Below are positions 1 through 64,000 of a DNA stretch of 64,000 bases, piece by piece. The position numbers and the translations under genes were made by a program. Origin of the DNA: Candidatus Latescibacterota bacterium (GTDB lineage Bacteria > Latescibacterota > UBA2968 > GCA-2709665); assembly GCA_965226795.1 (NCBI GenBank), contig CBDDDZ010000005.1, forward strand, positions 832,001 through 896,000, given 5' to 3'. Positions within the stretch are counted from its first letter, which is position 1. Each line of letters starts with the position of its first letter. The notes beneath the pieces were generated by a model. It was not told the origin of the DNA. It saw nothing but the letters and a program-made list of their open reading frames with translations, and ran no database searches.

Positions 1-17
1 CCCCGTGGAGGAGATTT

Positions 18-1019
18 ATGGAACGGAACCCGCTTTCCAGACGGATAGTCTGGAGGTTCAGCGGCGACAATCCGGTGGTCGCGCCGGGTCAGCTGCACGC
101 AGATATGGATAGCCGGCGCGCCGGCGCCGCGCATGTTGTACAGGTCGGAGATCGATACCGGATGTATTACTGGGGAACCGGAACGGATGGGTACCATCAC
201 AATCTGCTGGCCGAGAGCCATATTGATGCGCCGAACGACTGGCGGCCGCTGGGCTCCGTGCTGGACCGGCAGCCCGGCACGGCGTATAACGATCAGGGGC
301 CGGGGTTCCCGTTCGTGGTTCCCAGGGAAGACGGCCCCTGGCTCCTGTATTTCTGCGGGTGGGGGAAACCCAGGGCGGACGGCAAACTGCCCAATACCAC
401 GGGCGTGGCGTTCAGCGAAGACGGCGGATACCGTTTTGATTACCTGCAAAAAGAACCGATTTTGCTGATGGACCGGGACTGGGACCGAGAGGGAACCGGA
501 AGCGTATTTGTCTTGCACGACGGCGATCGGTACCATATGTATTATACGGCTATCGGGGCCTATTTTACCCGGCCCGAGGGCGCCAGGACGGGCCACGGTG
601 ATGTGATACCCCGCATAGGGGTCGGTTACGCGGTTTCGGCAGACGGGTTGACCTGGGCCAAGCCGCTGAATGGTCTGATGGTCAGTCCAAGGGGTTTCGA
701 CACCGAACCCTACGAGTACATCTGTTCAAAGCCCTTCGTCTTGCGGGAACCTGATGGTTACAGGATGTGGGTGAACACGTTTGGTACGGCCTATCGGATA
801 AGGAGTCTGGTCGGACCCGACGGACGGGACTGGCGCTGGTGCGAAAGCGGGTCCGACGGGGAGTTGGGCGTGGGCGCGCCGGGCGCGTTCGACGACAAGC
901 AACGGTGTTACGTGAGTGTCGTTAAATGCGGCGACGAATACAGGTGCTGGTATACCGGAAACGGGTTCGGCGCCACGGGGATGGGATACGCGGTGGGAAG
1001 GGTCGAGAGTGAGGGATGA
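18..1019 (+). CDS. Five-bladed beta-propeller glycoside hydrolase-like protein (GH32/GH43/GH130-like)
   Basis: 333 aa ORF with GGAGG RBS. Repeated blades 'RYRMYYWG', 'RYHMYYTA', 'YRMWVN', 'YRCWYTG' and 'S.DG..W' motifs. Confidence 0.7.
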   Translation: MERNPLSRRIVWRFSGDNPVVAPGQLHADMDSRRAGAAHVVQVGDRYRMYYWGTGTDGYHHNLLAESHIDAPNDWRPLGSVLDRQPGTAYNDQGPGFPFVVPREDGPWLLYFCGWGKPRADGKLPNTTGVAFSEDGGYRFDYLQKEPILLMDRDWDREGTGSVFVLHDGDRYHMYYTAIGAYFTRPEGARTGHGDVIPRIGVGYAVSADGLTWAKPLNGLMVSPRGFDTEPYEYICSKPFVLREPDGYRMWVNTFGTAYRIRSLVGPDGRDWRWCESGSDGELGVGAPGAFDDKQRCYVSVVKCGDEYRCWYTGNGFGATGMGYAVGRVESEG

Positions 1020-1108
1020 TTCTGGATTATTCGACGTGGGCCCTGCACGCGGCGACACCATATCCGCTATAGCGTTATGATAAACGCAGGTGATCAGGAG
1101 AACGTCAC

Positions 1109-1831
1109 ATGGAACTGGACGAGTCGAAATTGCGGCAGTACGAGCACGATGGATATACAACGGTGGAAGGGCTGATATCGACCGCCGAAGCGGCTGCGGT
1201 GCGAAAACGGCTTTTGGAATTGGTGGAGGGGGAGCACGACTGGCCGGACCTGCATTTTCAGATTCTGGACCCGGCGAAGTTCCGCAGTGCAAAGGATGGG
1301 TTCGTGCCGATCGGCGTCCAGAGGCCCGCCAGACAGGAGGCCGTCTTCCGGGAGATAGCAGACCACGTCAATTTGCAGGGGGCGATGTCCCGGCTTCTGG
1401 GCGGTCCGGTGAAGCGTTTTACGGATCAGGCGTTAATCAAGAACCGGGCAATCGACGGCCAATCGTTCTATCACCAGGATTCCTACTACTGGAAGATTGA
1501 GCCTGGACGAGGGTGCAACGCCTGGATCGCGCTGGATGAGGTGGGGGTGGACGCCAGCGCCTTGGGCATCCTGCCAGGAACTCACAGGGATTGGACACTG
1601 GCGACACACGAGCGCTATTACGATGAGCCCAATTTCTACGGCGCGCGGACCGGCGAAGCGTTCACCCGGTGGCGCATTCCGACAGAGGGATTGGACCTAT
1701 CCAGGGAAGTCGTGTTGTCGATGCAGCCGGGGGACGCCGCGTTTTTCTCGAATTACACGTGGCATCGGTCAGAGGTAAACCGTTCGGGCGCGCACAAGAC
1801 GGCCTACGCGATCGCGTATCAGTTGCGATAG
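1109..1831 (+). CDS. Phytanoyl-CoA dioxygenase (PhyH) family Fe(II)/2-oxoglutarate dioxygenase
   Basis: HQD iron motif (YHQDSYYW), 'NAWIALD', 'ILPGTH', distal His in 'WHRSEVNRS'; AGGAG RBS. Confidence 0.9.
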   Translation: MELDESKLRQYEHDGYTTVEGLISTAEAAAVRKRLLELVEGEHDWPDLHFQILDPAKFRSAKDGFVPIGVQRPARQEAVFREIADHVNLQGAMSRLLGGPVKRFTDQALIKNRAIDGQSFYHQDSYYWKIEPGRGCNAWIALDEVGVDASALGILPGTHRDWTLATHERYYDEPNFYGARTGEAFTRWRIPTEGLDLSREVVLSMQPGDAAFFSNYTWHRSEVNRSGAHKTAYAIAYQLR

Positions 1832-1894
1832 TGGCCCGAAAACGGCGACCGTGGGAGCGGGGGAGATGGCGCATACGCGGCTGGAGATGCGTCC

Positions 1895-3385
1895 GTGTCC
1901 GTCATTGATAACATAGAGAGGGTCAGTATGGTTCGAAGAAAAGTGCCGGCCCCGACCTCCAGGGTTCGGCTCGGTTTCGCCCGTGTGGATATAACGCCGC
2001 CGGTGGGGATTTATCACCGGATGTGGGGCGCGGCCAGGCACGACAGGGCAACGGGCGTTCACCGCCCGATTCTGGGTGACGTGCTGGTGTTCGGGCCGGT
2101 GGACGCGCCCGATGAAATACGGCTGGTTCGGGCGCACCTGGACCTGGTCGGTCTGGTGGCCCGGCAGCACGCGGCGCTCGTGGATTCGCTCAGCGTTGCC
2201 GCCGGGGTGGGGCAGGATCGGGTGGACGTGACGTACTCACACACCCATTCCTCCGGGTGGTACGCACCGGATCGTTTCGAAATGCCGGGGGGCGAACTGA
2301 TTGAGCCCTTTCTGAAGGACGTGGGGAAAGAGCTGGTGCGGGCTTGCGAAGAGGCGTTGGCGGGGATGCGGGAGGTGCTGATTACCTATGCGCGCGGGCA
2401 TTGCAACATGGCGGCGGACAGGGACTATCGGGATAAAGTCTTCGGAGGCTACGTATGCGGGTATAATCCGGAGGGTGAGGGTGACGATACGCTGCTGGTG
2501 GGACGGATATGCGACGGAGAGGGCAGGACTGCGGCGACGGTGGTGAATTACGGATGCCATCCGACCACGCTGGCCTGGAAAAATACCCTGATCAGCCCGG
2601 ATTACGTGGGTGCGATGCGGGAGGAAGTCGAGAGGGTAACCGGGGCGCCCTGCACGTTCGCCCTGGCGCCCTGCGGGGACCTTGGGCCCAGAGACGGGTT
2701 TGTGGGAGATCCGGAAGTCGCCGAGAAGAACGGACGCCAGCTCGGGTTTGCGGCGCTCTCCGTCGTCATGTCCATGGGGCCTCCTGGCACGGATTTCGAA
2801 TACCAGGGACCCGTAATCTCGGGCGCCACGCTTGGTACCTGGGTGCACGTGGGATTCGGAGACGGGCGCTTGCGCTCCGCTTCGGTCGTTGGCGGCGGTG
2901 TATATTCCGTGGATCTGCCGATGAAAAAACGGCCGGACAGGGAGGCGCTTCTGGAGGATCTGGCGCGGTGGTCGGAAGCCGAGCGGGCGGCCGACGAGGC
3001 GGGCGACGCCCTGAAAGCCCGATCGTGCGGCGCCCGGACGGAGCGGGCCAGGCGCTGGCTGGCGCGGATCGCGAACCTGCCGCCGGGCGAGGCATACCCG
3101 TATCGATTCTCGGTTTATCGAATGGGAGACGCGATCTGGGTGACCTGCGGCGGGGAACCGTACAGCTTTCTGCAGGTCGAGTTGCGCCGGCGATTTCCCC
3201 GGTTCGTGATTCTGGTTTCTCCACTTTCGGGCAATTTACAGGTAGCTTATCTGTTGCGGAAAGACGCGTACGGCAAGGGACTGTACCAGGAGGAGCCGTC
3301 GAGCCTGGCCCCGGGCTGCCTGGAGACCCTGACCGACGCGATTGCGGCGCGAATCGAAGAACTCGTGGTAGTAGGTCAGTCTTAA
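1895..3385 (+). CDS. Neutral/alkaline ceramidase-like metallo-amidohydrolase
   Basis: 'GFARVDITPP', 'SHTHSS', 'NYGCHPT', 'ISPDYVG' and 'GGEPY' motifs of this family. Start could be GTG 1895 or ATG 1928. Confidence 0.7.
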   Translation: MSVIDNIERVSMVRRKVPAPTSRVRLGFARVDITPPVGIYHRMWGAARHDRATGVHRPILGDVLVFGPVDAPDEIRLVRAHLDLVGLVARQHAALVDSLSVAAGVGQDRVDVTYSHTHSSGWYAPDRFEMPGGELIEPFLKDVGKELVRACEEALAGMREVLITYARGHCNMAADRDYRDKVFGGYVCGYNPEGEGDDTLLVGRICDGEGRTAATVVNYGCHPTTLAWKNTLISPDYVGAMREEVERVTGAPCTFALAPCGDLGPRDGFVGDPEVAEKNGRQLGFAALSVVMSMGPPGTDFEYQGPVISGATLGTWVHVGFGDGRLRSASVVGGGVYSVDLPMKKRPDREALLEDLARWSEAERAADEAGDALKARSCGARTERARRWLARIANLPPGEAYPYRFSVYRMGDAIWVTCGGEPYSFLQVELRRRFPRFVILVSPLSGNLQVAYLLRKDAYGKGLYQEEPSSLAPGCLETLTDAIAARIEELVVVGQS

Positions 3386-3399
3386 GGGGGGAGATCGAC

Positions 3400-4284
3400 A
3401 TGGCGGAACTGGTATATGATGCCGGCACCGATACGTACCAATTCCAGACGGAAGCGATGACCGGTGAAATTCGTACGTCGGGAGACTATCACGGGGTGTG
3501 GACACTAACCGACAGGATCACTGGCAGGCAGGTGATCCATCCAAAATATTCGGCATTGAACCTCTTTCGGTTGTTCGCGGTTCACCAGGGTCTGGATCAA
3601 CCGCGCCTGATGGACCGGACGGTCGAAGCCCGCGACAACGCCGTTGAGGTGCACTGGGCGGCTACGGATACGCACCAGGGCGCTTTGACCGCCCGTTACG
3701 AGGTGTGCGAGCCGAATCACGTCGACCTGACGGTAACGGTGAGGTGCGAAGGGACCTATGCAGGATATGAGCTCTTCCTCTCCAACTATTTCGATAAGAC
3801 AATGCGGCCTCACATCTATCTCCACGGGAGCCGGTACGGCCGGGCAAGCGTGGACCCCGAACGGGTCGTTCCCATGGTGAACGATGTCTTTCGAGGAACC
3901 GTCATCGTATTTCCGCGGGACCCGCATGCCGCGCGGCGCTGCGTAGACGGGCGGTGGAATCGAAGCGAGCGCAACTCCCCCACCGTGCAGATGTGTCCGG
4001 TGCGGTACTATGGGCATCCGTTTTCCTTCCTGACGGACCCCGGGAATCGCCTGGGTATCGTGTTGATGTCCACGGCAGAGGACTGCTATGCCATCAGTAC
4101 GCGTTACCACGTGGCCGACGAAGCCGATCGCATGACGGATTACAGCGCGTTTGATTTTTCTCTCTTCGGCGACGATCTGGTGCCCGGCAGCCGACGCACG
4201 GTACGCATGCGGCTTGCTTTGACGGAGGTCGATGAGGAAATGTCCCAGCCCCTGGCTCATTATCGTGCGTTTGCTGGCGACTAA
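3400..4284 (+). CDS. Hypothetical protein (294 aa, beta-rich)
   Basis: ATG at 3400 behind GGGGGAG RBS, 14 nt after the upstream stop. The track ORF's extension back to 2509 overlaps the upstream gene and is spurious. Confidence 0.75.
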   Translation: MAELVYDAGTDTYQFQTEAMTGEIRTSGDYHGVWTLTDRITGRQVIHPKYSALNLFRLFAVHQGLDQPRLMDRTVEARDNAVEVHWAATDTHQGALTARYEVCEPNHVDLTVTVRCEGTYAGYELFLSNYFDKTMRPHIYLHGSRYGRASVDPERVVPMVNDVFRGTVIVFPRDPHAARRCVDGRWNRSERNSPTVQMCPVRYYGHPFSFLTDPGNRLGIVLMSTAEDCYAISTRYHVADEADRMTDYSAFDFSLFGDDLVPGSRRTVRMRLALTEVDEEMSQPLAHYRAFAGD

Positions 4285-4530
4285 CGGCGGATCCGTCGAT
4301 AGGCTCGAGTCGTACCTCCGCGGATTGCATCCCTTAAAACGGGCCAGGCGTACCGGGCAGGCGCGGGGCATCGCCGCCCGTTGAGTTTGTCCTTCGAAAT
4401 GGTCGAAATCATAGCCCGATTCAATTTTAGGGTTGAATCGGCGCCTTATTGTACCTATTTTTGTTACGTATCGATCCTGGCTCGGATAGGCGCCGTTTCT
4501 GCTCAACTTGGAGAGGTCGTACAAATACGG

Positions 4531-5727
4531 ATGAAGAGAATCCTCGAACATGTGTGGGCGCGGTACCTGCTGACGTTCGGCCTGCTCCTCTCTGTGGCTG
4601 ACTGCGGTAAGACACCGCCCACCGTGGACGATGATCTGTACGAAGAGTACCCGGGGTTGCCCTACGGGATCATGATCACCCTCGCCGGCACCGGAGATGC
4701 AGGCAGGAATGCCGCGGGATCGGGTCCTCTGGATACACATCTGTATTTTCCCCAGGATATGACTGTCGGTCCCGACGGGCGGACGTACATTCTGGATTGG
4801 AACAACAATCGCGTTCTAGAGATCGACAACGGAGTCGTCCGTCCTCTCGTCGGCAACGGCGAACCGGGCGATGCGCCTGCGGGTCCGGCGCTGCAGGCGG
4901 GCATCGACCACCCGACCCATATTTCGTTCGATCCTCAGGGACGGCTGATCCTTTCGGCCTGGCAGAATTCCAGGATCCTGAGGTATGATTTTACCACAGG
5001 CCGCGTCGAACCCATTGCCGGCCGGGGCGAACGCGGTTTCGGGGGCAACGGCGGCCCCGCTCGCCAGGCCTCGTTAAATCTCCCGAGTTCCACTGTCTTC
5101 GACGAATCCGGTCGGATGTATATCTCGGATCAGGGAAACCTTCGCATTCGTATGGTGGATCTGAACGGTGTGATCTCCACCGTTGCGGGAACCGGGAGGG
5201 AGGGATTTGCCGGGGACGGCGGTCCTGCGATCCTGGCGGACCTCTATGCGCCGACGGGAGACGCGGCGCAGCCGGCCGGCCGGATCGCCATGGATAGCCG
5301 GGGTAACCTTTATATCGCAGATACGTTCAACCATCGCATCCGAATGGTGGATACCACGGGCAGGATCAGCACGGTGGCCGGCGGCGGCAGTATCGGCCCG
5401 ACTGCCGGAACGTATTCCGGAGATGGCGTACCGGCGACCGAGGCCAACCTATCGCGCCCCAGCGACGTGGTCGTCGATGCGGAAGGAAACCTGTTTATCG
5501 CCGATACCGGTAACCATTGCATCCGCAAGGTGGATACCAGCGGTATTATTACCACCCTGGCCGGCCGGTGTGGCGAGCCGGGTTTCAAGGGCGACAGTGA
5601 CCATCCCCGGTGGGGGAAACTCAGGAGTCCATACGGGGTCGCGCTCGATCAGGACGAGAATCTGTACATCGCCGATACGTTCAACCATCGGATTCGCGTA
5701 GTGTACAAGGAAATCGTCGAAAGGTGA
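4531..5727 (+). CDS. NHL-repeat beta-propeller protein, probable lipoprotein
   Basis: Repeats such as 'GNLYIADTFNHRIR' and 'STVAGTG..GF.GDGG'. Hydrophobic N-terminus ending 'LSVADCG'. ATG at 4531 chosen. Confidence 0.85.
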   Translation: MKRILEHVWARYLLTFGLLLSVADCGKTPPTVDDDLYEEYPGLPYGIMITLAGTGDAGRNAAGSGPLDTHLYFPQDMTVGPDGRTYILDWNNNRVLEIDNGVVRPLVGNGEPGDAPAGPALQAGIDHPTHISFDPQGRLILSAWQNSRILRYDFTTGRVEPIAGRGERGFGGNGGPARQASLNLPSSTVFDESGRMYISDQGNLRIRMVDLNGVISTVAGTGREGFAGDGGPAILADLYAPTGDAAQPAGRIAMDSRGNLYIADTFNHRIRMVDTTGRISTVAGGGSIGPTAGTYSGDGVPATEANLSRPSDVVVDAEGNLFIADTGNHCIRKVDTSGIITTLAGRCGEPGFKGDSDHPRWGKLRSPYGVALDQDENLYIADTFNHRIRVVYKEIVER

Positions 5728-5792
5728 TCTTTCAATCGGTCAGCGGGCGACACCGCTTTCGGGTATGGATGTCGTTCCTTGAGGAAGTGATT

Positions 5793-6296
5793 ATGGGCAG
5801 GACGAATCTGGGTTGGATTACCGGTGCTGTGCTGGGGGCGGGCCTTATCTTCTGTCTCCCTGATGTCGGGGCCGCAAAGGAAGAGAATTCCAATCCGCTG
5901 CCTCGGGTGCAGCTTGTGACGTTAGAGGGAGATACGCTGAGTCTGACCGAAGTCTGCGAAGGCAAGACATCCTTCATTTATCTGTGGGCAACCTGGTGCA
6001 AAACCTGCAAGAAGGATATGAAGCATGTCTTCAAGTTGAGGGAAAAATTCGGAGAGAAGGTGCAGGTCTTCGGCATCGCGTGGAAGAACAGCGCCGAGGA
6101 GATTCAGACCTACTTCGCAGGCAGGAAGGAATCTCTGCACAGTTATATCGATACGGATGGAAGGGTGTTCGAGGCCTTCGAGACCCGGCTCACACCCACG
6201 GTGGTGATCGTAGACGGCCGGGGGGAGGTCCTTTTTTTCGGATACGCTTCCTTTGGAAAATTCAGAAAACTGCTGGACCAGGCATTGAAGGGTTAG
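5793..6296 (+). CDS. TlpA/ResA-family thioredoxin-fold disulfide reductase
   Basis: 'LWATWCKTCK' CxxC motif, 'TPTVVIVD' cis-Pro loop, N-terminal signal/anchor, GAGGA RBS. Confidence 0.9.
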   Translation: MGRTNLGWITGAVLGAGLIFCLPDVGAAKEENSNPLPRVQLVTLEGDTLSLTEVCEGKTSFIYLWATWCKTCKKDMKHVFKLREKFGEKVQVFGIAWKNSAEEIQTYFAGRKESLHSYIDTDGRVFEAFETRLTPTVVIVDGRGEVLFFGYASFGKFRKLLDQALKG

Positions 6297-6338
6297 TCGT
6301 CGATTGAACGCTAACCAAACCTTGGAGGAGCGTGGACG

Positions 6339-7313
6339 ATGAGATGGTTCTTGCTGGTTTTTGCGTTGGTCCTGTTCACCCCACTGTTTCCAGGAAACAG
6401 ATCTGTTCTGGCGCAACCCGGCGTAAGTTGACGTCGTCCCGTACTCCCGGGCGGGAGAATGCTCCAGGGCAGTCTGATTACCCAGGATCTTTTCGTTGTG
6501 AGCGTGAATTACGAGTATGAGTTTCTGGGCGATGCGATGTTCGGTACAGGGCCGATCCCCAACGTCAACCAGGAAGTCACCAGCATTTCAACGGTGTCGG
6601 TGTTCGCAAGTTACGGGGTCAAGGAATGGTTCGGCGCCGCCGTAGTTCTCCCGTTTCGTTCCATAACCAACGACAAATTTCTTCTACCAGGTCAGTACGA
6701 CAACCAGTATCAGGGCGGCGAGTATGTTCGGCATGCCGCCGGTCTCGGCGACGTTGTTCTGATGTTGAACTTTGCTCCCCCTCTGCCGAAAGCATTGCCC
6801 GGGCTGCTTTTTTCGGCAGGTGTCAAGCTCGCTAACGGGTCGACCCACGCGGTCGATGAGTACGGCCAGCGGTTCGCCGACTTGCTGCAGGTGGGTTCCG
6901 GCAGCGTGGACCCCATTTTCTCCGTAAGTCTGTCGCACGCCTTCAATAACCTGTTTTTCTCCGGTATGCTGTTCACACGCATTATTTCCCGCGAGAATGT
7001 ATACGGTTACAAATACGGGAACGAGTTTCAGGGCATCTTTTCGATGGAATATACGCATGGGGGCATGTTTTTTGCGGGTCTCAGCCTGAACCATGTTTAC
7101 ACGGCTCGCGATTATTTCCAATATGGAAAAATCGCCCGAAAACGCGGGGGCGCCTGGCTCTATGTCGCGCCGAAGCTGGGCGTACGGACAATGGAGAACC
7201 TGAGCCTGGAAGCGAGGTTGCCGCTTCCCGTTTTCCAGAATGTTAACGAAAGCCAGCTAACCTCCGATTATCAGCTCCATGTGGGCGCCACGTATCATTT
7301 TTTGGCTCGATAA
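6339..7313 (+). CDS. Outer-membrane beta-barrel (MetA-pathway/'transporter'-like) with in-frame TGA at codon 31; candidate selenoprotein
   Basis: GGAGG RBS, ATG 6339, signal peptide MRWFLLVFALVLF...SVLA|Q, TGA at 6429-6431, then the same frame continues into the 284-aa ORF with 'GLGDV', 'GVKLANGS', 'LQVGSGSVD' and a C-terminal 'GATYHF' strand. Confidence 0.7.
6440..6461 (+). promoter_or_regulatory. Putative bacterial SECIS hairpin
   Basis: CTCCC-GGGC-GGGAG stem-loop, extendable by C-G, G-U and U-A pairs. The G-initiated loop starts 17 nt after the TGA. Confidence 0.5.
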
Positions 7314-7364
7314 GCGGCTGGAAAGGGCCGCATCGCGTGGTTGCGGTAAAGTGCGGGGGCTGAC

Positions 7365-8096
7365 GTGGCACCGAAAGAAACCGAAAAGATGTGGGCTGAA
7401 CTGGCGCCGTTCTACGACGTAATGTATCAGTGGAAGGACTATCGTGCCGAGGCGGAACGGATCCATAAATTGATTCAGGCGCATCGCATGTCGTCCGGAA
7501 ACACCCTTCTGGATGTCGCGTGCGGGACCGGGGGACACACCGAGTTTTTGCGAGAATACTTCGATGTAACCGGGATCGATCTGAATCGGGCGATGTTGAA
7601 GGTGGCTCGAAAGAAGATCCCCGGAGTCCCGTTACTTTGTCGGGATATGGCTTCTTTCGGCCTGAAGCGTCGGTTTGACGCGGTTGTCTGCCTGTTCAGT
7701 TCGATCGCCTACGTCAGGACCTACCGGAACCTGAAGCGGGCCATCGCTTGTTTTGGTAGACATTTGAAACCGGGTGGCATTCTGGTCATTGAGCCCTTTT
7801 TCAGGACAGAGACATTTCTTCCAGGAACGATCCAGGCAGGCACCCTTGAAGCCGAAGGCGTCAAGATCTCCAGGCACACCGTGAGCAGGCGTCGCGGAAA
7901 TCTGGCCGTTCTCGACTTCCATTTTCTTCTTTCAACCATGAAGGGCGTACAGTACTTTCGGGACACCCACGAATTGGCGCTCTTCGACCGGGAGCGATTC
8001 CTCGAAATTCTCTCGGACGCCGGACTTCGCACGTGGTATTACGAGGACGGATTGATGCGAGAACGAGGACTCTACGTGTCGTTGAAAGCGCTTTGA
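7365..8096 (+). CDS. Class I SAM-dependent methyltransferase
   Basis: 'LLDVACGTG', 'GIDLN', 'FDAVVCLFSSI' and 'HLKPGG' motifs. Confidence 0.92.
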   Translation: MAPKETEKMWAELAPFYDVMYQWKDYRAEAERIHKLIQAHRMSSGNTLLDVACGTGGHTEFLREYFDVTGIDLNRAMLKVARKKIPGVPLLCRDMASFGLKRRFDAVVCLFSSIAYVRTYRNLKRAIACFGRHLKPGGILVIEPFFRTETFLPGTIQAGTLEAEGVKISRHTVSRRRGNLAVLDFHFLLSTMKGVQYFRDTHELALFDRERFLEILSDAGLRTWYYEDGLMRERGLYVSLKAL

Positions 8097-8465
8097 ACCA
8101 CCGGCTCTGGCGTCGGCCGACCCGGATCGCCTATGAATGTCGTTTGATACGTCCACTTTAAGACCCCATGTTAGTACGCAAAACGCCGGTCGGATGGCTT
8201 CGAACCTGAGGTCAACGCCTATGAGGCACGATCGGTCAGGTCTGACGATGCACCGTCCGGCCGGATGCACACCCCGCCCCGGATGCGGCCATGCCGTCCG
8301 CGTTCGCACCACACCGTTTGCTCCTTTCACATGACGCGCCCTTACCGTATTTTCTATCAAATTCCCATCCGTAAAGACAACAAAACGCTTCAGAGCGCCT
8401 CGTAATCGGAGAATCGCCGGGGCGAGGCCGCCGGCCCCCTGACGCGAAGCCGGGAGTGAAATCTT

Positions 8466-9830
8466 ATGGAATCGCGTAGAGACAATGGCAATGGCAGGAC
8501 CGAGCGCAACCCTCAGGTTTTGGGCAAGAATTTCATGTTTCCGCCCCACGTGATCGACGATATCCATATCAAGGCGAATCTGGGTCGGTATCGCATGCGC
8601 GGGATGGCGCTCTTCAAGCAGATTCCATCATGGGACGACCTCACGTTTCTGCCGGGCACGCTCACCCGGTTCGTGATCGAGGGATACCGTGAAAAATGCG
8701 AAACCAGGACGGTGCTGGGGCCTATGGCCAGGCGGCCGCTGGTACTGGATATTCCCGTCTACATTACGGGGATGAGCTTCGGCGCGTTGTCCTACGAGGC
8801 GAAGGTGGCGCTGGCGAGAGGGGCCACGATGGCGGGCACGGCGACCTGTTCCGGAGAAGGCGGAATGCTGCCCGACGAGCGCCGGTATTCGGAGAAGTGG
8901 CTGTACCAGTGCATTCAGTCCCGATACGGGTTCAATCCACACCATATGCGTCTTGCCGACGGCGTGGAGTTTTTTATCGGGCAGGGATGCAAGGTGGGGC
9001 TTGGCGGCCACCTGATGGGCCAGAAGGTGACCGACCAGGTGGCCGAGATGCGTTCGTTGCCGGCGGGGATCGATCAGCGTTCTCCCGCAAGGCACCCGGA
9101 CTGGCTGGGCCCCGATGATCTGGCTTTAAAGATTGAGGAGATCCGTGAGGCGACCAACTGGCAGATTCCCATTCAGTTGAAACTTGGCGCTGCGCGGGTG
9201 TACGACGACGTGCGGATGGCGGCAAAGACGGGGCCCGACAGTATATATATGGACGGGATGGAGGGGTCGACGGGAGCGGGGCCCCATCTGGCCACCGAGG
9301 AGACGGGCGTACCGGGCATCGCGGCCATCAGGCAGGCCAGAAAGGCACTGGACGACGTGGGTAAGACCGGGAAGATTACGCTCGTCTATGCCGGCGGGAT
9401 TCGCAACGGAGCCGACGTGGCCAAGGCGCTGGCGCTCGGAGCCGACGCGGTGGCGATCGGTACGGCGGCGATGGTGGCGCTGAATTGCAACAAGGACATC
9501 CCCGAAGCGGATTACGAAGGCACGGTTGGCGTACCGGCGGGATACTGCTATCACTGCCATACCGGACTGTGTCCCGTGGGCGTAGCCACCCAGGATCCGG
9601 TGCTGCGCAGCCGCCTGGACCCGGACGACGCGGCCGAACGGGTTTATAACTTCCTGCATACCCTGGCCATCGAATGCCAGATGTTCGCCAGGGCTTGCGG
9701 CAAGACCAATGTACATTCCCTGGAGCCGGAGGATCTTGCCGCGCTCACAATGGAGGCCTCCGCTATGGCGGAGGTGCCGTTGGCAGGCACCCGATATACG
9801 GTCGGGCATCCCGAGATGAACAGGTATTGA
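8466..9830 (+). CDS. FMN-binding glutamate synthase-family protein (N-methylglutamate synthase subunit C, GlxD/MgsC-like)
   Basis: 'GMSFGALS', 'SGEGG', 'GQGCKVGLGGHL', 'GGIRNGADVAKALALGAD' and Fe-S 'CYHCHTGLCPVGVATQD'; lies in a methylamine gene cluster. Confidence 0.88.
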   Translation: MESRRDNGNGRTERNPQVLGKNFMFPPHVIDDIHIKANLGRYRMRGMALFKQIPSWDDLTFLPGTLTRFVIEGYREKCETRTVLGPMARRPLVLDIPVYITGMSFGALSYEAKVALARGATMAGTATCSGEGGMLPDERRYSEKWLYQCIQSRYGFNPHHMRLADGVEFFIGQGCKVGLGGHLMGQKVTDQVAEMRSLPAGIDQRSPARHPDWLGPDDLALKIEEIREATNWQIPIQLKLGAARVYDDVRMAAKTGPDSIYMDGMEGSTGAGPHLATEETGVPGIAAIRQARKALDDVGKTGKITLVYAGGIRNGADVAKALALGADAVAIGTAAMVALNCNKDIPEADYEGTVGVPAGYCYHCHTGLCPVGVATQDPVLRSRLDPDDAAERVYNFLHTLAIECQMFARACGKTNVHSLEPEDLAALTMEASAMAEVPLAGTRYTVGHPEMNRY

Positions 9831-9926
9831 GTTCCGGAAAGGACCGCACGGGGATCTTCAGCACCGGTACAGGCCGCCCGCCAATCGGGTGGTTTCAGTG
9901 GTGGAATCCGCACACAGGAGAATCCG

Positions 9927-10343
9927 ATGGACGTAGCCAAAGACGTGAACTATTATCTGAAGTCCACGGGTCTGGACTCGGACCGAGAGAAAGAAATCGG
10001 ACAGCACATCGGATATCGGTACGATGTAAACCTACCGCCGGACTATGAGCTCCTGACCCCGTTTTTGAAGCGATACATCGAGTTGATGGGGTGGCGTGAC
10101 CTGAACTGGCTGGAAGATGTGCATATGGGATACGAAGACGGAAAGCCCGCGGTATTCGACCGGAATATCAATGGCTGGGTGCTGGTTCCGGAAGAAATGG
10201 CATTGCCCGACAACCAGCAGGAGCGTGACATGATTGCGCGGGAACTGCTCGTCAAGTTTCAAATGTCCGAGAAGCATCCGATTGTGGAACTCAGAGATGC
10301 ATACGGAATAACGCTTGAATGCGATGCCGCGTCCTCCGGGTAG
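9927..10343 (+). CDS. Hypothetical protein (138 aa)
   Basis: AGGAG RBS, globular-looking composition, co-oriented within the cluster. Confidence 0.75.
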   Translation: MDVAKDVNYYLKSTGLDSDREKEIGQHIGYRYDVNLPPDYELLTPFLKRYIELMGWRDLNWLEDVHMGYEDGKPAVFDRNINGWVLVPEEMALPDNQQERDMIARELLVKFQMSEKHPIVELRDAYGITLECDAASSG

Positions 10344-10554
10344 CCAGTACAAACAGTCTACAGCGGTGCGCCCGGCGGCTGTACGGCAGCGCTTCTGCGA
10401 AGGACCGACCGGGGTGCAGTGCGGCGATGTACTGTCGGCGGAAATCGTTGTGACTCCTTGAAAATACGTGTCTTATGTCATTCTCAGACGGCGTGCTTCT
10501 CCCAGGGCGCGTTCGACTCTGATTGCCGGCATCAGCTAAAACCGGGGAGGCATT

Positions 10555-11949
10555 ATGAGCAAGACAAAGATGTGGGGCCCGGAGGCGTTCTGGGGAATGG
10601 ACTACGACTGGGACCCCCAATGGGTACTGACATCTGAGCAGGAGGCACTCCAGGAAAAACTGATCGAACTTTGCCGGACAACGCTGCGGGATAACGCGGT
10701 AGAGAGTGATCGCAACCTTGTGTTTCCGCGGGAAAACCTCGAGGCGCTGGCTTCGCTGGGCCTGCTCGGATTGAACGTACCACGGGAGTGGGGAGGGTTG
10801 GAAGAAAACCATACGTGTACGGCGATGGTGGTGGAGACGCTTGCGCGTTACGGGTGCGCCAGTACGGCGATGTGTTATACCATGCACATCGGCGCCGTGG
10901 CCGCGGCCATGTTCCGGGCGCACGACAACCCGACCCTTCAGGATCTCATGAAACGCCTCGACGAAGACGTGCTGGTAGGCACGTTATCCTATTCGGACCC
11001 GGAGACGGGTTCTCATTTCTGGTATCCGATATCTTCCGGGGCCGAGCGGGTGGCGGACGGCTGGAAGGTACGAAAGAAGGCGTCGTGGACGACGTCCGCG
11101 GGTTTTGCCGACTGGTACATCGTGCAGACGACGAGTCCCGATTTCGCGGGGGATTATTCGAATCTGTCCTGTTTTCTCGTGATGGCCGACGAGGTGAAAG
11201 CCGAGCCGTCCCTGTGGGATGGCCTGGGTCTGCGCGGGAACCAGTCCGGCACGCTTGAGGTTGACAACGTGACGATGCCGGAGGACAGGCTGGTCGGGCC
11301 CGTGGGAGACGGGGCGAATTCGAACGACGAAACGGTGGATCCGTTTTTCCTGTTGTGCTCATCGGCTTGCTGGAACGGCATTTCTTTGGGGATGATCGAT
11401 ATCGCCACGCGACACACGACCGCCAGGCGGCATGCGGACGTGGGTATGCGGGTGGCGGACTATCCGACGATCCAGGATTACGTGGGTGAGGCCGTGATCG
11501 ATACCAATACTTCCCGGTCCTTTGTCTACCTGATGGCCAGGGCGATGGACGATGTGACGAACCAGTGCGACTGGTCGATCCACGAGGACCTTTCCTGCAT
11601 GCCCCGGGCACAGGTGCTGCACTGGATGTGGCAGGTGAAGTTCACGGCGGCAAAGAACGTGACAAACGTCTCCGACAAGATGCTTCATGCCTGTGGCGGC
11701 ACTGGGTACAAACCCGATCTGGGGATCGAACGTTACCTGCGTGACGGTAAGGCCGGTTGGGTGATGGGCCCAACCAACGAGGTCCTCCGCCAGTTTGTGG
11801 GCAAGAGCGTGCTGTTGGGTTTTGACTCCCTGGATTATTGGAACCAGTCCGTGAACGAACGGTTATTGAGGAACGAACTCAGGAAGATGGACGGTAAGGA
11901 AAAGGAGGAACTCGCGCGGCAGCTTCTGGCCGAAGCCGATGAGGGGTGA
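10555..11949 (+). CDS. Acyl-CoA dehydrogenase-fold flavoprotein, probable flavin-dependent monooxygenase component
   Basis: 'LSYSDPETGS', 'KKASWTTS', 'WDGLGLRGNQS' and 'IERYLRDGKAGWVMGPTNEV'. The usual 'IYEGT' catalytic Glu is absent. Confidence 0.85.
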   Translation: MSKTKMWGPEAFWGMDYDWDPQWVLTSEQEALQEKLIELCRTTLRDNAVESDRNLVFPRENLEALASLGLLGLNVPREWGGLEENHTCTAMVVETLARYGCASTAMCYTMHIGAVAAAMFRAHDNPTLQDLMKRLDEDVLVGTLSYSDPETGSHFWYPISSGAERVADGWKVRKKASWTTSAGFADWYIVQTTSPDFAGDYSNLSCFLVMADEVKAEPSLWDGLGLRGNQSGTLEVDNVTMPEDRLVGPVGDGANSNDETVDPFFLLCSSACWNGISLGMIDIATRHTTARRHADVGMRVADYPTIQDYVGEAVIDTNTSRSFVYLMARAMDDVTNQCDWSIHEDLSCMPRAQVLHWMWQVKFTAAKNVTNVSDKMLHACGGTGYKPDLGIERYLRDGKAGWVMGPTNEVLRQFVGKSVLLGFDSLDYWNQSVNERLLRNELRKMDGKEKEELARQLLAEADEG

Positions 11950-14282
11950 TGCCTGCAAACGTCCAAATGACGGGAACCGGATTGCCGAGATGGACACCGG
12001 GCAGGGAGCGCTACCGGGTGCCGGGCGGCGGGGCGATCGCCCTGGCGCTGTCGCAAGGCGATCAACTGGCGGTTGTGGACGTGGAAGGGCGCCAGCGTTG
12101 CGAACTGGGCGTATTCGGCCCGGACGGGGGTGACGATCCGTCGAGGCTGGGCCTCCGGGCGGATGGCGCAATGGAAGGATTCGCGGCGGCGCTCAGGCGC
12201 GGGGACGAAAGCGCGCAGGCGGCTGATGCTGCCCTGCGGCGGAGGGGCGTCGACCTGTCGGACGCGCGGGCGGTGCAGGTTTTCGGTGGAGAGACGAAAG
12301 CGGGCACCGAAGCGTGTTTCGCCGTCGAGAGGGACGCCGTTTGCGTGATTGCGGCGCCCGGCGGTCCGATGAGGGCCGATGCCCAGGATCCCCCCACGGA
12401 CCTGGAAGTCGTGGTCAGGCGTTCCCGTGTAGAAATGTCCGAACGCCCCCCGATGCCCGCGCCCCTGGGTGACATGCGCCTGGATCGGGAGGTAGAAAGG
12501 GCGTCGGCAATCGCCTACGAGGTCAAGGCGGGAGAGTTCATCCAGGTGATCGACGTCGCTGGTCGCCAGTGTTCCGATTTTCTGGCATTCGACGCCAGGC
12601 AATTGCAGCGGGGTGTCGAGCGGGGGCTGGATGCGACCACGACGAGGACGCTCATGGGCGCGGCCTATCCCGGTCCGGGCCTGTTTTCGAAATTTTACGA
12701 CCAGGATATGCATCCGCTGGTCGAAGTCGTTCGGGATACGGTAGGGCGGCACGATACGTTTGCGCTTGCGTGCACCGCGAAATATTACGAGGATATGGGT
12801 TATCCCGGTCACGTCAACTGTACGGACAACTTCAACGTGGCATTGGATCCGTATACGATTCAGCGCCGGCGCGGCTGGCCCGCGGTGAATTTTTTCTACA
12901 ATACGAGAATCGATCAGAATAACGTCCTTTTCATGGATGAGCCATGGTCTCGTCCGGGCGATTACGTGCTGTTGAAAGCCTTAACGGACCTTGTCTGCCT
13001 GTCGTCCGCGTGCCCGGACGATATCGATCCGGCCAATGGCTGGGAGCCAACGGAGATTCAGGTTCGCGTTTACCCTGAACGGTACCGGTTTTCCAGAGGG
13101 ATTGCTCACCGGATGACGGCAGACGCCGAGCCGAGGTTGACGAGGGAGACGGCCTTCCACCAACGCACCTCTGCCTTGACTCGCCATTTTGAGGAATATC
13201 GCGGTTTTTGGCTGCCCGCCTGCTATACCGGGAAGGGCGTCGTTGAGGAATATTACGCCTGCCGCGAGGCGGCGGTGGTGATGGATCTGTCCGCGCTTCG
13301 CAAGTTCGAGGTTCTCGGGCCGGACGCCGAGGCGCTGTTGCAGCACACGCTCACACGCGACGTTCGCAGGCTTTCGGCGGGGCAGGTGACTTATTCCGCC
13401 ATGTGTTACGAAACAGGCGGGATGCTGGACGACGGCACGCTGTTTCGGTTGGGGTCCGAGAATTTCCGCTGGATCTGCGGCGACGATTACGGGGGTACGT
13501 GGTTGCGCGAGCAGGCGGGTCGCCTGGGGATGCGTGTATGGGTCAGAAATTCGACCGACCAACTCCACAATCTTGCCGTTCAGGGCCCCAGGAGCCGGGA
13601 AATTCTGCGCGAAATCATCTGGACGCCTCCGTCCCGCCCGTCACTGGACGAATTGGGCTGGTTCCGATTTACGGTGGGTCGAATTGGCGATGGAAGCGGA
13701 GCGGCGATTGTCGTATCCCGGACGGGCTACACGGGCGAACTGGGTTATGAGGTATGGTGCCATCCCCACGATGCGCCTGCGGTCTGGGATGCCATTTGGG
13801 AGGCGGGACAGCCGTATGGCCTGACACCGCTGGGATTGGAAGCCCTGGACATGCTGCGGATTGAGTCTGGTCTGGTCTTCGCGGGCTGTGAGTTTGACGA
13901 TCAGACGGACCCGTTTGAGGCGGGTATAGGCTTCACCGTTCCGCTCAAGCGCAAGAAAGACGATTTTATAGGCAAGGAGGCGCTGATTCGAAGGCGGTCG
14001 CATCCGCAACGTGTGTTGGTGGGGCTGGAGGTATCCGGAAACGAGCCAGCCGCCACCGGCGACGGCGTCTACGATGGGCGCGGCCGCGTGGGCGTGATTA
14101 CCAGCGGCAGCCGTTCGCCCATTTTGCGCAGGAATATCGCGCTATGCCGCATGGCGTTCGGGTACGCCGCGATCGGCGTGGAAGTGGAGGTGGGAAGGCT
14201 GGACGGTCATCAGAAGCGCATCCCCGCCCGGGTGGTGCGGTTTCCGTTTTACGATCCCGGGAAAACCCGGCCGCGTTCCTGA
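11949..14282 (+). CDS. tdm: Trimethylamine N-oxide demethylase (DUF1989 + GcvT/aminomethyltransferase domains)
   Basis: DUF1989 'GRQCSDF', 'GRHDTFALAC', 'GHVNCTDNF', 'SSACPDDID' metal-ligand motifs fused to GcvT 'SRTGYTGELGYE'. Start is ATG 11949 or GTG 11946. Confidence 0.88.
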   Translation: MPANVQMTGTGLPRWTPGRERYRVPGGGAIALALSQGDQLAVVDVEGRQRCELGVFGPDGGDDPSRLGLRADGAMEGFAAALRRGDESAQAADAALRRRGVDLSDARAVQVFGGETKAGTEACFAVERDAVCVIAAPGGPMRADAQDPPTDLEVVVRRSRVEMSERPPMPAPLGDMRLDREVERASAIAYEVKAGEFIQVIDVAGRQCSDFLAFDARQLQRGVERGLDATTTRTLMGAAYPGPGLFSKFYDQDMHPLVEVVRDTVGRHDTFALACTAKYYEDMGYPGHVNCTDNFNVALDPYTIQRRRGWPAVNFFYNTRIDQNNVLFMDEPWSRPGDYVLLKALTDLVCLSSACPDDIDPANGWEPTEIQVRVYPERYRFSRGIAHRMTADAEPRLTRETAFHQRTSALTRHFEEYRGFWLPACYTGKGVVEEYYACREAAVVMDLSALRKFEVLGPDAEALLQHTLTRDVRRLSAGQVTYSAMCYETGGMLDDGTLFRLGSENFRWICGDDYGGTWLREQAGRLGMRVWVRNSTDQLHNLAVQGPRSREILREIIWTPPSRPSLDELGWFRFTVGRIGDGSGAAIVVSRTGYTGELGYEVWCHPHDAPAVWDAIWEAGQPYGLTPLGLEALDMLRIESGLVFAGCEFDDQTDPFEAGIGFTVPLKRKKDDFIGKEALIRRRSHPQRVLVGLEVSGNEPAATGDGVYDGRGRVGVITSGSRSPILRRNIALCRMAFGYAAIGVEVEVGRLDGHQKRIPARVVRFPFYDPGKTRPRS

Positions 14283-14401
14283 TCACAAAGCAAAATCTGC
14301 TTCTCTTCACCGGTCATCACGGCGGCCTCGTTCAAGGAGCCCGGATGTCCGGCGGCGGACGGCGCCGTATGCGACACCGCTTTCGTTGAAAGGGTATTGG
14401 A

Positions 14402-14890
14402 ATGGCGTTCGACCCGATGGAGCAACGCCGCATTATGGGTTGTTTTGCAACGGGCGTAACCGTTTTGACGACGGTTGCAGGCGGCGAGTCGCGGGGGATG
14501 ACGGCCAATGCGGTGACCTCGCTGTCGCTGGATCCGCCGCTGGTCATGGTGGCGGTGGACAAGGACGCGCAGATGCACGGGTACTTGAGCGGAAGCCGGT
14601 ATTTTGCATTGAATATTTTAAGTGAGGACCAGGAAGCGCTCTCCACGCAATTTGCGCGCCCCGGCCCCAAAGATTTTTCGAACGTGCCGACAACGACGGT
14701 TCGTACCGGGATGCCGGTGTTCGTGGAGGCCCTCGGTTACGTGGAGTGTCGGCTCGTGGAGGTGTTGCGGGCTGGCGATCACGATATTTTCGTTGGAGAG
14801 ATTGTGGCGGGTGATGCGGTAGACGGTCGTCCACTGTTGTTTTACCGGGGAAAGTATCGGCGGATGATGGAAGAGCCGCCGCACCTCTGA
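14402..14890 (+). CDS. Flavin reductase (HpaC/DIM6/NTAB family)
   Basis: 'FATGVTV', 'GMTANAVTSLSLDPPLV', 'GDHDIFVGE' and 'PLLFYRG' motifs. Confidence 0.93.
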   Translation: MAFDPMEQRRIMGCFATGVTVLTTVAGGESRGMTANAVTSLSLDPPLVMVAVDKDAQMHGYLSGSRYFALNILSEDQEALSTQFARPGPKDFSNVPTTTVRTGMPVFVEALGYVECRLVEVLRAGDHDIFVGEIVAGDAVDGRPLLFYRGKYRRMMEEPPHL

Positions 14891-14944
14891 TGCATTACCA
14901 TCGCATATGCATTTGCTTTCTTCAAGCTCAAACGGGGGGTAGGT

Positions 14945-16339
14945 ATGGATAACGAGCTCAGTGCGTTGACCGTCATTTTTACCGAGTTCTATTACTGGGT
15001 ATGTATTGTACTCATGTTTCTGATCCACGTCGGCTTCTGTCTATACGAAGTGGGTGTGTCCAGACGGAAAAACATGATGCACACCCTGATGAAGAACGCG
15101 ATGCTGATTCCTCTGGTGACCGTCACGTTCTATTTTTTCGGGTGGTGGATCTATTTCGCGGTTCAAAACGGGCCCGGGATCACGGGTGGGCTTATCGAAG
15201 CCGCATGGGCTGCGCCCTGGAATGAGCTTATGGGATCACATATGGGAGGAAAGCCGCACGGAGGGGGGTTGACAGGGGCCGATACGGCGCTCTGGGCGCG
15301 GTTGAACGGCGTGTTCTGGGCGGCGTTTCTGTTGTTTGCATGGACGGCGGGATCGATTCTTTCGGGCGCGGTGATTGAACGCATCCGATCCAGCGCATTC
15401 TGGATTTTTGCGGTCTTGGTGGGATCGGTCACGTGGGTAGTCGACGCGGCGTGGGGATGGTCCGCAGACGGTTGGATGGTGCAGGTACTGGGGTATCACG
15501 ATGCGTATGCCTCCGGCGTGATCCACGCGATCTGCGGCGGGTCCGCGCTGGCGATTCTCTATCACCTTGGGCCGCGCATCGGCAGGTTCAAGCCGGACGG
15601 GGCACCTAGAAATTTCCCGCCGCACAACACCTGGCTGGTGATCATCGGACTGTTTCTGATTTATACGGGATTCTGGGGCTTCTACGCGGCTTGCAACGTG
15701 CCCATTATGGACATCGATCCCGCCGACGGCCGGTCGTTCTTTTCGGCCACAACGATTTACCTTACGCCGACGACGCTTAGCGCCATCACCTTTAACTTTT
15801 TGATGTCGCTCGCCGGTGGATTGATGATGGGGTATTTCGTGTCAAAAGGCGATCCTTACTGGACCTTCTCCGGCGGGTTGGCGGGTATCATCACGGCATC
15901 GGCCGGAAACGATCTGTACCATCCGATGCAGGCGCTTCTCATCGGAGCATTCGGCACGTTCTGCATCTACAAGTTGCACAACTGGGTCGAGCGCCGTTTC
16001 AGAATTGACGATGCCGTGGGCGCCGTGGCGGTACATGGATATGCCGGGGTAATCGGGGTGATTGTCGCAGGATTCGTACTTTGGGGGTATCCGGGTGCGA
16101 ATCCCGCTTACGCCCCGATTACGCCCTGGGGACAGACGCTTGGGGCCGTCATTATGTTTTTCGTGCTGGGTTTTCTGCCCTGTTACGTCGTGGGGGCAAT
16201 CCTCAAGAAGCTGGGCGTTCTCCGCATTCCAAAGCGAATTGAACTGGCGGGTATGGATCACCGGACGATCGAGAACGAAACAGCGGACGCAATCGAACTC
16301 GTTCAGGTGGAAATTGATGAAGCTCAAGGGGGAAACTAG
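14945..16339 (+). CDS. amt: Ammonium/methylammonium transporter (divergent Amt family)
   Basis: About 11 hydrophobic segments; 'SGAVIER', 'SGVIHAICG', 'LGPRIGRF' and 'IDDAVGAVAVHG'; twin His retained. Confidence 0.9.
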   Translation: MDNELSALTVIFTEFYYWVCIVLMFLIHVGFCLYEVGVSRRKNMMHTLMKNAMLIPLVTVTFYFFGWWIYFAVQNGPGITGGLIEAAWAAPWNELMGSHMGGKPHGGGLTGADTALWARLNGVFWAAFLLFAWTAGSILSGAVIERIRSSAFWIFAVLVGSVTWVVDAAWGWSADGWMVQVLGYHDAYASGVIHAICGGSALAILYHLGPRIGRFKPDGAPRNFPPHNTWLVIIGLFLIYTGFWGFYAACNVPIMDIDPADGRSFFSATTIYLTPTTLSAITFNFLMSLAGGLMMGYFVSKGDPYWTFSGGLAGIITASAGNDLYHPMQALLIGAFGTFCIYKLHNWVERRFRIDDAVGAVAVHGYAGVIGVIVAGFVLWGYPGANPAYAPITPWGQTLGAVIMFFVLGFLPCYVVGAILKKLGVLRIPKRIELAGMDHRTIENETADAIELVQVEIDEAQGGN

Positions 16340-16348
16340 AGAGGACCT

Positions 16349-18034
16349 ATGCGCGAACATGGCATATTGCCGGACATCGAAATCGCGAGACAAGCAAATT
16401 TGCTTCACGTTGGCGAGGTTGCGCAGATATTGGGCGTGCCCGAAGATCAACTGGAGGTCTACGGCAGGTACAAGGCCAAGGTTTCGATGGACTTCTACGA
16501 CAGCCTGGCCGGAAATCCCACCGGCAAGCTGGTGCTGGTCTCGGCAATCAATCCGACGCCTTCCGGTGAGGGCAAGACAACCACAACCGTGGGTCTGGGC
16601 GATGCGCTGAATCGGCTGGGAAAGCCAACGACCATCTGTCTCCGTGAGCCTTCTCTGGGCCCCTGTTTCGGCATGAAGGGAGGCGCTGCCGGCGGCGGGG
16701 CGTCTCAGGTTGCGCCGATGGAGGACATCAACCTGCACTTTACGGGCGATATCCATGCAATCGGTGTCGCCCACAATCTGCTGGCCGCTGCGATTGACAA
16801 TCACATTCATCACCGAAACAGGCTGGACATCGATCCCCGGCGCATCCTGTGGAAGCGTGTGATGGACATGAACGACCGGGCGCTGCGGGAAACCGTCATC
16901 GGTCTGGGTGGTACGGGGAATTCCTATCCCCGTGAATCGGGGTTTGAAATTACGGTCGCTTCCGAGGTAATGGCGATCCTTTGCCTGTCCGAATCGCTTG
17001 GGGAGCTGCGGGAGCGACTGGGTAAGATCATCGTGGCGTATACACGGGCAAACGAACCGCTCACGGCAGCCGATCTCAACGTGCGCGGGGCGATGGCCGT
17101 GCTGTTGAGAGACGCATTAAAGCCGAATCTGGTCCAGACACTCGAGAACAACCCGGCCATTGTTCACGGGGGCCCGTTCGCCAATATCGCGCACGGCTGC
17201 AATTCGATAATCGCGACCAAGCTGGCGATGCGCCTTTCCGAGTATACGGTGACTGAGGCCGGCTTCGGCGCGGATCTTGGCGCGGAGAAATTCCTGAATA
17301 TCAAGTGCCGTCAGGCCGGCATCCGGCCCGACGCGGTTGTGCTGGTGGCCACCGTCCGTGGGTTGAAATACCACGGCGGAATTCCGGTCAGGCAGCTCGA
17401 ACTGCCCAACATGCCTGCGATTGAAAAAGGGTTGGAGAATCTGAAGAAGCATATCGAGAATATCCGGCTTTTCGCCCTGCCCGTCGTCGTGGCCGTAAAC
17501 GTTTTCCTGTCTGACACGTCCGAAGAAGTAAGGTTAATACAGGAAAAATCCGCCTGCCTGGGAGTCCCGATTGTGCCATCGGAACACTGGGCGCAAGGGG
17601 GGGCCGGGGCCGAAGCGCTTGCCTGCGCGGTTGTTGAAGCAGCAGAGACGGCGACCTCCGATTTCACCCTTCTCTATCCTGATAATCGGCGGTTGTGGGA
17701 CAAAGCACGAATTGTAGCCCGGAAAATTTACGGTGCCAACGATCTTATAGGAGACAAGCGCCTGAGAGCCCGTTTCAAGAGGCTCGATGAACAGGGTTAC
17801 GGGCGCCTGCCGGTATGCATGGCCAAGACACAGTATTCGCTTTCGACCGACCCGAAACTGACGGGCAGACCCACGGGTTTCGACGTGCCCATCCGCGACG
17901 TGCGGGTGTCTGCAGGGGCCGGTTTCGTGGTGGTATTCACGGGTGACGTCATGACGATGCCGGGGCTTCCCCGAAAGCCTTCGGCCGAAGCGATTGATTT
18001 TGATGAAGCCGGACAGACCGTCGGTCTGTTCTGA
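16349..18034 (+). CDS. fhs: Formate--tetrahydrofolate ligase
   Basis: '[10 protein letters not shown]', '[10 protein letters not shown]', '[11 protein letters not shown]', '[14 protein letters not shown]' and 'VCMAKTQYS'. Confidence 0.97.
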
Positions 18035-18179
18035 AGGCGGGGCCCATATGGATGGTGATCATCATATCCGGTGGGTAGGCAGATTGCAAATCTGGAATCT
18101 CGCGGTGTGAGACGCTTCGCTTGCGGTGCCGATTGAAACGACTCGTATTTGTACAAACACGAATGTAAGGAGGCGGCAG

Positions 18180-18410
18180 ATGAGAACGGGTCTGATAGAC
18201 ACGTGGGTGGGGAATCCGGCTGACGTGGGGCCGATGTATCCCTTTGTGGGGTACGAGGTTCCTTTCTTCGTGGTTTGTCTTGTCCTTTGGATAGCGTACA
18301 CGGTCTGGCAGATCAGGCACGAGAGAGCGAATTATCAGGACGAGCTGGATCAGTTGGCCGAGGCGAGTCCTCTCGTAACGGCAATAAGAGGTAAGGGCAG
18401 GAATTGCTAA
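18180..18410 (+). CDS. Small single-pass membrane protein (76 aa)
   Basis: AAGGAGG RBS before ATG 18180; 'DVGPMYPFVGYEV' then one TM helix. Resembles small ORFs I recall beside amt in methylamine clusters (unverified). Confidence 0.75.
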   Translation: MRTGLIDTWVGNPADVGPMYPFVGYEVPFFVVCLVLWIAYTVWQIRHERANYQDELDQLAEASPLVTAIRGKGRNC

Positions 18411-18436
18411 TCTTGATTCTGGAGGGAGATCTGACG

Positions 18437-19771
18437 ATGACGCTGGCACAGGTTAAAGAGTTCGTATCCAGGAACGGAATAGATTTCTTTCTGTGTTCGT
18501 TCGTAGAGATGAGCGGGATGCCAAAGGCCAAGGTGGTGCCCGTCACCCACCTCGACGACATGGCCTCGGAGGGCGCGGGATTCGCGGGGTTCGCGGCGGG
18601 CCATATGGGGCAGGGTCCGCACGATTCAGATATGATGAATATACCGGATTTCAATTCCATGACCGTTTTGCCGTGGCGTAAGAATACGGCGTGGGTGGCG
18701 GGCAATATCCAGGTCGACGGAGAGCCTTTCGGGTACTGTCCACGGACGATTCTGCAGCGGCAACTTGCAAAGGCGGAGGCGAAGGGATATCGGCTGAATC
18801 TGGGCGTGGAAGCGGAGTTCATTCTCCTGAAAAAGGACGAACAGAACAACTATGTTCTGGCTGACCCTCTGGACACGTTGGAGAAGCCCTGCTATGATCT
18901 TCTAACCTTGCATCGCAACCTGGATGTGATGACCACGCTGATCGGGTATTTGCAGGAGCTGGGATGGGAACCCTATGCCAACGACCACGAAGACGCAAAT
19001 TGCCAGTTCGAAATCAACTGGTCCTATTCCGACGCGCTGACGACCGCCGATCGGCAGACGTTTTTCAGATGGATGGTGAAAGTGAACGCGGAGGGGCACG
19101 GATACCACGCGACTTTTATGCCGAAGCCGTTTTCGCATCTCACTGGAAGCGGAGCGCATTATCACCTGAGCCTGTGGGATCCTGAGAACAGGACCAATCT
19201 GTTCCTGGATGAGGCGGATGAAAACGGGCTGTCGAAGGAAGCATACTGGTTTCTGGCGGGCATCCTCAACCACGCAAAAGGGATCTCGGCGGTTTCCGCA
19301 CCGCTGGTCAACAGCTATAAGCGTCTTACGAGAGGCGCTCCTCGTTCAGGCGCGTCCTGGGCGCCAATCTGCATCACCTATGGCGGATCAAACCGGACGC
19401 AGATGATTCGAATCCCGGACGCGGGCCGTATCGAGAATCGGGCCATCGACGGGGCGGCCAATCCCTATCTGACGGCTGCGGCGATGCTGGCGGCCGGGCT
19501 CGATGGCATCGAAAACCGGATGGAACCGGGCGAACGCAACGAGGGCAATCTCTACGAGGTGCCGGAGAGCGAGTTGAAAGCACGGGGCATCGACCTGCTG
19601 CCGGGAACCCTGGCGGAGGCGGCCGATCACCTGGCGGCCGACGATGTGGTCCGGGAAGCGCTGGGTACGGAGTATGCTGACTATTATGTGCAGGTGAAGC
19701 GCGAAGAGTGGGCGGAGTACCATCTGCACGTCGACCAGTGGGAGCGTGAACGCTATCTGCCGGTCTACTAA
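18437..19771 (+). CDS. gmaS: Type III glutamine synthetase-like gamma-glutamylmethylamide synthetase (GlnT/GmaS)
   Basis: 'KAKVVP', 'GAGFAGFA', 'NDHEDANCQFEIN', 'ATFMPKPF' and 'SGASWAP...NRTQMIRIP'; methylamine gene context. Confidence 0.85.
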   Translation: MTLAQVKEFVSRNGIDFFLCSFVEMSGMPKAKVVPVTHLDDMASEGAGFAGFAAGHMGQGPHDSDMMNIPDFNSMTVLPWRKNTAWVAGNIQVDGEPFGYCPRTILQRQLAKAEAKGYRLNLGVEAEFILLKKDEQNNYVLADPLDTLEKPCYDLLTLHRNLDVMTTLIGYLQELGWEPYANDHEDANCQFEINWSYSDALTTADRQTFFRWMVKVNAEGHGYHATFMPKPFSHLTGSGAHYHLSLWDPENRTNLFLDEADENGLSKEAYWFLAGILNHAKGISAVSAPLVNSYKRLTRGAPRSGASWAPICITYGGSNRTQMIRIPDAGRIENRAIDGAANPYLTAAAMLAAGLDGIENRMEPGERNEGNLYEVPESELKARGIDLLPGTLAEAADHLAADDVVREALGTEYADYYVQVKREEWAEYHLHVDQWERERYLPVY

Positions 19772-19867
19772 TGCCAGGCGCGGGGTGTGTGCCGGCCTCG
19801 TTCCGGGCATGCGGCATTCGGCTCATCGTAAACTGTGCAGTGTTGGATAAAGTCGCGGGGTTCGTCT

Positions 19868-21211
19868 ATGGAGAATACAGCTGAGCGGCCGGTTCGAGAG
19901 GCGCCGCGGGGAGTGGGGGGATTGCTGCGGAATATCGGTCCCGGCGTGGTTGTGTCGGGTTCGGTGGTCGGGTCCGGAGAGTTGCTGGTGACCACGCGCA
20001 TGGGGGCGGAGGTGGGTTTCGTGTTCCTTTGGGGGGTGATCCTGGCATGCCTGGTCAAGTTCTTCATTCAACTGGAACTCGGGCGCCAGTGCATTCTGCA
20101 CAATAGCACGACAATACAGGTACTGGACCGCGTGCCCGGGGTACGGCTGGCGAATGCGTCCTGGGCGGCATGGTTATGCGTGCTGGGTTATTTCTCTGTG
20201 ATGATTGCCGTGATCGGCATACTTGGGTCCGTAGCCGGATTGATGGTAACCCTCTTTCCCGGCGTCCAGTATAACGTATGGGCCGTGCTGATTTTTGCGG
20301 CCATCTCGGTACTGCTTTACCGGGGCTTGTACGCCGATCTGGAGCGGATGATCACCATTCTGGTCGCGGGTTTCAGCCTTGTCGTAATCGGTTCCGTGCT
20401 GGCCATGCAGACAACGCCGTACGCCGTGGGGGGTGCGGAGGTTTTGTCGGGGTTTCGCTTTGCCTTGCCCGCGGACGGGGCGTACATCGCCCTGGCCGTA
20501 ATGGGGTCGGTTGGCGCGACTGCGGTGGAATTGTTTATGTATCCTTACTGGGTACGGGAGAAGGGCTATGCGGATTTTGTGGGGCCGCGGGAGGATACTC
20601 CCGAATGGCGGGCGCGTTATCGGGGCTGGATGCGGGTCCTGAAAACAGACGCGCTGGTGTGCACCGGGATCGCGTTGGTGATTACCTGCGCGTACTATCT
20701 GCTTGGGGCCTCGATTTTGAAGAAGCTGAACGTGATCCCCCAGGGCATGGAGGTCGTGGAGCAGGTATCGCTCATTTTTACCCAAAGCATCGGACCATGG
20801 ACCAAAAACGTGTTCATGTTCGGCGCCTTCTGTACGCTGTTTTCCACGCTGCTCGTATTCACGGCCAGTTCAGGGCGCATCAGCGTGGATTTTCTGAGGC
20901 AGACGGGCGTCGCCAGTCTGGTTAACGGGGAGGTCCGTCTTCGGCTGCTGCGTGCATTGCAGATCGCTTTCCCGTTTCTGTGGCTCTGTGTGACCGTTGC
21001 AACCCCCGATACGCCGCTCGCCCTGGTGCTTATCGGGGCCAATGCCAATAACCTGCTGCTGATTCCGATGGCCTACGGGGTGGTGCACCTGGCGATGCGC
21101 GCCGCGGACACGGAACGGATGTCGACGTGGACTGAATTGGGACTGCTGATCACGATTTGGGCGATCGTCAACTTCACAGCAATCAACCTTTATTTGAATT
21201 GGATGCGTTAA
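19868..21211 (+). CDS. Nramp-like divalent cation/solute transporter (APC fold)
   Basis: 'IGPGVVVSGSVVGSGEL', 'YPYWVREKG'; about 11 TM helices. Confidence 0.8.
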   Translation: MENTAERPVREAPRGVGGLLRNIGPGVVVSGSVVGSGELLVTTRMGAEVGFVFLWGVILACLVKFFIQLELGRQCILHNSTTIQVLDRVPGVRLANASWAAWLCVLGYFSVMIAVIGILGSVAGLMVTLFPGVQYNVWAVLIFAAISVLLYRGLYADLERMITILVAGFSLVVIGSVLAMQTTPYAVGGAEVLSGFRFALPADGAYIALAVMGSVGATAVELFMYPYWVREKGYADFVGPREDTPEWRARYRGWMRVLKTDALVCTGIALVITCAYYLLGASILKKLNVIPQGMEVVEQVSLIFTQSIGPWTKNVFMFGAFCTLFSTLLVFTASSGRISVDFLRQTGVASLVNGEVRLRLLRALQIAFPFLWLCVTVATPDTPLALVLIGANANNLLLIPMAYGVVHLAMRAADTERMSTWTELGLLITIWAIVNFTAINLYLNWMR

Positions 21212-21236
21212 GGACCTGGAACGACCCGGGATCCTC

Positions 21237-21268
21237 AAGGGCGGCCGGTTGCAGCCGCCCTTTTTTTG
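21237..21268 (+). terminator. Rho-independent terminator
   Basis: AAGGGCGGC-CGGTTGCA-GCCGCCC followed by T7, between convergent genes. Confidence 0.85.
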
Positions 21269-21316
21269 TACCGGTCCCAGGGACTTCGGGCACGGGAAAC
21301 ACGGAGGCGGTCATTC

Positions 21317-23662
21317 CTAGGTCTCCACCCAGATGGGCGTGCTCCATCCTTTGGCGCCCATGGCATGCGCGACGTTGTTCGGGTATTGGGGGATGGGATC
21401 AGGTGACAGGACCTCGAGGTGGTAGTAGTGCTTTCCGGGGCGGTACCGTCGCAACTGGAATTCTTTTCGCTCTCCCCGGGTCTGGCCGATGAACCGGTCG
21501 TCGTGCATCAGACGCCCGTCCCTGTGGATGCGCAGGATGTATTCCCGGCCCGCTTCGCCCACAACGCGCCACTTCAGCACCGGGTCGTCCCGGACGACCC
21601 GCGAGCTGCCCATGATCTGATCGTTAAGTGTGAATTCGATCAGGATTTTCTGGCCCGCCGTTGCGTAGCAGCGTCTCGCTCTGATCGCGTTCAGGAAGGC
21701 GGCACGATCCAGGCGTTCGGCCCAGATTCCGGTGAGTGCGCCGCTCAAGCCGGGGTTGCGGTGATGGCTGTCCCCGCTACCGGTGAAGGCGAATTTATGT
21801 CCTGCGTTCAGGTATTTGAAGTAATTGTCGTAAAGGTCTATGTTGATCATCCAGGCGGCACACACGTCGACGCCCCACTCGACGTCCGTATCGTAGAGGT
21901 TCCATTTCCCGTTGTGGGGGTGGGGGAGCGGAAGGTAGCCTTTTTCTTTGAACCAGCCGAGACACTCCCTGGAGTTCTTGTGGGTATGCCGCTCACCCTT
22001 CGAGTGTTCCTCCTTGTACTTGAAGTGAAGCAGATCCATTTCCATTTCGTCTTCGTCCGACATGACCGATCGATGGTCCCGCCCGGAGTCCACCCGGTCG
22101 GTGATGGTCATTTCGTAGCCGGGAAACATGGCGAACCGTCCGGGTTCGTTGAGGACCATCGCGTTGCCTTTGACGTAGTCCCACTCGTAGTCCTTCAGGT
22201 GGCGCACGTTCTGGCGCGTCGGCAGGTTCCAGAAACAGTCGTTGTCTGAGACGGTGAGCCCGTCGATCTGCGCCTTGTGCCGGGCGTAGTGGCCCAACTC
22301 ATCCGGCTCGCCTTCCATTTCGATGGAGGCCGCCGAGTGGCAGTGCAGGTCCACCCAGAAGAGGTGGTATTTTCTGCTCTCCCCGCCGGGAAGCTCGTTC
22401 TGGGGGCGGTCCGTCTCTCGAGGTTTCTTGAACGGCAGCCGGACTTCCTTCCATTCGGTCAGGTCGATGCGGCGGTTTTCGGGGCACACAACGGGGAGGT
22501 CGGTGGAGAGGCGGACCTTTTTCAGGTACCGCTCATCGGTGATCATGTCCTGAGACAGGAGGTGGACCGTTGTCCCGACGGTGCCGTTGTGGGGAAGCTC
22601 ATAGAAGATGTTCCCTTCGGCCACAGTGCGGGGCTCCGACCAGACGCCGTCGGCGCAGGTATGGCCGAAGAGGCGGCCCCTGGAGGTGAGTGTGCCCTGC
22701 TCGCTGTCCGCCTTGGCCTCGTAGAAGAGCCAGACGCCACCGGCTTCTGCGCTTTTGAGGATGGGGAAGAGCCGTCTGCCCATGTGCCCCAGGTTGGACG
22801 GTTTCGGGAAGTCGGTCAACAGCCCGTAGTGGAGCGGCGCAATGTCGGCACCTCCGTCCCCGCCCGTCAGGGGTTCCCAGGACCGACCGTCCAGACGGGC
22901 GCCCCGCAGGGAGTACTTCTGCTGGAGGGTGCTGCTTCGGTACATCACGTCCACACCGCGCACCCACACCGCCCAGAGTGAACCGCCTGCGTCCCGGCAC
23001 AGGGTCGACCTGTTTTCCCACCCGTCGTCGCGGCTGATTCTGACCTCTTTCCGAGGCCCTGCCGGATCGACCGCACAGCCGTAGATGTCGTAGGTGCGGC
23101 CGATGTAGCTGTCCCAGATTATGTAGACGCCTTCCGACCCCCGTTCGACCATCCTTGGCCGGTAATTGTAGCGTGTCCGGTTTCCAATCGAATATGTTTC
23201 GGTCTCGCCATCGGGGAGGGTTCTGAGTATTTCGATGCGGCTGTCTCCCCTGACAGAGTGGGCCCAACAGATCCAGAGGGCGCCGCTTTCGTCGAGGAGG
23301 GCCTGCGGCTCCCAGACCTTCGCCGAGGCAGGCAGGATGTGGCGCTCCCGGCACCGGGTGAACGCGTTCCCGTCCTGTTTGCGGGTCCAAATCCCGTATT
23401 GGCGGCCGGTCTTTTCAAGCCAGACAAATACCACCTCACTCCCGTTCGGGATGCAGATGGGGCGCGTCTGCATGGTGTTGTTGGAGGATAGCGGTTCGAT
23501 GGGACCGGCGATTTCCCCGACGAATTTCCGGACAAACGTCCTGGATCCCTCGGCGCCGTAGGCTGCCCATGCGGTCCAGGACGTTTTGCCGTCCCGTAGA
23601 GTGCAGAGGTTGGGTTCGTAGCTGTCTCTTGAATAGACGCCTTCCGTGACGGCAAGGTTCAT
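21317..23662 (-). CDS. PHP-fold metallohydrolase (DUF3604/CehA-McbA-like) with N-terminal propeller-like domain
   Basis: 'VDLHCHS', 'LTVSDND', 'FPGYE', 'PHPH' and 'GSGDSH' metal motifs in the C-terminal half; GGGAG RBS. Confidence 0.7.
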   Translation of the reverse strand: MNLAVTEGVYSRDSYEPNLCTLRDGKTSWTAWAAYGAEGSRTFVRKFVGEIAGPIEPLSSNNTMQTRPICIPNGSEVVFVWLEKTGRQYGIWTRKQDGNAFTRCRERHILPASAKVWEPQALLDESGALWICWAHSVRGDSRIEILRTLPDGETETYSIGNRTRYNYRPRMVERGSEGVYIIWDSYIGRTYDIYGCAVDPAGPRKEVRISRDDGWENRSTLCRDAGGSLWAVWVRGVDVMYRSSTLQQKYSLRGARLDGRSWEPLTGGDGGADIAPLHYGLLTDFPKPSNLGHMGRRLFPILKSAEAGGVWLFYEAKADSEQGTLTSRGRLFGHTCADGVWSEPRTVAEGNIFYELPHNGTVGTTVHLLSQDMITDERYLKKVRLSTDLPVVCPENRRIDLTEWKEVRLPFKKPRETDRPQNELPGGESRKYHLFWVDLHCHSAASIEMEGEPDELGHYARHKAQIDGLTVSDNDCFWNLPTRQNVRHLKDYEWDYVKGNAMVLNEPGRFAMFPGYEMTITDRVDSGRDHRSVMSDEDEMEMDLLHFKYKEEHSKGERHTHKNSRECLGWFKEKGYLPLPHPHNGKWNLYDTDVEWGVDVCAAWMINIDLYDNYFKYLNAGHKFAFTGSGDSHHRNPGLSGALTGIWAERLDRAAFLNAIRARRCYATAGQKILIEFTLNDQIMGSSRVVRDDPVLKWRVVGEAGREYILRIHRDGRLMHDDRFIGQTRGERKEFQLRRYRPGKHYYHLEVLSPDPIPQYPNNVAHAMGAKGWSTPIWVET

Positions 23663-23796
23663 TGTGATGGCTCCCTGTCTGGTAGCGGTGCCGAGAGAGG
23701 CGCGAAGCAGTCCATGAGAGGTAACATGTCCGGGAGGGACCGGGGTCGGGATCTCCGGCGTGGATCATTCGCGGCCGGTATTTCTTGTTCGGGGTA

Positions 23797-25426
23797 CTAC
23801 CTTGATTTCCAGGGTTCTCCGCATGACGTCACTTCCTCATGGATCGTGGCGTCGGGTCCGAAGCGGATATGGCGGAAAGCGAAGGCGACGTGGTGCCTTC
23901 CGAATAGGGCGTGGGTAAGACCCCACTGGCCCATTGTGAGAATGACTGTTGCTGTCAGACCGATGAAGAGTGTGTACCCGATCCACGTGGCGTAGGTACC
24001 ATCGGACTGGATGAGCGGATGATGCGCGGCATCGGTCTCCACGATAAACGCCGCCAGGATCGTGCAGATAACCGCGTTGAGTGTAATCAGTCCCTCTGTG
24101 ACCAGTCGCTGCGGACTGAATTCTACAATCTTCAGGGCGAAGTTGAAATTGACGACCCACCACAGAAAGACCAGATAGAAAAGCTGGCCCTTGCCCAGCC
24201 ATGTATCGGGAATGAATGAAAGGGGCTGCGAGCGGTGTGTCTGCATCAGCCAGAAAACGGCGATGCCAATGGCTATGTAGATCAGTTCAAGCCATCCAAT
24301 CCAACCCCTGGACCGCACAAACCAGCCCGAAACCGGCAGACCGTAGGGTTTCTCAGGTAACGATTCCACTCGATCCACCCAGCTTGCGGAAGCTTTTCTG
24401 TGATTCAGATAGGTGAGTCCTACCAGAACGAATCCTGCCGCGAACATCCCGGTCCACTGGGGTGGAGAGATGGTATTCGAGCCGACCGGACAAATGGTCG
24501 ATAGAAGCCCCACGGAAATGGCGATCGCAATGCCGTGAAACAGGCCCTGGGTCTGTTCCATGATACTGTGCCAATTGGTATGCAATCCGGTGCGAATATT
24601 CAGCAATTTCAGGAACTGATCCAGGCTGAAGCCGATTCCTCCGATGAATCCTGTGACCAGCCCGGCAAGGGAAAGACCGTACAGGTCGTACCGCCAGCAG
24701 TAGATCAACAGGCCGGCGGTAAGGCCGACACAACCCGCCCAGTTGTCGCCCCTGGGCGGTGTCATCCGGAGCTTGAGGACGACGACAAGCACCAGAAAGG
24801 ATACGAACCATCCGACCGTAAGGTGAAGCACCAAGGAGGTGGCAACGTCAAAGCCTCCACGGAAGCAGGCGACAATAATCCCGGCGGCCATCGCCACCAG
24901 GCTCGCCAGCCAGTCGGTATCGTACCAGTAGAGAGCGGCTTTACCGGATTTTCTGGCGCCCGAATAAAGCATGTCTACCAGAACCGACTGCAGCGCCCAC
25001 CCCGAGAAGATCGCGGCCAACGGCGCAAAGAAAAGTGCAAGCCGGTCTCCGGTGAAAAATACCGGCAGTGCGGTTCCCGCGCCGCCCACAAAAGCCCACA
25101 GGAAGCCGATGACGAAAAGGTTGGCGAATCCGTAAAGCACAGAGGGCGGGTGGCCGGAGTGCGTGTAGCCTACAACGCCCATGTATGACATGCTTCCGCC
25201 GAAGGACCATCCGAGCGCGCCGAACATGGCGAAGTAGTGGACGTGCTGCATCCAGTCGGAACGGCCGGAGACCAAAACGGCCGCAATAGCCGCCAGTGCC
25301 GCCCGGTATGGCCGCGCCGTATTCGTGGCCGAAATTGCCCCGGATGCCCCATCCCACCGATAGGGAAAGGCCGCAGAAGGCCACGTGTTGCCATGTGATG
25401 CCCGCTGTTGCCAGGTGCAGGTCCAT
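23797..25426 (-). pseudogene. Polytopic membrane protein split by a 1-nt frameshift near 25300 (about 542 aa if repaired)
   Basis: One frame gives '...GWGIRGNFGHEYGAAIPG'. One extra G later the other frame continues 'ALAAIAAVLVSGRSDW...'. Confidence 0.75.
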
Positions 25427-25438
25427 ATCAGGCTGTCC

Positions 25439-27532
25439 TCAGCCGAGGTCGATAACGAGGTTTCCGTAGTTGTCTACATTCACCGTACACCCGGGGGGAA
25501 TGAGCGTTGTGGAGTCGATTTCCTCGACAATGGCGGGGCCCGGGAAGCGGTTGTTCGCCTTAAGGCGATACCGGTCATAAATCGCGGTTGTTGTCCGCCC
25601 GGCGGATCCGGGCATGTGTACATCGCGTTCAGCCTTCAGGGCGGCGTGCGCGGATGGTTTGCCCCTGGGAAGCTGCCGCCGGCTGGGGCGGGGAACGGCT
25701 CCCACGGCGGAGAGACGTACATTGACGATTTCCGTGGTTTCATCCCGGGTTGCGAAACCGTACTGGCGTCGGTGCGCGGTGAAAAAAGCGGCGTTCAGTT
25801 TCCGGGGAAGATTCTCCGACAACCGGCCGACGGGTACCCGAAGTTCGTAGGATTGGCCCGTATACCGCATATCCGCCTCCCGGATGAACCGGATATTGGA
25901 TTGGGAGACACCCTCGCTCAAAAGCAGGCGGGTCCCATTTTCTTCGAACTCACGGTAGATGCTCGAAAGGCCGGAAAGGTCCAGTTCGTCCGTCTTTGAA
26001 ATGTAGGTACGAACGTAGTCGTGACGCAGGTCGGTAACCAGCAGACCGAGCGCCGTGGTAACGCCCGGGCTGGGCGGTACAAGGACGGTGCGGATATGCA
26101 GCGCCTTTGCAAGCGCGGCGGCGTGGAGGGGGCCGGCGCCGCCGAAAGCGACCAGTACGAACGCGCGGGGGTCCACGCCTTTCTGGACCGAAACGAGTTG
26201 AAGGATGCCCGTCATGTTGGCGTTGGCGATTTCAATCAGGCCGGCGGCGGCTTCTTCGACTGGCATATTCAGCGGCCCGGCGATGCGCCGGTCGATCGCT
26301 TTTTTTGCGAGAGACTTGTGAAGGCGGAGTTCTCCGCCGAGGAAATAATCAGGATTGAGGCGGTCGAGAACTAGGTTTGCGTCCGTGAGCGTCGGTTCCG
26401 ACCCCCCTCCGCCGTAACAGGCGGGTCCCGGCGCCGCACCCGCGGATTGCGGGCCGACGGCAAGCGCCCCGCCGGGATCTACTTGGCCGATGCTTCCGCC
26501 GCCGGATCCGATTTCGACCAGATCGATGACCGGCGTTTTAACCGGATATCCCTGGCCCTTGTCCCGGGTGGTGGTTGCAACCGCCGCGTCGCCAACTTCG
26601 AATTCGGCGGCCAGGCGCGGCCGGCCGTTTTCAATGAGGGCTGCCTTCGCGGTCGTGCCGCCGATGTCCAGCGAAATAAGGTTTTCGAAACCGGCGAGTT
26701 GGCCGATGTACGTAGCGGCGATGACGCCCGCCGCCGGGCCGGATTCGATGAGTTGTACGGGCTGTTGTCTGGCGGTGCCGGAGGCGATGATCCCACCGCC
26801 CGAGGTCATCAGGAACAGGCCGGAGCCCGGGCTCACGTTCCCGAGCCGATCCTCCAGCCGTTCCACGTAGGCGCCCACAGCGGGAAGCAGGGCGGCGTTG
26901 ACGGCGGTCGTGCTGGCGCGGGTATATTCGCGGTACTCGGGACAGATGTCGGAGGAGATGCAGACGGGCAGATCGGGACAGGCTTCCCGGATGATCTCAG
27001 CGGCGCGGCGTTCGTGGGTCGTGTCTCTGTAGGCGTGCAGGAAGCAGACGAGAATCGCTTCCACGCGGTCTCTTGCCAATTTACGGGCGGCGCGGTAAAC
27101 GGCGCCTTCGTCCAACGGGACAAGCAGCCCGCCGTGGGCGTCGATGCGTTCGGGTACGCCAATGCAGAGGTGCCGCGGCACGAGCGGAGGGGGTTTGTCG
27201 TAATCGAGGTCGTAAAGGTTCGGACGGATCTGCCAGGCGATCTCAAAGAGATCGCTGAAACCCTGTGAGGCGATGAGACCTATCCGGGCGCCTTTCTGTT
27301 GAATGATCGTATTGGTTGCCACGGTGGTGCCGTGAACCACGAAACGCACCTGTGCGGACGTGAGATCCTGGTTGGCGAGGCCCCTGGTATACGCCTCCAT
27401 GAAAGCCCGTGAAGGATCGTCCGGGGTGGAGGAAACCTTAACGGGATGGAAGTCGCCGGTTTTTTCGTCCATCACCACGGCATCGGTGAACGTGCCGCCG
27501 ATGTCGATTCCGATGCGGTATGAATCATTCAT
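25439..27532 (-). CDS. Hydantoinase A/5-oxoprolinase family ATP-dependent subunit
   Basis: 'GIDIGGTFTD', 'HGTTVATN', 'ESGPAAG', 'DIGGTT' and 'FGGAGPLHA'. Confidence 0.95.
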   Translation of the reverse strand: MNDSYRIGIDIGGTFTDAVVMDEKTGDFHPVKVSSTPDDPSRAFMEAYTRGLANQDLTSAQVRFVVHGTTVATNTIIQQKGARIGLIASQGFSDLFEIAWQIRPNLYDLDYDKPPPLVPRHLCIGVPERIDAHGGLLVPLDEGAVYRAARKLARDRVEAILVCFLHAYRDTTHERRAAEIIREACPDLPVCISSDICPEYREYTRASTTAVNAALLPAVGAYVERLEDRLGNVSPGSGLFLMTSGGGIIASGTARQQPVQLIESGPAAGVIAATYIGQLAGFENLISLDIGGTTAKAALIENGRPRLAAEFEVGDAAVATTTRDKGQGYPVKTPVIDLVEIGSGGGSIGQVDPGGALAVGPQSAGAAPGPACYGGGGSEPTLTDANLVLDRLNPDYFLGGELRLHKSLAKKAIDRRIAGPLNMPVEEAAAGLIEIANANMTGILQLVSVQKGVDPRAFVLVAFGGAGPLHAAALAKALHIRTVLVPPSPGVTTALGLLVTDLRHDYVRTYISKTDELDLSGLSSIYREFEENGTRLLLSEGVSQSNIRFIREADMRYTGQSYELRVPVGRLSENLPRKLNAAFFTAHRRQYGFATRDETTEIVNVRLSAVGAVPRPSRRQLPRGKPSAHAALKAERDVHMPGSAGRTTTAIYDRYRLKANNRFPGPAIVEEIDSTTLIPPGCTVNVDNYGNLVIDLG

Positions 27533-29283
27533 CCAGTCGCACTCCGTTCAAGGCGCTGACGCAGAACCTTCGTCGCCTCGGGATCGACGGTCCAGGTCCT
27601 GGCATTGTAGACGACACCGTAGGTTTTGCGGGCGGCTCGAGGCGTTATTTTCTTGTCCCGGACGTCCCGGACGACGGCATCCGGGTCGCGTTCGTGTGGG
27701 TGGCCGTGGCCCCCGCCGCCCGGCGTCTGCACGCTCACGCGGCCGCCCTTGGGCACTATGATGCTCACTTTTGAGGGCAGTCTCTCGGCCTTGCCTTCCG
27801 GATCTCGGATGAACCGTGCGGGCCGGCCGTTGCCACCGCCCTCGAGCCCCCATGGAGGAAACCGCGTGCCATCCGAGAGGACGGTGAATGTGGTATCGCA
27901 GTCGGGAAATTCGAAATCCCTTCTGATGCCAAGGCCGCCGCGAAACCGGCCTGAGCCGCCGCTGTTCGTGATGAGGCCGTAGCGGGCAAAGCGGATGGGA
28001 TAATTGATTTCCACCTCTTCGATCGGCGCGTTTTCGGTGTTGTGGATGGTCGTCTGGATGGCGTCGGGGCCGTCTTTGGCGGGGCGGGCGCCGTTGCCGC
28101 CGCCAACGGTCTCCATGTAGCAGTAAAACGCTTTTTTTCTCGGGTCGATGCCGGCAAAACCCAGGTTGCAGATAATGCCTTTGCCGCAGGCGGGAATCCT
28201 GTCCGGCAACACGTTGTGCAGAGCGGTGAGGGTAAGTTCCGCCGTGAGTTGCGCCAATTCCCACGCGCCTACAACGGCTGCGGGCCACATTGCGGTGAGC
28301 ACGGTATTGTCCGGTCCGATGACTTCCAGGCATCGATAGAGGCCGTCGTTGACCAGGATGCGCGGATCGATCAGGCTCTTGATGACCACCGCAATGGCGG
28401 CCAGGGCATTGGAGCGGGTGGCGTTCAGCGGGCCGGTCTGCTGCGGCGCGGAGCCCGTGACGTCCAGTTTGGCGCTTCCATCGGCGATATGGACGGCAAC
28501 GGCGATTTTGACCGGTTTGTCGTCGAATCCGTTGTTGTCGCGAAAACCTTCGGCCTTATACACACCGGTCGGCAATGCGGCGATCTCGCGCCGCGCCCAT
28601 CGCTCCGTATAGTCGAGCAGTTCGTCGAAGAAGGCTTCGACCTGGCCGATCTCGTAACGATCGATCAGGTCGGCGATGCGTCTTGCCCCAACAAGGTTCG
28701 CTCCCATCTGCGCGCGCAGATCGCCGCCGGTCTCGTGGGGCGCGCGCACGTTTTCCAGTATCAGACCCAGGACGTTGTTGTCGATTTCCCCCCGCCGCAT
28801 GATTTTCGTGGGAGGTATGATGATGCCTTCCTGGTAGATTTCGCGGTTTACTCCCAGGCTGCACGGCGTGCTGCCCCCCACGTCGACGTGGTGAGCCATG
28901 TTGGCGAGGTACCCGAGACGGGTCGTTCCGGCATAGACCGGCGCGATCAGCGCGATATCGTTGAGGTGGCTGCTTCCGCGATGGGGATCGTTCAGGATGA
29001 GGCCATCGCCGGGCGCGAGATTCTCTGCGCCGTATTCCCGGAGGGCATTCGGGATTGCGGTCTTCATGGATGAGAGGTGCGGCGGCTGGGAGAAGGATTG
29101 CGCCACCACCCGGAATGCCGCGTCGAAGAAGGCGCAGGAAAAATCAGCCCGTGTTTTGATATTGGTGGAGTACGCGGTGCGGCGTATGGTATACGCCATC
29201 TCTTCGGTGGCGTTGAGCAGCGCGTTCTTCATCACTTCAAAGGTGATGGGGTCCATGCTGAGGTGGGACGATTGATCGGGCAT
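27529..29283 (-). CDS. Hydantoinase B/5-oxoprolinase family subunit
   Basis: 'DPITFEV', 'NDPHRGSSHLND', 'HHVDVGG', 'GRFRGGLG' and 'TPGGGGHG'; 4-nt overlap with the partner gene. Confidence 0.95.
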   Translation of the reverse strand: MPDQSSHLSMDPITFEVMKNALLNATEEMAYTIRRTAYSTNIKTRADFSCAFFDAAFRVVAQSFSQPPHLSSMKTAIPNALREYGAENLAPGDGLILNDPHRGSSHLNDIALIAPVYAGTTRLGYLANMAHHVDVGGSTPCSLGVNREIYQEGIIIPPTKIMRRGEIDNNVLGLILENVRAPHETGGDLRAQMGANLVGARRIADLIDRYEIGQVEAFFDELLDYTERWARREIAALPTGVYKAEGFRDNNGFDDKPVKIAVAVHIADGSAKLDVTGSAPQQTGPLNATRSNALAAIAVVIKSLIDPRILVNDGLYRCLEVIGPDNTVLTAMWPAAVVGAWELAQLTAELTLTALHNVLPDRIPACGKGIICNLGFAGIDPRKKAFYCYMETVGGGNGARPAKDGPDAIQTTIHNTENAPIEEVEINYPIRFARYGLITNSGGSGRFRGGLGIRRDFEFPDCDTTFTVLSDGTRFPPWGLEGGGNGRPARFIRDPEGKAERLPSKVSIIVPKGGRVSVQTPGGGGHGHPHERDPDAVVRDVRDKKITPRAARKTYGVVYNARTWTVDPEATKVLRQRLERSATG

Positions 29284-29462
29284 TCGCTATCTCCCTGTCA
29301 CCCTTCCCCGAGAGGGAATTGAGAGGTACCTATTGAGGAGTGTTATCCGGTACGATACGCCGGTGAATCTGGAGATCCATCCTCAAGTTCGAACCGTAAG
29401 ACTTCGTCTTCTACATGATCAGGCTTCTTGCCCGCTTCCTGCCCTCCGCCACCGGCAGAGGG

Positions 29463-32400
29463 TCACCGTTGCCAGTGACCCGAACCGAGGATCCGGAATC
29501 GATCCACGCCGGGGTGCAGAGCTGAAAAGGCGATCTCGTTACTGGCGGACAGGTGTTCGGGGGCGTCCAGGAGCAGGGCGTATCGGGTGCGGATTCGGGT
29601 ACCCCATTCGTCCAGAATGTCCTCCGGGATCAGGTCGCCCAGAGGTTGCAGGAGGGCAAGGTCTTGATCCGGTCCTACTTTGAAGATGTTGAGGTTGTTT
29701 TCCTTGCCCTGGATAACCGGGGGTGGCTCCACCCAGGCGCGGTCTCTTTCGACGGCGGTGACAAGCAGATAGCCGACGGCCAGGTGGGGAAAGCCGTCCA
29801 GATGCAGGGTAAGGGATCCGTCAGGATTCCTATCGGCGGACAGGATGGTGTAGGCGGAGGCACGTTCCCGGTGACGGATGGTGATCGTCTTTCTCATTAG
29901 TGTGTCGGGGTTCGCAATATCGGTTTCAGGCTGGATCCTCAGAGATTTCTCGACGTCGTCGAATCCGGTGAGTAGACCTTCGACGGTGGGGAAGGATTCG
30001 ATCTTGTGGCCGTCGGCTTCGGCGGCCGTTCCGCCGATCAAAGCAAGCGTGCGGAGACCGTGTGCATCAAATGATGCAAAGGCGAGTTCGCCGTCGCTGT
30101 GCAGCTCGCGGCCGTTATGGGAGATTCTGCAGGGTGCCCTGGACGTGTTGCTCAGGATCAGATCCATACCCCGGTTGTGAGTCACCTGGACAGCAGCGGC
30201 CTCTTGATTCTCACAGGATAAGCGGCTGATTTGTTTGATGAACGGGGCAACCCGGTAGGGTTCGTGGACGGCCAAAAAGGTGTCCGGGTGATGATGGTTC
30301 TGGCGGCGGACTGTGATTATTTTCATCTCTTCGCCCAGGTCGCGGTTGTCCAGCCAGCGCTGGGCGGGGCCGGTGCCCACGATGATCTCGGATCCGGGCA
30401 CGTCGAGCATGTGTAATTTCAGGAAGGCGTCCCGGTCGGTTTCCGGTGAGCCGTCTGCGTTCGGGTATTCGGTAACGTCGCCCCAGGTTGCCGTCCAGGG
30501 CCCGTCGCTTTGACCGGCGCTGAGTTGTGTAACCCGCTGGGTGCCCCACCTGGCGCCGGCCCTGGGGGTACGGCGAGATGGTGTGAAACTGAAGCCGCTG
30601 TAATGGTAAAGAGATTCCGCCGGGTCGGGCCGGTCTTTGAGGTCGACGCCTTCTGTGGAAAAACGATGCCCGTTGCCGTGGAAGGTCCAGTCGTGCACGT
30701 GGCCGCCGTTTACGCGGAAAACGTCAACAACGTAGGCATCGTCGGGGTCACTGTCAATGAGGGCAACGGTGCGCTGGTAGCGGTCGGTGCCGGGCACTTT
30801 GCCGAGTTCGTTTGCGTCCTCCTCAGCGGCATCGATGGCTTTGAAACCGGGCAGGTCCACAAAAAACCGAAGGTCTCCGCGGAGGTTGTCCGTGCCCATC
30901 GGGTCGCCGTCCGGGGTGCGTATGGTGACGGTGTTGTGGGCGGGGAAAGTCTTAATCCAATCCACCGTCATAAAGTGAGTGGAGCCCATGTAACCGAGGT
31001 CGGTGGCCAGTTCGTGGCCCTTGGCGTAGAGCGTGAGGTTGAGGGGCGCCATGTGGTAGTGACCGACACGCTCCGTAAAGTCGAGTGAGAGCGTTCGGGT
31101 ATGGTCTCCCTCGCCGCTGCGCAGGATGGCTTTGCGGTTCTGGCCCAGCAGGTGAGACGGGAGGGGCATGGGAAGCCTTAGGGAGACGACGGGATCGCCC
31201 TCCGGATCGATGTTCAGGTACTCGCGATAGGCATCCGGAATGCCTCCTCCCAGGGTTTCCGCCAGGGCGAGCTGTTCCAGGGGCATGGCGGCGCCGATCA
31301 CGCAGTCTTCCCAGGTGATGGGGCGACCGTCGGGGAACCCGGTCTTAAGGTACTGACCCAGGCCATGTTTGAAGACGGGCAGGGCAAGCAGGTTGATCCC
31401 GTTTCGTTCCCGATTGTAATAAGGGGCGGTCGGGTCAAATGCGCCCTGCTGGCCGTGGCAGGCGGCCATGACGCTTGAGATACCCCAACTGGTGTAGGAG
31501 GGAGAGCCTTCCTTGCCCAGACCGTCGCCGGTAAAGAAATTATGCAGAAAGTAGACAATGTCTCTGGCTACGTTTTCGATGATCCGGTCGTCGCCGACAA
31601 TGCGACCGAGTTGCAACCTGGGCATCTGGGTAGAGGTGGAGAGGTTGTCCGCGCCGGTGACGAGCACGTAGGGGTGCAGGGTGTATTCCAGAATGCCGCG
31701 TTTGAGTTGTTGGCCGGAGGTTTGCAATTTCAGGGAATCGCCCTCGACGGACGTGACGATGCGAAGGGCGGCGGTTTTCAGATCGGACTCGGCTTCGTCG
31801 AAGGATTCGGCAATCAGGCTGTAACCGACCATGAGATCCTGGGCCAGGCTGGCTTTCCAGTTCCACACGCCAGGGTAGATGGAAGCGCCTTTCGTACCAT
31901 AGCGGTCTCCGGGCGCGTTCAACGGGCGCTTCGGGTCGCCTTCAATATGATCGAACGGGGCGTAGAGGCGGTAGCCGGGATAGGATTTGGCGGGAGCGCC
32001 GGACTCGTAAAAATCGTCCAGACGTTCCTGCAACTTCGTCTCGGATATTTCCAGCAGTGCGGCTAGATAGGGGTCGCCCAGGAAGGCTCTGGAAAGCGTT
32101 ACGAGGAGGACCCGGGCTTTGCGGGCATGCCGCCTTGCTGTCTCGGGATCTGATCTGAGCCTTGCGGCATGGACGGCTTCGCCCAGGCGATGGAGCACGT
32201 TGCCGGATAAATCTCGGAGGGTATTCATCCAGCAGAGGGCTTTGAAAAAAAAGGCATTGGTGGGTTCGACATAACCGTGGGCCTCGCCGTCCCAGTGGTC
32301 CCAGGGTATTCCATCGTGCGCCTGGCTCCAGGCCTCGTCGTGGTCCTCGCGCCACACGTCGTCCGTGGGAAAGCAGCCGTCTCCGTTGTCCGGGTACCGG

Positions 32401-32915
32401 GGGTTGGGATAAAAGGCGTATTCATGGCCGGCTGCCTTGCAATACGGACAGTGAAGCCGCCACGGGTCATCCAGGGACCAGTCGAAGTAGCTGTAGTACC
32501 GTACCTGGAAAGGATGGATGGGACAGGCGCAGGTATAGATGCCGCGCGGCTCCCGATGCCAGATCGTATCCAGGTACCAGGCATCGGATTTAGCGGACCA
32601 TTTTTCGGCGATAGCGAGTGACGCTTCTGCCCACGAGCGGATCTCCTCGTCTCCGGCTGCGTATCGGCGGCGGATCTCGTCAATGGAAGAGGCGCCAATC
32701 CAGATGTTGGGCTGGTCGGGAAATGCGACAACGCGGTGACCCTTGTTTTCCGGGGGAGTCCAGGATGTGTTCACGGACAATCGGTCTCCAGTCGGATCTG
32801 AAAAAATGCCATCGCGGAATCCTACGGTGCCAACTGACGCCCCGGACGCGGGGCGTCGTTTACGGAGTTCCGGATGATGGGTTGCGGGGAGAGGACGCGT
32901 CGTCGTGCCTGCCAC
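29463..32915 (-). CDS. Heparinase II/III-like large protein
   Basis: 'EGSPSY', 'GHYHMAPLNLTLYAKGHELATDLGY', 'AHNTV' and 'YVVDVFRVNGG'. The start position is uncertain. Confidence 0.75.
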   Translation of the reverse strand: MAGTTTRPLPATHHPELRKRRPASGASVGTVGFRDGIFSDPTGDRLSVNTSWTPPENKGHRVVAFPDQPNIWIGASSIDEIRRRYAAGDEEIRSWAEASLAIAEKWSAKSDAWYLDTIWHREPRGIYTCACPIHPFQVRYYSYFDWSLDDPWRLHCPYCKAAGHEYAFYPNPRYPDNGDGCFPTDDVWREDHDEAWSQAHDGIPWDHWDGEAHGYVEPTNAFFFKALCWMNTLRDLSGNVLHRLGEAVHAARLRSDPETARRHARKARVLLVTLSRAFLGDPYLAALLEISETKLQERLDDFYESGAPAKSYPGYRLYAPFDHIEGDPKRPLNAPGDRYGTKGASIYPGVWNWKASLAQDLMVGYSLIAESFDEAESDLKTAALRIVTSVEGDSLKLQTSGQQLKRGILEYTLHPYVLVTGADNLSTSTQMPRLQLGRIVGDDRIIENVARDIVYFLHNFFTGDGLGKEGSPSYTSWGISSVMAACHGQQGAFDPTAPYYNRERNGINLLALPVFKHGLGQYLKTGFPDGRPITWEDCVIGAAMPLEQLALAETLGGGIPDAYREYLNIDPEGDPVVSLRLPMPLPSHLLGQNRKAILRSGEGDHTRTLSLDFTERVGHYHMAPLNLTLYAKGHELATDLGYMGSTHFMTVDWIKTFPAHNTVTIRTPDGDPMGTDNLRGDLRFFVDLPGFKAIDAAEEDANELGKVPGTDRYQRTVALIDSDPDDAYVVDVFRVNGGHVHDWTFHGNGHRFSTEGVDLKDRPDPAESLYHYSGFSFTPSRRTPRAGARWGTQRVTQLSAGQSDGPWTATWGDVTEYPNADGSPETDRDAFLKLHMLDVPGSEIIVGTGPAQRWLDNRDLGEEMKIITVRRQNHHHPDTFLAVHEPYRVAPFIKQISRLSCENQEAAAVQVTHNRGMDLILSNTSRAPCRISHNGRELHSDGELAFASFDAHGLRTLALIGGTAAEADGHKIESFPTVEGLLTGFDDVEKSLRIQPETDIANPDTLMRKTITIRHRERASAYTILSADRNPDGSLTLHLDGFPHLAVGYLLVTAVERDRAWVEPPPVIQGKENNLNIFKVGPDQDLALLQPLGDLIPEDILDEWGTRIRTRYALLLDAPEHLSASNEIAFSALHPGVDRFRILGSGHWQR

Positions 32916-33000
32916 GTAGGTTACGGCAGAACTGAGGGTCGTCTCTTCTGGTCGACTATTGCCGGTAGAAGTCGCCGACTACCTGCTGGAGACGTCTGGC

Positions 33001-34290
33001 TCAGGCAGCCGCATCGGCCGCGATTTCCGCGAGGCGTTCGCCGTGATGCGCCACTTTTGCAAAGGCCGAGGCAACCTGATCCACCCACGCCGGGCTGGGG
33101 TCCACCGGTGTGGACAGCCAGAAGCATGAGTCGTGGATGCGTTCGCTGATCGGCAGATCACCGGGGCTATGCGGGATCCTAGTGTCCTGGGGCAGGTCTC
33201 CCCACGGCCCGCCGAGGTCGTCGAACGGGAAATCGTTGAAGAGCGGTTCCAGATGCATCGCCCCGTAACCGAAGGGAGTAATTGCCGGAGTCGTCGCCAC
33301 ACCCTCCGCCACAAGGGCTTTCAGGATGACGGAAACCGGCGCGCCGATTTCGCCTGGATCGATAAGGCCGGTATACAGAAGGAGGCCTCCCCGAACCGCC
33401 TGCGGGTAAGTCTCCTGAGGGTGTACGCCTCTGACGGATTCCAGTTGGCTGCTTAGCCGGCCGAACCAGGCGCGTCTTTTTTCGTTCAATCCGGGCAACC
33501 GTTCAAGCTGCGCGCGCGCCATCGCGATACCCAGGGGGTTCGCCCGGTATTTTATGCCCAGGCCCATGTTCCGGAGGGCCCGGAACCTTTCGGTGACAAA
33601 ATCCTTCTCGCATCTTCCGTAGTGGCCAAGGGCCAGCATGCGGTCGTAGAGGTCCCCGTCGTCGGTCACGACCACACCCGCTTCGATCCCCGTGACCGGT
33701 TTGCTCCCTTGCAGGCTGAAGCAGCCGATGTGACCGAGAGAGCCGACGGGATTGCCGTTCCAGAGGGCGCCGTGGGCGTGCGACGCATCTTCAATGAGGG
33801 TGATGTCGGTTCCGTCGACGAGATCCCGAAAAGCGTCCATATGTGCGGGGTTGCCGTATACGTGGGTAACGATGATGGCGCACGTGTTCTTCGTGATTCG
33901 ACTCTCGGCGTCATTGGGATCTGCGCAGAAGGAACCGGGATCCGCGTCGCAAAAGACGGGCGTTGCGCCGCAGTGCAGAATGGGCGTGATGCTGGCGTGC
34001 CACGTGACGGAGGGCACGATCACCTCTCTGCCGATTCGGGCACCGGAAGCGAAGACGGCCGAGTGCAGGGCCGCCGTACCATTGCAGGTGGCGATGGCGA
34101 ATTTCGTTCCGGTGAAAGCACGGAATTCTTCCTGGAAACGGTCAATCTGGGTATAGGATTCACCCATACCACCTTCGAGAACGCTGAGGACGGATTGTTT
34201 CTCCAGCCCCGTTATGGTTCTCCAACCCTCGTCCTGTGGCTCGGTTACCGCCGGGGGGCCGCCGTCGAGTGCCAGGTCCGATTTTGACAT
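33001..34290 (-). CDS. DegT/DnrJ/EryC1/StrS PLP aminotransferase
   Basis: 'LALDGGP', 'NGTAALH', 'IEDASHAHG' and 'FSLQGSKP' (PLP Lys). Confidence 0.93.
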   Translation of the reverse strand: MSKSDLALDGGPPAVTEPQDEGWRTITGLEKQSVLSVLEGGMGESYTQIDRFQEEFRAFTGTKFAIATCNGTAALHSAVFASGARIGREVIVPSVTWHASITPILHCGATPVFCDADPGSFCADPNDAESRITKNTCAIIVTHVYGNPAHMDAFRDLVDGTDITLIEDASHAHGALWNGNPVGSLGHIGCFSLQGSKPVTGIEAGVVVTDDGDLYDRMLALGHYGRCEKDFVTERFRALRNMGLGIKYRANPLGIAMARAQLERLPGLNEKRRAWFGRLSSQLESVRGVHPQETYPQAVRGGLLLYTGLIDPGEIGAPVSVILKALVAEGVATTPAITPFGYGAMHLEPLFNDFPFDDLGGPWGDLPQDTRIPHSPGDLPISERIHDSCFWLSTPVDPSPAWVDQVASAFAKVAHHGERLAEIAADAAA

Positions 34291-34440
34291 ATCCCGCGTT
34301 CTCCCAGATGTCTATACGTGTGAACCGCCAAAGATGCGTCAGGTGCGTCGCCCGGACAAACAGACGTCATCCCGTAATGGAAACAGTCTGTATACGCCAG
34401 TACACCCCGTGGGCGCGGGTTGCCAGTACCGTTGACGAAC

Positions 34441-34469
34441 ATAATAGCATGCGCGATACGAATTGTCAA
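34441..34469 (-). promoter_or_regulatory. Sigma70-type promoter for the minus-strand gene run
   Basis: Minus strand reads TTGACA-N17-TATTAT with an extended -10 TG, about 150 nt upstream of the DegT start. Confidence 0.7.
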
Positions 34470-34556
34470 AGTGGATGGCGACCGGTCGAAGCTTGACAGC
34501 CGTACCGATGTGTGTTATATATAGTCCGTACATTTCGTCCACGGGAGGCCTTTCAG

Positions 34557-35057
34557 ATGATTCGGTTCAGGTTGGTATTGAAGGCGGTCGTTATCCTGCT
34601 GGCGGGATCGGGCGTGGGCCTTGCTTACAACGCCCTCTCCGCCTCCGGCATTCCACTTCGGACACCCGGGAACCTGACGCCATCGGAACATGTGAACTGG
34701 AGCCTGTACCTGGAGGGAATCCGCGCAGGTCTTTCCGACGCGAAAGCGGCCTTCGACTCCGGGTCTGTCATATTTCTGGACGCTCGCATTCCACGCGTCT
34801 ATGCGGCCGGACATATTCCGGGCGCGGTGAATCTGACGCCTCACGATCTCAGCCGGGGTGACAGGCAAAAGCTCGAGGGTGTTCCCAGGGACGCTCGTAT
34901 CATCACGTACTGTGGGGGCGCCAAATGTCAAGCCAGCGTTCGACTGGCGCATTTGCTCACGAACGGACTGGGATTTACTAAGGTCCGGACATTCTTCGAT
35001 GGTTGGGGGGCATGGGTCGGTGCCGGGTATCCGGTAACGACGGGGGTAGACCCATGA
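34557..35057 (+). CDS. Membrane-anchored rhodanese-domain protein
   Basis: 'FLDAR', 'GHIPGAVNL', 'ITYCGG..C' and 'GGWGAW'-like end; GGAGG RBS. Confidence 0.88.
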   Translation: MIRFRLVLKAVVILLAGSGVGLAYNALSASGIPLRTPGNLTPSEHVNWSLYLEGIRAGLSDAKAAFDSGSVIFLDARIPRVYAAGHIPGAVNLTPHDLSRGDRQKLEGVPRDARIITYCGGAKCQASVRLAHLLTNGLGFTKVRTFFDGWGAWVGAGYPVTTGVDP

Positions 35058-35512
35058 ATTGGGCCCGATATGGAGTCCCGGTCGTTCTGCGCCTCGTCGT
35101 GGGCGGGGTGTTGATCTGGGCCGGGCTGGCCAAGGTGTCGGAGCCGGCGCTGTTTGCCGTGACGGTGCGGGCATACAACCTGCTTCCCGTGGCGTTCATT
35201 AACGGGTTTGCCGTGGTTGTGCCCTGGATGGAAATCGCCGCCGGGGTGTGCCTGTTGGCGGGATTCTGGTCGCGTAGCGCCGCGCTTGCCGCCCTGGCGT
35301 TGCTCTCGTCGTTCGGCGTCGCAATAGCGATAAACATTTACCGCGGCGCAAATCTCGACTGTGGCTGCTTTGGATTGGACGGCACCCGCGGCTCACTTAA
35401 TGCGGCGCTCGTGCAGGACCTGTTGCTGATCGGATGTTCGCTGGTGTTGTTGTTTGTGCGCAATATGCCGCTTTCGCTGGATCGGCGTCTTTTCAAGGTT
35501 GCCGACACGTAG
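35054..35512 (+). CDS. MauE/DoxX-family redox-associated membrane protein
   Basis: 'AGLAKV', 'PWMEI' and 'DCGCFG' motifs; ATGA overlap with the rhodanese gene. Confidence 0.9.
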   Translation: MNWARYGVPVVLRLVVGGVLIWAGLAKVSEPALFAVTVRAYNLLPVAFINGFAVVVPWMEIAAGVCLLAGFWSRSAALAALALLSSFGVAIAINIYRGANLDCGCFGLDGTRGSLNAALVQDLLLIGCSLVLLFVRNMPLSLDRRLFKVADT

Positions 35513-35636
35513 GTGGCATGGCCTGCTGAAAAACTCAGTTATCTGTATTGGCGTGTTCGGGAGCGGCGCCGTGTGCCCACGGTTCCGCCTTTCTGATTTA
35601 AGGCAGGACGGATCGTCCCGTTTCGGGGGTTGAGCG

Positions 35637-38600
35637 ATGAGATACCTGGTGTTCGCGCTTGTGTTGGTCGGATTGTCCGCAGGGTGTGGAGAGCGGATGC
35701 CGGAACCCGGAAGCACGGCGTATCGGGAGGCGGTTGCGGATTTCTACGCCGGACTCGCGGCGCTGGACGTGGGCGCGCAGGACCGGGCCGCAGCCGCGCT
35801 GAAGCGGGTAACGGAAAACGTCCCCGGCGAGCCCGCGGGGTGGGCGAACCTGGCTTTGTCGCAGTTTTCGATGGGACGTGAGGAACAGGCCATGAGATCG
35901 TTGGAGCGCGCGCAGGGTCTCGCGCCGGAGAACGCGGAATTCGCGCTCCTGATGGGGGCATTCGAGAGCCGCCGCGGCCGTGCCGCCGAGGCGATTTTCC
36001 ACCTTCGGAGGGCGGTGAGCCTTGGCGGCCCCGGGCATCTGAAGGCGGGTTACGCGCTGGCGCGTGAACTTGAGCGGCAGGGAGATACGGGGGACGCGCT
36101 TGTGGTGGTGGTGCGGATGCTGGGAGAAACGCCGCGGAATCTGGCGCTGTTACTGGAACGGATCAGGCTGGCGGCGAAGGAGCACGATGCGGAAGGCCTG
36201 GGGGTTTCGGTTGCGCGCATCGCCGAGCGGACCGGACGATGGCCGAAAACGGCAAATGCACAGTTACAGGCGCTCATGGATGCCGGGTCGGATTTTCGCC
36301 TCGCGGCCACGCGTGCGGTGTTTTTGCACAACGTGCTGCTGCGTACGCCGGTCTTTCGCAGGGACCTGAGTCAGGTGCGCATTCCTGCTCAGGCGACGGG
36401 CGAGCCACTGCGGCGGTTCCTGAAAATGCAGAGTCCATCCGGCGATCCCGCGCCTGCGGATACGGCGCTTGCCTTTATTTCGGAGACGCTGGACAGCGCG
36501 GCGGGCGGCACGATGCTCGGCCTCGCCTGGGCGGATACCCCGGTTGTGCTTGCCGTAGCGGATGGTACCGTACGTTGGGTGGATCCATCGGGCCGGACCG
36601 TTCCATCGCCCGCATCCAGGCCGGTGGGCTCGTACGGTCTGCTCTCGGTGGACTGGGACAATGACTTCAGATCGGACCTTGTGGTGGCGGGAGAGGGAGG
36701 CATCCGCCTGTTTCGCCAGCGAGAGGACGGGAATTTCATGGATGTCACGGATCTGACCGGACTGGACGGGAGTGTGACCGATTCGGCGTATGTCGGCGCG
36801 TGGGCCGCGGACGTTGAGATGGATGGGGATCTGGATCTGGTAATCGGGGGGCTGAACGCCTGCCGGGTATTGCGAAACAACGGGGACGGCACGTTTGGAG
36901 TCGCGCAGCCTTTTGAGGGCGTGTCGGGCATGCGTGCGTTCGAGTGGACGGATCTTGACGGGGACGGGGTTCCGGATGCGGCGTTGGTGGACAACATGGG
37001 TCGACTTGTTGTGTATTTCAACCAGCGCAGCGGGTTGTTCGAGCGTTCGTACGAGGGTGAGGACGAGGTTCACGCGCTTGTGTCGGGAGACGTGGATGGC
37101 GACGGGAGTCTGAACCTGATAATCCTGGGTAAACACGGGCAGGTTGCGTTGATTTCGCACCACGATGGCCGGTGGGATTTCAGGGAACTGTTCAGGGCGA
37201 AGACTTCCGGGACGCCGGTGCGTCTGTTTACGGCCGATATGGACAATAACGGGCAACTGGACCTGATTCTCAGCGGCGGAGTCGACGGAGGGTATTGGCT
37301 GGGGGATACTGAAGGTGCCTGGCGACACAAGGCCCTGCCGAACGGGGTTCGGGTCTTCGAGATCTCGGACCTGACCGGAGACGGACGCCTGGATCTGCTT
37401 GGACTCTCTGAAGACGGCCGGCCGCAGCTGCTGGTGAACCGGGGAAAACGTACCTACCACTGGCAGGTCGTGCGGCCGCGGGTGCGTGCGGTCCAGGGAG
37501 ACGGGAGGATCAATTCATACGCGCTGGGCGGGGAGGTGTTGTTGCGGTCCGGGCTTCTGGCCCAGCGCCGGGCAATTCGGACTCCTGTGGTTCATTTCGG
37601 TCTGGGCGAATACAACCTGGCGGATGTGGTGCGGGTACAGTGGCCGAATGGAACCATACAGGCAGAGTTCGACGTGGAGTCCGATCAGATCGTTCTGGCG
37701 CAGCAGCGCCTGAAAGGGTCCTGCCCTTGGGTGTTCGCATTCAATGGCGAAGAAATGGCCTTTGTTAAAGACTTTCTGTGGCGCTCCCCGCTGGGGATGC
37801 GGATCAACGCCCAGGTGACGGCGGGGGTGTCTCAGACGGAGGACTGGATTCTTATCCGGGGAGATGAACTGGCCTCGCGGGACGGATTCTATGAAATCCG
37901 CATCACGTCTGAATTGTGGGAGACCGAATTTGTGGATTGGGTTGAGTTGATGGTCGTGGACCATCCGGCGGACGTGGCGGTGTTTGTGGACGAACGGTTT
38001 GCGAAGCGACAGCCGGAACTGAAGGTGATTCCAACGGGAACACCTGTGGCGCTCCGTGCGGCACGGGACGAAGCCGGGCAGGATGTGACGGCGCGGGTAG
38101 AAGCGAGAGACCGCCGCTATATCGACTCGTTTGACGTAGGACGATACCAGGGCGTCGCGGCGGACCACTGGGTTGAAGTAGATCTGCCTCGCGCGGCAGT
38201 TGAGGGTGGGGGGTGGTTGATCGGTTACGGATGGATCTATCCCACGGATAGTTCGCTCAACGTCGCGATGGGTCATGGCGCGCATGCGCGGCCCCAGGGG
38301 CTGCGTCTGGACGCGCTGCGAAGCGACGGAACGTGGGAAACCGTGGCTTCGAATCTGGGTTTTCCCGCCGGGAAGTTCAAGACGATTGCGATCGATCTGT
38401 CGGGTGTGAAGTCCAGCCGGTTGCGCCTCCGGACGAATCTGGAGATCTACTGGGATTGGCTTGCATGGGCGGCCCCCGCGGACGGCGCGCAACTGCGAGC
38501 CCGCCGCATCAGATCTCAGACAGCGGCGTTGAGGGGCCGCGGGTTCTCAGAGGTCTCGCAACCGGATCGGCGTTCTCCCGACGTCCCTCTGTATTCGTCC

Positions 38601-38993
38601 CCGGTCAATACCGCGCCACAGTGGTGGGACCTTAGGGGATATCACACCCGCTTCGGAGACGTGCGCCCGCTGCTTGCGGACGTGGACGATCGGTATATGA
38701 TCATGAACGCCGGGGATGAGCTCGTCTTGCGGTTTCCTGTTCCGGGCCCGCCCCCGGACGGGTGGATGAGGGATTTTGTGCTGATGGGAGACGGTTGGGT
38801 GAAAGACGGGGACTACAATACGGCGTTTTCCAAAACGGTGCTGCCGCTGCCATCGCACGCCTGGTCGTCGTACGAAACGCCGCCCGGCCGGCTCGAGGAT
38901 GACCCCGTCTACCGCCGTAATCGTGCAGATTGGCAGGAATTCCACACCCGGTACGTCACGCCGGAGATTTCAGGGATGCATGCCGGCAGATAG
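35637..38993 (+). CDS. TPR + FG-GAP repeat + ASPIC/UnbV-like lipoprotein
   Basis: Lipobox 'LSAGC', TPR-like helices, 'D.D.DG..DL' repeats, 'VHFGLG', 'VQWPNG' and 'KGSCP'. Confidence 0.85.
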   Translation: MRYLVFALVLVGLSAGCGERMPEPGSTAYREAVADFYAGLAALDVGAQDRAAAALKRVTENVPGEPAGWANLALSQFSMGREEQAMRSLERAQGLAPENAEFALLMGAFESRRGRAAEAIFHLRRAVSLGGPGHLKAGYALARELERQGDTGDALVVVVRMLGETPRNLALLLERIRLAAKEHDAEGLGVSVARIAERTGRWPKTANAQLQALMDAGSDFRLAATRAVFLHNVLLRTPVFRRDLSQVRIPAQATGEPLRRFLKMQSPSGDPAPADTALAFISETLDSAAGGTMLGLAWADTPVVLAVADGTVRWVDPSGRTVPSPASRPVGSYGLLSVDWDNDFRSDLVVAGEGGIRLFRQREDGNFMDVTDLTGLDGSVTDSAYVGAWAADVEMDGDLDLVIGGLNACRVLRNNGDGTFGVAQPFEGVSGMRAFEWTDLDGDGVPDAALVDNMGRLVVYFNQRSGLFERSYEGEDEVHALVSGDVDGDGSLNLIILGKHGQVALISHHDGRWDFRELFRAKTSGTPVRLFTADMDNNGQLDLILSGGVDGGYWLGDTEGAWRHKALPNGVRVFEISDLTGDGRLDLLGLSEDGRPQLLVNRGKRTYHWQVVRPRVRAVQGDGRINSYALGGEVLLRSGLLAQRRAIRTPVVHFGLGEYNLADVVRVQWPNGTIQAEFDVESDQIVLAQQRLKGSCPWVFAFNGEEMAFVKDFLWRSPLGMRINAQVTAGVSQTEDWILIRGDELASRDGFYEIRITSELWETEFVDWVELMVVDHPADVAVFVDERFAKRQPELKVIPTGTPVALRAARDEAGQDVTARVEARDRRYIDSFDVGRYQGVAADHWVEVDLPRAAVEGGGWLIGYGWIYPTDSSLNVAMGHGAHARPQGLRLDALRSDGTWETVASNLGFPAGKFKTIAIDLSGVKSSRLRLRTNLEIYWDWLAWAAPADGAQLRARRIRSQTAALRGRGFSEVSQPDRRSPDVPLYSSPVNTAPQWWDLRGYHTRFGDVRPLLADVDDRYMIMNAGDELVLRFPVPGPPPDGWMRDFVLMGDGWVKDGDYNTAFSKTVLPLPSHAWSSYETPPGRLEDDPVYRRNRADWQEFHTRYVTPEISGMHAGR

Positions 38994-39007
38994 GCATCGA
39001 GTTTACC

Positions 39008-40768
39008 ATGTTACGTCGCACTGTCCATGGCATTCTGCTCGCTACCTTTGTGTTGCTTCTGGCGGTTTCCGTCGTCCGCAAATACGGTCTGTGGCCACCG
39101 AACGACAAAAAAGTGGCACACTATGGCTTTGCGCTCGAGGAAGTTGCCAGTACAAGCGGCATCGATTTCGTGCACGGCGGACCCACGCTCGATGTGAAGT
39201 TGAACCATATAATGCCACACGTCGCCGCGATGGGCGCGGCGGTGTCGGTGGCGGATTTCGACAGGGACGGCTGGCAGGATCTTTACGTGACCAACAGCGC
39301 GGAGGGTTCTGCGAATCGGCTGTACCGAAATCTCGGAAACGGACTGTTCGAAGACGTGGCTGAACGGATGGGAGTGGCGAATCTGAATCGCCCCGGGACA
39401 GGAATCTCCGTCGGCGCGGTCTGGGGGGACTACGACAACGACGGCTTCGAAGATCTTTTCGTGTACAAATGGGGTCGGCCGGAGTTGTTTCGCAACGAGG
39501 CCGGGCAGAGGTTCGCCCGGGTGAGCGAGGAGGCGGGGATGCCCCGTTGGATCAACGCGGGGAGCGCGATATGGCTGGACTACGATTGCGACGGGCGACT
39601 GGATCTGTTTGTGGCGGGTTACTGGCCGGATGGGCTGGATCTGTGGCGCCTGGAATCCACCCGCATGATGCCGGAGAGTTTCGAATATGCCGAGAACGGC
39701 GGTCGGAAGTACCTGTTGCGCAATAGGGGCGACGGGCGGTTCGAGGACGTTGCGGAACGGCTCGGCATTCGAAGCCGGCGCTGGACCCTTGCCGTGGCGG
39801 CAGCGGATCTGAACCGTTCCGGTTATCCGGATCTATTCCTGGCCAACGACTATGGCGTATCGGAACTTTACCGGAACCAGGGCGGCACGGCATTTGAAGA
39901 AATCGGGCGCCAGGCGGGCGTCGGATACCAGCCGAAAAGCGGAATGAACGCGGTATTCGGCGATGTGTTGAATCAGGGCCGACTGGCGATTTACGAGACC
40001 AATATTTCGGAGGCGGGGATACTGCTTCAGGGGAACAACCTCTGGGTCGCCCGCCCAGGCGAAGACCTGGCGTTCGAAAACCTCGCGCAGGTGATGGGCG
40101 TGGAACTGGGCGATTGGAGCTTCGGCGCGCAGTTCGGAGATCTCAACAACGACGGGCGGCTTGATCTGTACCTGACAAACGGGTATGTGTCCGCCTCGGA
40201 GTCGGAGAGCTACTGGTACGATTTCTCACAGGTTGCCGGCGGACACAGGGCGATTATTTCGGACGCGAAGAACTGGCCGGCGATGAAGGGACGCAGCCTC
40301 GCCGGCTATCAGAGAGCACGTGTGTGGGTGAACGACGGGATGGGGCGGTTTGAAGACGTGGCTCGTGAGGTTGGCGTACACGACCGGTTTGATGGGCGCG
40401 CGGTTGCTCTTGTGGATCTGTGGAACCGTGGGGTGCTGGACGTTGTTGTGGCCAATCAGCGCGGGCCGCTTCTGGTATACAGAAACACGGTGGCTCCGGA
40501 TAGACGGTGGATCGGGTTCGAACTGGCGGGCGGGAAGAGCAATCGCAGTGCGATCGGGGCGCAGGTAAGGCTGTTCTGGAACGGACAGGAGCAGATGCAG
40601 GAAGTGTCGGGAGGCAGCGGCTTCTCGTCGCAGAATCAGAGACGATTGCATTTCGGGCTCGGCGTCCGTCCAGTGCTGGAAAAGGTGGTTGTGACCTGGC
40701 CTTCGGGACGGAGCCGGACAATGGAAAACGTGGCGTTGAATGTGTACCACCGCGTTGTAGAACCGTAG
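39008..40768 (+). CDS. CRTAC1/ASPIC-UnbV family FG-GAP protein
   Basis: 'DFDRDGWQDL', 'GDYDNDG', 'SNRSAIGA' and 'GSGFSSQNQRRLHFGLG'. Confidence 0.9.
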   Translation: MLRRTVHGILLATFVLLLAVSVVRKYGLWPPNDKKVAHYGFALEEVASTSGIDFVHGGPTLDVKLNHIMPHVAAMGAAVSVADFDRDGWQDLYVTNSAEGSANRLYRNLGNGLFEDVAERMGVANLNRPGTGISVGAVWGDYDNDGFEDLFVYKWGRPELFRNEAGQRFARVSEEAGMPRWINAGSAIWLDYDCDGRLDLFVAGYWPDGLDLWRLESTRMMPESFEYAENGGRKYLLRNRGDGRFEDVAERLGIRSRRWTLAVAAADLNRSGYPDLFLANDYGVSELYRNQGGTAFEEIGRQAGVGYQPKSGMNAVFGDVLNQGRLAIYETNISEAGILLQGNNLWVARPGEDLAFENLAQVMGVELGDWSFGAQFGDLNNDGRLDLYLTNGYVSASESESYWYDFSQVAGGHRAIISDAKNWPAMKGRSLAGYQRARVWVNDGMGRFEDVAREVGVHDRFDGRAVALVDLWNRGVLDVVVANQRGPLLVYRNTVAPDRRWIGFELAGGKSNRSAIGAQVRLFWNGQEQMQEVSGGSGFSSQNQRRLHFGLGVRPVLEKVVVTWPSGRSRTMENVALNVYHRVVEP

Positions 40769-40776
40769 GGGAACAA

Positions 40777-42747
40777 TTACCCGCCGGCACGATCGTCGGG
40801 GTTCTTGCCAAACACGAGCAGTATCGCCGGGATCACCGAAAGGCCGATGAGCAGCCCGCACCAAACCGGATAGTAAAGGGTCGTGCCGACGTACCCCGCG
40901 AGTGCGGCGATGCCCATTGTGGTCAGGGCGTACGGGAGTTGCGTCCTCACGTGGTCCAGATGGTCGCAGGAGGTGGCAAGGCTGGACATGACTGTCGTGT
41001 CGCTTATCGGCGAGCAATGATCCCCGAAAATTGCGCCGTCCAGTACGGCGGCGGCGGCGAGAATGGTGAGTGGGAGTCCGCCCAGGCTGTGCGCAAGGGG
41101 AACCGCGGTGGGGATGAGGATCGCCATGGTTGTCCACGACGTACCGATGGCGAAGGCGACCGAAGCCGCCAGGAGGAAGATGAGCAGAGGCAGCAGGCCG
41201 GGAACCACGACGGGCGATAGTGCCGCCGCCAGATAGGTGGATGTGCCAATGTCCTTGCAGACAGCCTGAATGGCCCAGGCCATGATGAGGATGGCAATGG
41301 CATAATAGATCCCCGTGATTCCCTGCGCCCAGGTCTTTATCGCCACAAACGGTTGGATCAGCGCGGATCCGTTGGCAGGATGGTGCCGGGTGACGGCAAT
41401 TAGCAATGCGATTGTGGAGCCCAGCATGGCGGATAGGAATAGCACCCGCGCGTTGTTGGCATTGGAGAAACACGCTGTCCAATACGAGAAGCTGAACAGT
41501 GAGCTTCCCAGACGGATCGGCCGGACTTCGGGATCGTTCCATGTATCCGCGGCCATGCCGGCGATCACGGCAACGACGACGATCAGAACCGGTACGGCTG
41601 CCACCCACCAGGCGGGTTGAACGCCGCTGGCCGGCAGGACCTCCCTGATCCGGCGCCCTGCCAGCGGAGTAGCGCCCGACCGAAGCACCCGTCCCGTTGT
41701 CCCGGCCCGGCGCTCCGCGCGGTACATGGGTCCATAATCCCGTTGGAGCCACGCCGAAGCGGCGACGAACACAAGCGTAAAGAGGCAGTAGAATCGAGCG
41801 GGCAGCGCGTAGAAGAAGAGCTGATAGCCGGATACGCCGGTGCCGAGATCCCGCATGAGGTCACCAAAGAGCCCGACTTCGAATCCGATCCAGGTACTGA
41901 TGACAGCGACGCCCGCAACCGGGGCGGCGGTGGAATCAACAATGTACGCGAGTTTCTCGCGGGAAATGCGGAACCGATCGGCCATAGGCCGTAGCGTGGT
42001 ACCGACCACGATCGTGTTGGCGTAGTCATCGAAGAAAATCGCCAGTCCCATAAGAAATGCGGCCACCCGCGTGGATCTGGCGCTTTCGGCGCGGGAGGAA
42101 AGAAGCGTTGCAATGCCCTGGTTTCCCCCGGCAAGCGAGGTTATCCGTACCATGCCGATCAGGGCCGCCGTAAAGCCGAGAATATAGAGCTGAAAGGACG
42201 ATATCAGGGGGGTCCAGACGTAGTTCACCGCTGCTCGTTCGAGGGCGGCGAACGGGAGCTCGTATAGTGGGGCTCCGCCAACGGTGAGCAGGCCCCCGGA
42301 AAGTACGGCCAGGCCCAGACCCAGGAGCAGGCGACCACTGAGCACGGCAACGAGTATCGCCGCAATCGGGGGAAAAACGCTCCAGCCGTCAATCGGTCTA
42401 AGGAGGGCCTGTTGTTGTGCGTTGGATGTCGAGGCGGTCAGGATAAGTTCGCCCGATGCTTCCGCGCAGATAAACGTGATTTCAGGAGCGCCGGCTGCGG
42501 GCTTCTTTCGCTGCTGCCTCGCTTGTTTAAAACCAGGTTCGCAACGCGAATCCGAGGTTTCGGCAAGGATCCAGACGCCGTCGCCCAGCGTCTTCGCCAG
42601 CCTGGGCAATTCGGTCACGATCTGCTGGCGTACAACGCGGTCCCGGTTCTTCGGCAACACTGTCGCGAAAAGAGCCGCTAGCGTTAGCGCAAAAAGAATG
42701 CGTACAAACGGATACCTGCTGTTTTTTTTCTTCTCGTGCTGATCCAT
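40777..42747 (-). CDS. NhaC-family Na+/H+ antiporter-like transporter
   Basis: 'IFFDDYAN', 'SREKLAYIVDSTAAP', 'GTSW' and 'GAIFGDHCSPISDTT'. ATG at 42747 chosen. Confidence 0.9.
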   Translation of the reverse strand: MDQHEKKKNSRYPFVRILFALTLAALFATVLPKNRDRVVRQQIVTELPRLAKTLGDGVWILAETSDSRCEPGFKQARQQRKKPAAGAPEITFICAEASGELILTASTSNAQQQALLRPIDGWSVFPPIAAILVAVLSGRLLLGLGLAVLSGGLLTVGGAPLYELPFAALERAAVNYVWTPLISSFQLYILGFTAALIGMVRITSLAGGNQGIATLLSSRAESARSTRVAAFLMGLAIFFDDYANTIVVGTTLRPMADRFRISREKLAYIVDSTAAPVAGVAVISTWIGFEVGLFGDLMRDLGTGVSGYQLFFYALPARFYCLFTLVFVAASAWLQRDYGPMYRAERRAGTTGRVLRSGATPLAGRRIREVLPASGVQPAWWVAAVPVLIVVVAVIAGMAADTWNDPEVRPIRLGSSLFSFSYWTACFSNANNARVLFLSAMLGSTIALLIAVTRHHPANGSALIQPFVAIKTWAQGITGIYYAIAILIMAWAIQAVCKDIGTSTYLAAALSPVVVPGLLPLLIFLLAASVAFAIGTSWTTMAILIPTAVPLAHSLGGLPLTILAAAAVLDGAIFGDHCSPISDTTVMSSLATSCDHLDHVRTQLPYALTTMGIAALAGYVGTTLYYPVWCGLLIGLSVIPAILLVFGKNPDDRAGG

Positions 42748-43059
42748 GAACAGTGCTTTCCAATCGCCTGTATCAATGAAAAAAGCCAATAGCTGCGATA
42801 ATGCGTGCCTGGTCAGATCGTTGGACTCGTACGAAAAAACGTTTCCATTCGGACGATAGAATCCTATCTTATTGGGCCGCGAACAACGCCGGACGGGGAT
42901 AGGCATGCCGGCGCCGAAAACCTCGCGCGATGCACGAGTCGCGGCGAAAGCGCGCGGGACGTCAGTCCTTCGTTATAACGATACAACGGCTTTCGCATCC
43001 GGCAAGCAGGGACAATCCGGGGAGGTGTCGTCGCCAACCCGGGGTATCGAAAGTGGACC

Positions 43060-43854
43060 ATGCTGCATCGCACCAAAGAACGCACCTACGAAATTCTGGA
43101 CAAGGCGCAGTCGGGAGACTGGACGAGTCGACTGATCGACCTGTTCATCATGGGGTTGATTATCCTGAACGTCATGGCTGTCATTCTGGAGACAGTCGAG
43201 GCCGTTCAGGCGTCGTACGGGTGGCTTTTTGAGGCGTTTGACGCCTTTTCCGTTAGCGTGTTTACTGTCGAATACCTGATGCGCCTGTGGTCGTGTACCG
43301 CCGATGAAAAGTATACCCGCCCAATTCGGGGTCGATTGCGTTATTTCCTGACGCCCCTGGCGGTGGTGGATCTGATTGCGATCCTTCCATTTTATCTGCC
43401 TTTGGTCACGACTGTCGACCTGCGCGTGTTGCGCGCCATGCGGTTGTTGCGGTTGTTCAAACTGGGACGGTATTCCACCTCCTTGCAGACGCTCGGTAAT
43501 GTGTTACGGAAGCATAGCGGCGAGTTGCTGGTCACCCTTTTCGTCCTGCTGATCATGCTGGTGATCGCGTCGACGCTGATGTATTTTGCCGAACACAACG
43601 CCCAGCCTGAGGACTTCTCCAGCATCCCGTCGGCCATGTGGTGGGGCATCGTTACACTCACGACGGTGGGATACGGTGATACGTACCCGGTAACCGGTGT
43701 CGGAAAGGTACTGGGTGCGGTGATCGCGCTTCTTGGGATCGGGATGTTCGCCCTGCCGGCCGGCATCCTGGGTTCTGGTTTCGCCGAGGAGATCGACCGG
43801 CGGAAAAAGGCTGGCGGCGTTTGTCCACACTGTGGGCGCGAAATGGAATCGTGA
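43060..43854 (+). CDS. Voltage-gated potassium channel (6TM)
   Basis: S4 'LRVLRAMRLLRLFKLGR', selectivity filter 'TTVGYGD', C-terminal CPHCG. Confidence 0.95.
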   Translation: MLHRTKERTYEILDKAQSGDWTSRLIDLFIMGLIILNVMAVILETVEAVQASYGWLFEAFDAFSVSVFTVEYLMRLWSCTADEKYTRPIRGRLRYFLTPLAVVDLIAILPFYLPLVTTVDLRVLRAMRLLRLFKLGRYSTSLQTLGNVLRKHSGELLVTLFVLLIMLVIASTLMYFAEHNAQPEDFSSIPSAMWWGIVTLTTVGYGDTYPVTGVGKVLGAVIALLGIGMFALPAGILGSGFAEEIDRRKKAGGVCPHCGREMES

Positions 43855-43895
43855 ACCTGTAGTAGTACGGGGGAATTAGCAAAGGAGCGACCAGG

Positions 43896-44693
43896 ATGGA
43901 GACGACTGTTGGATGTACGACGCGGCCTTACGGCCAACTGAGTTACAGCGAAGCGTATAGCCGGATTGCGGAAGCCGGCTACTCGGATGTGGCGGTTTTC
44001 GCCAATGAAGGCCGGGTGCCGGTAGGTCCGGAGAGTTCTCCGGCGGAGGTTGCGGCCGTGCGGCAGGCAGCGGATGCCGCCGGTGTGGTTCCTTCGATGC
44101 TCATTGGGGGCACCCGGTTGGGCGGGGGCCTGTCGCCGGCGGTGGACGACTACAAGCGACTGATCGACAATGCGGCGGCGCTGGGCGCTACCTGGTTGTT
44201 GGATTGCGGCACCAGCAACGATGCCCACTTCGATGACTATTTCGAGTTGATGCGGCAGGCCGCGCCCCATGCGGATCAGGTCGGCGTGAAGATAACCATG
44301 AAACCCCACGGGGGTATCAGTCTCACGGTTTCCCACCTCCTCGGGGCCCACACAACCGTGAACCACGCGGCGTTCGGCATCTGTTTCGATCCGGGAAATA
44401 TTATCTATTATTCCAAGGGTGACCTGCGGCCCGAGACAGACGTCTCGGAAGTTGCGCCGGTGGTGACGACGGGGATTATCAAGGATTGTACGGTTATCGA
44501 CGGTGTACCGGATGTAATGGTGACGCCAAGCGACGGTCTTGTGGATTTCCATTCGGTGTTGTCCGGGCTGGTCGGCGGCGGGTTCGACGGACCGCTCTAC
44601 GTGGAATGCGTGGGAGGCAAGGAGCCGGATGAGGTGGATCGGGACGTGGCGTTTACACGCGGTTACGTCGAGGGAATACTGACCGGGCTTTAG
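43896..44693 (+). CDS. Sugar phosphate isomerase/epimerase TIM-barrel (AP_endonuc_2-like)
   Basis: 'KPHGG', 'CFDPGN', 'IKD', 'DGLVDF' and 'FDGPLYVE'; AAGGAG RBS. Confidence 0.82.
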   Translation: METTVGCTTRPYGQLSYSEAYSRIAEAGYSDVAVFANEGRVPVGPESSPAEVAAVRQAADAAGVVPSMLIGGTRLGGGLSPAVDDYKRLIDNAAALGATWLLDCGTSNDAHFDDYFELMRQAAPHADQVGVKITMKPHGGISLTVSHLLGAHTTVNHAAFGICFDPGNIIYYSKGDLRPETDVSEVAPVVTTGIIKDCTVIDGVPDVMVTPSDGLVDFHSVLSGLVGGGFDGPLYVECVGGKEPDEVDRDVAFTRGYVEGILTGL

Positions 44694-44737
44694 TCTTCGC
44701 TCACTGCGTCGGATGCGGGTTAAACGCTTACGGTCGG

Positions 44738-45121
44738 TCAGGGAAGAACGGCCGTCACCTCGATTTCAACATGGGCCCCGGCAGGGAGGGCAACCACCTG
44801 CACGCAGCTCCGCCCGGGAGGGTCGTTCGGAAAATAGCTTGCATAGACGGTGTTCATTTCGGCGAATTCCGAAATGTCCGTCATGTAGACAACCGTGCGC
44901 ACCACGTGGTCCATCGTAGCGCCCGCGGCCTCCAGGATCGCCTTGATATTTTCCAGCGTCTGCCGGGTTTCCGCGGCAAGGCCTCCGCTGACAATTGCGC
45001 CGGTTCCGGGGTCGATTCCCTTTTCGCCCGCTACAAAGATCAAGTCGCCCGTTTTTATGGCCTGCGAATAGGGTCCCACGGGAAGAGCGGCCTTATCGGT
45101 GGTGATCACCTCTTTTTGCAT
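44738..45121 (-). CDS. ridA: RidA/YjgF enamine-imine deaminase
   Basis: 'GPYSQA', 'MNTVYASYF' and 'PPGRSCVQVVALP...VEIE' with the catalytic Arg. Confidence 0.92.
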   Translation of the reverse strand: MQKEVITTDKAALPVGPYSQAIKTGDLIFVAGEKGIDPGTGAIVSGGLAAETRQTLENIKAILEAAGATMDHVVRTVVYMTDISEFAEMNTVYASYFPNDPPGRSCVQVVALPAGAHVEIEVTAVLP

Positions 45122-45485
45122 AACGCGCAGTCTCCATTCTGAGTAGCGGGATGTATCGCGTAAGCGGCGATTAGCCGGTCGCGCGCCGCGGGTTGACGGC
45201 GGTCGGTGTTTTATATATCGGGGTTGTCTTTGATAATGTCAAGATCCGGAATTGTCAAGGAGAATTCCCCGGATGGCTCGCGCGGATAAATCCGATGTCC
45301 GGATTCATCGCGCCGGCTACACCGGATTCGTGTCCGACAAATGCGCTTTGTGCGGCCGAGAGATCGGCCATCAGCGTGTTTGCCGGGTCTGGGCTGGGGG
45401 GGGGGCGTAATTCGATATGTACAACGGTGTGGAGGAGGCCACGGCTGTTTTTGGCGGTCCCTGAGACGGAAGAGGGAATGCGAAA

Positions 45486-45911
45486 ATGAGTATCGGATAT
45501 CGAAGAGTCAAGCGGCTGGAACTGCCCAGTTGCGTGGAATCGCTCCATGAAGTCGTTGACGTCGCGGCACAGGTTACGGCCGAACTGGCGATGAGCGAGG
45601 ATGCCTGCGTCGAAGTCGCGATTGCGCTCACGGAAGCCGTTAACAATGCCATTTTCCACGGTAACGGGGGTGTGCGGGAAAGGTCGTTCACCGTCGAGTT
45701 TACGGTGGTGGACGGCATGTTGCACATCGCGGTCCGGGATCAGGGGCCCGGGTTCGACCCGGCGGAGGTTCCGGATCCTCTTGCCGAGGAGAACCTGTTG
45801 AAACCCTCCGGCCGCGGCTTGCTGATGATGCGCGCCATGGTGGACGACGTCCAACACCACTTTTGCGCGGCCGGTACGAGAGTAATCCTTAGCAAACGCA
45901 TTGCATCCTGA
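45486..45911 (+). CDS. RsbW-like anti-sigma factor/Ser kinase (HATPase_c_2)
   Basis: 'EAVNNAIFHGN', 'DQGPGFD' and 'GRGL..M'. Confidence 0.9.
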   Translation: MSIGYRRVKRLELPSCVESLHEVVDVAAQVTAELAMSEDACVEVAIALTEAVNNAIFHGNGGVRERSFTVEFTVVDGMLHIAVRDQGPGFDPAEVPDPLAEENLLKPSGRGLLMMRAMVDDVQHHFCAAGTRVILSKRIAS

Positions 45912-45928
45912 ACAATGGAGGTCGCGCC

Positions 45929-47002
45929 ATGCGTATCGAGCGCATTGAGACGATTTCGCTCACCTGTTTCTGGGGGCCGTCCGAGAGGGGAGTCAAACGG
46001 ACCTGGCCCCTCCATCTTGTCCGGGCGGATAACGGGCTCGTGGGCATTGGCAGGGGTGGAAGCGCTGATATGATCGAGCGTGAATTCGCGCCGCTGCTTG
46101 TGGGTGAAGATCCCCGCCGGCCGGCCCATCTCTGGCAGCGGATGTATGATCTTGCATGGCGTTTTCGCGGTCCCGGCCGGGCCGCAATGGGGACAATCGG
46201 CGCCCTGGACGTGGCGCTTTGGGACTTGTATGGAAAGGCGTGCGGCGAGCCGGTCTGGCGCCTGTTGGGCGGGTACAGGAACCGGGTGACCGCGTATGCG
46301 GACGGAATCGGCTATGAACATCAAAACGCAGAGGATGTCGCCGCCCTCGTCAGAAAACACGCGGACCTGGGATTCAAGGCCGTGAAGTTCCATCTATCGA
46401 ATGACGATCGCGAACTCGCATTCGACAAAGTGAGATTGTCACGCGAGGCATTGGGCGAGAGTCCGAGGTTGATGATCGACATACACAGGATGTGGGAAGG
46501 TAAAACGGCTGCGGCGATGGCGCGCCGGTTTGAGCCTTACAACCTGTTCTGGATTGAAGAACCCGTGCGTGGCGACGACGAAGCGGCGCATATGAGGATG
46601 GTGCGTGAGGCGACGCAGGCGCTGGTTGCCGGCGGCGAGAGCGAGGGCACGCTGTATGGCATTCGCCATTTGATCGCCGATGGCGGGCTGCAGGTGGTCC
46701 AGTCGGACATTATTGGAGGCGGGGGGTTTACGGGTCTGATGCGGATGGCTGCGCTGGCCGAGGCGCACCACATCTACGTTGCGCCGCACGGGGCTTCCTT
46801 TCCCGAAATCAACTGTCACCTGGTTGCCGCCGTGCCCAACGGGTTGATGGTGTCCGCCTGCCCGCATACCGAGCCGTATCAGATCTGGTCGGACCTCTAC
46901 GATCCCCCGTTCCAGATCGTGGATGGCGAGATTCACATGGGTGACGAACCCGGCCTCGGACTGACGCTCAACGAAGACTTCATCGCGGCCCATCGCGCGT
47001 GA
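45929..47002 (+). CDS. Mandelate racemase/muconate lactonizing enzyme family (enolase superfamily)
   Basis: 'ALDVALWDLYGK', 'PVWRLLGG', 'WIEEP', 'GESE' and 'PGLG'. Confidence 0.92.
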   Translation: MRIERIETISLTCFWGPSERGVKRTWPLHLVRADNGLVGIGRGGSADMIEREFAPLLVGEDPRRPAHLWQRMYDLAWRFRGPGRAAMGTIGALDVALWDLYGKACGEPVWRLLGGYRNRVTAYADGIGYEHQNAEDVAALVRKHADLGFKAVKFHLSNDDRELAFDKVRLSREALGESPRLMIDIHRMWEGKTAAAMARRFEPYNLFWIEEPVRGDDEAAHMRMVREATQALVAGGESEGTLYGIRHLIADGGLQVVQSDIIGGGGFTGLMRMAALAEAHHIYVAPHGASFPEINCHLVAAVPNGLMVSACPHTEPYQIWSDLYDPPFQIVDGEIHMGDEPGLGLTLNEDFIAAHRA

Positions 47003-47016
47003 CGATAAGAACGAGA

Positions 47017-47115
47017 GTGCGTCTTCTCGCGGCGATCCACTACAACAGGCAGAGAGTTTACATTCGTGCAATACTTACGCATGAGGAATACGATAGCGGG
47101 AAATGGAAGGAATAA
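47017..47115 (+). pseudogene. HigB-type toxin C-terminal remnant
   Basis: Translates VRLLAAIHYNRQRVYIRAILTHEEYDSGKWKE*, the characteristic HigB C-terminus. The N-terminus is missing. Confidence 0.75.
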
Positions 47116-47118
47116 ACA

Positions 47119-47346
47119 ATTACAGCAGAAATACAAGCGGCTCAAGATGTTTGGCCCAGGCTGACACCTCTTGTATTCGTCCCTCACGCGGAAAGTGAAT
47201 ATCAACGGCTGGTGACTGTCCTGGACGATTTGATCGACATGGTAGGCGAGGATGATGATCATCCCCTGGCCTCGCTGATGGAGGTCATTGGCGTGCTGAT
47301 TGAGAAGTATGAAGATAAACACGTCCCAGAACTGATGGATGTATAG
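47119..47346 (+). pseudogene. HigA-type antitoxin N-terminal domain (no HTH, ATT at the expected start)
   Basis: 'ESEYQRLVTVLDDLIDMVGEDDDHPLASLMEVIGVLIEKYED' directly follows the HigB remnant. Confidence 0.65.
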
Positions 47347-47672
47347 CTGTTGGATGACGGCTTCGTTGGGAAACCGACGCTTCTGCGAAGCAACGGACGC
47401 GCAGTTCGCCGCCGTGCCCAACGGTTTGATGGTGTCCACCTGCCCGCGCACCGAGCAGTACCAAATCTGGTCGGATCTCGATGTTCCTCCATTCCGGATC
47501 GTGGAAGTTGAGAATCCCCTGAACGACCGCCGCGGCTTGGGACCGACGCTCAACGAGGACTTCATTGTCGCACATCGCGCCTGACGGAAGGAAACTTCAG
47601 GCGGTTGTTATCCAGAAACGTGCCTAAAGCTCCGTCCGGAACGTAAGACAATATCCCATTTCAGAGAGCACA

Positions 47673-48230
47673 ATGCCAAAACTCAATCTCAAACCCACAC
47701 ACAAGGCCGTCAAAGATTATTATAAGGCGCTCGAACAATTCGATAGGCTCGGTGTAGTGCATGAATCCGCAGTACGCTCGGCCTTCCAATATTTGCTCGC
47801 ATGGTGTGGGCGGAAGTTTAAATGGACGCTCGTCCCGGAATATTCCATTCCTCTCCACAAGAATAAATGGATCGTCGTCGACGGTGCACTAATTGATGAT
47901 TTCACTTTGGTACATGGCCATTGGGAAGCTAAGGATATCGGAGATGACCTCGAAAATGAGGTGAAAAGCAAGTTTCAGGACGGGTATCCCAGGGATAATA
48001 TCCTGTTTCAATCTCCAAAACGTGCAATACTCTGGCAGAACGGAACTCAAGTGCGTGATGTCGATCTGACCGACCCAACGTTACTGATCGATATCCTCCA
48101 GGCCTACTTTGCGTACCGTCCTCAAGAGATCGTCGATTGGGAAGAGGCGGTTGGACAGTTCAAGGACAAAGTCCCGGACATCGGGGGTGGGCTGTCGAAA
48201 TTAATCAAGGAGCAGCGAAACACGAACCGG
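47673..48230 (+). pseudogene. N-terminal nuclease fragment of a type ISP/IIG restriction-modification enzyme
   Basis: 'ESAVRSAF', 'VDGAL', 'GHWEAKD' (PD-(D/E)xK-like) and 'GYPRDNILFQ'. Plausible sequence ends near residue 185; no methyltransferase motifs; lower GC. Confidence 0.7.
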
Positions 48231-48249
48231 TTGTTGGAAGTGGACCCCA

Positions 48250-48484
48250 TCGTCAAGACCAATTTGAGCAACTTCCAGAATCCGTGCAAAGGGTTGCAAC
48301 ACGCAATTTTCGCCTTCTCAAATCAAATCCAAGACATCCGTCTCTCCGATTCCGTAAAGTCGGACGGTTTTGGTCGGTCCGCACGGGTCTTTCTCACCGA
48401 GCGCTTGCAATCGAAGATGGCGGAGACTTCATCTGGATTTAGATTAGTAGCCACGCCGAATATGTACGGCTGGTGGGGGCTTGA
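48250..48484 (+). pseudogene. RelE/ParE-like toxin remnant with internal TAG
   Basis: 'FEQLPESVQRVATRNFRLLKSNPRHPSLRFRKVGRFWSVRTGLSHRALA...FIWI*ISSHAEY'. TAG at 48440 sits where a Trp is expected; no start codon. Confidence 0.7.
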
Positions 48485-48598
48485 GCCGAATCCGGACAGA
48501 TTAGTAGCCCACCGCCGCATGTTGGACCCTGGATTGAAGATCCCATATTTGCCGTTACAGCCCTGCCATAATTCCGAATTTTCTGGAGTCAACGCGCC

Positions 48599-49165
48599 AT
48601 GAGCAGACCGGGCCAGTTGGAACGCGCCGAAATGAACGAGGAGCAGGCCCGCATCTACGACGCCATCATGGAATCCAGAGGCAGCATCGCCGGGCCGTTC
48701 GGGATCTGGCTGCACAGCCCGGAGTTGGCCGACCGCGCACAGAGTCTGGGAGAATTCGTCCGCTACCGCACCAGTCTCCCGCCCAGGCTCAGTGAACTGG
48801 CGATCCTCGTTACGGCGCGATTCTGGGATTGTCAGGTGGAGTGGTCCCTGCACGAAGGGTTCGCGATCGAAAGCGGGTTGAGCGAGGATATCATCGACGC
48901 GGTCCGTCACGGACGGGATCCCGATTTCGTTCACGACGACGAACGCGCCGTTTTCGACTACGTCAACGAATTGCTCCACAACCGCTTTGTTCCGCATGGC
49001 GTATTCGACGCGGCTCAGGAAGCGTTGGGCCAGACCGGCATTGTGGAACTGACGGGTATCGCCGGTTATTACAGCCTGGTGGCACAGACACTGAATGCGT
49101 TTCAGGTCCCCGTTCCCGCGGGTTGGGCGCCGACGCTTGTGGACTGCCCCACCTTCGAATCCTAG
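48599..49165 (+). CDS. Carboxymuconolactone decarboxylase/AhpD-like protein
   Basis: 'GPFGIWLHSPELA', 'ELAILVTAR', 'EWSLH' and 'IAGYYS'. Confidence 0.88.
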   Translation: MSRPGQLERAEMNEEQARIYDAIMESRGSIAGPFGIWLHSPELADRAQSLGEFVRYRTSLPPRLSELAILVTARFWDCQVEWSLHEGFAIESGLSEDIIDAVRHGRDPDFVHDDERAVFDYVNELLHNRFVPHGVFDAAQEALGQTGIVELTGIAGYYSLVAQTLNAFQVPVPAGWAPTLVDCPTFES

Positions 49166-49275
49166 CGGCGTCATGTTGTCATCGACGGGCCCGGAACCGG
49201 CCTACGATAGGTTCGATTCGATGCATACCGGGGTTTCAAATCGCGCATAAGTAATTGAAAGTACATAGCTTCTGT

Positions 49276-49830
49276 ATGAATTCAAACCGGCACATCAAAA
49301 CCCCAAACCTTCGCCCGCGGCTGCGCGCCTCGGGGTTGGTGCTGCCGCTGATAGCCTTTGTCGGTTTCACCTTCGCGGCGCCGCTTGCGACGATGCTGGT
49401 GCGAAGCGTGTACGATCCCGTGGTTGCAGACGCCATGCCCCGGACGCTCGCCCTGTTAAAAGAATGGGACGGCCAGGGTGCTCCTCACGAGGCGGTCTAC
49501 GAATCCGCCGCGCGTGAACTCGTGAAGGCGCGCGCGGCCGCGAGCCTCGGCGCCGGGCCCGTGCGTATCTTTCGACGCGTGCAACTGCCGCTGATCGCGC
49601 CCGGCGTGATCTCGGGGGCGCTCTTCGCTTTCGCAACGTCCTTCGATGAAGTGGTCGTGGTACTGTTCATGGCCGCTATCGAACAGCGTACGATTCCGCG
49701 CCAGATGTGGGCCAGTATCCGTGAGCAGATCAGCCCCACCATCCTGGCGGTGGCGACATTCCTGATTGTCTTTGCCGTCCTGCTGCTATTCGCCGTTGAA
49801 TGGATGCGGAGGCGTTCCGCTTCGAGATAA
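49276..49830 (+). pseudogene. Chimeric PotB'/'PotC ABC permease from an in-frame internal deletion
   Basis: PotB-like N-terminus ('LVRSVYDPVVADAMPRT') joined directly to a PotC-like C-terminus ('AASLGA...SFDEVVV...TIPRQMW'); only 184 aa. Confidence 0.7.
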
Positions 49831-49921
49831 GCCGCCGGCGAAACGCGCAGGTTGCGGCATTTCACCGCATTTGCGCCAAAAATAAACCGATCAACCGAAC
49901 AGAGGATCCAAAGGTCGCCCA

Positions 49922-51031
49922 ATGCACGAAAAAGACAATGCGTACGTCGAGTTCGAGGGTGTCAGCAAGAGTTTCGACGGCCGTACCCTCATCGTCGACA
50001 ACCTCGATCTCGGCGTCCGGAAGGGGGAGTTCCTGACCTTGCTCGGGCCGTCCGGATCGGGCAAGACAACCTGCCTGTTGATGCTCGCCGGCTTCGAAAC
50101 GCCCTCCTCGGGCGCGATCCGTATCGACGGGCGTTCCGTACATGCGCTGCCGCCGCGCAAGCGCGGGATCGGCATGGTCTTTCAGAATTACGCGCTCTTC
50201 CCCCACATGACGGTAGGTCACAACCTCGCCTTTCCTCTGGAGGTGCGCGGGCTCGACCCGGCGCAATGCAGGGAACGCGTGGCGCGAGCCCTGCGCCTCG
50301 TCCGCCTCGATGGCCTTGAGGACCGACGGCCCGCCCAGCTCTCCGGGGGCCAGCAGCAGCGTGTGGCCATCGCCCGCGCGCTGGTCTTCGAGCCCGATCT
50401 GGTGCTGATGGACGAGCCGCTCGGTGCGCTTGACCGCCGCCTGCGGGAGGAGATGCAATATGAGATCCGGCGTATCCACAAGAGCCTGGGCGTCACCGTG
50501 TTGTACGTAACGCCCGATCAGGAGGAGGCGATGGTCATGTCGGACCGGATCGCCGTGCTTCGGGGCGGAGACATCGAGCAGGTCGCCGAACCCGAGGTTC
50601 TCTACGAAGAGCCGGAACGCTCGTTTGTCGCCCGCTTCATCGGCGAAAACAATCGCCTGCACGGCCGGGTGACGAAAGTGGTCGGGGACATCTGCGAGGT
50701 CGAGACGAGCGGTCAGGTCATCAGCGCACTTCGCGTTGCGCCGTGCGGTTCGGGAGACGCCACAACCCTTTCGATCCGACCGGAGCGGGTCGCGATCTCG
50801 CCTGAACCCGGTCTATATACGAACGAACTCGACGCAATAATCGAGGATATCACTTTTCTGGGCGACCACCTGCGGGTTCGTGTTAGTGTCTGCGGACGTA
50901 CGGATTTTATTGCGAAAATACCGAATATCGCGGGGCACGGCGCGATGCTGGCGGGCGACCGGGTTCGGATCGGATGGACGCCGACGGACTGCCGGGTGCT
51001 GGACCCGGATGACGAGGCGGAAACGATATGA
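49922..51031 (+). CDS. PotA-like ABC ATP-binding protein with His-to-Pro change in the H-loop
   Basis: 'GPSGSGKT', 'LSGGQQQR', 'LMDEP', TOBE tail; 'YVTPDQEEA' instead of YVTHDQEEA. Confidence 0.9.
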
Positions 51032-52128
51032 AAGACGTTGGGAGGAAGGTCGTCCGTATCGCGAGGCTGGTGGGCCTGTCCGTGCTGATCGCGGGTACCT
51101 CCGTTGCCGGTGAACGACCGCTGACCGTGGTGTCGTGGGGCGGGTCCTACGCCCGTGCGTGCGTTAAGGGATACCACGAGCGGTTCACCGCCGAAACAGG
51201 GATTGTCGTCAATATGGAAGATTTCAACGGCGGCCTGGCGCAGGTCCGCGCGCAGGTGGACGTGGGAAACGTATTCTGGGACGTGGTGGACCTGGAGATT
51301 GCCGACTTGGTGCGCGGCTGCAACGAGGGCCTGCTGAAGCCCATTTCGGTGGAATCACTGCCCGCCGGGGCAGACGGAACGCCCGCTGCGGAAGACTTTC
51401 TCCCCGGTACGGTAACGGAATGCGGTGCGACGACACTGTTCAGTTCCACCATATTCGCTTACAACAAGCAGCATATTTCCGGCGAGAAACCCGCCGCCAT
51501 CGCCGACTTCTTCGATCTAAAGCGATTTCCGGGACGCCGTGGCATGCGGCGTTCGCCCCTGGTGAACCTCGAGTTCGCCCTGATGGCCGACGGCGTGCCC
51601 ATTGACTCGGTCTACGCCACGCTCGATACGCCGGAAGGTGTGGACCGCGCCTTCCGCAAGCTGGACACCATCAAGGAATACGTCGTATGGTGGGAGGCCG
51701 GGGCGCAGCCGCCGCAGATGCTGGCCGACGGAGAGGTCGTGATGACAACGGCCTACAATGGACGTATCTTCAATGCCCAGGTGCTGGAGAATCAGCCCTT
51801 TGTCATCGTGTGGGACGGCCAGTTCTTCAGCACGAGCGGGCTCGCGGTTGTCGCGGGAACCCCCAATCTCGATGCCGCAATGAAGTTTGTGAATTTTGCC
51901 GCGCGCGCGGAATCCATGGCCGGCCTGGGCCGGTATATTTCCTACAGCCCGGCGCGCCGGTCCGCGATGGCCCTGATTGACACGCACGCAGAGAAAGGCG
52001 TGGATATGAATCCGCACATGCCCACCAGTCCTCAGAATATGAAGCGCGCCCTGCGGAGCAACTGGGAATGGTGGAGCGATCACCTGGACGAAATGAACGA
52101 GCGCTTCAGCGCCTGGCTGGCGCGCTGA
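51028..52128 (+). CDS. Polyamine-type (PotD/PotF-like) ABC substrate-binding protein
   Basis: Signal peptide, 'LTVVSWGGSY', 'WDVVD', 'FPGRRGMR' and 'AYNGR'. Confidence 0.9.
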   Translation: MKDVGRKVVRIARLVGLSVLIAGTSVAGERPLTVVSWGGSYARACVKGYHERFTAETGIVVNMEDFNGGLAQVRAQVDVGNVFWDVVDLEIADLVRGCNEGLLKPISVESLPAGADGTPAAEDFLPGTVTECGATTLFSSTIFAYNKQHISGEKPAAIADFFDLKRFPGRRGMRRSPLVNLEFALMADGVPIDSVYATLDTPEGVDRAFRKLDTIKEYVVWWEAGAQPPQMLADGEVVMTTAYNGRIFNAQVLENQPFVIVWDGQFFSTSGLAVVAGTPNLDAAMKFVNFAARAESMAGLGRYISYSPARRSAMALIDTHAEKGVDMNPHMPTSPQNMKRALRSNWEWWSDHLDEMNERFSAWLAR

Positions 52129-52209
52129 CGGCGATTCCCATTCACGATAGACGGCTGTCTTAAGGTTGCGGTCGTCGAAATCCAAGGCGGCACCGGAAAG
52201 TCACGGAAA

Positions 52210-54253
52210 ATGGAAACACAGCGGAATCTCGCACTTGACGATCCACATACCCGTACACGGAGCGAGGGGCTGGAAGTGGTCTATGCGTCCGCTACCGGTT
52301 CGGCGACGTTTGAAAGGGCGGCTCTATTTGGCGGCTTTACAGCCATGCGTGCGTTCACGTATACGCCAAGCATACCCATGATTATGGGGCTGCTCAGGGA
52401 CTACGACTACGAGGATTTCGAGTGTATTTTCGGACACAGCGGTATCCTGTCCCGGGACGCTGCCGACCTGTTGGCGTTCCAGGCCGTTGTTGATGAAAAG
52501 CTGAATAAGGGATTCGTCGGAATCAAGGATCTCTCCGAAGGACGCAGAAAAACCATTTACGATCGAGCGGCGGATGAGACCGCTCGGTTTTTTGTCGTCA
52601 AGGACGTTATCGCGCACGCCAAAATCTATCTTTTGGAGCGGGAAGGACTTCGGAGGGTCGTTGTCGGCTCGGCAAACCTTTCGGAGACAGCGTTCTCCGG
52701 GCGCCAGGCCGAGACGTTGATTGCCTTCGACAACGACAGCGTGGCATGGGACCATTTCAGTTGCCAGTACGATGCGGTCCGGGAAATTGCTTCGAGCCGG
52801 GTACCTCTGCGGGAAAAGCCCATACCGGCCGAGCTCATGCCGATCGAAGAGACACCTGCACTGAAGCAGGCCGAAAGCAGCAGCAACGGCGTCTCGATTT
52901 TTGTTCCGGCCGAAAACGAAGGCGAGCCCGAATTCAGCGTACCTCAAGTCCTTTCACAGGTTGAACAGATCAAGCCGGTCCGCCGGCAGGCGCTGGCCGA
53001 CATCCGCAAGGACAAAAACGGAATCATCAAATTCACGGCAAAGATCGTCAAACAGATGACGCGCATCGGCACGTCCAGGCATGAGGAGGAGGGTCCGAAG
53101 ACGTACCTTTCCTGCAACGGCAGTGTCTTCACGCTCTCTGGTCGTGAATTCAGCCTTGAGGTCGACCCCTCTCAGGTCCGCAGTGACGTCGGGTGCCTGG
53201 TTGGAGTTCTTCGGGAATTATGAGAATGGATTCGTGGGTGATATTTCCAGGTTGCAGCGGGATTACTTCACATTCATGTGCTGGTTCTATTTTTCGCCGT
53301 TGATGTGCGACCTGAGAAATGCCGCCCTGCGCCAAAGCCGCTTCAGCTTCGACCAGCCGATGTTCGCGGTTCTCTACGGGCAGAGCAATTGCGGCAAGAG
53401 TAGCCTTATCGAGACGCTGATGGCGTCGATGTTTTCGCACCCCAGAATCGTCGAGACGCAGTATTTCACGCGCAGCAACCTTCGCGGTTTGCAGGAATCC
53501 TATAAGCGTTTTCCAGTGGTGTTTGATGATGTCACGCGAGATCGCTTCAGCCGTCATGCCCCCGAAATCATTAAGAATGAGACGATTACGTATTCGGAGT
53601 ACCCGTGTTTTGCGCTTTCCATGAACGCCGATGCGCGAAGCTTTTTGCCTGAAATCGTAAAACGCTGCCTGATGATATATACGAGAACGTCGCTTCCGGG
53701 TGACGATCCCACCGCCCGTCGAAAACTCCAGAGGTCCGTCGCATCGATTCGGGAAAGGCTTACCACGTCCCTCTACCGGTTGTATCTGAAGAGGATGCTT
53801 GCGGAGATGGATGCCCTGCGCGAATCTGACGGATCGGAGGGCGATGACGTGGATGCGCTCGAGCTTTCGTCAACCGTGTTATGCCGCATTTTCGAGGAGA
53901 ATCTGCCGTCCGGAACCGAAATCCCTACATGGTGCTCACCCATGACCTTGAGTGAATATCAGAGCCGCGCGTTTGAAAGGCCACGCCTTATACTTGCCAA
54001 TCTTCTGCACCCGGACAAATACAGCGTTGAACGCAAACCTGCAGCCGGCAGTTGGACCACTACAGGAGACGCTGTAATCATCGCGGCGGATATTATGGCG
54101 TCCAGCCGCATGAAAAGCGATATTCCGGACTGGATCCTGGACGATACCGCAAGCGTATCGGACCAGATCGTCCTTAATCGCGACCGGTTGGAATCGTTTC
54201 TGGAACAACGCGTGAGCCCCCCGAGTCGCTGGCGCCGCCTATTCGGAGCCTGA
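52210..54253 (+). CDS. PLD-superfamily nuclease fused to a P-loop NTPase, with a 1-nt frameshift near 53191 (about 680 aa if repaired)
   Basis: 'HAKIYLL...GSANLS...Q.E' in the first frame; Walker A 'GQSNCGKSS' and Walker B 'VVFDD' in the second. Removing one G from GGG joins them. Confidence 0.7.
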
Positions 54254-54305
54254 GATGACCTGTGCGTGCAGGCGTCTATTCGACAATCACTGAGTGAGGT
54301 TCGCA

Positions 54306-55505
54306 ATGGCCGGAGAACGGAAACTGAGGATTGCGCAGGTGGGCTGCGGCAGCCGCGGGCTGGGCGTACGGCTGCCGGCGATCCGGATGATGTCGGACGT
54401 CTTCGAATTCGCCGCCGTGTGCGACGTGGATGCGGGTAAAGCGCGCGCAGTCGGCGCGGAATATGGGGTCCCTGCTTATTCGCGTGTTCAGGATCTGGCG
54501 GCGAATGAAGACCTGGACATCGCGGCCGTGAGTACGCCGGGCGACTCACACCACGCCATCGGCGCCTATCTGGCTGAGCGAGGCGTGAATCTCATCGTGG
54601 AGACCCCAATTTCTCCGACGCTGCAGACTGCCGACGTCCTGATCGGAGGCGCCGAGCGAGGCGGGGTGAAGCTGGAGGTTGCCGAACAGTTTTTCCGGGA
54701 ACCTATACATCTGATGAAGCGACGGGCGATCGAAGCCGGGGCTATTGGGGACGTTCTGCGGGTTTTCTCCCTGTTTCAGACGGGCGGCTATCACATCGTG
54801 AGCAATGTGCGGGCGATGGTGTGCGATTCCGAGGCCATACGGGTCACCGGCCTGGCGATGAATTCGCCGATTCCCAGGGTAAATATCAGCGAGATTCGGC
54901 AGTATGAAACCGAATACTGGACGATGGATCTGGTCGAGTTCGAGAACGGGGCATTGGCCGTGATGTCCTATTCATCCATGTATCACGGGCGGGCGCTCGG
55001 GCGCAAGAGCAAAACGTTGTTTCAGGTGGACGGTACCACGGGGACGATCGTGGAGGATGAGTTGCATACGACCACGGAAGCGCAGCGCCTGAATGGTGGC
55101 CGCGCCACCGTCTGCCCGATCAGGACGGAAACGCGCGAAATGAATGGGATGCAGGTGCTCGACCGGATGGTGGTGGAGACCGACCCACCGCTGGTGTGGG
55201 AGAATCCGTGGTCCCAGTACCGGACGCCTCCGGGCGGGTTGGCGATCGTGGAAGAAATGGACAGCATCGCACGAGCGGTTCTGGACGACCTGCCAACCCG
55301 ATATGACGGGAGGCGGGCTCGGAAGGACATCGAGATCGAATTGGCGGTGGCGGAGTCCGGGCGGCTGGGTCGGAAACCGGTGGACTTGCCGTTGAAGGAA
55401 CCCACGGCGAGAGAAACGAGACTTCTTGAACAATTCGTGCGGGATTACGCGTGCGATCCGTTCGACGTGGAAGCTTGCGTGGATGTATTCTTTCCGAAGA
55501 GGTAG
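54306..55505 (+). CDS. Gfo/Idh/MocA NAD(P)-dependent oxidoreductase
   Basis: 'VGCGSRG' Rossmann motif, 'AVCD', 'TPGDSH' and 'VETP'. Confidence 0.9.
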   Translation: MAGERKLRIAQVGCGSRGLGVRLPAIRMMSDVFEFAAVCDVDAGKARAVGAEYGVPAYSRVQDLAANEDLDIAAVSTPGDSHHAIGAYLAERGVNLIVETPISPTLQTADVLIGGAERGGVKLEVAEQFFREPIHLMKRRAIEAGAIGDVLRVFSLFQTGGYHIVSNVRAMVCDSEAIRVTGLAMNSPIPRVNISEIRQYETEYWTMDLVEFENGALAVMSYSSMYHGRALGRKSKTLFQVDGTTGTIVEDELHTTTEAQRLNGGRATVCPIRTETREMNGMQVLDRMVVETDPPLVWENPWSQYRTPPGGLAIVEEMDSIARAVLDDLPTRYDGRRARKDIEIELAVAESGRLGRKPVDLPLKEPTARETRLLEQFVRDYACDPFDVEACVDVFFPKR

Positions 55506-55544
55506 TTGATTTCCCTGGAACTCCGAGTCCCGGAGATGTCGAGA

Positions 55545-56645
55545 ATGGGTAAAGGTCGCACATTCCCACCCGAGGAAAGAACCCTGACGGACGAAAAAAC
55601 GGGTGCATCCATCCGTCAGATCACGGATCATCCCTCGACCAATCACAATCTGTACTTTTCGAACCCCTCGTGGACGCCCGACGGAAAAACCATCGTGTTT
55701 ACCTCGTATCGTTCCGGACGACCCAACCTCTTCAAAATGGACGAGGCCAGTGGCGCGATAACGCAGTTGACCGATACGGAAGGGTTCGGGGGCTTCGCCG
55801 CCTGCCCGGCACGCGACGGGAACCGGGTATTTTACAATGCCGCCGGAAAAGTACGCGCCGTGGACCTGGACACATTGGAGGAATCGGTTCTCGCCGATTT
55901 CGGTAGGGGTAGCGCGGGCGGGTGCAGTCTCTCGGCGGATGGAAAGCGCCTGGTGACCTCGTTGCAGCGAAACGGATATTCGGCGGTGGTTGCCGTGGAG
56001 ACAGACGGGTCCGGATACCGCGTGGTGCGTGAACCGCCCCGCGCCGTCGGCCATGTACAGGTCTGCCCGGTCGATCCGGACCTGATGCTGTATTCGAGCG
56101 ACGTGAATCAGCGTATGTGGGAGGTGAGGATTGACGGAAGCGGCGAACGCGCGCTGTTTGAACACGACAGGTCGGTATGGATTACCCACGAGACGTTTCT
56201 GGGCCGCTCCGATGAAGTGATGTTCGTACACTGGCCCTGTGCCCTGCGGGCAATCAGGGCGGGGGAGGACGAAGATCGGACCATTGCAGCGTTCAATGTC
56301 TGGCATCCTTCGCCACGTCCGGATGGATCCCTCATTGTATGCGACACCACCTGTCCGGATATAGGGTTGCAACTTATCGATCCGAAGACCGGGGAACACC
56401 AGACGCTGTGCTTTCCAGGCAGTTCCAATGGGGGTTCGCAGTGGGCGGACACGGTCCCCGCGGATGACGACAAGACCGTTCCTGAAACTTACGGACCCCA
56501 GTGGTCCCACCCACACCCCTCGTTCAGTCCCGACGGGAAGCGGGTCATCTTTACCTCGGATCGAACCGGCAGCAGCCAGATTTACGTGGTGGATGTGCCC
56601 GATAAGGGCGCGCCCTTTGCTACAGATGCCGCTTGCGAACTGTAG
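55545..56645 (+). CDS. Oligogalacturonate lyase/TolB-like beta-propeller
   Basis: 'TDEKTGASIRQIT', 'LYFSNPSWTPDG', 'THE' and 'HPHPSFSPDGKRVIFTSDRTG'. Confidence 0.85.
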   Translation: MGKGRTFPPEERTLTDEKTGASIRQITDHPSTNHNLYFSNPSWTPDGKTIVFTSYRSGRPNLFKMDEASGAITQLTDTEGFGGFAACPARDGNRVFYNAAGKVRAVDLDTLEESVLADFGRGSAGGCSLSADGKRLVTSLQRNGYSAVVAVETDGSGYRVVREPPRAVGHVQVCPVDPDLMLYSSDVNQRMWEVRIDGSGERALFEHDRSVWITHETFLGRSDEVMFVHWPCALRAIRAGEDEDRTIAAFNVWHPSPRPDGSLIVCDTTCPDIGLQLIDPKTGEHQTLCFPGSSNGGSQWADTVPADDDKTVPETYGPQWSHPHPSFSPDGKRVIFTSDRTGSSQIYVVDVPDKGAPFATDAACEL

Positions 56646-56657
56646 GACAAAAAATGC

Positions 56658-56689
56658 TTGACTCCCGGCGAGCAAATCTGTAGATTTGC
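56658..56689 (+). promoter_or_regulatory. Sigma70 promoter overlapped by a palindrome
   Basis: TTGACT-N17-TAGATT, with the inverted repeat GCAAATCT-GT-AGATTTGC (56672-56689) covering the -10 box. Confidence 0.65.
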
Positions 56690-56964
56690 GTTTCGCCTCT
56701 GCTTTGAATTATCCTCAATAAAATAAAGAAGATATAGACATCTGCCTCCGATGTTGCGGAGGACGGAAGCGTCCATGTCATTGCCTGGACGCTTCCTTCA
56801 GGAGTCGACGGGTTTGGGGTGACGGCCGGTAACGCAACGCGTTCAAGCCCGTCTTGCCGGTGCCGGGTCGGAACGGGCGCGACGCCTGCGAGCTGTGCGT
56901 TGAAAATTCCGGAACCGGGATACGGTTAAAGTGTTTTTTTATTAGGAAGGAGCGGAACTCCAGA

Positions 56965-57456
56965 ATGATCCGGTGGACATGGGTTCTCGGAATGGCGGCG
57001 TCGCTTGCTTTCGGGTGCGCCCGCGAGTCCGCGGACGAGCTTTTTGCAAACGGGGAGGCGGCAAGCCACAAGGAGGCGACCTATCCGCAGGCAGAGGCGC
57101 ATCTCAAGAAATTCCTGGATTTTTATCCGGATGACCCGAGGGCGGACCTGGCCATGCATGGGCTGGCGCGCGTGCTGCTGAATCGACACAAATTTGACGA
57201 GGCGATCGGGTTTTATGAGACACTGGTTCGGCGTTTCCCGGAAAGCCGATACGCGGACCAGGCCCAGTTCATGGTTGGGTACGCCTACGATCTCCAGGGA
57301 AAATATCAACGCGCTCGTGAAGCTTATCAGAAAGTCATCGATATGTTTCCTGATTCGGAATTGAACGATGATGCCTCCATTTCAATCAGGAATCTCGGGA
57401 AGCCGCCCGAAGAATGGTTTCCTGTGGATTCGACCTCAACCACAAAGGTAAACTGA
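56965..57456 (+). CDS. TPR lipoprotein (BamD/YbgF-like)
   Basis: Lipobox 'LAFGC'; TPR units ending 'YPDD', 'FPES', 'FPDS'; AGGAAGGAG RBS. Confidence 0.88.
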   Translation: MIRWTWVLGMAASLAFGCARESADELFANGEAASHKEATYPQAEAHLKKFLDFYPDDPRADLAMHGLARVLLNRHKFDEAIGFYETLVRRFPESRYADQAQFMVGYAYDLQGKYQRAREAYQKVIDMFPDSELNDDASISIRNLGKPPEEWFPVDSTSTTKVN

Positions 57457-57653
57457 ATCGGGAATGGGTGTGACTAACGATCAGGTTCGGAATGAGATCT
57501 ATACCGCCGCGCCCCGACTCGACTTCTCCCGCCGTTTCAGGCTGTCAGACAGTTCGTGAGGCCATGTCTTCTCGTAATTCTTTCACTGGAACCCAGCCGG
57601 GCGGAATGGTTATATACGGAAACCGTCCGGTCTTCTTTTTGTAGGATTCAACG

Positions 57654-58649
57654 ATGATGATTGCAGCCGATATCCAGCAACTGAACGATGAAGTGGAACG
57701 GGAGAGCGGGTTTGTCCAGCGCCTGACGGCCGAGGTGGGCCGGGTGATCGTGGGTCAGCAGTCCATGGTGGAACGGCTGTTGATCGGGCTGCTGTGCAAT
57801 GGCCACGTGCTGCTCGAAGGCGTTCCCGGTCTGGCAAAGACGTTAACCATCACGACGTTGGCGCGGGCCATTCATGCCTCGTTCAGCCGAATCCAGTTTA
57901 CACCCGATCTGTTGCCTGCGGATTTGATCGGCACCATGATCTACAACCAGGCGACCGGCGAGTTCATGCCCAAAAAGGGTCCGGTTTTCGCGCAACTTGT
58001 ACTTGCGGACGAAGTGAACAGGGCACCCGCCAAGGTTCAGAGTGCCATGCTTGAGGCGATGCAGGAGTGCCAGGTAACCATCGGCGATCAAACCTTTCCG
58101 ATGGACGATCCGTTTCTGGTTCTGGCGACGCAGAATCCCATCGAGCAGGAGGGAACCTACCCCCTTCCGGAAGCTCAGGTCGACCGCTTCATGATGAAGG
58201 TACGCGTCACCTATCCGCGGCGGGAAGAGGAGCGGGCAATTATCGATCGGATGGAGGGCGGGGAACCGCCGGTAGCAAACCCCGTAGTCCGGCCCGAGGA
58301 TATCATACGCGCGCGCGGCGTTGTCGACCGGGTGTACGTCGACGACAAGATCAAGGACTACATCGTCAGCTTGATGTTGGCAACCCGGGACCCGGCGGCC
58401 TTCGGCATTCCGGATCTCAACGCGCTGATTGAATACGGGTGTTCGCCGCGAGGATCCATTTTCCTGACGCGGGCGGCCAAGGCGCACGCCTTTTTGCGGC
58501 GCAGGGGATACGTGACGCCGGAAGATGTGAAAGCCATGGGCCTGGACATACTCCGTCACCGGGTGATTGTAACCTACGAAGCGGAGGCCGAGGAGGTCGA
58601 TTCGGAGGATATCGTCCGCCGGATATTCGATCATGTCGAGGTGCCCTGA
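57654..58649 (+). CDS. moxR: MoxR AAA+ ATPase
   Basis: 'GVPGLAKT', 'RIQFTPDLLPAD', 'LADEVNRAPAK' and 'ATQNPIEQEGTYPLPEAQVDRF'. Confidence 0.96.
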   Translation: MMIAADIQQLNDEVERESGFVQRLTAEVGRVIVGQQSMVERLLIGLLCNGHVLLEGVPGLAKTLTITTLARAIHASFSRIQFTPDLLPADLIGTMIYNQATGEFMPKKGPVFAQLVLADEVNRAPAKVQSAMLEAMQECQVTIGDQTFPMDDPFLVLATQNPIEQEGTYPLPEAQVDRFMMKVRVTYPRREEERAIIDRMEGGEPPVANPVVRPEDIIRARGVVDRVYVDDKIKDYIVSLMLATRDPAAFGIPDLNALIEYGCSPRGSIFLTRAAKAHAFLRRRGYVTPEDVKAMGLDILRHRVIVTYEAEAEEVDSEDIVRRIFDHVEVP

Positions 58650-58653
58650 CGCG

Positions 58654-59535
58654 ATGATTCCCGCCGAGATACTCAAGAAAGTCAGGCGCATCGAACTGCG
58701 CACGCGGCACCTGGTCGATACGGTGTTTTCAGGGGAGTACCATTCCGTATTCAAAGGGCAGGGGATGGCGTTTTCGGAAGTGCGGGAATACCAGGTGGGG
58801 GACGACATCCGGTCCATAGATTGGAACGTCACCGCGCGGATGGGACATCCCTTTGTGAAGGTGTACGACGAGGAACGCGAGCTTACGGTAATGCTGATGG
58901 TGGATGCCAGCGCATCCGGAGATTTCGGAACGGTTTCGCAGATGAAGGGCGAAATCGGGGTCGAGATTTGTGCCTTGCTGGCATTCTCAGCCATACAGAA
59001 CAACGATCGGGTGGGCCTGATTATCTTCACCGACGATGTGGAGGCGTTTATACCGCCGAAAAAGGGCAAGAGGCACGTGTTGCGCGTGATACGGGAACTG
59101 TTGTACTTCCGGCCCAGCCGGCGGGGTACGGACATCGGTGCGGCGCTGGACTATCTCAACCGGATCAACAAACGCAAGAGCGTGGTGTTTCTGGTTTCCG
59201 ACTTTCTGGCATCCGGCTATGAGGCCGCGTTGCGGGTGTCCGGCAGGCGACACGACCTGATTGCGGTTGTGCTTCAGGATCCCCGTGAACGTGAATTTCC
59301 GGATGTCGGTCTCGTGGAGGTGGAAGACGCGGAAACGGGCCGGGAGATGCTCGTGGATACCTCAGACCAGGAATTCCGGTATCAGTTCAGGCAGTTGACC
59401 GACAGATTGGAGGAACGGAGGGAGCAGCTGTTCCGTTCCGTTGGCATCGACCGCGTGCATATCCATACAGAGGCGTCTTATATAGACGCGCTGATGCGGT
59501 TTTTCCGGAAACGGGCGAAACAGATCGCGGTATAG
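58654..59535 (+). CDS. DUF58 (VWA-like) MoxR-associated protein
   Basis: 'FSEVREYQVGDDIRSIDWNVTAR', 'VDASAS' and 'LVSDF'. Confidence 0.93.
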   Translation: MIPAEILKKVRRIELRTRHLVDTVFSGEYHSVFKGQGMAFSEVREYQVGDDIRSIDWNVTARMGHPFVKVYDEERELTVMLMVDASASGDFGTVSQMKGEIGVEICALLAFSAIQNNDRVGLIIFTDDVEAFIPPKKGKRHVLRVIRELLYFRPSRRGTDIGAALDYLNRINKRKSVVFLVSDFLASGYEAALRVSGRRHDLIAVVLQDPREREFPDVGLVEVEDAETGREMLVDTSDQEFRYQFRQLTDRLEERREQLFRSVGIDRVHIHTEASYIDALMRFFRKRAKQIAV

Positions 59536-59545
59536 GGAGGACGTT

Positions 59546-60481
59546 GTGATCGAGGTTGATCATATTACCAAGCGATACGGATCGTTGGTGGCGGTCAAGG
59601 ACCTGACGTTCAGGGTGGAGAAGGGAGAAGTGGTCGGATTTCTCGGCCCCAATGGCGCGGGCAAGACCACCACCATGCGCATCCTGACGTGTTATCAGCC
59701 GGCCACGCTGGGCACCGCCCGGGTGGCCGGCTTCGACGTGTTCGACGAACCGATGGAGGTCAAGAGGCGAATTGGGTACCTGCCGGAACATCCGCCCGTC
59801 TACAACGACATGTACGTACGGTCGTATCTGGATTTTGTGGCGCAGATAAAGGGCGTGCCGTCACGGAATCGCAGGTCCCGGGTGGAAGACGCGATGGAAC
59901 GATGCGGGATCGCGGAACGGGCGAAGCAGCTGATCGGCCAACTGTCCAAGGGTTATCGGCAACGCGTCGGCATCGCCCAGGCCATACTGCACGATCCGGA
60001 CGTGATTATCCTGGATGAACCGACCATCGGACTGGATCCCAACCAGATCCAGGAGATACGCCGGGTGATCCGCGGATTGGGCCGGGAACACACGGTGATT
60101 CTGAGCACGCATATTCTGCCCGAGGTGGAAATGACCTGCGACCGCGTGATCATCATCAACAGGGGTCAGATTGCGGCCGTGGATACACCGGCGAACCTGA
60201 CAGCCAGGGCGTCGGGAAGCCGGCGGTATTACGTTGCGGTGTCGAGCGACCTGGATGCTGCCGAGGAAGCCATTGGGACAGTCCCGGGTGTCGTCGGTGT
60301 TATTAGGGCAAGCAACAACCTGGCGTTACATGTCGACGTGTCCGGTGAAACCGATATGCGCCCGTCGATTGCGTCGAGGCTGGTAGAGCGCGGTCTGGGG
60401 CTGGTGGAATTGAGACCGGTTACGGCCAGCTTGGAAGACATTTTCCACGAACTGACAACACGCGAGGAGTCAGGCCCCTGA
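59546..60481 (+). CDS. GldA-like ABC-2 ATP-binding protein
   Basis: 'GPNGAGKTT', 'LSKGYRQR', 'ILDEP' and 'STH'. Confidence 0.93.
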   Translation: MIEVDHITKRYGSLVAVKDLTFRVEKGEVVGFLGPNGAGKTTTMRILTCYQPATLGTARVAGFDVFDEPMEVKRRIGYLPEHPPVYNDMYVRSYLDFVAQIKGVPSRNRRSRVEDAMERCGIAERAKQLIGQLSKGYRQRVGIAQAILHDPDVIILDEPTIGLDPNQIQEIRRVIRGLGREHTVILSTHILPEVEMTCDRVIIINRGQIAAVDTPANLTARASGSRRYYVAVSSDLDAAEEAIGTVPGVVGVIRASNNLALHVDVSGETDMRPSIASRLVERGLGLVELRPVTASLEDIFHELTTREESGP

Positions 60482-61257
60482 TGGGAAATATCGCAGCGAT
60501 TTTCTGGAAAGAAATGCGCTCCTATTTCGGCTCGCCGATCGCCTACGTGGTTGCTGCGGGTTTCCTGGTGCTGATGGGTTATCTGTTCCAGAACGAGATC
60601 GTGGAGTTTCGTGCCAAATGCCTGAATTACACATTTCAGCATCAGGAGCACGGCGTCGATCCACCGAATGTGAACGAGGACGTCGTGTTTCACTTTTTCC
60701 TCAGCCAGTGTCTCGTCTGGCTGGTCGTAACGCCAATGCTGACGATGCGGCTGTTCGCGGAGGAGAAGGGTTCCGGGACGATCGAACTCCTGATGACATC
60801 GCCCTTGACGACATGGCAGGTCATACTTGGCAAATTCGCGGCCTGTCTCGGGCTGTATGTCATTATTGAACTGTTGCTTCTCTCGTTGGTCCTTGTCGTG
60901 TCGCTTTACGGCGATTTGAATTGGGCCCGGGTGCTGTCCGCCTGTGTCGCCGTTCTTCTGCTTGGAGGGTCGTTCATCAGTGTGGGCATTCTGGCCTCCT
61001 CGCTGACCGACAAACAGATCGTCGCGGTCGTCATCGCGTTTGTTCTTCTTCTTCTCCTCTTTGTCGTGCGGTATTCGCCCGAACTCATAGGCCGCGAATG
61101 GGCAACCGTTCTTTTCTATCTGTCGTTGATCGATCACACGAGGGATATGGCGCGGGGTGTGATCGAAAGCAGCGACGTGATCTTTTTTCTGAGCTTTACG
61201 TTTTTCTTTCTGTTCCTTACACGCACCGCGCTTGAATCCCGCCGCTGGAGGCAATAG
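60481..61257 (+). CDS. GldF-like ABC-2 permease
   Basis: 'KEMRSYFGSP', 'TMRLFAEEK..GTIELLMTSP' and 'ILGKF'. Confidence 0.9.
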   Translation: MGNIAAIFWKEMRSYFGSPIAYVVAAGFLVLMGYLFQNEIVEFRAKCLNYTFQHQEHGVDPPNVNEDVVFHFFLSQCLVWLVVTPMLTMRLFAEEKGSGTIELLMTSPLTTWQVILGKFAACLGLYVIIELLLLSLVLVVSLYGDLNWARVLSACVAVLLLGGSFISVGILASSLTDKQIVAVVIAFVLLLLLFVVRYSPELIGREWATVLFYLSLIDHTRDMARGVIESSDVIFFLSFTFFFLFLTRTALESRRWRQ

Positions 61258-61260
61258 AGA

Positions 61261-62631
61261 ATGATCGGCTTTTTAGGGACACGCGTGGTAAAGTACGGTT
61301 CGAGTACGCTGGTTGCCGTCCTGGCGTTGCTCGCGAGCCTGGTCACGATCAACTTCCTCGCCACGCGCTATCATCATCGCATTGACATTACCGAGGGCGG
61401 AATGCACAGCGTGTCTGATCAGACCGCGACGTTGCTGGATTCTCTGACGACGGATGTGCACGTCCTGGCATTTTTCCACGAAACCGACCCGGAAGCGGCC
61501 GAATTCAAGGAAAGGCTCGAAACCTACGCCAACCACTCGGACCGCTTTACTTATACAATGGTCGATCCCGCGGTACAGCCCGGAGAAGCCAGACGATACA
61601 GGGTGGATAAGTCGCGGATCTCGGTGGTGATGTCGGATGGACGGGAAGAGCGCGTTGCGGGAACCGAGGAAAATAACCTGACCAACGCGGTTGCCAAGGT
61701 GGTCCGGAAGCGGGAGAAAACCGTCTATTTCTCGGCGGGCCATGGAGAGCGGTCGCTAAAGGCCCCGGAAGGCGATTTCATCCGCGTCGGGCAGGCGTTG
61801 CGGGAGGTCGGTTACGTGGTCCGGGATACACTCGTTCTGGATGCCGGAAAGGGTGTGCCGGCGGATTGCGACTTACTGATCGTGGCCGGTCCGACGGCAG
61901 CATTTTCCAGGATCGAAGTGGATTCGATCGGCAGCTATCTGGACGGCGGCGGATCCGGGTTTTTTATGCTCGACCCCCCTGGCGATACGGGCCTGGAATC
62001 GCTGCTGGCGCGATGGGGCATCCAGGTCAACAACGACTATGTCCTGGGATGGGGACCGGGCGATCCCTCGATGCCGGGTTCGGTCTGGTACGCGAGGCAT
62101 CCGGTTACGGAAAAACACCTCAAACGTAATCTGAGGACGTTCTACAGACTGGCACGGTCCGTCACCCGGAGCGAAACCGCAACCGGCATGCAGACCCATC
62201 AACTTGTGGAGACCCATCCGCGGAACAGTTGGCGGGAGGAGACACTGCCGGACGCGTCAGCGGTTTACGATCCGGGCATCGATTTGCCAGGCCCCGCGTC
62301 GGTGGCGGTCGCTACGTTCGACAGGCCGAAATATCGCCGGTTTCGAACCTCCGACGTGGGGTTGCGCCACACCCGGATTGTCGTCTTTGGCGACTCTGAT
62401 TTTGCGGGCAATGAGTTCTTCGATACGGTGGGCAACGGAGACCTGTTCATGAACGCGGTGAGTTGGCTGATGGAGGAGGGAGATCTGATCTCGATCCGCC
62501 CGAAAATGTGGGCCTTTCGGGGGGTTATCATGTCGGCGGAGGACCTTTTGTGGCTTACGTGGCTCTCCGTTGTGATAATTCCTGCCATACCCGTCGTCAT
62601 CGGGATTGGCGTATGGCGCAGGCGGCGCTGA
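61261..62631 (+). CDS. GldG-family ABC auxiliary protein
   Basis: 'RIDIT', 'VYFSAGHGE', 'IVAGP', 'FGDSDF', 'NAVSWL' and a C-terminal TM with WRRRR. Confidence 0.9.
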   Translation: MIGFLGTRVVKYGSSTLVAVLALLASLVTINFLATRYHHRIDITEGGMHSVSDQTATLLDSLTTDVHVLAFFHETDPEAAEFKERLETYANHSDRFTYTMVDPAVQPGEARRYRVDKSRISVVMSDGREERVAGTEENNLTNAVAKVVRKREKTVYFSAGHGERSLKAPEGDFIRVGQALREVGYVVRDTLVLDAGKGVPADCDLLIVAGPTAAFSRIEVDSIGSYLDGGGSGFFMLDPPGDTGLESLLARWGIQVNNDYVLGWGPGDPSMPGSVWYARHPVTEKHLKRNLRTFYRLARSVTRSETATGMQTHQLVETHPRNSWREETLPDASAVYDPGIDLPGPASVAVATFDRPKYRRFRTSDVGLRHTRIVVFGDSDFAGNEFFDTVGNGDLFMNAVSWLMEEGDLISIRPKMWAFRGVIMSAEDLLWLTWLSVVIIPAIPVVIGIGVWRRRR

Positions 62632-62681
62632 TGCGTCGCCGTGAAACCGATCTCTACGCGTAACACGCACAGGCATGGATT

Positions 62682-64000
62682 ATGAGTTTAAAGACAACAG
62701 GTGGTCTGGTACTGCTTCTGGCCGGGCTGGTCGGGTTTGCCTACTTTTATGAAATTCGCGGCGCCGATGAGCGCGATAAGACCCGCAGGGAAGCGGGGCG
62801 CCTTCTGCGTCTGAAAGCAGACTCGGTCAATGGGCTATCGGTTCACCGGGGTGATACCACCATCGTAATCGTAAAATCGGAGGGTCGGTGGCGGATCCGG
62901 CAACCGGTGGAAACCCGCGGCGACGACGGCGAGATCACGGGATTGATCCGGACGTTACAGAATATGGACCTGGAACGTGTCGTGGCAGACAGCGTCCGTA
63001 TTGCGCGAGGACAGGCCCATCTTTCGGATTTCGGCCTTGACAGGCCGAATCTGGCACTGGCGATTAGACAGGTGGACCGGGTGGATTCTCTCTTCTGGGG
63101 CGATCGAAGTCCAACAGGCCGTTACGGCTATATCAGGTGGTCCGGGCATCCGGGAATACTCGCCGTTGGCGCCCAATTCAGGATGAGAGTGGAGAAAGGG
63201 CTGTTTCAGCTACGGGACAAGCGGGTTGCGGATTTCGATCGGGATAGCGTAAGTAAAGTCGAAATCACAAGAGGGGATGCCCGCGTGGTAATGGAAGCGT
63301 TTTCCGATGAATGGCGCCTCACGTATCCGGTAGTTGACCGCGCCGACAATGCTGCGGTTCAGAAACTGATCAACAGGCTGCATACTGCCGAATTCACGCG
63401 CGTGGTTGCTGAAGAGTCACGCGAACGGGGGCATTACGGCCTGGAGAATCCGACGCTGACCGTATCGATTTTCGACGGCAACCGGGAGAGGAAGACGGTC
63501 ACGATTGGGCGCAGGGGAGATGCGGGCCGATTTCCGCCGTTTTTCGCGGCATTTTCGGCCAGGCGCATGGTTTTTCTGGTCGATTCGACCTTTGTCGCGG
63601 ATATGACGAAAACGGCTTCGGATCTGAGGTTCAAGCGTATCTTTGCATTCGACGCCGCCGGAGTCGACAGGTTGAAGCTGGCGTATCGGGACCGCGTCGT
63701 GGAGTGTGTCAAGGATTACACCGGCGGCGCCTGGCAGGTGCTGCAGCCGAAGCTGCATATTGTCCTGGAACAACGTGTCAGACATTTCTTTCGCACCATC
63801 GAACTGCTCGAGGCCGATGAGTTTGTCGCGGAAAAGCTGATGGATCCGGAGGCGTACGGATTTGATCGTCCGGCATTGGAGGTCACCGTCTGGCGCGGCG
63901 GCGCGGTTGTGCAGAAGCTGATTATCGGCGAAAAGGAGGGCAAGGTGTACGCTATGGGACATCTCCGTCCCCAAGTCGTCCGGTTCGATCACAAGCATCT
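62682..64000 (+). CDS. DUF4340-like protein (partial, runs off the window)
   Basis: MSLKTTGGLVLLLAGLVGFAYFYEIRG... with repeated '(F/Y)GL..P' and 'LR.KR' units. Follows gldG as is typical; absent from the ORF track because no stop is reached. Confidence 0.8.
   Translation, partial: MSLKTTGGLVLLLAGLVGFAYFYEIRGADERDKTRREAGRLLRLKADSVNGLSVHRGDTTIVIVKSEGRWRIRQPVETRGDDGEITGLIRTLQNMDLERVVADSVRIARGQAHLSDFGLDRPNLALAIRQVDRVDSLFWGDRSPTGRYGYIRWSGHPGILAVGAQFRMRVEKGLFQLRDKRVADFDRDSVSKVEITRGDARVVMEAFSDEWRLTYPVVDRADNAAVQKLINRLHTAEFTRVVAEESRERGHYGLENPTLTVSIFDGNRERKTVTIGRRGDAGRFPPFFAAFSARRMVFLVDSTFVADMTKTASDLRFKRIFAFDAAGVDRLKLAYRDRVVECVKDYTGGAWQVLQPKLHIVLEQRVRHFFRTIELLEADEFVAEKLMDPEAYGFDRPALEVTVWRGGAVVQKLIIGEKEGKVYAMGHLRPQVVRFDHKH

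Follow-up and report, generated by a model that had tools for sequence, protein, structure and literature searches.

The gene at positions 6339 to 7313 of the window (the whole 64,000-nucleotide stretch of "Candidatus Latescibacterota" DNA analyzed here) very likely encodes an uncatalogued selenoprotein variant of the COG4313-type channels, to judge from its sequence. Its codon 31 is an in-frame TGA that is kept in dozens of related genes, along with a hairpin that co-evolves with it, and which is therefore very likely read as selenocysteine (Sec). An earlier note had proposed this gene as a candidate new selenoprotein, and the proposal is supported by the conservation of the TGA, the covarying hairpin, and the Sec machinery of the genome. 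The locus contains the following features.

4531 to 5727, forward strand: NHL-repeat beta-propeller, likely a lipoprotein (judged by eye), found upstream in 18 of 18 members of the clade.
5793 to 6296, forward strand: TlpA/ResA-like redoxin with an N-terminal hydrophobic segment and a WCKTC motif, directly upstream and likely in the same operon.
6324 to 6328, forward strand: Shine-Dalgarno sequence GGAGG, 10 nt 5' of the ATG at 6339.
6339 to 6413, forward strand: predicted signal peptide of 25 codons ending in VLA, based on the sequence and on a hydrophobic in-frame segment in the relatives.
6414 to 6488, forward strand: N-terminal arm of the mature protein, QPGVS-U-RRPVLPGG, 25 residues, predicted from the structural model and by analogy with Pput2725 to form a pore plug.
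6429 to 6431, forward strand: in-frame TGA, codon 31, very likely selenocysteine, based on conservation and on contigs from public runs.
6444 to 6457, forward strand: SECIS hairpin CTCCC-GGGC-GGGAG, based on covariation and geometry.
6459 to 6461, forward strand: internal ATG, not conserved, taken by the gene caller as the start of a truncated protein.
6489 to 7313, forward strand: predicted outer membrane beta-barrel of the COG4313/FapF type, ending with the TAA at 7311 to 7313, based on the model, profile, and fold searches.

The gene consists of a single frame of 324 codons, from the ATG at 6339 to the TAA ending at 7313, and its product contains no Cys among its 324 residues. The N terminus of the product reads MRWFLLVFALVLFTPLFPGNRSVLA|QPGVS, followed by the TGA and RRPVLPGG; the cleavage site after VLA was placed by eye and from hydropathy, and counting from this presumed site makes the TGA residue 6 of the mature protein. 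The anatomy given in the earlier note is thus borne out, including the GGAGG ribosome-binding site and ATG start in frame with the barrel, the signal-like leader (by eye and hydropathy) that runs in one frame from VLA|Q through the TGA, the absence of Cys, and the position of Sec. A hydrophobic in-frame segment precedes the TGA in all 69 relatives, 60 of which start with ATG and 7 with GTG or TTG, with no start codon found in the remaining 2. Ala at position -6 and Gln at position -5 are each found in 58 of the 69. The internal ATG appears dispensable, since ATG is absent at codons +10 and +11 in 24 of these relatives. Of 36 close database proteins, 35 have been called in the short form and consequently miss the N terminus. 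A promoter scan returned no sites, and terminator matches were near the chance level.

The TGA itself does not stem from an assembly error, as 7 of 8 public runs have contigs that cross it with zero differences at the codon (X12 has no cover there, and X1 is possibly the source DNA). This stretch is contained in runs labeled sponge metagenome. Contigs from RNA libraries also cover the gene; they were set aside as an indication of transcription, which contigs cannot show. The closest named relatives, 85 to 91% identical, belong to metagenome-assembled genomes labeled Latescibacterota or Gemmatimonadota. A paralogue in the same genome (L038; C5:1404240-1405136, reverse strand), which is 55% identical, carries the same TGA motif and hairpin. 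Two copies, each with one TGA, are encoded in every one of the 14 other genomes of the genus, and both barrel copies are present in all 15. Altogether, 136 loci were collected, of which 99 with at least 150 bits from the profile start were kept and 37 distant or partial ones were dropped. The TGA is found at the same position in 99 of 99 filtered loci, corresponding to 69 of 69 distinct full-length genes, and is never replaced by TAA or TAG, so that the check for a conserved TGA at codon 31 suggested in the earlier note comes out in its favor. These 69 genes come from Latescibacterota, KSB1, Calditrichota, and Marinimicrobia/Fidelibacterota, as well as from further metagenome contigs. Among 251 genomes sampled from the Marinimicrobia phylum, 16 strong matches were found, 10 of them already in the set and 6 new, and the TGA motif is seen in all 16. 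A more distant variant, AVA-TGA-RRPTLPG, is found in G321. The residues around the TGA, Gly-Val/Ile-Ser before it and Arg-Arg-Pro after it, are conserved at the amino acid level, whereas their codons vary freely among synonyms: Ser at -1 is encoded by both AGY and TCN, Arg at +1 by all six of its codons, and Pro at +3 by all four. This is the pattern predicted by translation through the TGA.

The genome encodes the required machinery, with selA, selB, and the tRNA-Sec gene (selC) in one cluster and selD, which has an in-frame TGA of its own, also present, so that all four genes the earlier note had suggested looking for were found. TGA is the commonest true stop codon in this genome, terminating 1,075 of 2,111 long coding open reading frames (ORFs), and so keeps its role as a stop rather than having been reassigned to Trp or Gly. 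Both selA and selB are found in 29 of 32 other genomes with the TGA form, the three misses being drafts of unstated completeness. In the Marinimicrobia-phylum sample, selA is present in 15 of 16 genomes with the TGA form versus 192 of 251 overall; with this baseline, and with kin that are not independent, co-occurrence with the Sec machinery discriminates weakly. The latter count also indicates a high rate of Sec use in that group.

On the 3' side of the TGA, 12 nt are followed by CTCCC (6444 to 6448), the loop GGGC (6449 to 6452), GGGAG (6453 to 6457), a single A, and the ATG at 6459. The stem and loop reported earlier are therefore present, but the spacing needs correction, as the stem begins 12 nt after the UGA and it is the loop that begins 17 nt after it. 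The loop of 4 nt, the stem of 5 bp, the GGGC sequence, and the 17-nt spacing all fall within the limits of the bacterial SECIS model given in section 5 of PMC13188914 (loop of 3 to 9 nt, stem of 4 to 16 bp, an early G in the loop, spacing of 16 to 37 nt, and energy of -7.5 kcal/mol or lower). The hairpin shares with the bacterial SECIS consensus the 4-nt loop with G in first place, the 5-bp stem, and the 17-nt spacing. The bare hairpin of this gene, at -7.0 kcal/mol, lies above the energy limit of the model; the alignment consensus reaches -7.72 kcal/mol including covariation. Folding of single sequences was dropped as support in favor of covariation, since the hairpin alone does not exceed chance (z of 0.15 to 0.70 for the two segments that begin with the UGA) and the minimum-energy fold at this place is a competing structure. 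The pairing probability of this gene's hairpin in isolation is 0.03 to 0.40, and the hairpin reaches a probability above 0.5 in just 41 of the 69 genes. The significance of the hairpin comes from its conservation, not from its fold in this gene alone.

RNAalifold finds the 5-bp hairpin unaided in an alignment of 56 distinct 51-nt sequences. Its middle pair (18-27) joins the third bases of Leu at +5 and Gly at +8 and is paired in all 56 variants, as C-G in 37, U-A in 10, A-U in 4, U-G in 3, and G-C in 2. It shows 16 double changes, a number reached by none of 500 shuffles and compared with at most 1 in slid controls, in the one pair of the five in which covariation can show; two pairs never vary. 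Among 120 third-position pairs it ranks first, followed by the pair of the first and last loop bases. Mapped onto a protein tree built from 68 genes, the middle pair undergoes 10 or more changes of state; U-A appears at 5 separate places, and no mismatch occurs. Leu at +5 is always encoded by CTN, never by TTA or TTG, and the C-G pair persists down to a GC3 of 0.17. The genome contains 146,598 TGA triplets, of which 13 fit the spacing and top of the hairpin, and only three of these, in selD and the two barrel genes, are followed by at least 290 open codons. The selD hairpin has the same geometry and the same CC-GG(G/U)C-GG top, with a stem of 7 bp versus 5 bp in the barrel gene. The output of a looser genome-wide SECIS screen was mostly noise.

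The predicted product is an outer membrane beta-barrel, as the earlier note had it, which is backed by structure prediction and a fold search. AlphaFold2 models the mature protein, in which Cys was substituted for Sec, with a pLDDT of 94.6; residues 1 to 20 have pLDDT values of 74 to 78, and the first long strand begins at residue 26. Foldseek matches the model to FapF (PDB entries 5O65 and 5O67; E of 2.7e-12) and to Pput2725 (4RL8; E of 7.5e-12, TM scores of 0.69/0.76). FapF is the best match in profile searches as well (E of 1.3e-11), and Pput2725/COG4313 is matched with an E of 4.8e-4. Searches of Pfam, and of NCBIfam 20.0 with E values up to 0.1, return no matches for the query protein, including none to PF13557; precomputed PF13557 matches are found on 7 of 37 homologues, which are about 54% identical, and on distant ones. 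With Pput2725, the Sec barrel shares the predicted fold, a short N-terminal arm, and the GD and KLxxG motifs; it differs in having a Sec residue in the arm, in its sequence (about 10% identity), and in its fixed propeller and TlpA neighbors. The first 14 residues of Pput2725 fill the lumen from the periplasmic side, and the word "cysteine" is absent from the accessible text of that paper (PMC4493636). By analogy, the 25-residue arm of the Sec barrel would sit in the lumen, entering from the periplasmic side. FapF, in contrast, has a periplasmic coiled coil (PMC6173795), for which the Sec barrel, with only 25 residues before its first strand, has no room. It lacks the long periplasmic N-terminal domain of FapF, has no fap genes among the neighbors scanned, and carries Sec.

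A beta-propeller gene adjoins the Sec barrel gene in 65 of 66 loci with flanking sequence. A gene for a TlpA-like protein with a CxxC motif is located upstream in 36 of the 66 and is absent beside 30; counting fusions, a thioredoxin-type partner is found in 37. In 47 loci the next gene downstream encodes a beta-propeller of the YVTN type, whose N-terminal Cys is conserved, and TlpA and the YVTN propeller occur together in 18, from KSB1, Calditrichota, Marinimicrobia, and others. The clade of the window comprises 18 genes, all with TlpA and the NHL propeller upstream. Within the genome analyzed here, the paralogue L038 keeps the YVTN propeller downstream, and the window copy keeps TlpA. The sole locus with neither TlpA nor a propeller (L119:3971-5296, forward strand) encodes a TGA-containing barrel fused to a CxxC thioredoxin domain. 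The same barrel-thioredoxin fusion is seen in six database proteins (P0045, P0046, P0053, P0058, P0061, and P0072), one cluster of which is named Poribacteria; all six are N-terminally short and probably hide an in-frame TGA too. Apart from the lipid anchor, the downstream propellers have no conserved Cys. The neighbors scanned included no recurring metal-transport genes beside the TGA forms, no recurring catabolic genes, and no amyloid-type genes.

The favored function, tentative and with slightly less than an even chance of being right, is a redox-reset, selenol-gated uptake pore with Sec on its plug, which would be fed by the propeller lipoprotein. The starting points are the start codon, the signal-like segment, the TGA, the hairpin, the Sec machinery, and the conservation described above. 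SelB would read the hairpin and Sec would be inserted at codon 31, which is very likely. The product is predicted to be exported, cleaved after VLA, and folded into a barrel of the COG4313/FapF type, and its 25-residue arm, as in Pput2725, would enter the lumen from the periplasm and fold there. Compared with a thiol, a selenol has greater acidity and nucleophilicity. The selenolate, placed beside Arg-Arg, might capture a thiophilic cargo presented by the beta-propeller lipoprotein, candidates being disulfide or persulfide compounds and the ions of soft metals or metalloids. Proteins of the TlpA type act as reductants of disulfides in the periplasm; periplasmic TlpA might likewise reduce the adduct, thereby releasing the cargo and reopening the gate. 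Capture and release, taken jointly, are given a little under an even chance.

Alternatively, the Sec barrel could be a FapF-like export channel for the partner lipoprotein or another polypeptide, with Sec serving as a redox latch or a quality-control site on the plug. FapF being the best match in both sequence and structure, the near-universal propeller neighbor, and the DUF3179 or small cytochrome proteins that adjoin Cys-type relatives all agree with export. However, the missing space for the coiled coil, the lack of amyloid-type genes among the neighbors scanned, and the downstream propellers devoid of conserved Cys beyond the anchor make it unlikely.

Relatives without the TGA were studied by reading the best 150 of 3,224 representatives (E up to 0.001). 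Of the 110 in this subset that look full-length, 100 have two Cys residues near the N terminus (CC, CxC, or CxxxxC, a loose pattern). The first Cys lies 27 residues before an anchor Tyr in 45 of 46 CC and 11 of 12 CxC proteins, and Sec is at the same distance in 35 of 35; the distance varies in the CxxxxC class. An alignment with Sec written as Cys had placed it opposite Cys in most relatives; it was rejected as biased and redone with Sec masked. In the masked MAFFT alignment, Sec faces a gap in 101 of 107 rows without TGA, and the Cys pair lies two or three columns before it; masked hhalign comparisons match Sec to Cys in one (CxC) of the three Cys classes. Sec and the Cys pairs of the relatives thus appear to share the same arm, in an ambiguous exact register.

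The nearer relatives without TGA never have Cys at this position. They have Ser (P0023, 46% identical, and P0082), Glu (P0175), Pro (P0043), or Trp (P0052, a 172-residue fragment from a 634-nt contig, in which Trp may come from a table-4 gene call). The earlier note had directed attention to homologues with Trp, Arg, or Gly here; the one Trp fragment and the four proteins with Ser, Glu, or Pro are exceptions that do not outweigh the TGA in 69 of 69 genes.

Cys-type barrel genes adjoin genes for DUF3179 proteins in 5 loci and for TlpA in 5 others, sometimes along with a small cytochrome c, and redoxin genes stand beside such barrels in plasmid annotations. Loci with DUF3179 or with TlpA and dihaem cytochrome c (L165 and L169 to L172; L129, L131, L137, L139, and L140) are apparently parallel modules, and some Cys-pair barrel loci also adjoin a sensor kinase. 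A mercury-operon setting for the Cys-type relatives was considered and rejected, as none of the 16 listed loci shows it (the scan covered 25 out of 120 ORFs); only L125 and L192 have metal-handling neighbors. In L192 (positions 2284 to 2847, forward strand; G350), a CopZ/MerP-like protein with two in-frame TGAs (GLT-U-SL-U) is encoded immediately downstream of the gene for a barrel that lacks Cys and belongs to the wider family.

The use of Ser, Glu, or Pro instead of Cys in the nearer relatives would also be expected if Sec is inserted and the codon acts mainly as a selenium-dependent translation switch with an incidental residue. The early position of the codon, which makes failure cheap, and the lack of a partner Cys in the mature protein point the same way. 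This is nevertheless improbable, because Sec remains in the mature protein, both flanks of the codon are under selection at the amino acid level, distant relatives have Cys pairs in the same arm, and TlpA adjacency or fusion characterizes more than half of the loci. An equally doubtful proposal is that the selenoprotein imports small hydrophobic molecules and that Sec only stabilizes or gates the plug. It draws on the fold match to Pput2725, the PF13557 matches on homologues, and the uptake of hydrophobic molecules in which COG4313 channels such as SphA and TcpY are implicated, the role proposed for that family in PMC4493636; it leaves the cost of Sec and the link to TlpA unexplained, and the neighbors scanned include no recurring catabolic genes. 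Finally, the TGA might be a true stop (in a pseudogene, through an error, or followed by a restart from ATG 6459), or it might be translated as Trp or Gly; this could account for the short forms in databases, the Trp in P0052, and the hairpin that is weak in isolation, but it is very improbable and largely refuted by the TGA itself, which neither TAA nor TAG replaces in any of 69 genes from several phyla, a signal segment that stays in frame, an internal ATG missing from 24 of them, the role of TGA as the main stop of the genome, the covarying hairpin, and the agreement of contigs from independent runs.

Some other regions of this genome also deserve mention. At C5:828085 (forward strand), about 3.9 kb before the start of the window, an exported barrel-like frame of 220 codons contains two in-frame TGAs (TPT-U-VG-U-P) preceded by a signal-like segment. 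A small SelW-like frame (family assigned by eye) at C5:46475 (reverse strand), with CAA-TGA-GY and a downstream hairpin, is likely a further selenoprotein. Positions 8466 to 16339 of the window contain what we take to be a methylamine/glycine-betaine-type cluster, with a glutamate synthase-like FMN domain, an acyl-CoA dehydrogenase, a DUF1989-aminomethyltransferase, a flavin reductase, and an ammonium transporter.

The barrel family is absent from Table 1 of the 2026 catalogue of 119 families (PMC13188914) and has no model in NCBIfam 20.0; within these two sources, the assertion that the barrel family includes no characterized selenoprotein holds. Nor is it among the nine new deep-Sep families as presented in the accessible part of PMC12013277, and the terms "barrel," "porin," and "outer membrane" are absent from the accessible BSepDB text and one supplement (PMC13326102). 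A literature search found no description of the family and nothing relevant on PF13557 in combination with cysteine and metal; supplementary files to Haft and Tolstoy (2025) and to Deng et al. (2026) could contain the family. Outer membrane selenoproteins listed in Table 1 of PMC13188914 are the GSU2204 family (NF041027) and the FCYXU TonB-dependent receptor (NF049945). Like the Sec barrel, these are exported or barrel-associated with a predicted Sec; the Sec barrel differs from them in size and motif, having no CxxU, CXXCH, or Cys, and has no NCBIfam match.

The Sec barrel would add a selenoprotein family from abundant uncultured marine and sponge-associated lineages, misannotated in 35 of 36 close database records, and would place selenium in a predicted pore rather than in a soluble redox enzyme. 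With a minimal SECIS of only 5 bp and no clean Cys counterpart to its Sec, it has two features that standard searches are likely to miss. A broader and more speculative proposal is that marine bacteria of the FCB group possess a three-part envelope machine, consisting of a surface propeller lipoprotein, a small barrel with a single Sec on its plug, and a periplasmic thioredoxin, in which a thiophilic cargo would be moved through the outer membrane by covalent selenium chemistry, not by diffusion or TonB energy; the widespread Cys-pair barrels might then be its sulfur versions. PF13557-like barrels with an N-terminal Cys pair form a large group that is still unstudied; for these, the Sec residue indicates the likely reactive site, by which their function becomes testable.

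Follow-up and report, generated by a model that had tools for sequence, protein, structure and literature searches.

The nearest described counterpart in function of the gene pair reported here is Tmm (NF058570), a class B FMO that carries out the reaction we predict for the pair (TMA + O2 + NAD(P)H -> TMAO via a flavin hydroperoxide) and whose gene likewise adjoins tdm. Tmm has an unrelated fold and one component, whereas the pair, consisting of an acyl-CoA dehydrogenase (ACAD)-fold protein and a flavin reductase, has two. O2 and NAD(P)H are likewise used on a methylated amine by the dimethylamine monooxygenase DmmABC (PMC5520151), a haem/FMN/Fe-S enzyme unrelated to the pair. The tmm-tdm-tmoP-dmmDABC cluster with gmaS/mgs/mgd of Methylocella and Ruegeria has Tdm, GmaS-type, and Mgs-/Mgd-like genes in common with the present locus; here, however, tmm and dmm are absent, the ACAD-fold and reductase genes flank tdm, and the genome also has a Mgs-like sister module that includes an orphan of 138 aa.

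A second related group is that of the group D flavin monooxygenases, which PMC6165268 defines by their fold. DszC, SfnB, HsaA, C2-HpaH, KijD3, ORF36 and DnmZ, together with 5Z8T/5GJ7, resemble our protein in that the ACAD fold lacks the catalytic Glu, a reductase of HpaC type is encoded nearby and a WD-x-x-G-x-R motif is present. On the other hand, our protein lies far under each family cut-off (43-75 bits against 430-850, at 19-24% identity), lacks the C-terminal His, and is longer at both the N- and the C-terminus, the match covering residues 13-426 of the model; the substrate we predict for it is a small tertiary amine.

The tdm locus and its neighbours

The window analysed is the whole stretch of 64,000 nt from Candidatus Latescibacterota bacterium (GCA_965226795.1, contig CBDDDZ010000005.1, 832,001-896,000), and all features given below lie on its + strand. 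The middle gene of the three (11946/11949..14282, 778 aa counted from GTG) encodes Tdm, the trimethylamine N-oxide demethylase: it scores above the NCBIfam TMAO-demethylase cut-off (NF053776, 1252 against 1100 bits), and the DUF1989 and GCV_T fusion is present, with GCV_T_C. The gene before it (10555..11949) encodes an ACAD-fold flavoprotein of 464 aa, a candidate oxygenase subunit. Its stop directly overlaps the tdm start as TGATG (11947..11951), with GAGGGG just upstream. Of 12 related loci that were examined, 10 keep this overlap, and the two genes are likely to be translationally coupled through it. Tdm is followed by an HpaC/PheA2-type flavin reductase of 162 aa (14402..14890, PF01613), the candidate reductase subunit. 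The first-pass annotation had described both the overlap and the reductase, and had remarked that no ETF or CoA genes are nearby; all three observations were reproduced, and a scan of 23 + 23 ORFs of the window revealed no ETF or CoA-pathway gene. The ETF family PF01012 had no match in the whole genome (the control matched in 10/14), which also has two FadE-type ACADs, likewise without ETF.

Further downstream are an Amt-family channel (14945..16339), which is below the Amt equivalog cut-offs and is possibly a methylamine importer, the formate-tetrahydrofolate ligase Fhs for C1 disposal (16349..18034; NF010030, above cut-off), and a GmaS-type type III glutamate-ammonia ligase (18404..19771; TIGR03105, 586 bits against a cut-off of 470). 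On the other side, PF01645 and the neighbourhoods identify an MgsC-like FMN subunit of the glutamate-synthase family (8466..9830), belonging to the sister N-methylglutamate-like module. Then comes the conserved 138-aa orphan (9927..10343), whose place behind the MgsC-like gene is the same in related loci; it has no match in Pfam, NCBIfam or Atlas. Mgs- and Mgd-like genes are also present in the genome, in addition to Tdm and the GmaS-type ligase.

Loss of the catalytic Glu in the ACAD-fold protein

Pfam domains and fold comparison show an ACAD fold with N, middle and C domains. As the first-pass annotation had proposed, the YEGT-type Glu base is missing: RDGKAGWVMGPTNE aligns gap-free to RDAKITQIYEGTNQ of solved ACADs, which places Gly405 at the position of the catalytic Glu. 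GWVMGP[TS]NE was found in 86/86 core homologues and a Glu at the MCAD/SCAD position in none of them; in the predicted model, residues 402-407 have pLDDT < 50. In IVD and LCAD, the Glu precedes the Arg of L-D-x-x-R, and a Glu at this LCAD position had been suggested as a possible substitute. Here V261-D262-P263-F264-F265 aligns to the LDHTR/LNHTR of ACADs, so by this alignment Phe264 and Phe265 occupy the LCAD-type Glu and conserved Arg positions, and the invariant E259 is five residues off.

Databases name the protein 'acyl-CoA dehydrogenase' or 'AidB-like', and together with its ACAD Pfam domains and fold these names would suit an ordinary acyl-CoA dehydrogenase that is in the cluster by chance. 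However, the residues at both Glu sites and the tdm linkage described below argue against this, and the protein is under every NCBIfam ACAD cut-off (the best match, Rv1679/FadE16, NF049984, has 220 bits against 600); we regard this explanation as extremely improbable. Membership in the Rv1679/FadE16, DszC (53 bits against 850), SfnB (75 against 431), HsaA (62 against 450) and C2-HpaH (49 against 650) families was rejected, all scores being under the curated cut-offs. Both in fold and in sequence the protein is nearest ordinary, dehydrogenase-type ACADs. The Foldseek rank 1 is 5Z8T ('flavin-containing monooxygenase'), and our protein has the WD-x-L-G-x-R motif of 5GJ7/5Z8T and 8CDA, at a site where KLG is found in ACADs. 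No special closeness to KijD3/DnmZ was found: both score below about 45 ordinary ACADs. A C-terminal His stabilises the hydroperoxyflavin in DszC and C2-HpaH. The C-terminal GWVMGPTNE of our protein has no His, and the amino-sugar N-oxygenases are not known to have one either. Members of the core family from several phyla share 70-98% identity.

The reductase matches PF01613 with 149 bits (62 bits for the other PF01613 match in the genome), and among PDB sequences it best matches phenol hydroxylase component B. It is found within 10 kb of the ACAD-fold gene in 57/80 loci and in 40/47 full-flank loci. Some loci have the order reductase-ACAD where relatives have reductase-tmm, the same slot being used, and in the tree there are three places where tmm-linked reductases nest within those linked to the ACAD-fold gene. 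It is likely that the reductase is a partner of the ACAD-fold protein, though not an exclusive one.

Alternatively, the ACAD-fold protein might be a flavin-bound amine dehydrogenase or oxidase with another base (e.g. E259, E409, H111 or H154), while the reductase serves Tdm, perhaps by reducing iron or flavin. This would agree with the closeness to dehydrogenase-type ACADs, with the invariant acids and histidines that are kept in the core family, with the nine loci where the reductase is beside tdm without a core ACAD-fold gene, and with the resemblance of the reductase to FerA, which is below cut-off. However, in the order of G038 the reductase is missing from 19/20 tdm loci without the ACAD-fold gene, and paralogues of this gene (53-55% identity) keep an adjoining reductase without tdm in 4 loci. 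Since such an enzyme would also bypass TMAO, leaving the tie to tdm unexplained, we consider it quite improbable.

Distribution against tmm and dmm

The carrier set comprises 49 genomes, drawn from 50 of the 80 loci. The methylamine linkage expected by the first-pass annotation was evident: tdm is within 10 kb of the ACAD-fold gene in 43/47 full-flank loci, so the linkage is not a matter of chance, and tdm is present in 48/49 carrier genomes, tmm in 6/49. The genome containing the window (95.9% complete) has no FMO (PF00743) and no Tmm (NF058570), nor was TMA dehydrogenase found there. We also did not find dmm (PF11927 haem subunit, DmmA, reductase) in it, in a search where PF11927 matched no control genome; the profile works elsewhere, with 12, 56 and 6 genomes matched in other searches. 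As a same-order control we took all 68 genomes of the alphaproteobacterial order of Dongia, 60 of them with tdm. Among these 60, tmm is present in 3/31 with the ACAD-fold gene against 24/29 without it (Fisher p 1e-8, kinship ignored). In the order of G038, where 80 of 84 tdm genomes were followed, 7/11 carriers and 63/69 non-carriers have tmm (p 0.027). In Xanthobacter flavus, whose genome has no tmm, the pair lies in a cluster that runs dmmD-like gene, ACAD-fold gene, reductase gene, tdm, TMAO permease gene and dmmA, dmmB and dmmC; Xanthobacter tagetidis (G039), where neither tmm nor TMA dehydrogenase was found, has dmm too. Mapped on a tdm tree, the presence of the ACAD-fold gene switches 10 times. 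Of the 9 independent pairs, 6.2 show tmm shifting in the predicted direction and 1.7 show this for dmm; these tree-independent contrasts are short of significance (p 0.125). The anticipated anti-correlation is seen with tmm, which is nearly complementary among tdm genomes; the absence of dmm tracks another gene.

The pair had also been proposed to replace Dmm, in which case it would oxidise dimethylamine by N-hydroxylation and formaldehyde loss, and TMAO would be taken up rather than made. PF11927 is indeed missing in 37/49 carrier genomes as well as in the genome of the window, dmm is present in 0/31 carriers against 6/29 non-carriers of the Dongia order (p 0.009), and three genomes (G029, G477 and G501) have tmm, tdm and the ACAD-fold gene without dmm. 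A TMAO permease, too, is part of the Xanthobacter flavus cluster. However, dmmC shares its locus with the ACAD-fold gene in 16/80 cases, and dmm is unchanged in 7.2 of the 9 independent pairs; in the order of G038 it is present in 9/11 carriers and 47/69 non-carriers (p 0.49). Moreover, 19 Dongia-order non-carriers have tmm and tdm without dmm, so the absence of dmm needs no ACAD-fold gene, and the same state is already described in PMC5520151. What the absence of dmm does follow is the 138-aa orphan, found in 18/24 of those genomes without PF11927 and in 0/49 with a typical dmmC match, among 80 tdm genomes. Replacement of Dmm is therefore rather unlikely. The orphan, being complementary to dmmC, is a marker of a candidate dimethylamine route and its module a candidate for the dimethylamine step, which in the genome of the window is probably done by something other than the ACAD pair.

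The pair could also be a two-component N- or S-oxygenase whose main substrate is another tertiary amine or dimethylsulfide, or one that takes TMA and DMA unselectively. Paralogues (53-62%) occur in other amine clusters with DMGDH-like and Rieske genes, and PMC6165268 reports heteroatom oxidations among group D enzymes. The co-occurrence of tmm with the ACAD-fold gene in 10/42 carriers suggests that the two functions may overlap incompletely. Nevertheless, the distribution of the core family follows that of tdm and complements that of tmm, and the 80 + 80 loci show no recurring genes for a different substrate; we find this explanation unlikely.

A proposed route from TMA to ammonium

A Tmm-like role is likely because the catalytic Glu is absent, the reductase is found around tdm and most carriers have no tmm. 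We therefore think it probable that the ACAD-fold protein and the reductase constitute an undescribed two-component flavin monooxygenase converting TMA to TMAO, as gene context indicates; our literature search found no description of such a system. What speaks against this reading is that tmm accompanies the ACAD-fold gene in 10/42 carriers, that the tree-independent contrasts fall short of significance, that the reductase is also found without the oxygenase gene, and that ordinary ACADs are nearest in fold. Of the two replacements first proposed, that of Tmm is the one supported, by the near-complementary distribution, the same cluster slot and, according to the alignment, no Glu at either standard position.

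By analogy with group D chemistry, the downstream reductase would reduce FAD or FMN with NAD(P)H and supply it to the ACAD-fold protein, the likely oxygenase subunit, where the reduced flavin and O2 would form a C4a-hydroperoxyflavin and the distal oxygen would go to the amine nitrogen. The alignment suggests a small methylammonium pocket, made by the invariant aromatics H154-F155-W156-Y157, F265 and W402 and the acids D258, E259 and D262. The TMAO formed would be used by the adjoining Tdm. Tdm converts TMAO to dimethylamine and a C1 unit, and Fhs and GmaS beside it would deal with C1 and methylamine. Tentatively, a second, unrelated TMA monooxygenase that swaps with tmm beside tdm in several phyla, combined with the orphan module in place of Dmm, may provide a full TMA-to-ammonium route that uses neither known oxygenase.

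PMC5520151 and PMC13390433 treat tmm as the marker for counting aerobic TMA oxidisers. If the ACAD-fold family does the job of Tmm, such counts would miss its carriers, recorded as Latescibacterota, Acidobacteria, cyanobacteria and Xanthobacter, and about half of the Dongia-order tdm genomes (28/60 with the ACAD-fold gene and without tmm). TMA, TMAO and DMA matter for both nitrogen cycling and aerosols. Tertiary-amine N-oxidation would then also join the known reactions of ACAD-fold monooxygenases.

The tdm locus and its relatives

The ORF of the ACAD-fold protein (window 10555-11949) overlaps at its 3' end, as TGATG (11947-11951), with tdm, the gene for TMAO demethylase, which scores above its curated cut-off, and a flavin reductase gene comes directly after tdm. 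The three genes lie where the first-pass annotation had placed them; the stop/start overlap that it reported was confirmed and recurs at 10 of the 12 related loci examined, and the reductase proved to be HpaC/PheA2-type. On the same strand, genes for an MgsC-like protein and a 138-aa orphan protein precede these three, and genes for an Amt-like channel, Fhs and a GmaS-type ligase follow them. The Amt-family channel (window 14945-16339) scores under the Amt cut-offs, accompanies the tdm cluster at 18 of the 80 loci and has two further matches elsewhere in the genome; it is possibly a methylamine channel. The window also contains, on the minus strand (25439-29283), a hydantoinase/oxoprolinase A and B pair, the top match of which, to caprolactamase subunits, is under the cut-off.

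In this genome (95.9% complete) we found no FMO, Tmm, DmmC/DmmA, TMA dehydrogenase or ETF; since two FadE-type ACADs are present despite this, the missing ETF is weak evidence. These two (C4:790148 and C4:930520) have nearly equal scores and one is at a contig end, and they may represent a duplication or an assembly overlap. Elsewhere, contig C5 carries Mgs- and Mgd-like genes.

The nearest relatives are recorded as Candidatus Latescibacterota. Relatives of the protein are encoded in 244 stretches of the genome collection, and the 80 that we kept (70-98% identical) span Latescibacterota, Acidobacteria, Alpha-, Beta- and Gammaproteobacteria and cyanobacteria. The family's database names are limited to ACAD or AidB-like. 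The expected co-location with tdm held: tdm is within 10 kb of the ACAD gene in 59/80 loci (43/47 with full flanks), the reductase in 57/80 (40/47), dmmC in 16/80 and tmm in 2/80. Among 80 shorter metagenome loci, tdm was seen in 35, the reductase in 28, dmmC in 2 and tmm in 0, and the 49 carrier genomes (from 50 of the 80 loci) include 48 with tdm, 6 with tmm and 12 with PF11927.

The reductase is the main PF01613 protein of its genome. Of 20 tdm loci without the ACAD gene in the Xanthobacter order, 19 lack it, and it adjoins 53-55% paralogues at loci devoid of tdm. On the other hand, 8 of 21 Dongia-order loci without the core ACAD gene carry it, and in cyanobacteria it is unlinked, with other PF01613 genes present. 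It is likely to be the partner of the ACAD-fold protein, and we think it quite unlikely that the latter is a dehydrogenase or oxidase, with the reductase serving Tdm.

Cyanobacterial-type loci (L047, L073, L080, L206, L207, L210 and L219) combine the ACAD gene with PhyH, Amt and gmaS, have a shorter Tdm (~620 aa) and lack a linked reductase. The paralogues at L101-L109 (53-62% identity) have altered pocket motifs, one group lying by a reductase and a DMGDH-like gene and another by a TetR and a Rieske oxygenase, and likely act on other amine substrates. At 15 of the 80 loci an unnamed ~200-aa protein (L035:15409-16005 and relatives) separates the reductase from the orphan; it has no Pfam match and no strong NCBIfam match, and a profile search of our genome was negative.

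Fold and active-site residues

The candidate protein has the ACAD fold and reaches no family cut-off in NCBIfam. The YEGT Glu is missing, as first noted: Gly405 occupies its position, as it does in 86/86 core homologues, and loop 402-407 of the predicted model has pLDDT <50. In the alignment, VDPFF stands against LDHTR in the helix of the conserved Arg and the LCAD-type Glu. WD-x-L-G-x-R is common to our protein, 5GJ7/5Z8T and 8CDA, where ordinary ACADs have KLG, and residues 220-329 align with 5GJ7/5Z8T without gaps. Foldseek ranked 5Z8T, described as a flavin-containing monooxygenase, top by a small margin. A second structural comparison gave only dehydrogenase-type ACADs among the 50 matches listed, and the amino-sugar N-oxygenases KijD3 and DnmZ gave weak sequence matches, so that the fold alone is no proof of an oxygenase. 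Nevertheless, we regard an ordinary ACAD as very improbable. The protein belongs neither to Tmm or Dmm nor to the true ACADs, nor to those named group D families against which it was tested.

Distribution of tmm and dmm

Two control sets were chosen by tdm and not by the ACAD gene. Among all 68 genomes of the Dongia order, 60 have tdm; with the core gene defined as at least 70% identical, and in counts inflated by kinship, tmm occurs in 3/31 genomes with the core gene vs 24/29 without, and dmm in 0/31 vs 6/29. With the 53-62% paralogues included among the carriers, the tmm figures are 7/36 vs 20/24 (p 1e-6), and dropping the unpublished genome G489 leaves the result unchanged. In the Xanthobacter order (401 genomes, 84 with tdm, 80 followed), likewise inflated by kinship, tmm is in 7/11 carriers vs 63/69 non-carriers and dmm in 9/11 vs 47/69; the tmm of these seven carriers lies either on a different contig from tdm or at least 0.9 Mb away from it. 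Kinship was controlled with a tree of 84 Tdm proteins, paralogue-type PF11927 matches counting as no dmm. The ACAD state changes ten times on it, and among 9 independent pairs tmm shifts as predicted in 6.2 and oppositely in 1.0, and dmm is unchanged in 7.2. For tmm, a sign test over these pairs falls short of significance (median p 0.125).

Gene order points the same way as the tmm distribution. The Xanthobacter flavus cluster reads dmmD-like, ACAD, reductase, tdm, TMAO permease, dmmA, B, C, and no tmm was found in that genome; a TMA dehydrogenase is present away from the cluster (L144:4110-6317, 1269 bits to 1DJN). An equally long and equally scoring match occurs in G040, and in G039 and G041 neither tmm nor TMA dehydrogenase was found. 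In the Dongia order some loci have reductase-ACAD and relatives have reductase-tmm, and in a fast tree reductases from ACAD-negative loci nest among ACAD-linked ones in three places. This fits repeated in-place replacement, with G029, G477 and G501 as states with both, and is also compatible with a second job of the reductase.

Most carriers are without dmm, which is the chief argument for a DMA oxygenase that replaces Dmm. Genomes that have tdm and tmm but lack dmm have already been described (PMC5520151). The orphan is in 0/49 tdm genomes with typical dmmC vs 25/31 without (18 without a PF11927 match, 7 whose matches are all broken or paralogue-type; p 9e-8, raw count), although G031, outside these 80 genomes, has both orphan and dmmC. 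This co-occurrence suggests that the orphan's Mgs-like module, and not the ACAD gene, takes the place of Dmm, and we hold a DMA oxygenase to be unlikely.

The sister GmaS/MgsABC/DAO-like module with the orphan, a candidate dimethylamine route, is split over three sites (window 8466-10343; C5 ~2144300-2147600 and 1527500-1528900). Its GmaS-like gene (L141:8131-9623; C5:2146127-2147622) is in two overlapping frames (336 and 193 aa) where relatives have one ORF of ~490 aa, through either a frameshift or an assembly error.

A putative flavin-dependent TMA oxygenase

Taken together, the ACAD-fold protein and the reductase probably form a flavin-dependent TMA oxygenase feeding Tdm; another or a broad N/S substrate appears unlikely. 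The reductase would generate reduced flavin, which with O2 would give C4a-hydroperoxyflavin on the ACAD-fold protein, and the oxygen would pass to TMA, with Tdm acting next. Each chemical step is inferred from group D enzymes, whose fold, reductase and N-hydroxylation are described in PMC6165268. We found no description of the ACAD/reductase module in the main text of open-access papers, and the portion of PMC13390433 seen mentions neither acyl-CoA nor flavin reductase. The ACAD-fold protein most likely works in the manner of a group D enzyme that would carry out Tmm's reaction.
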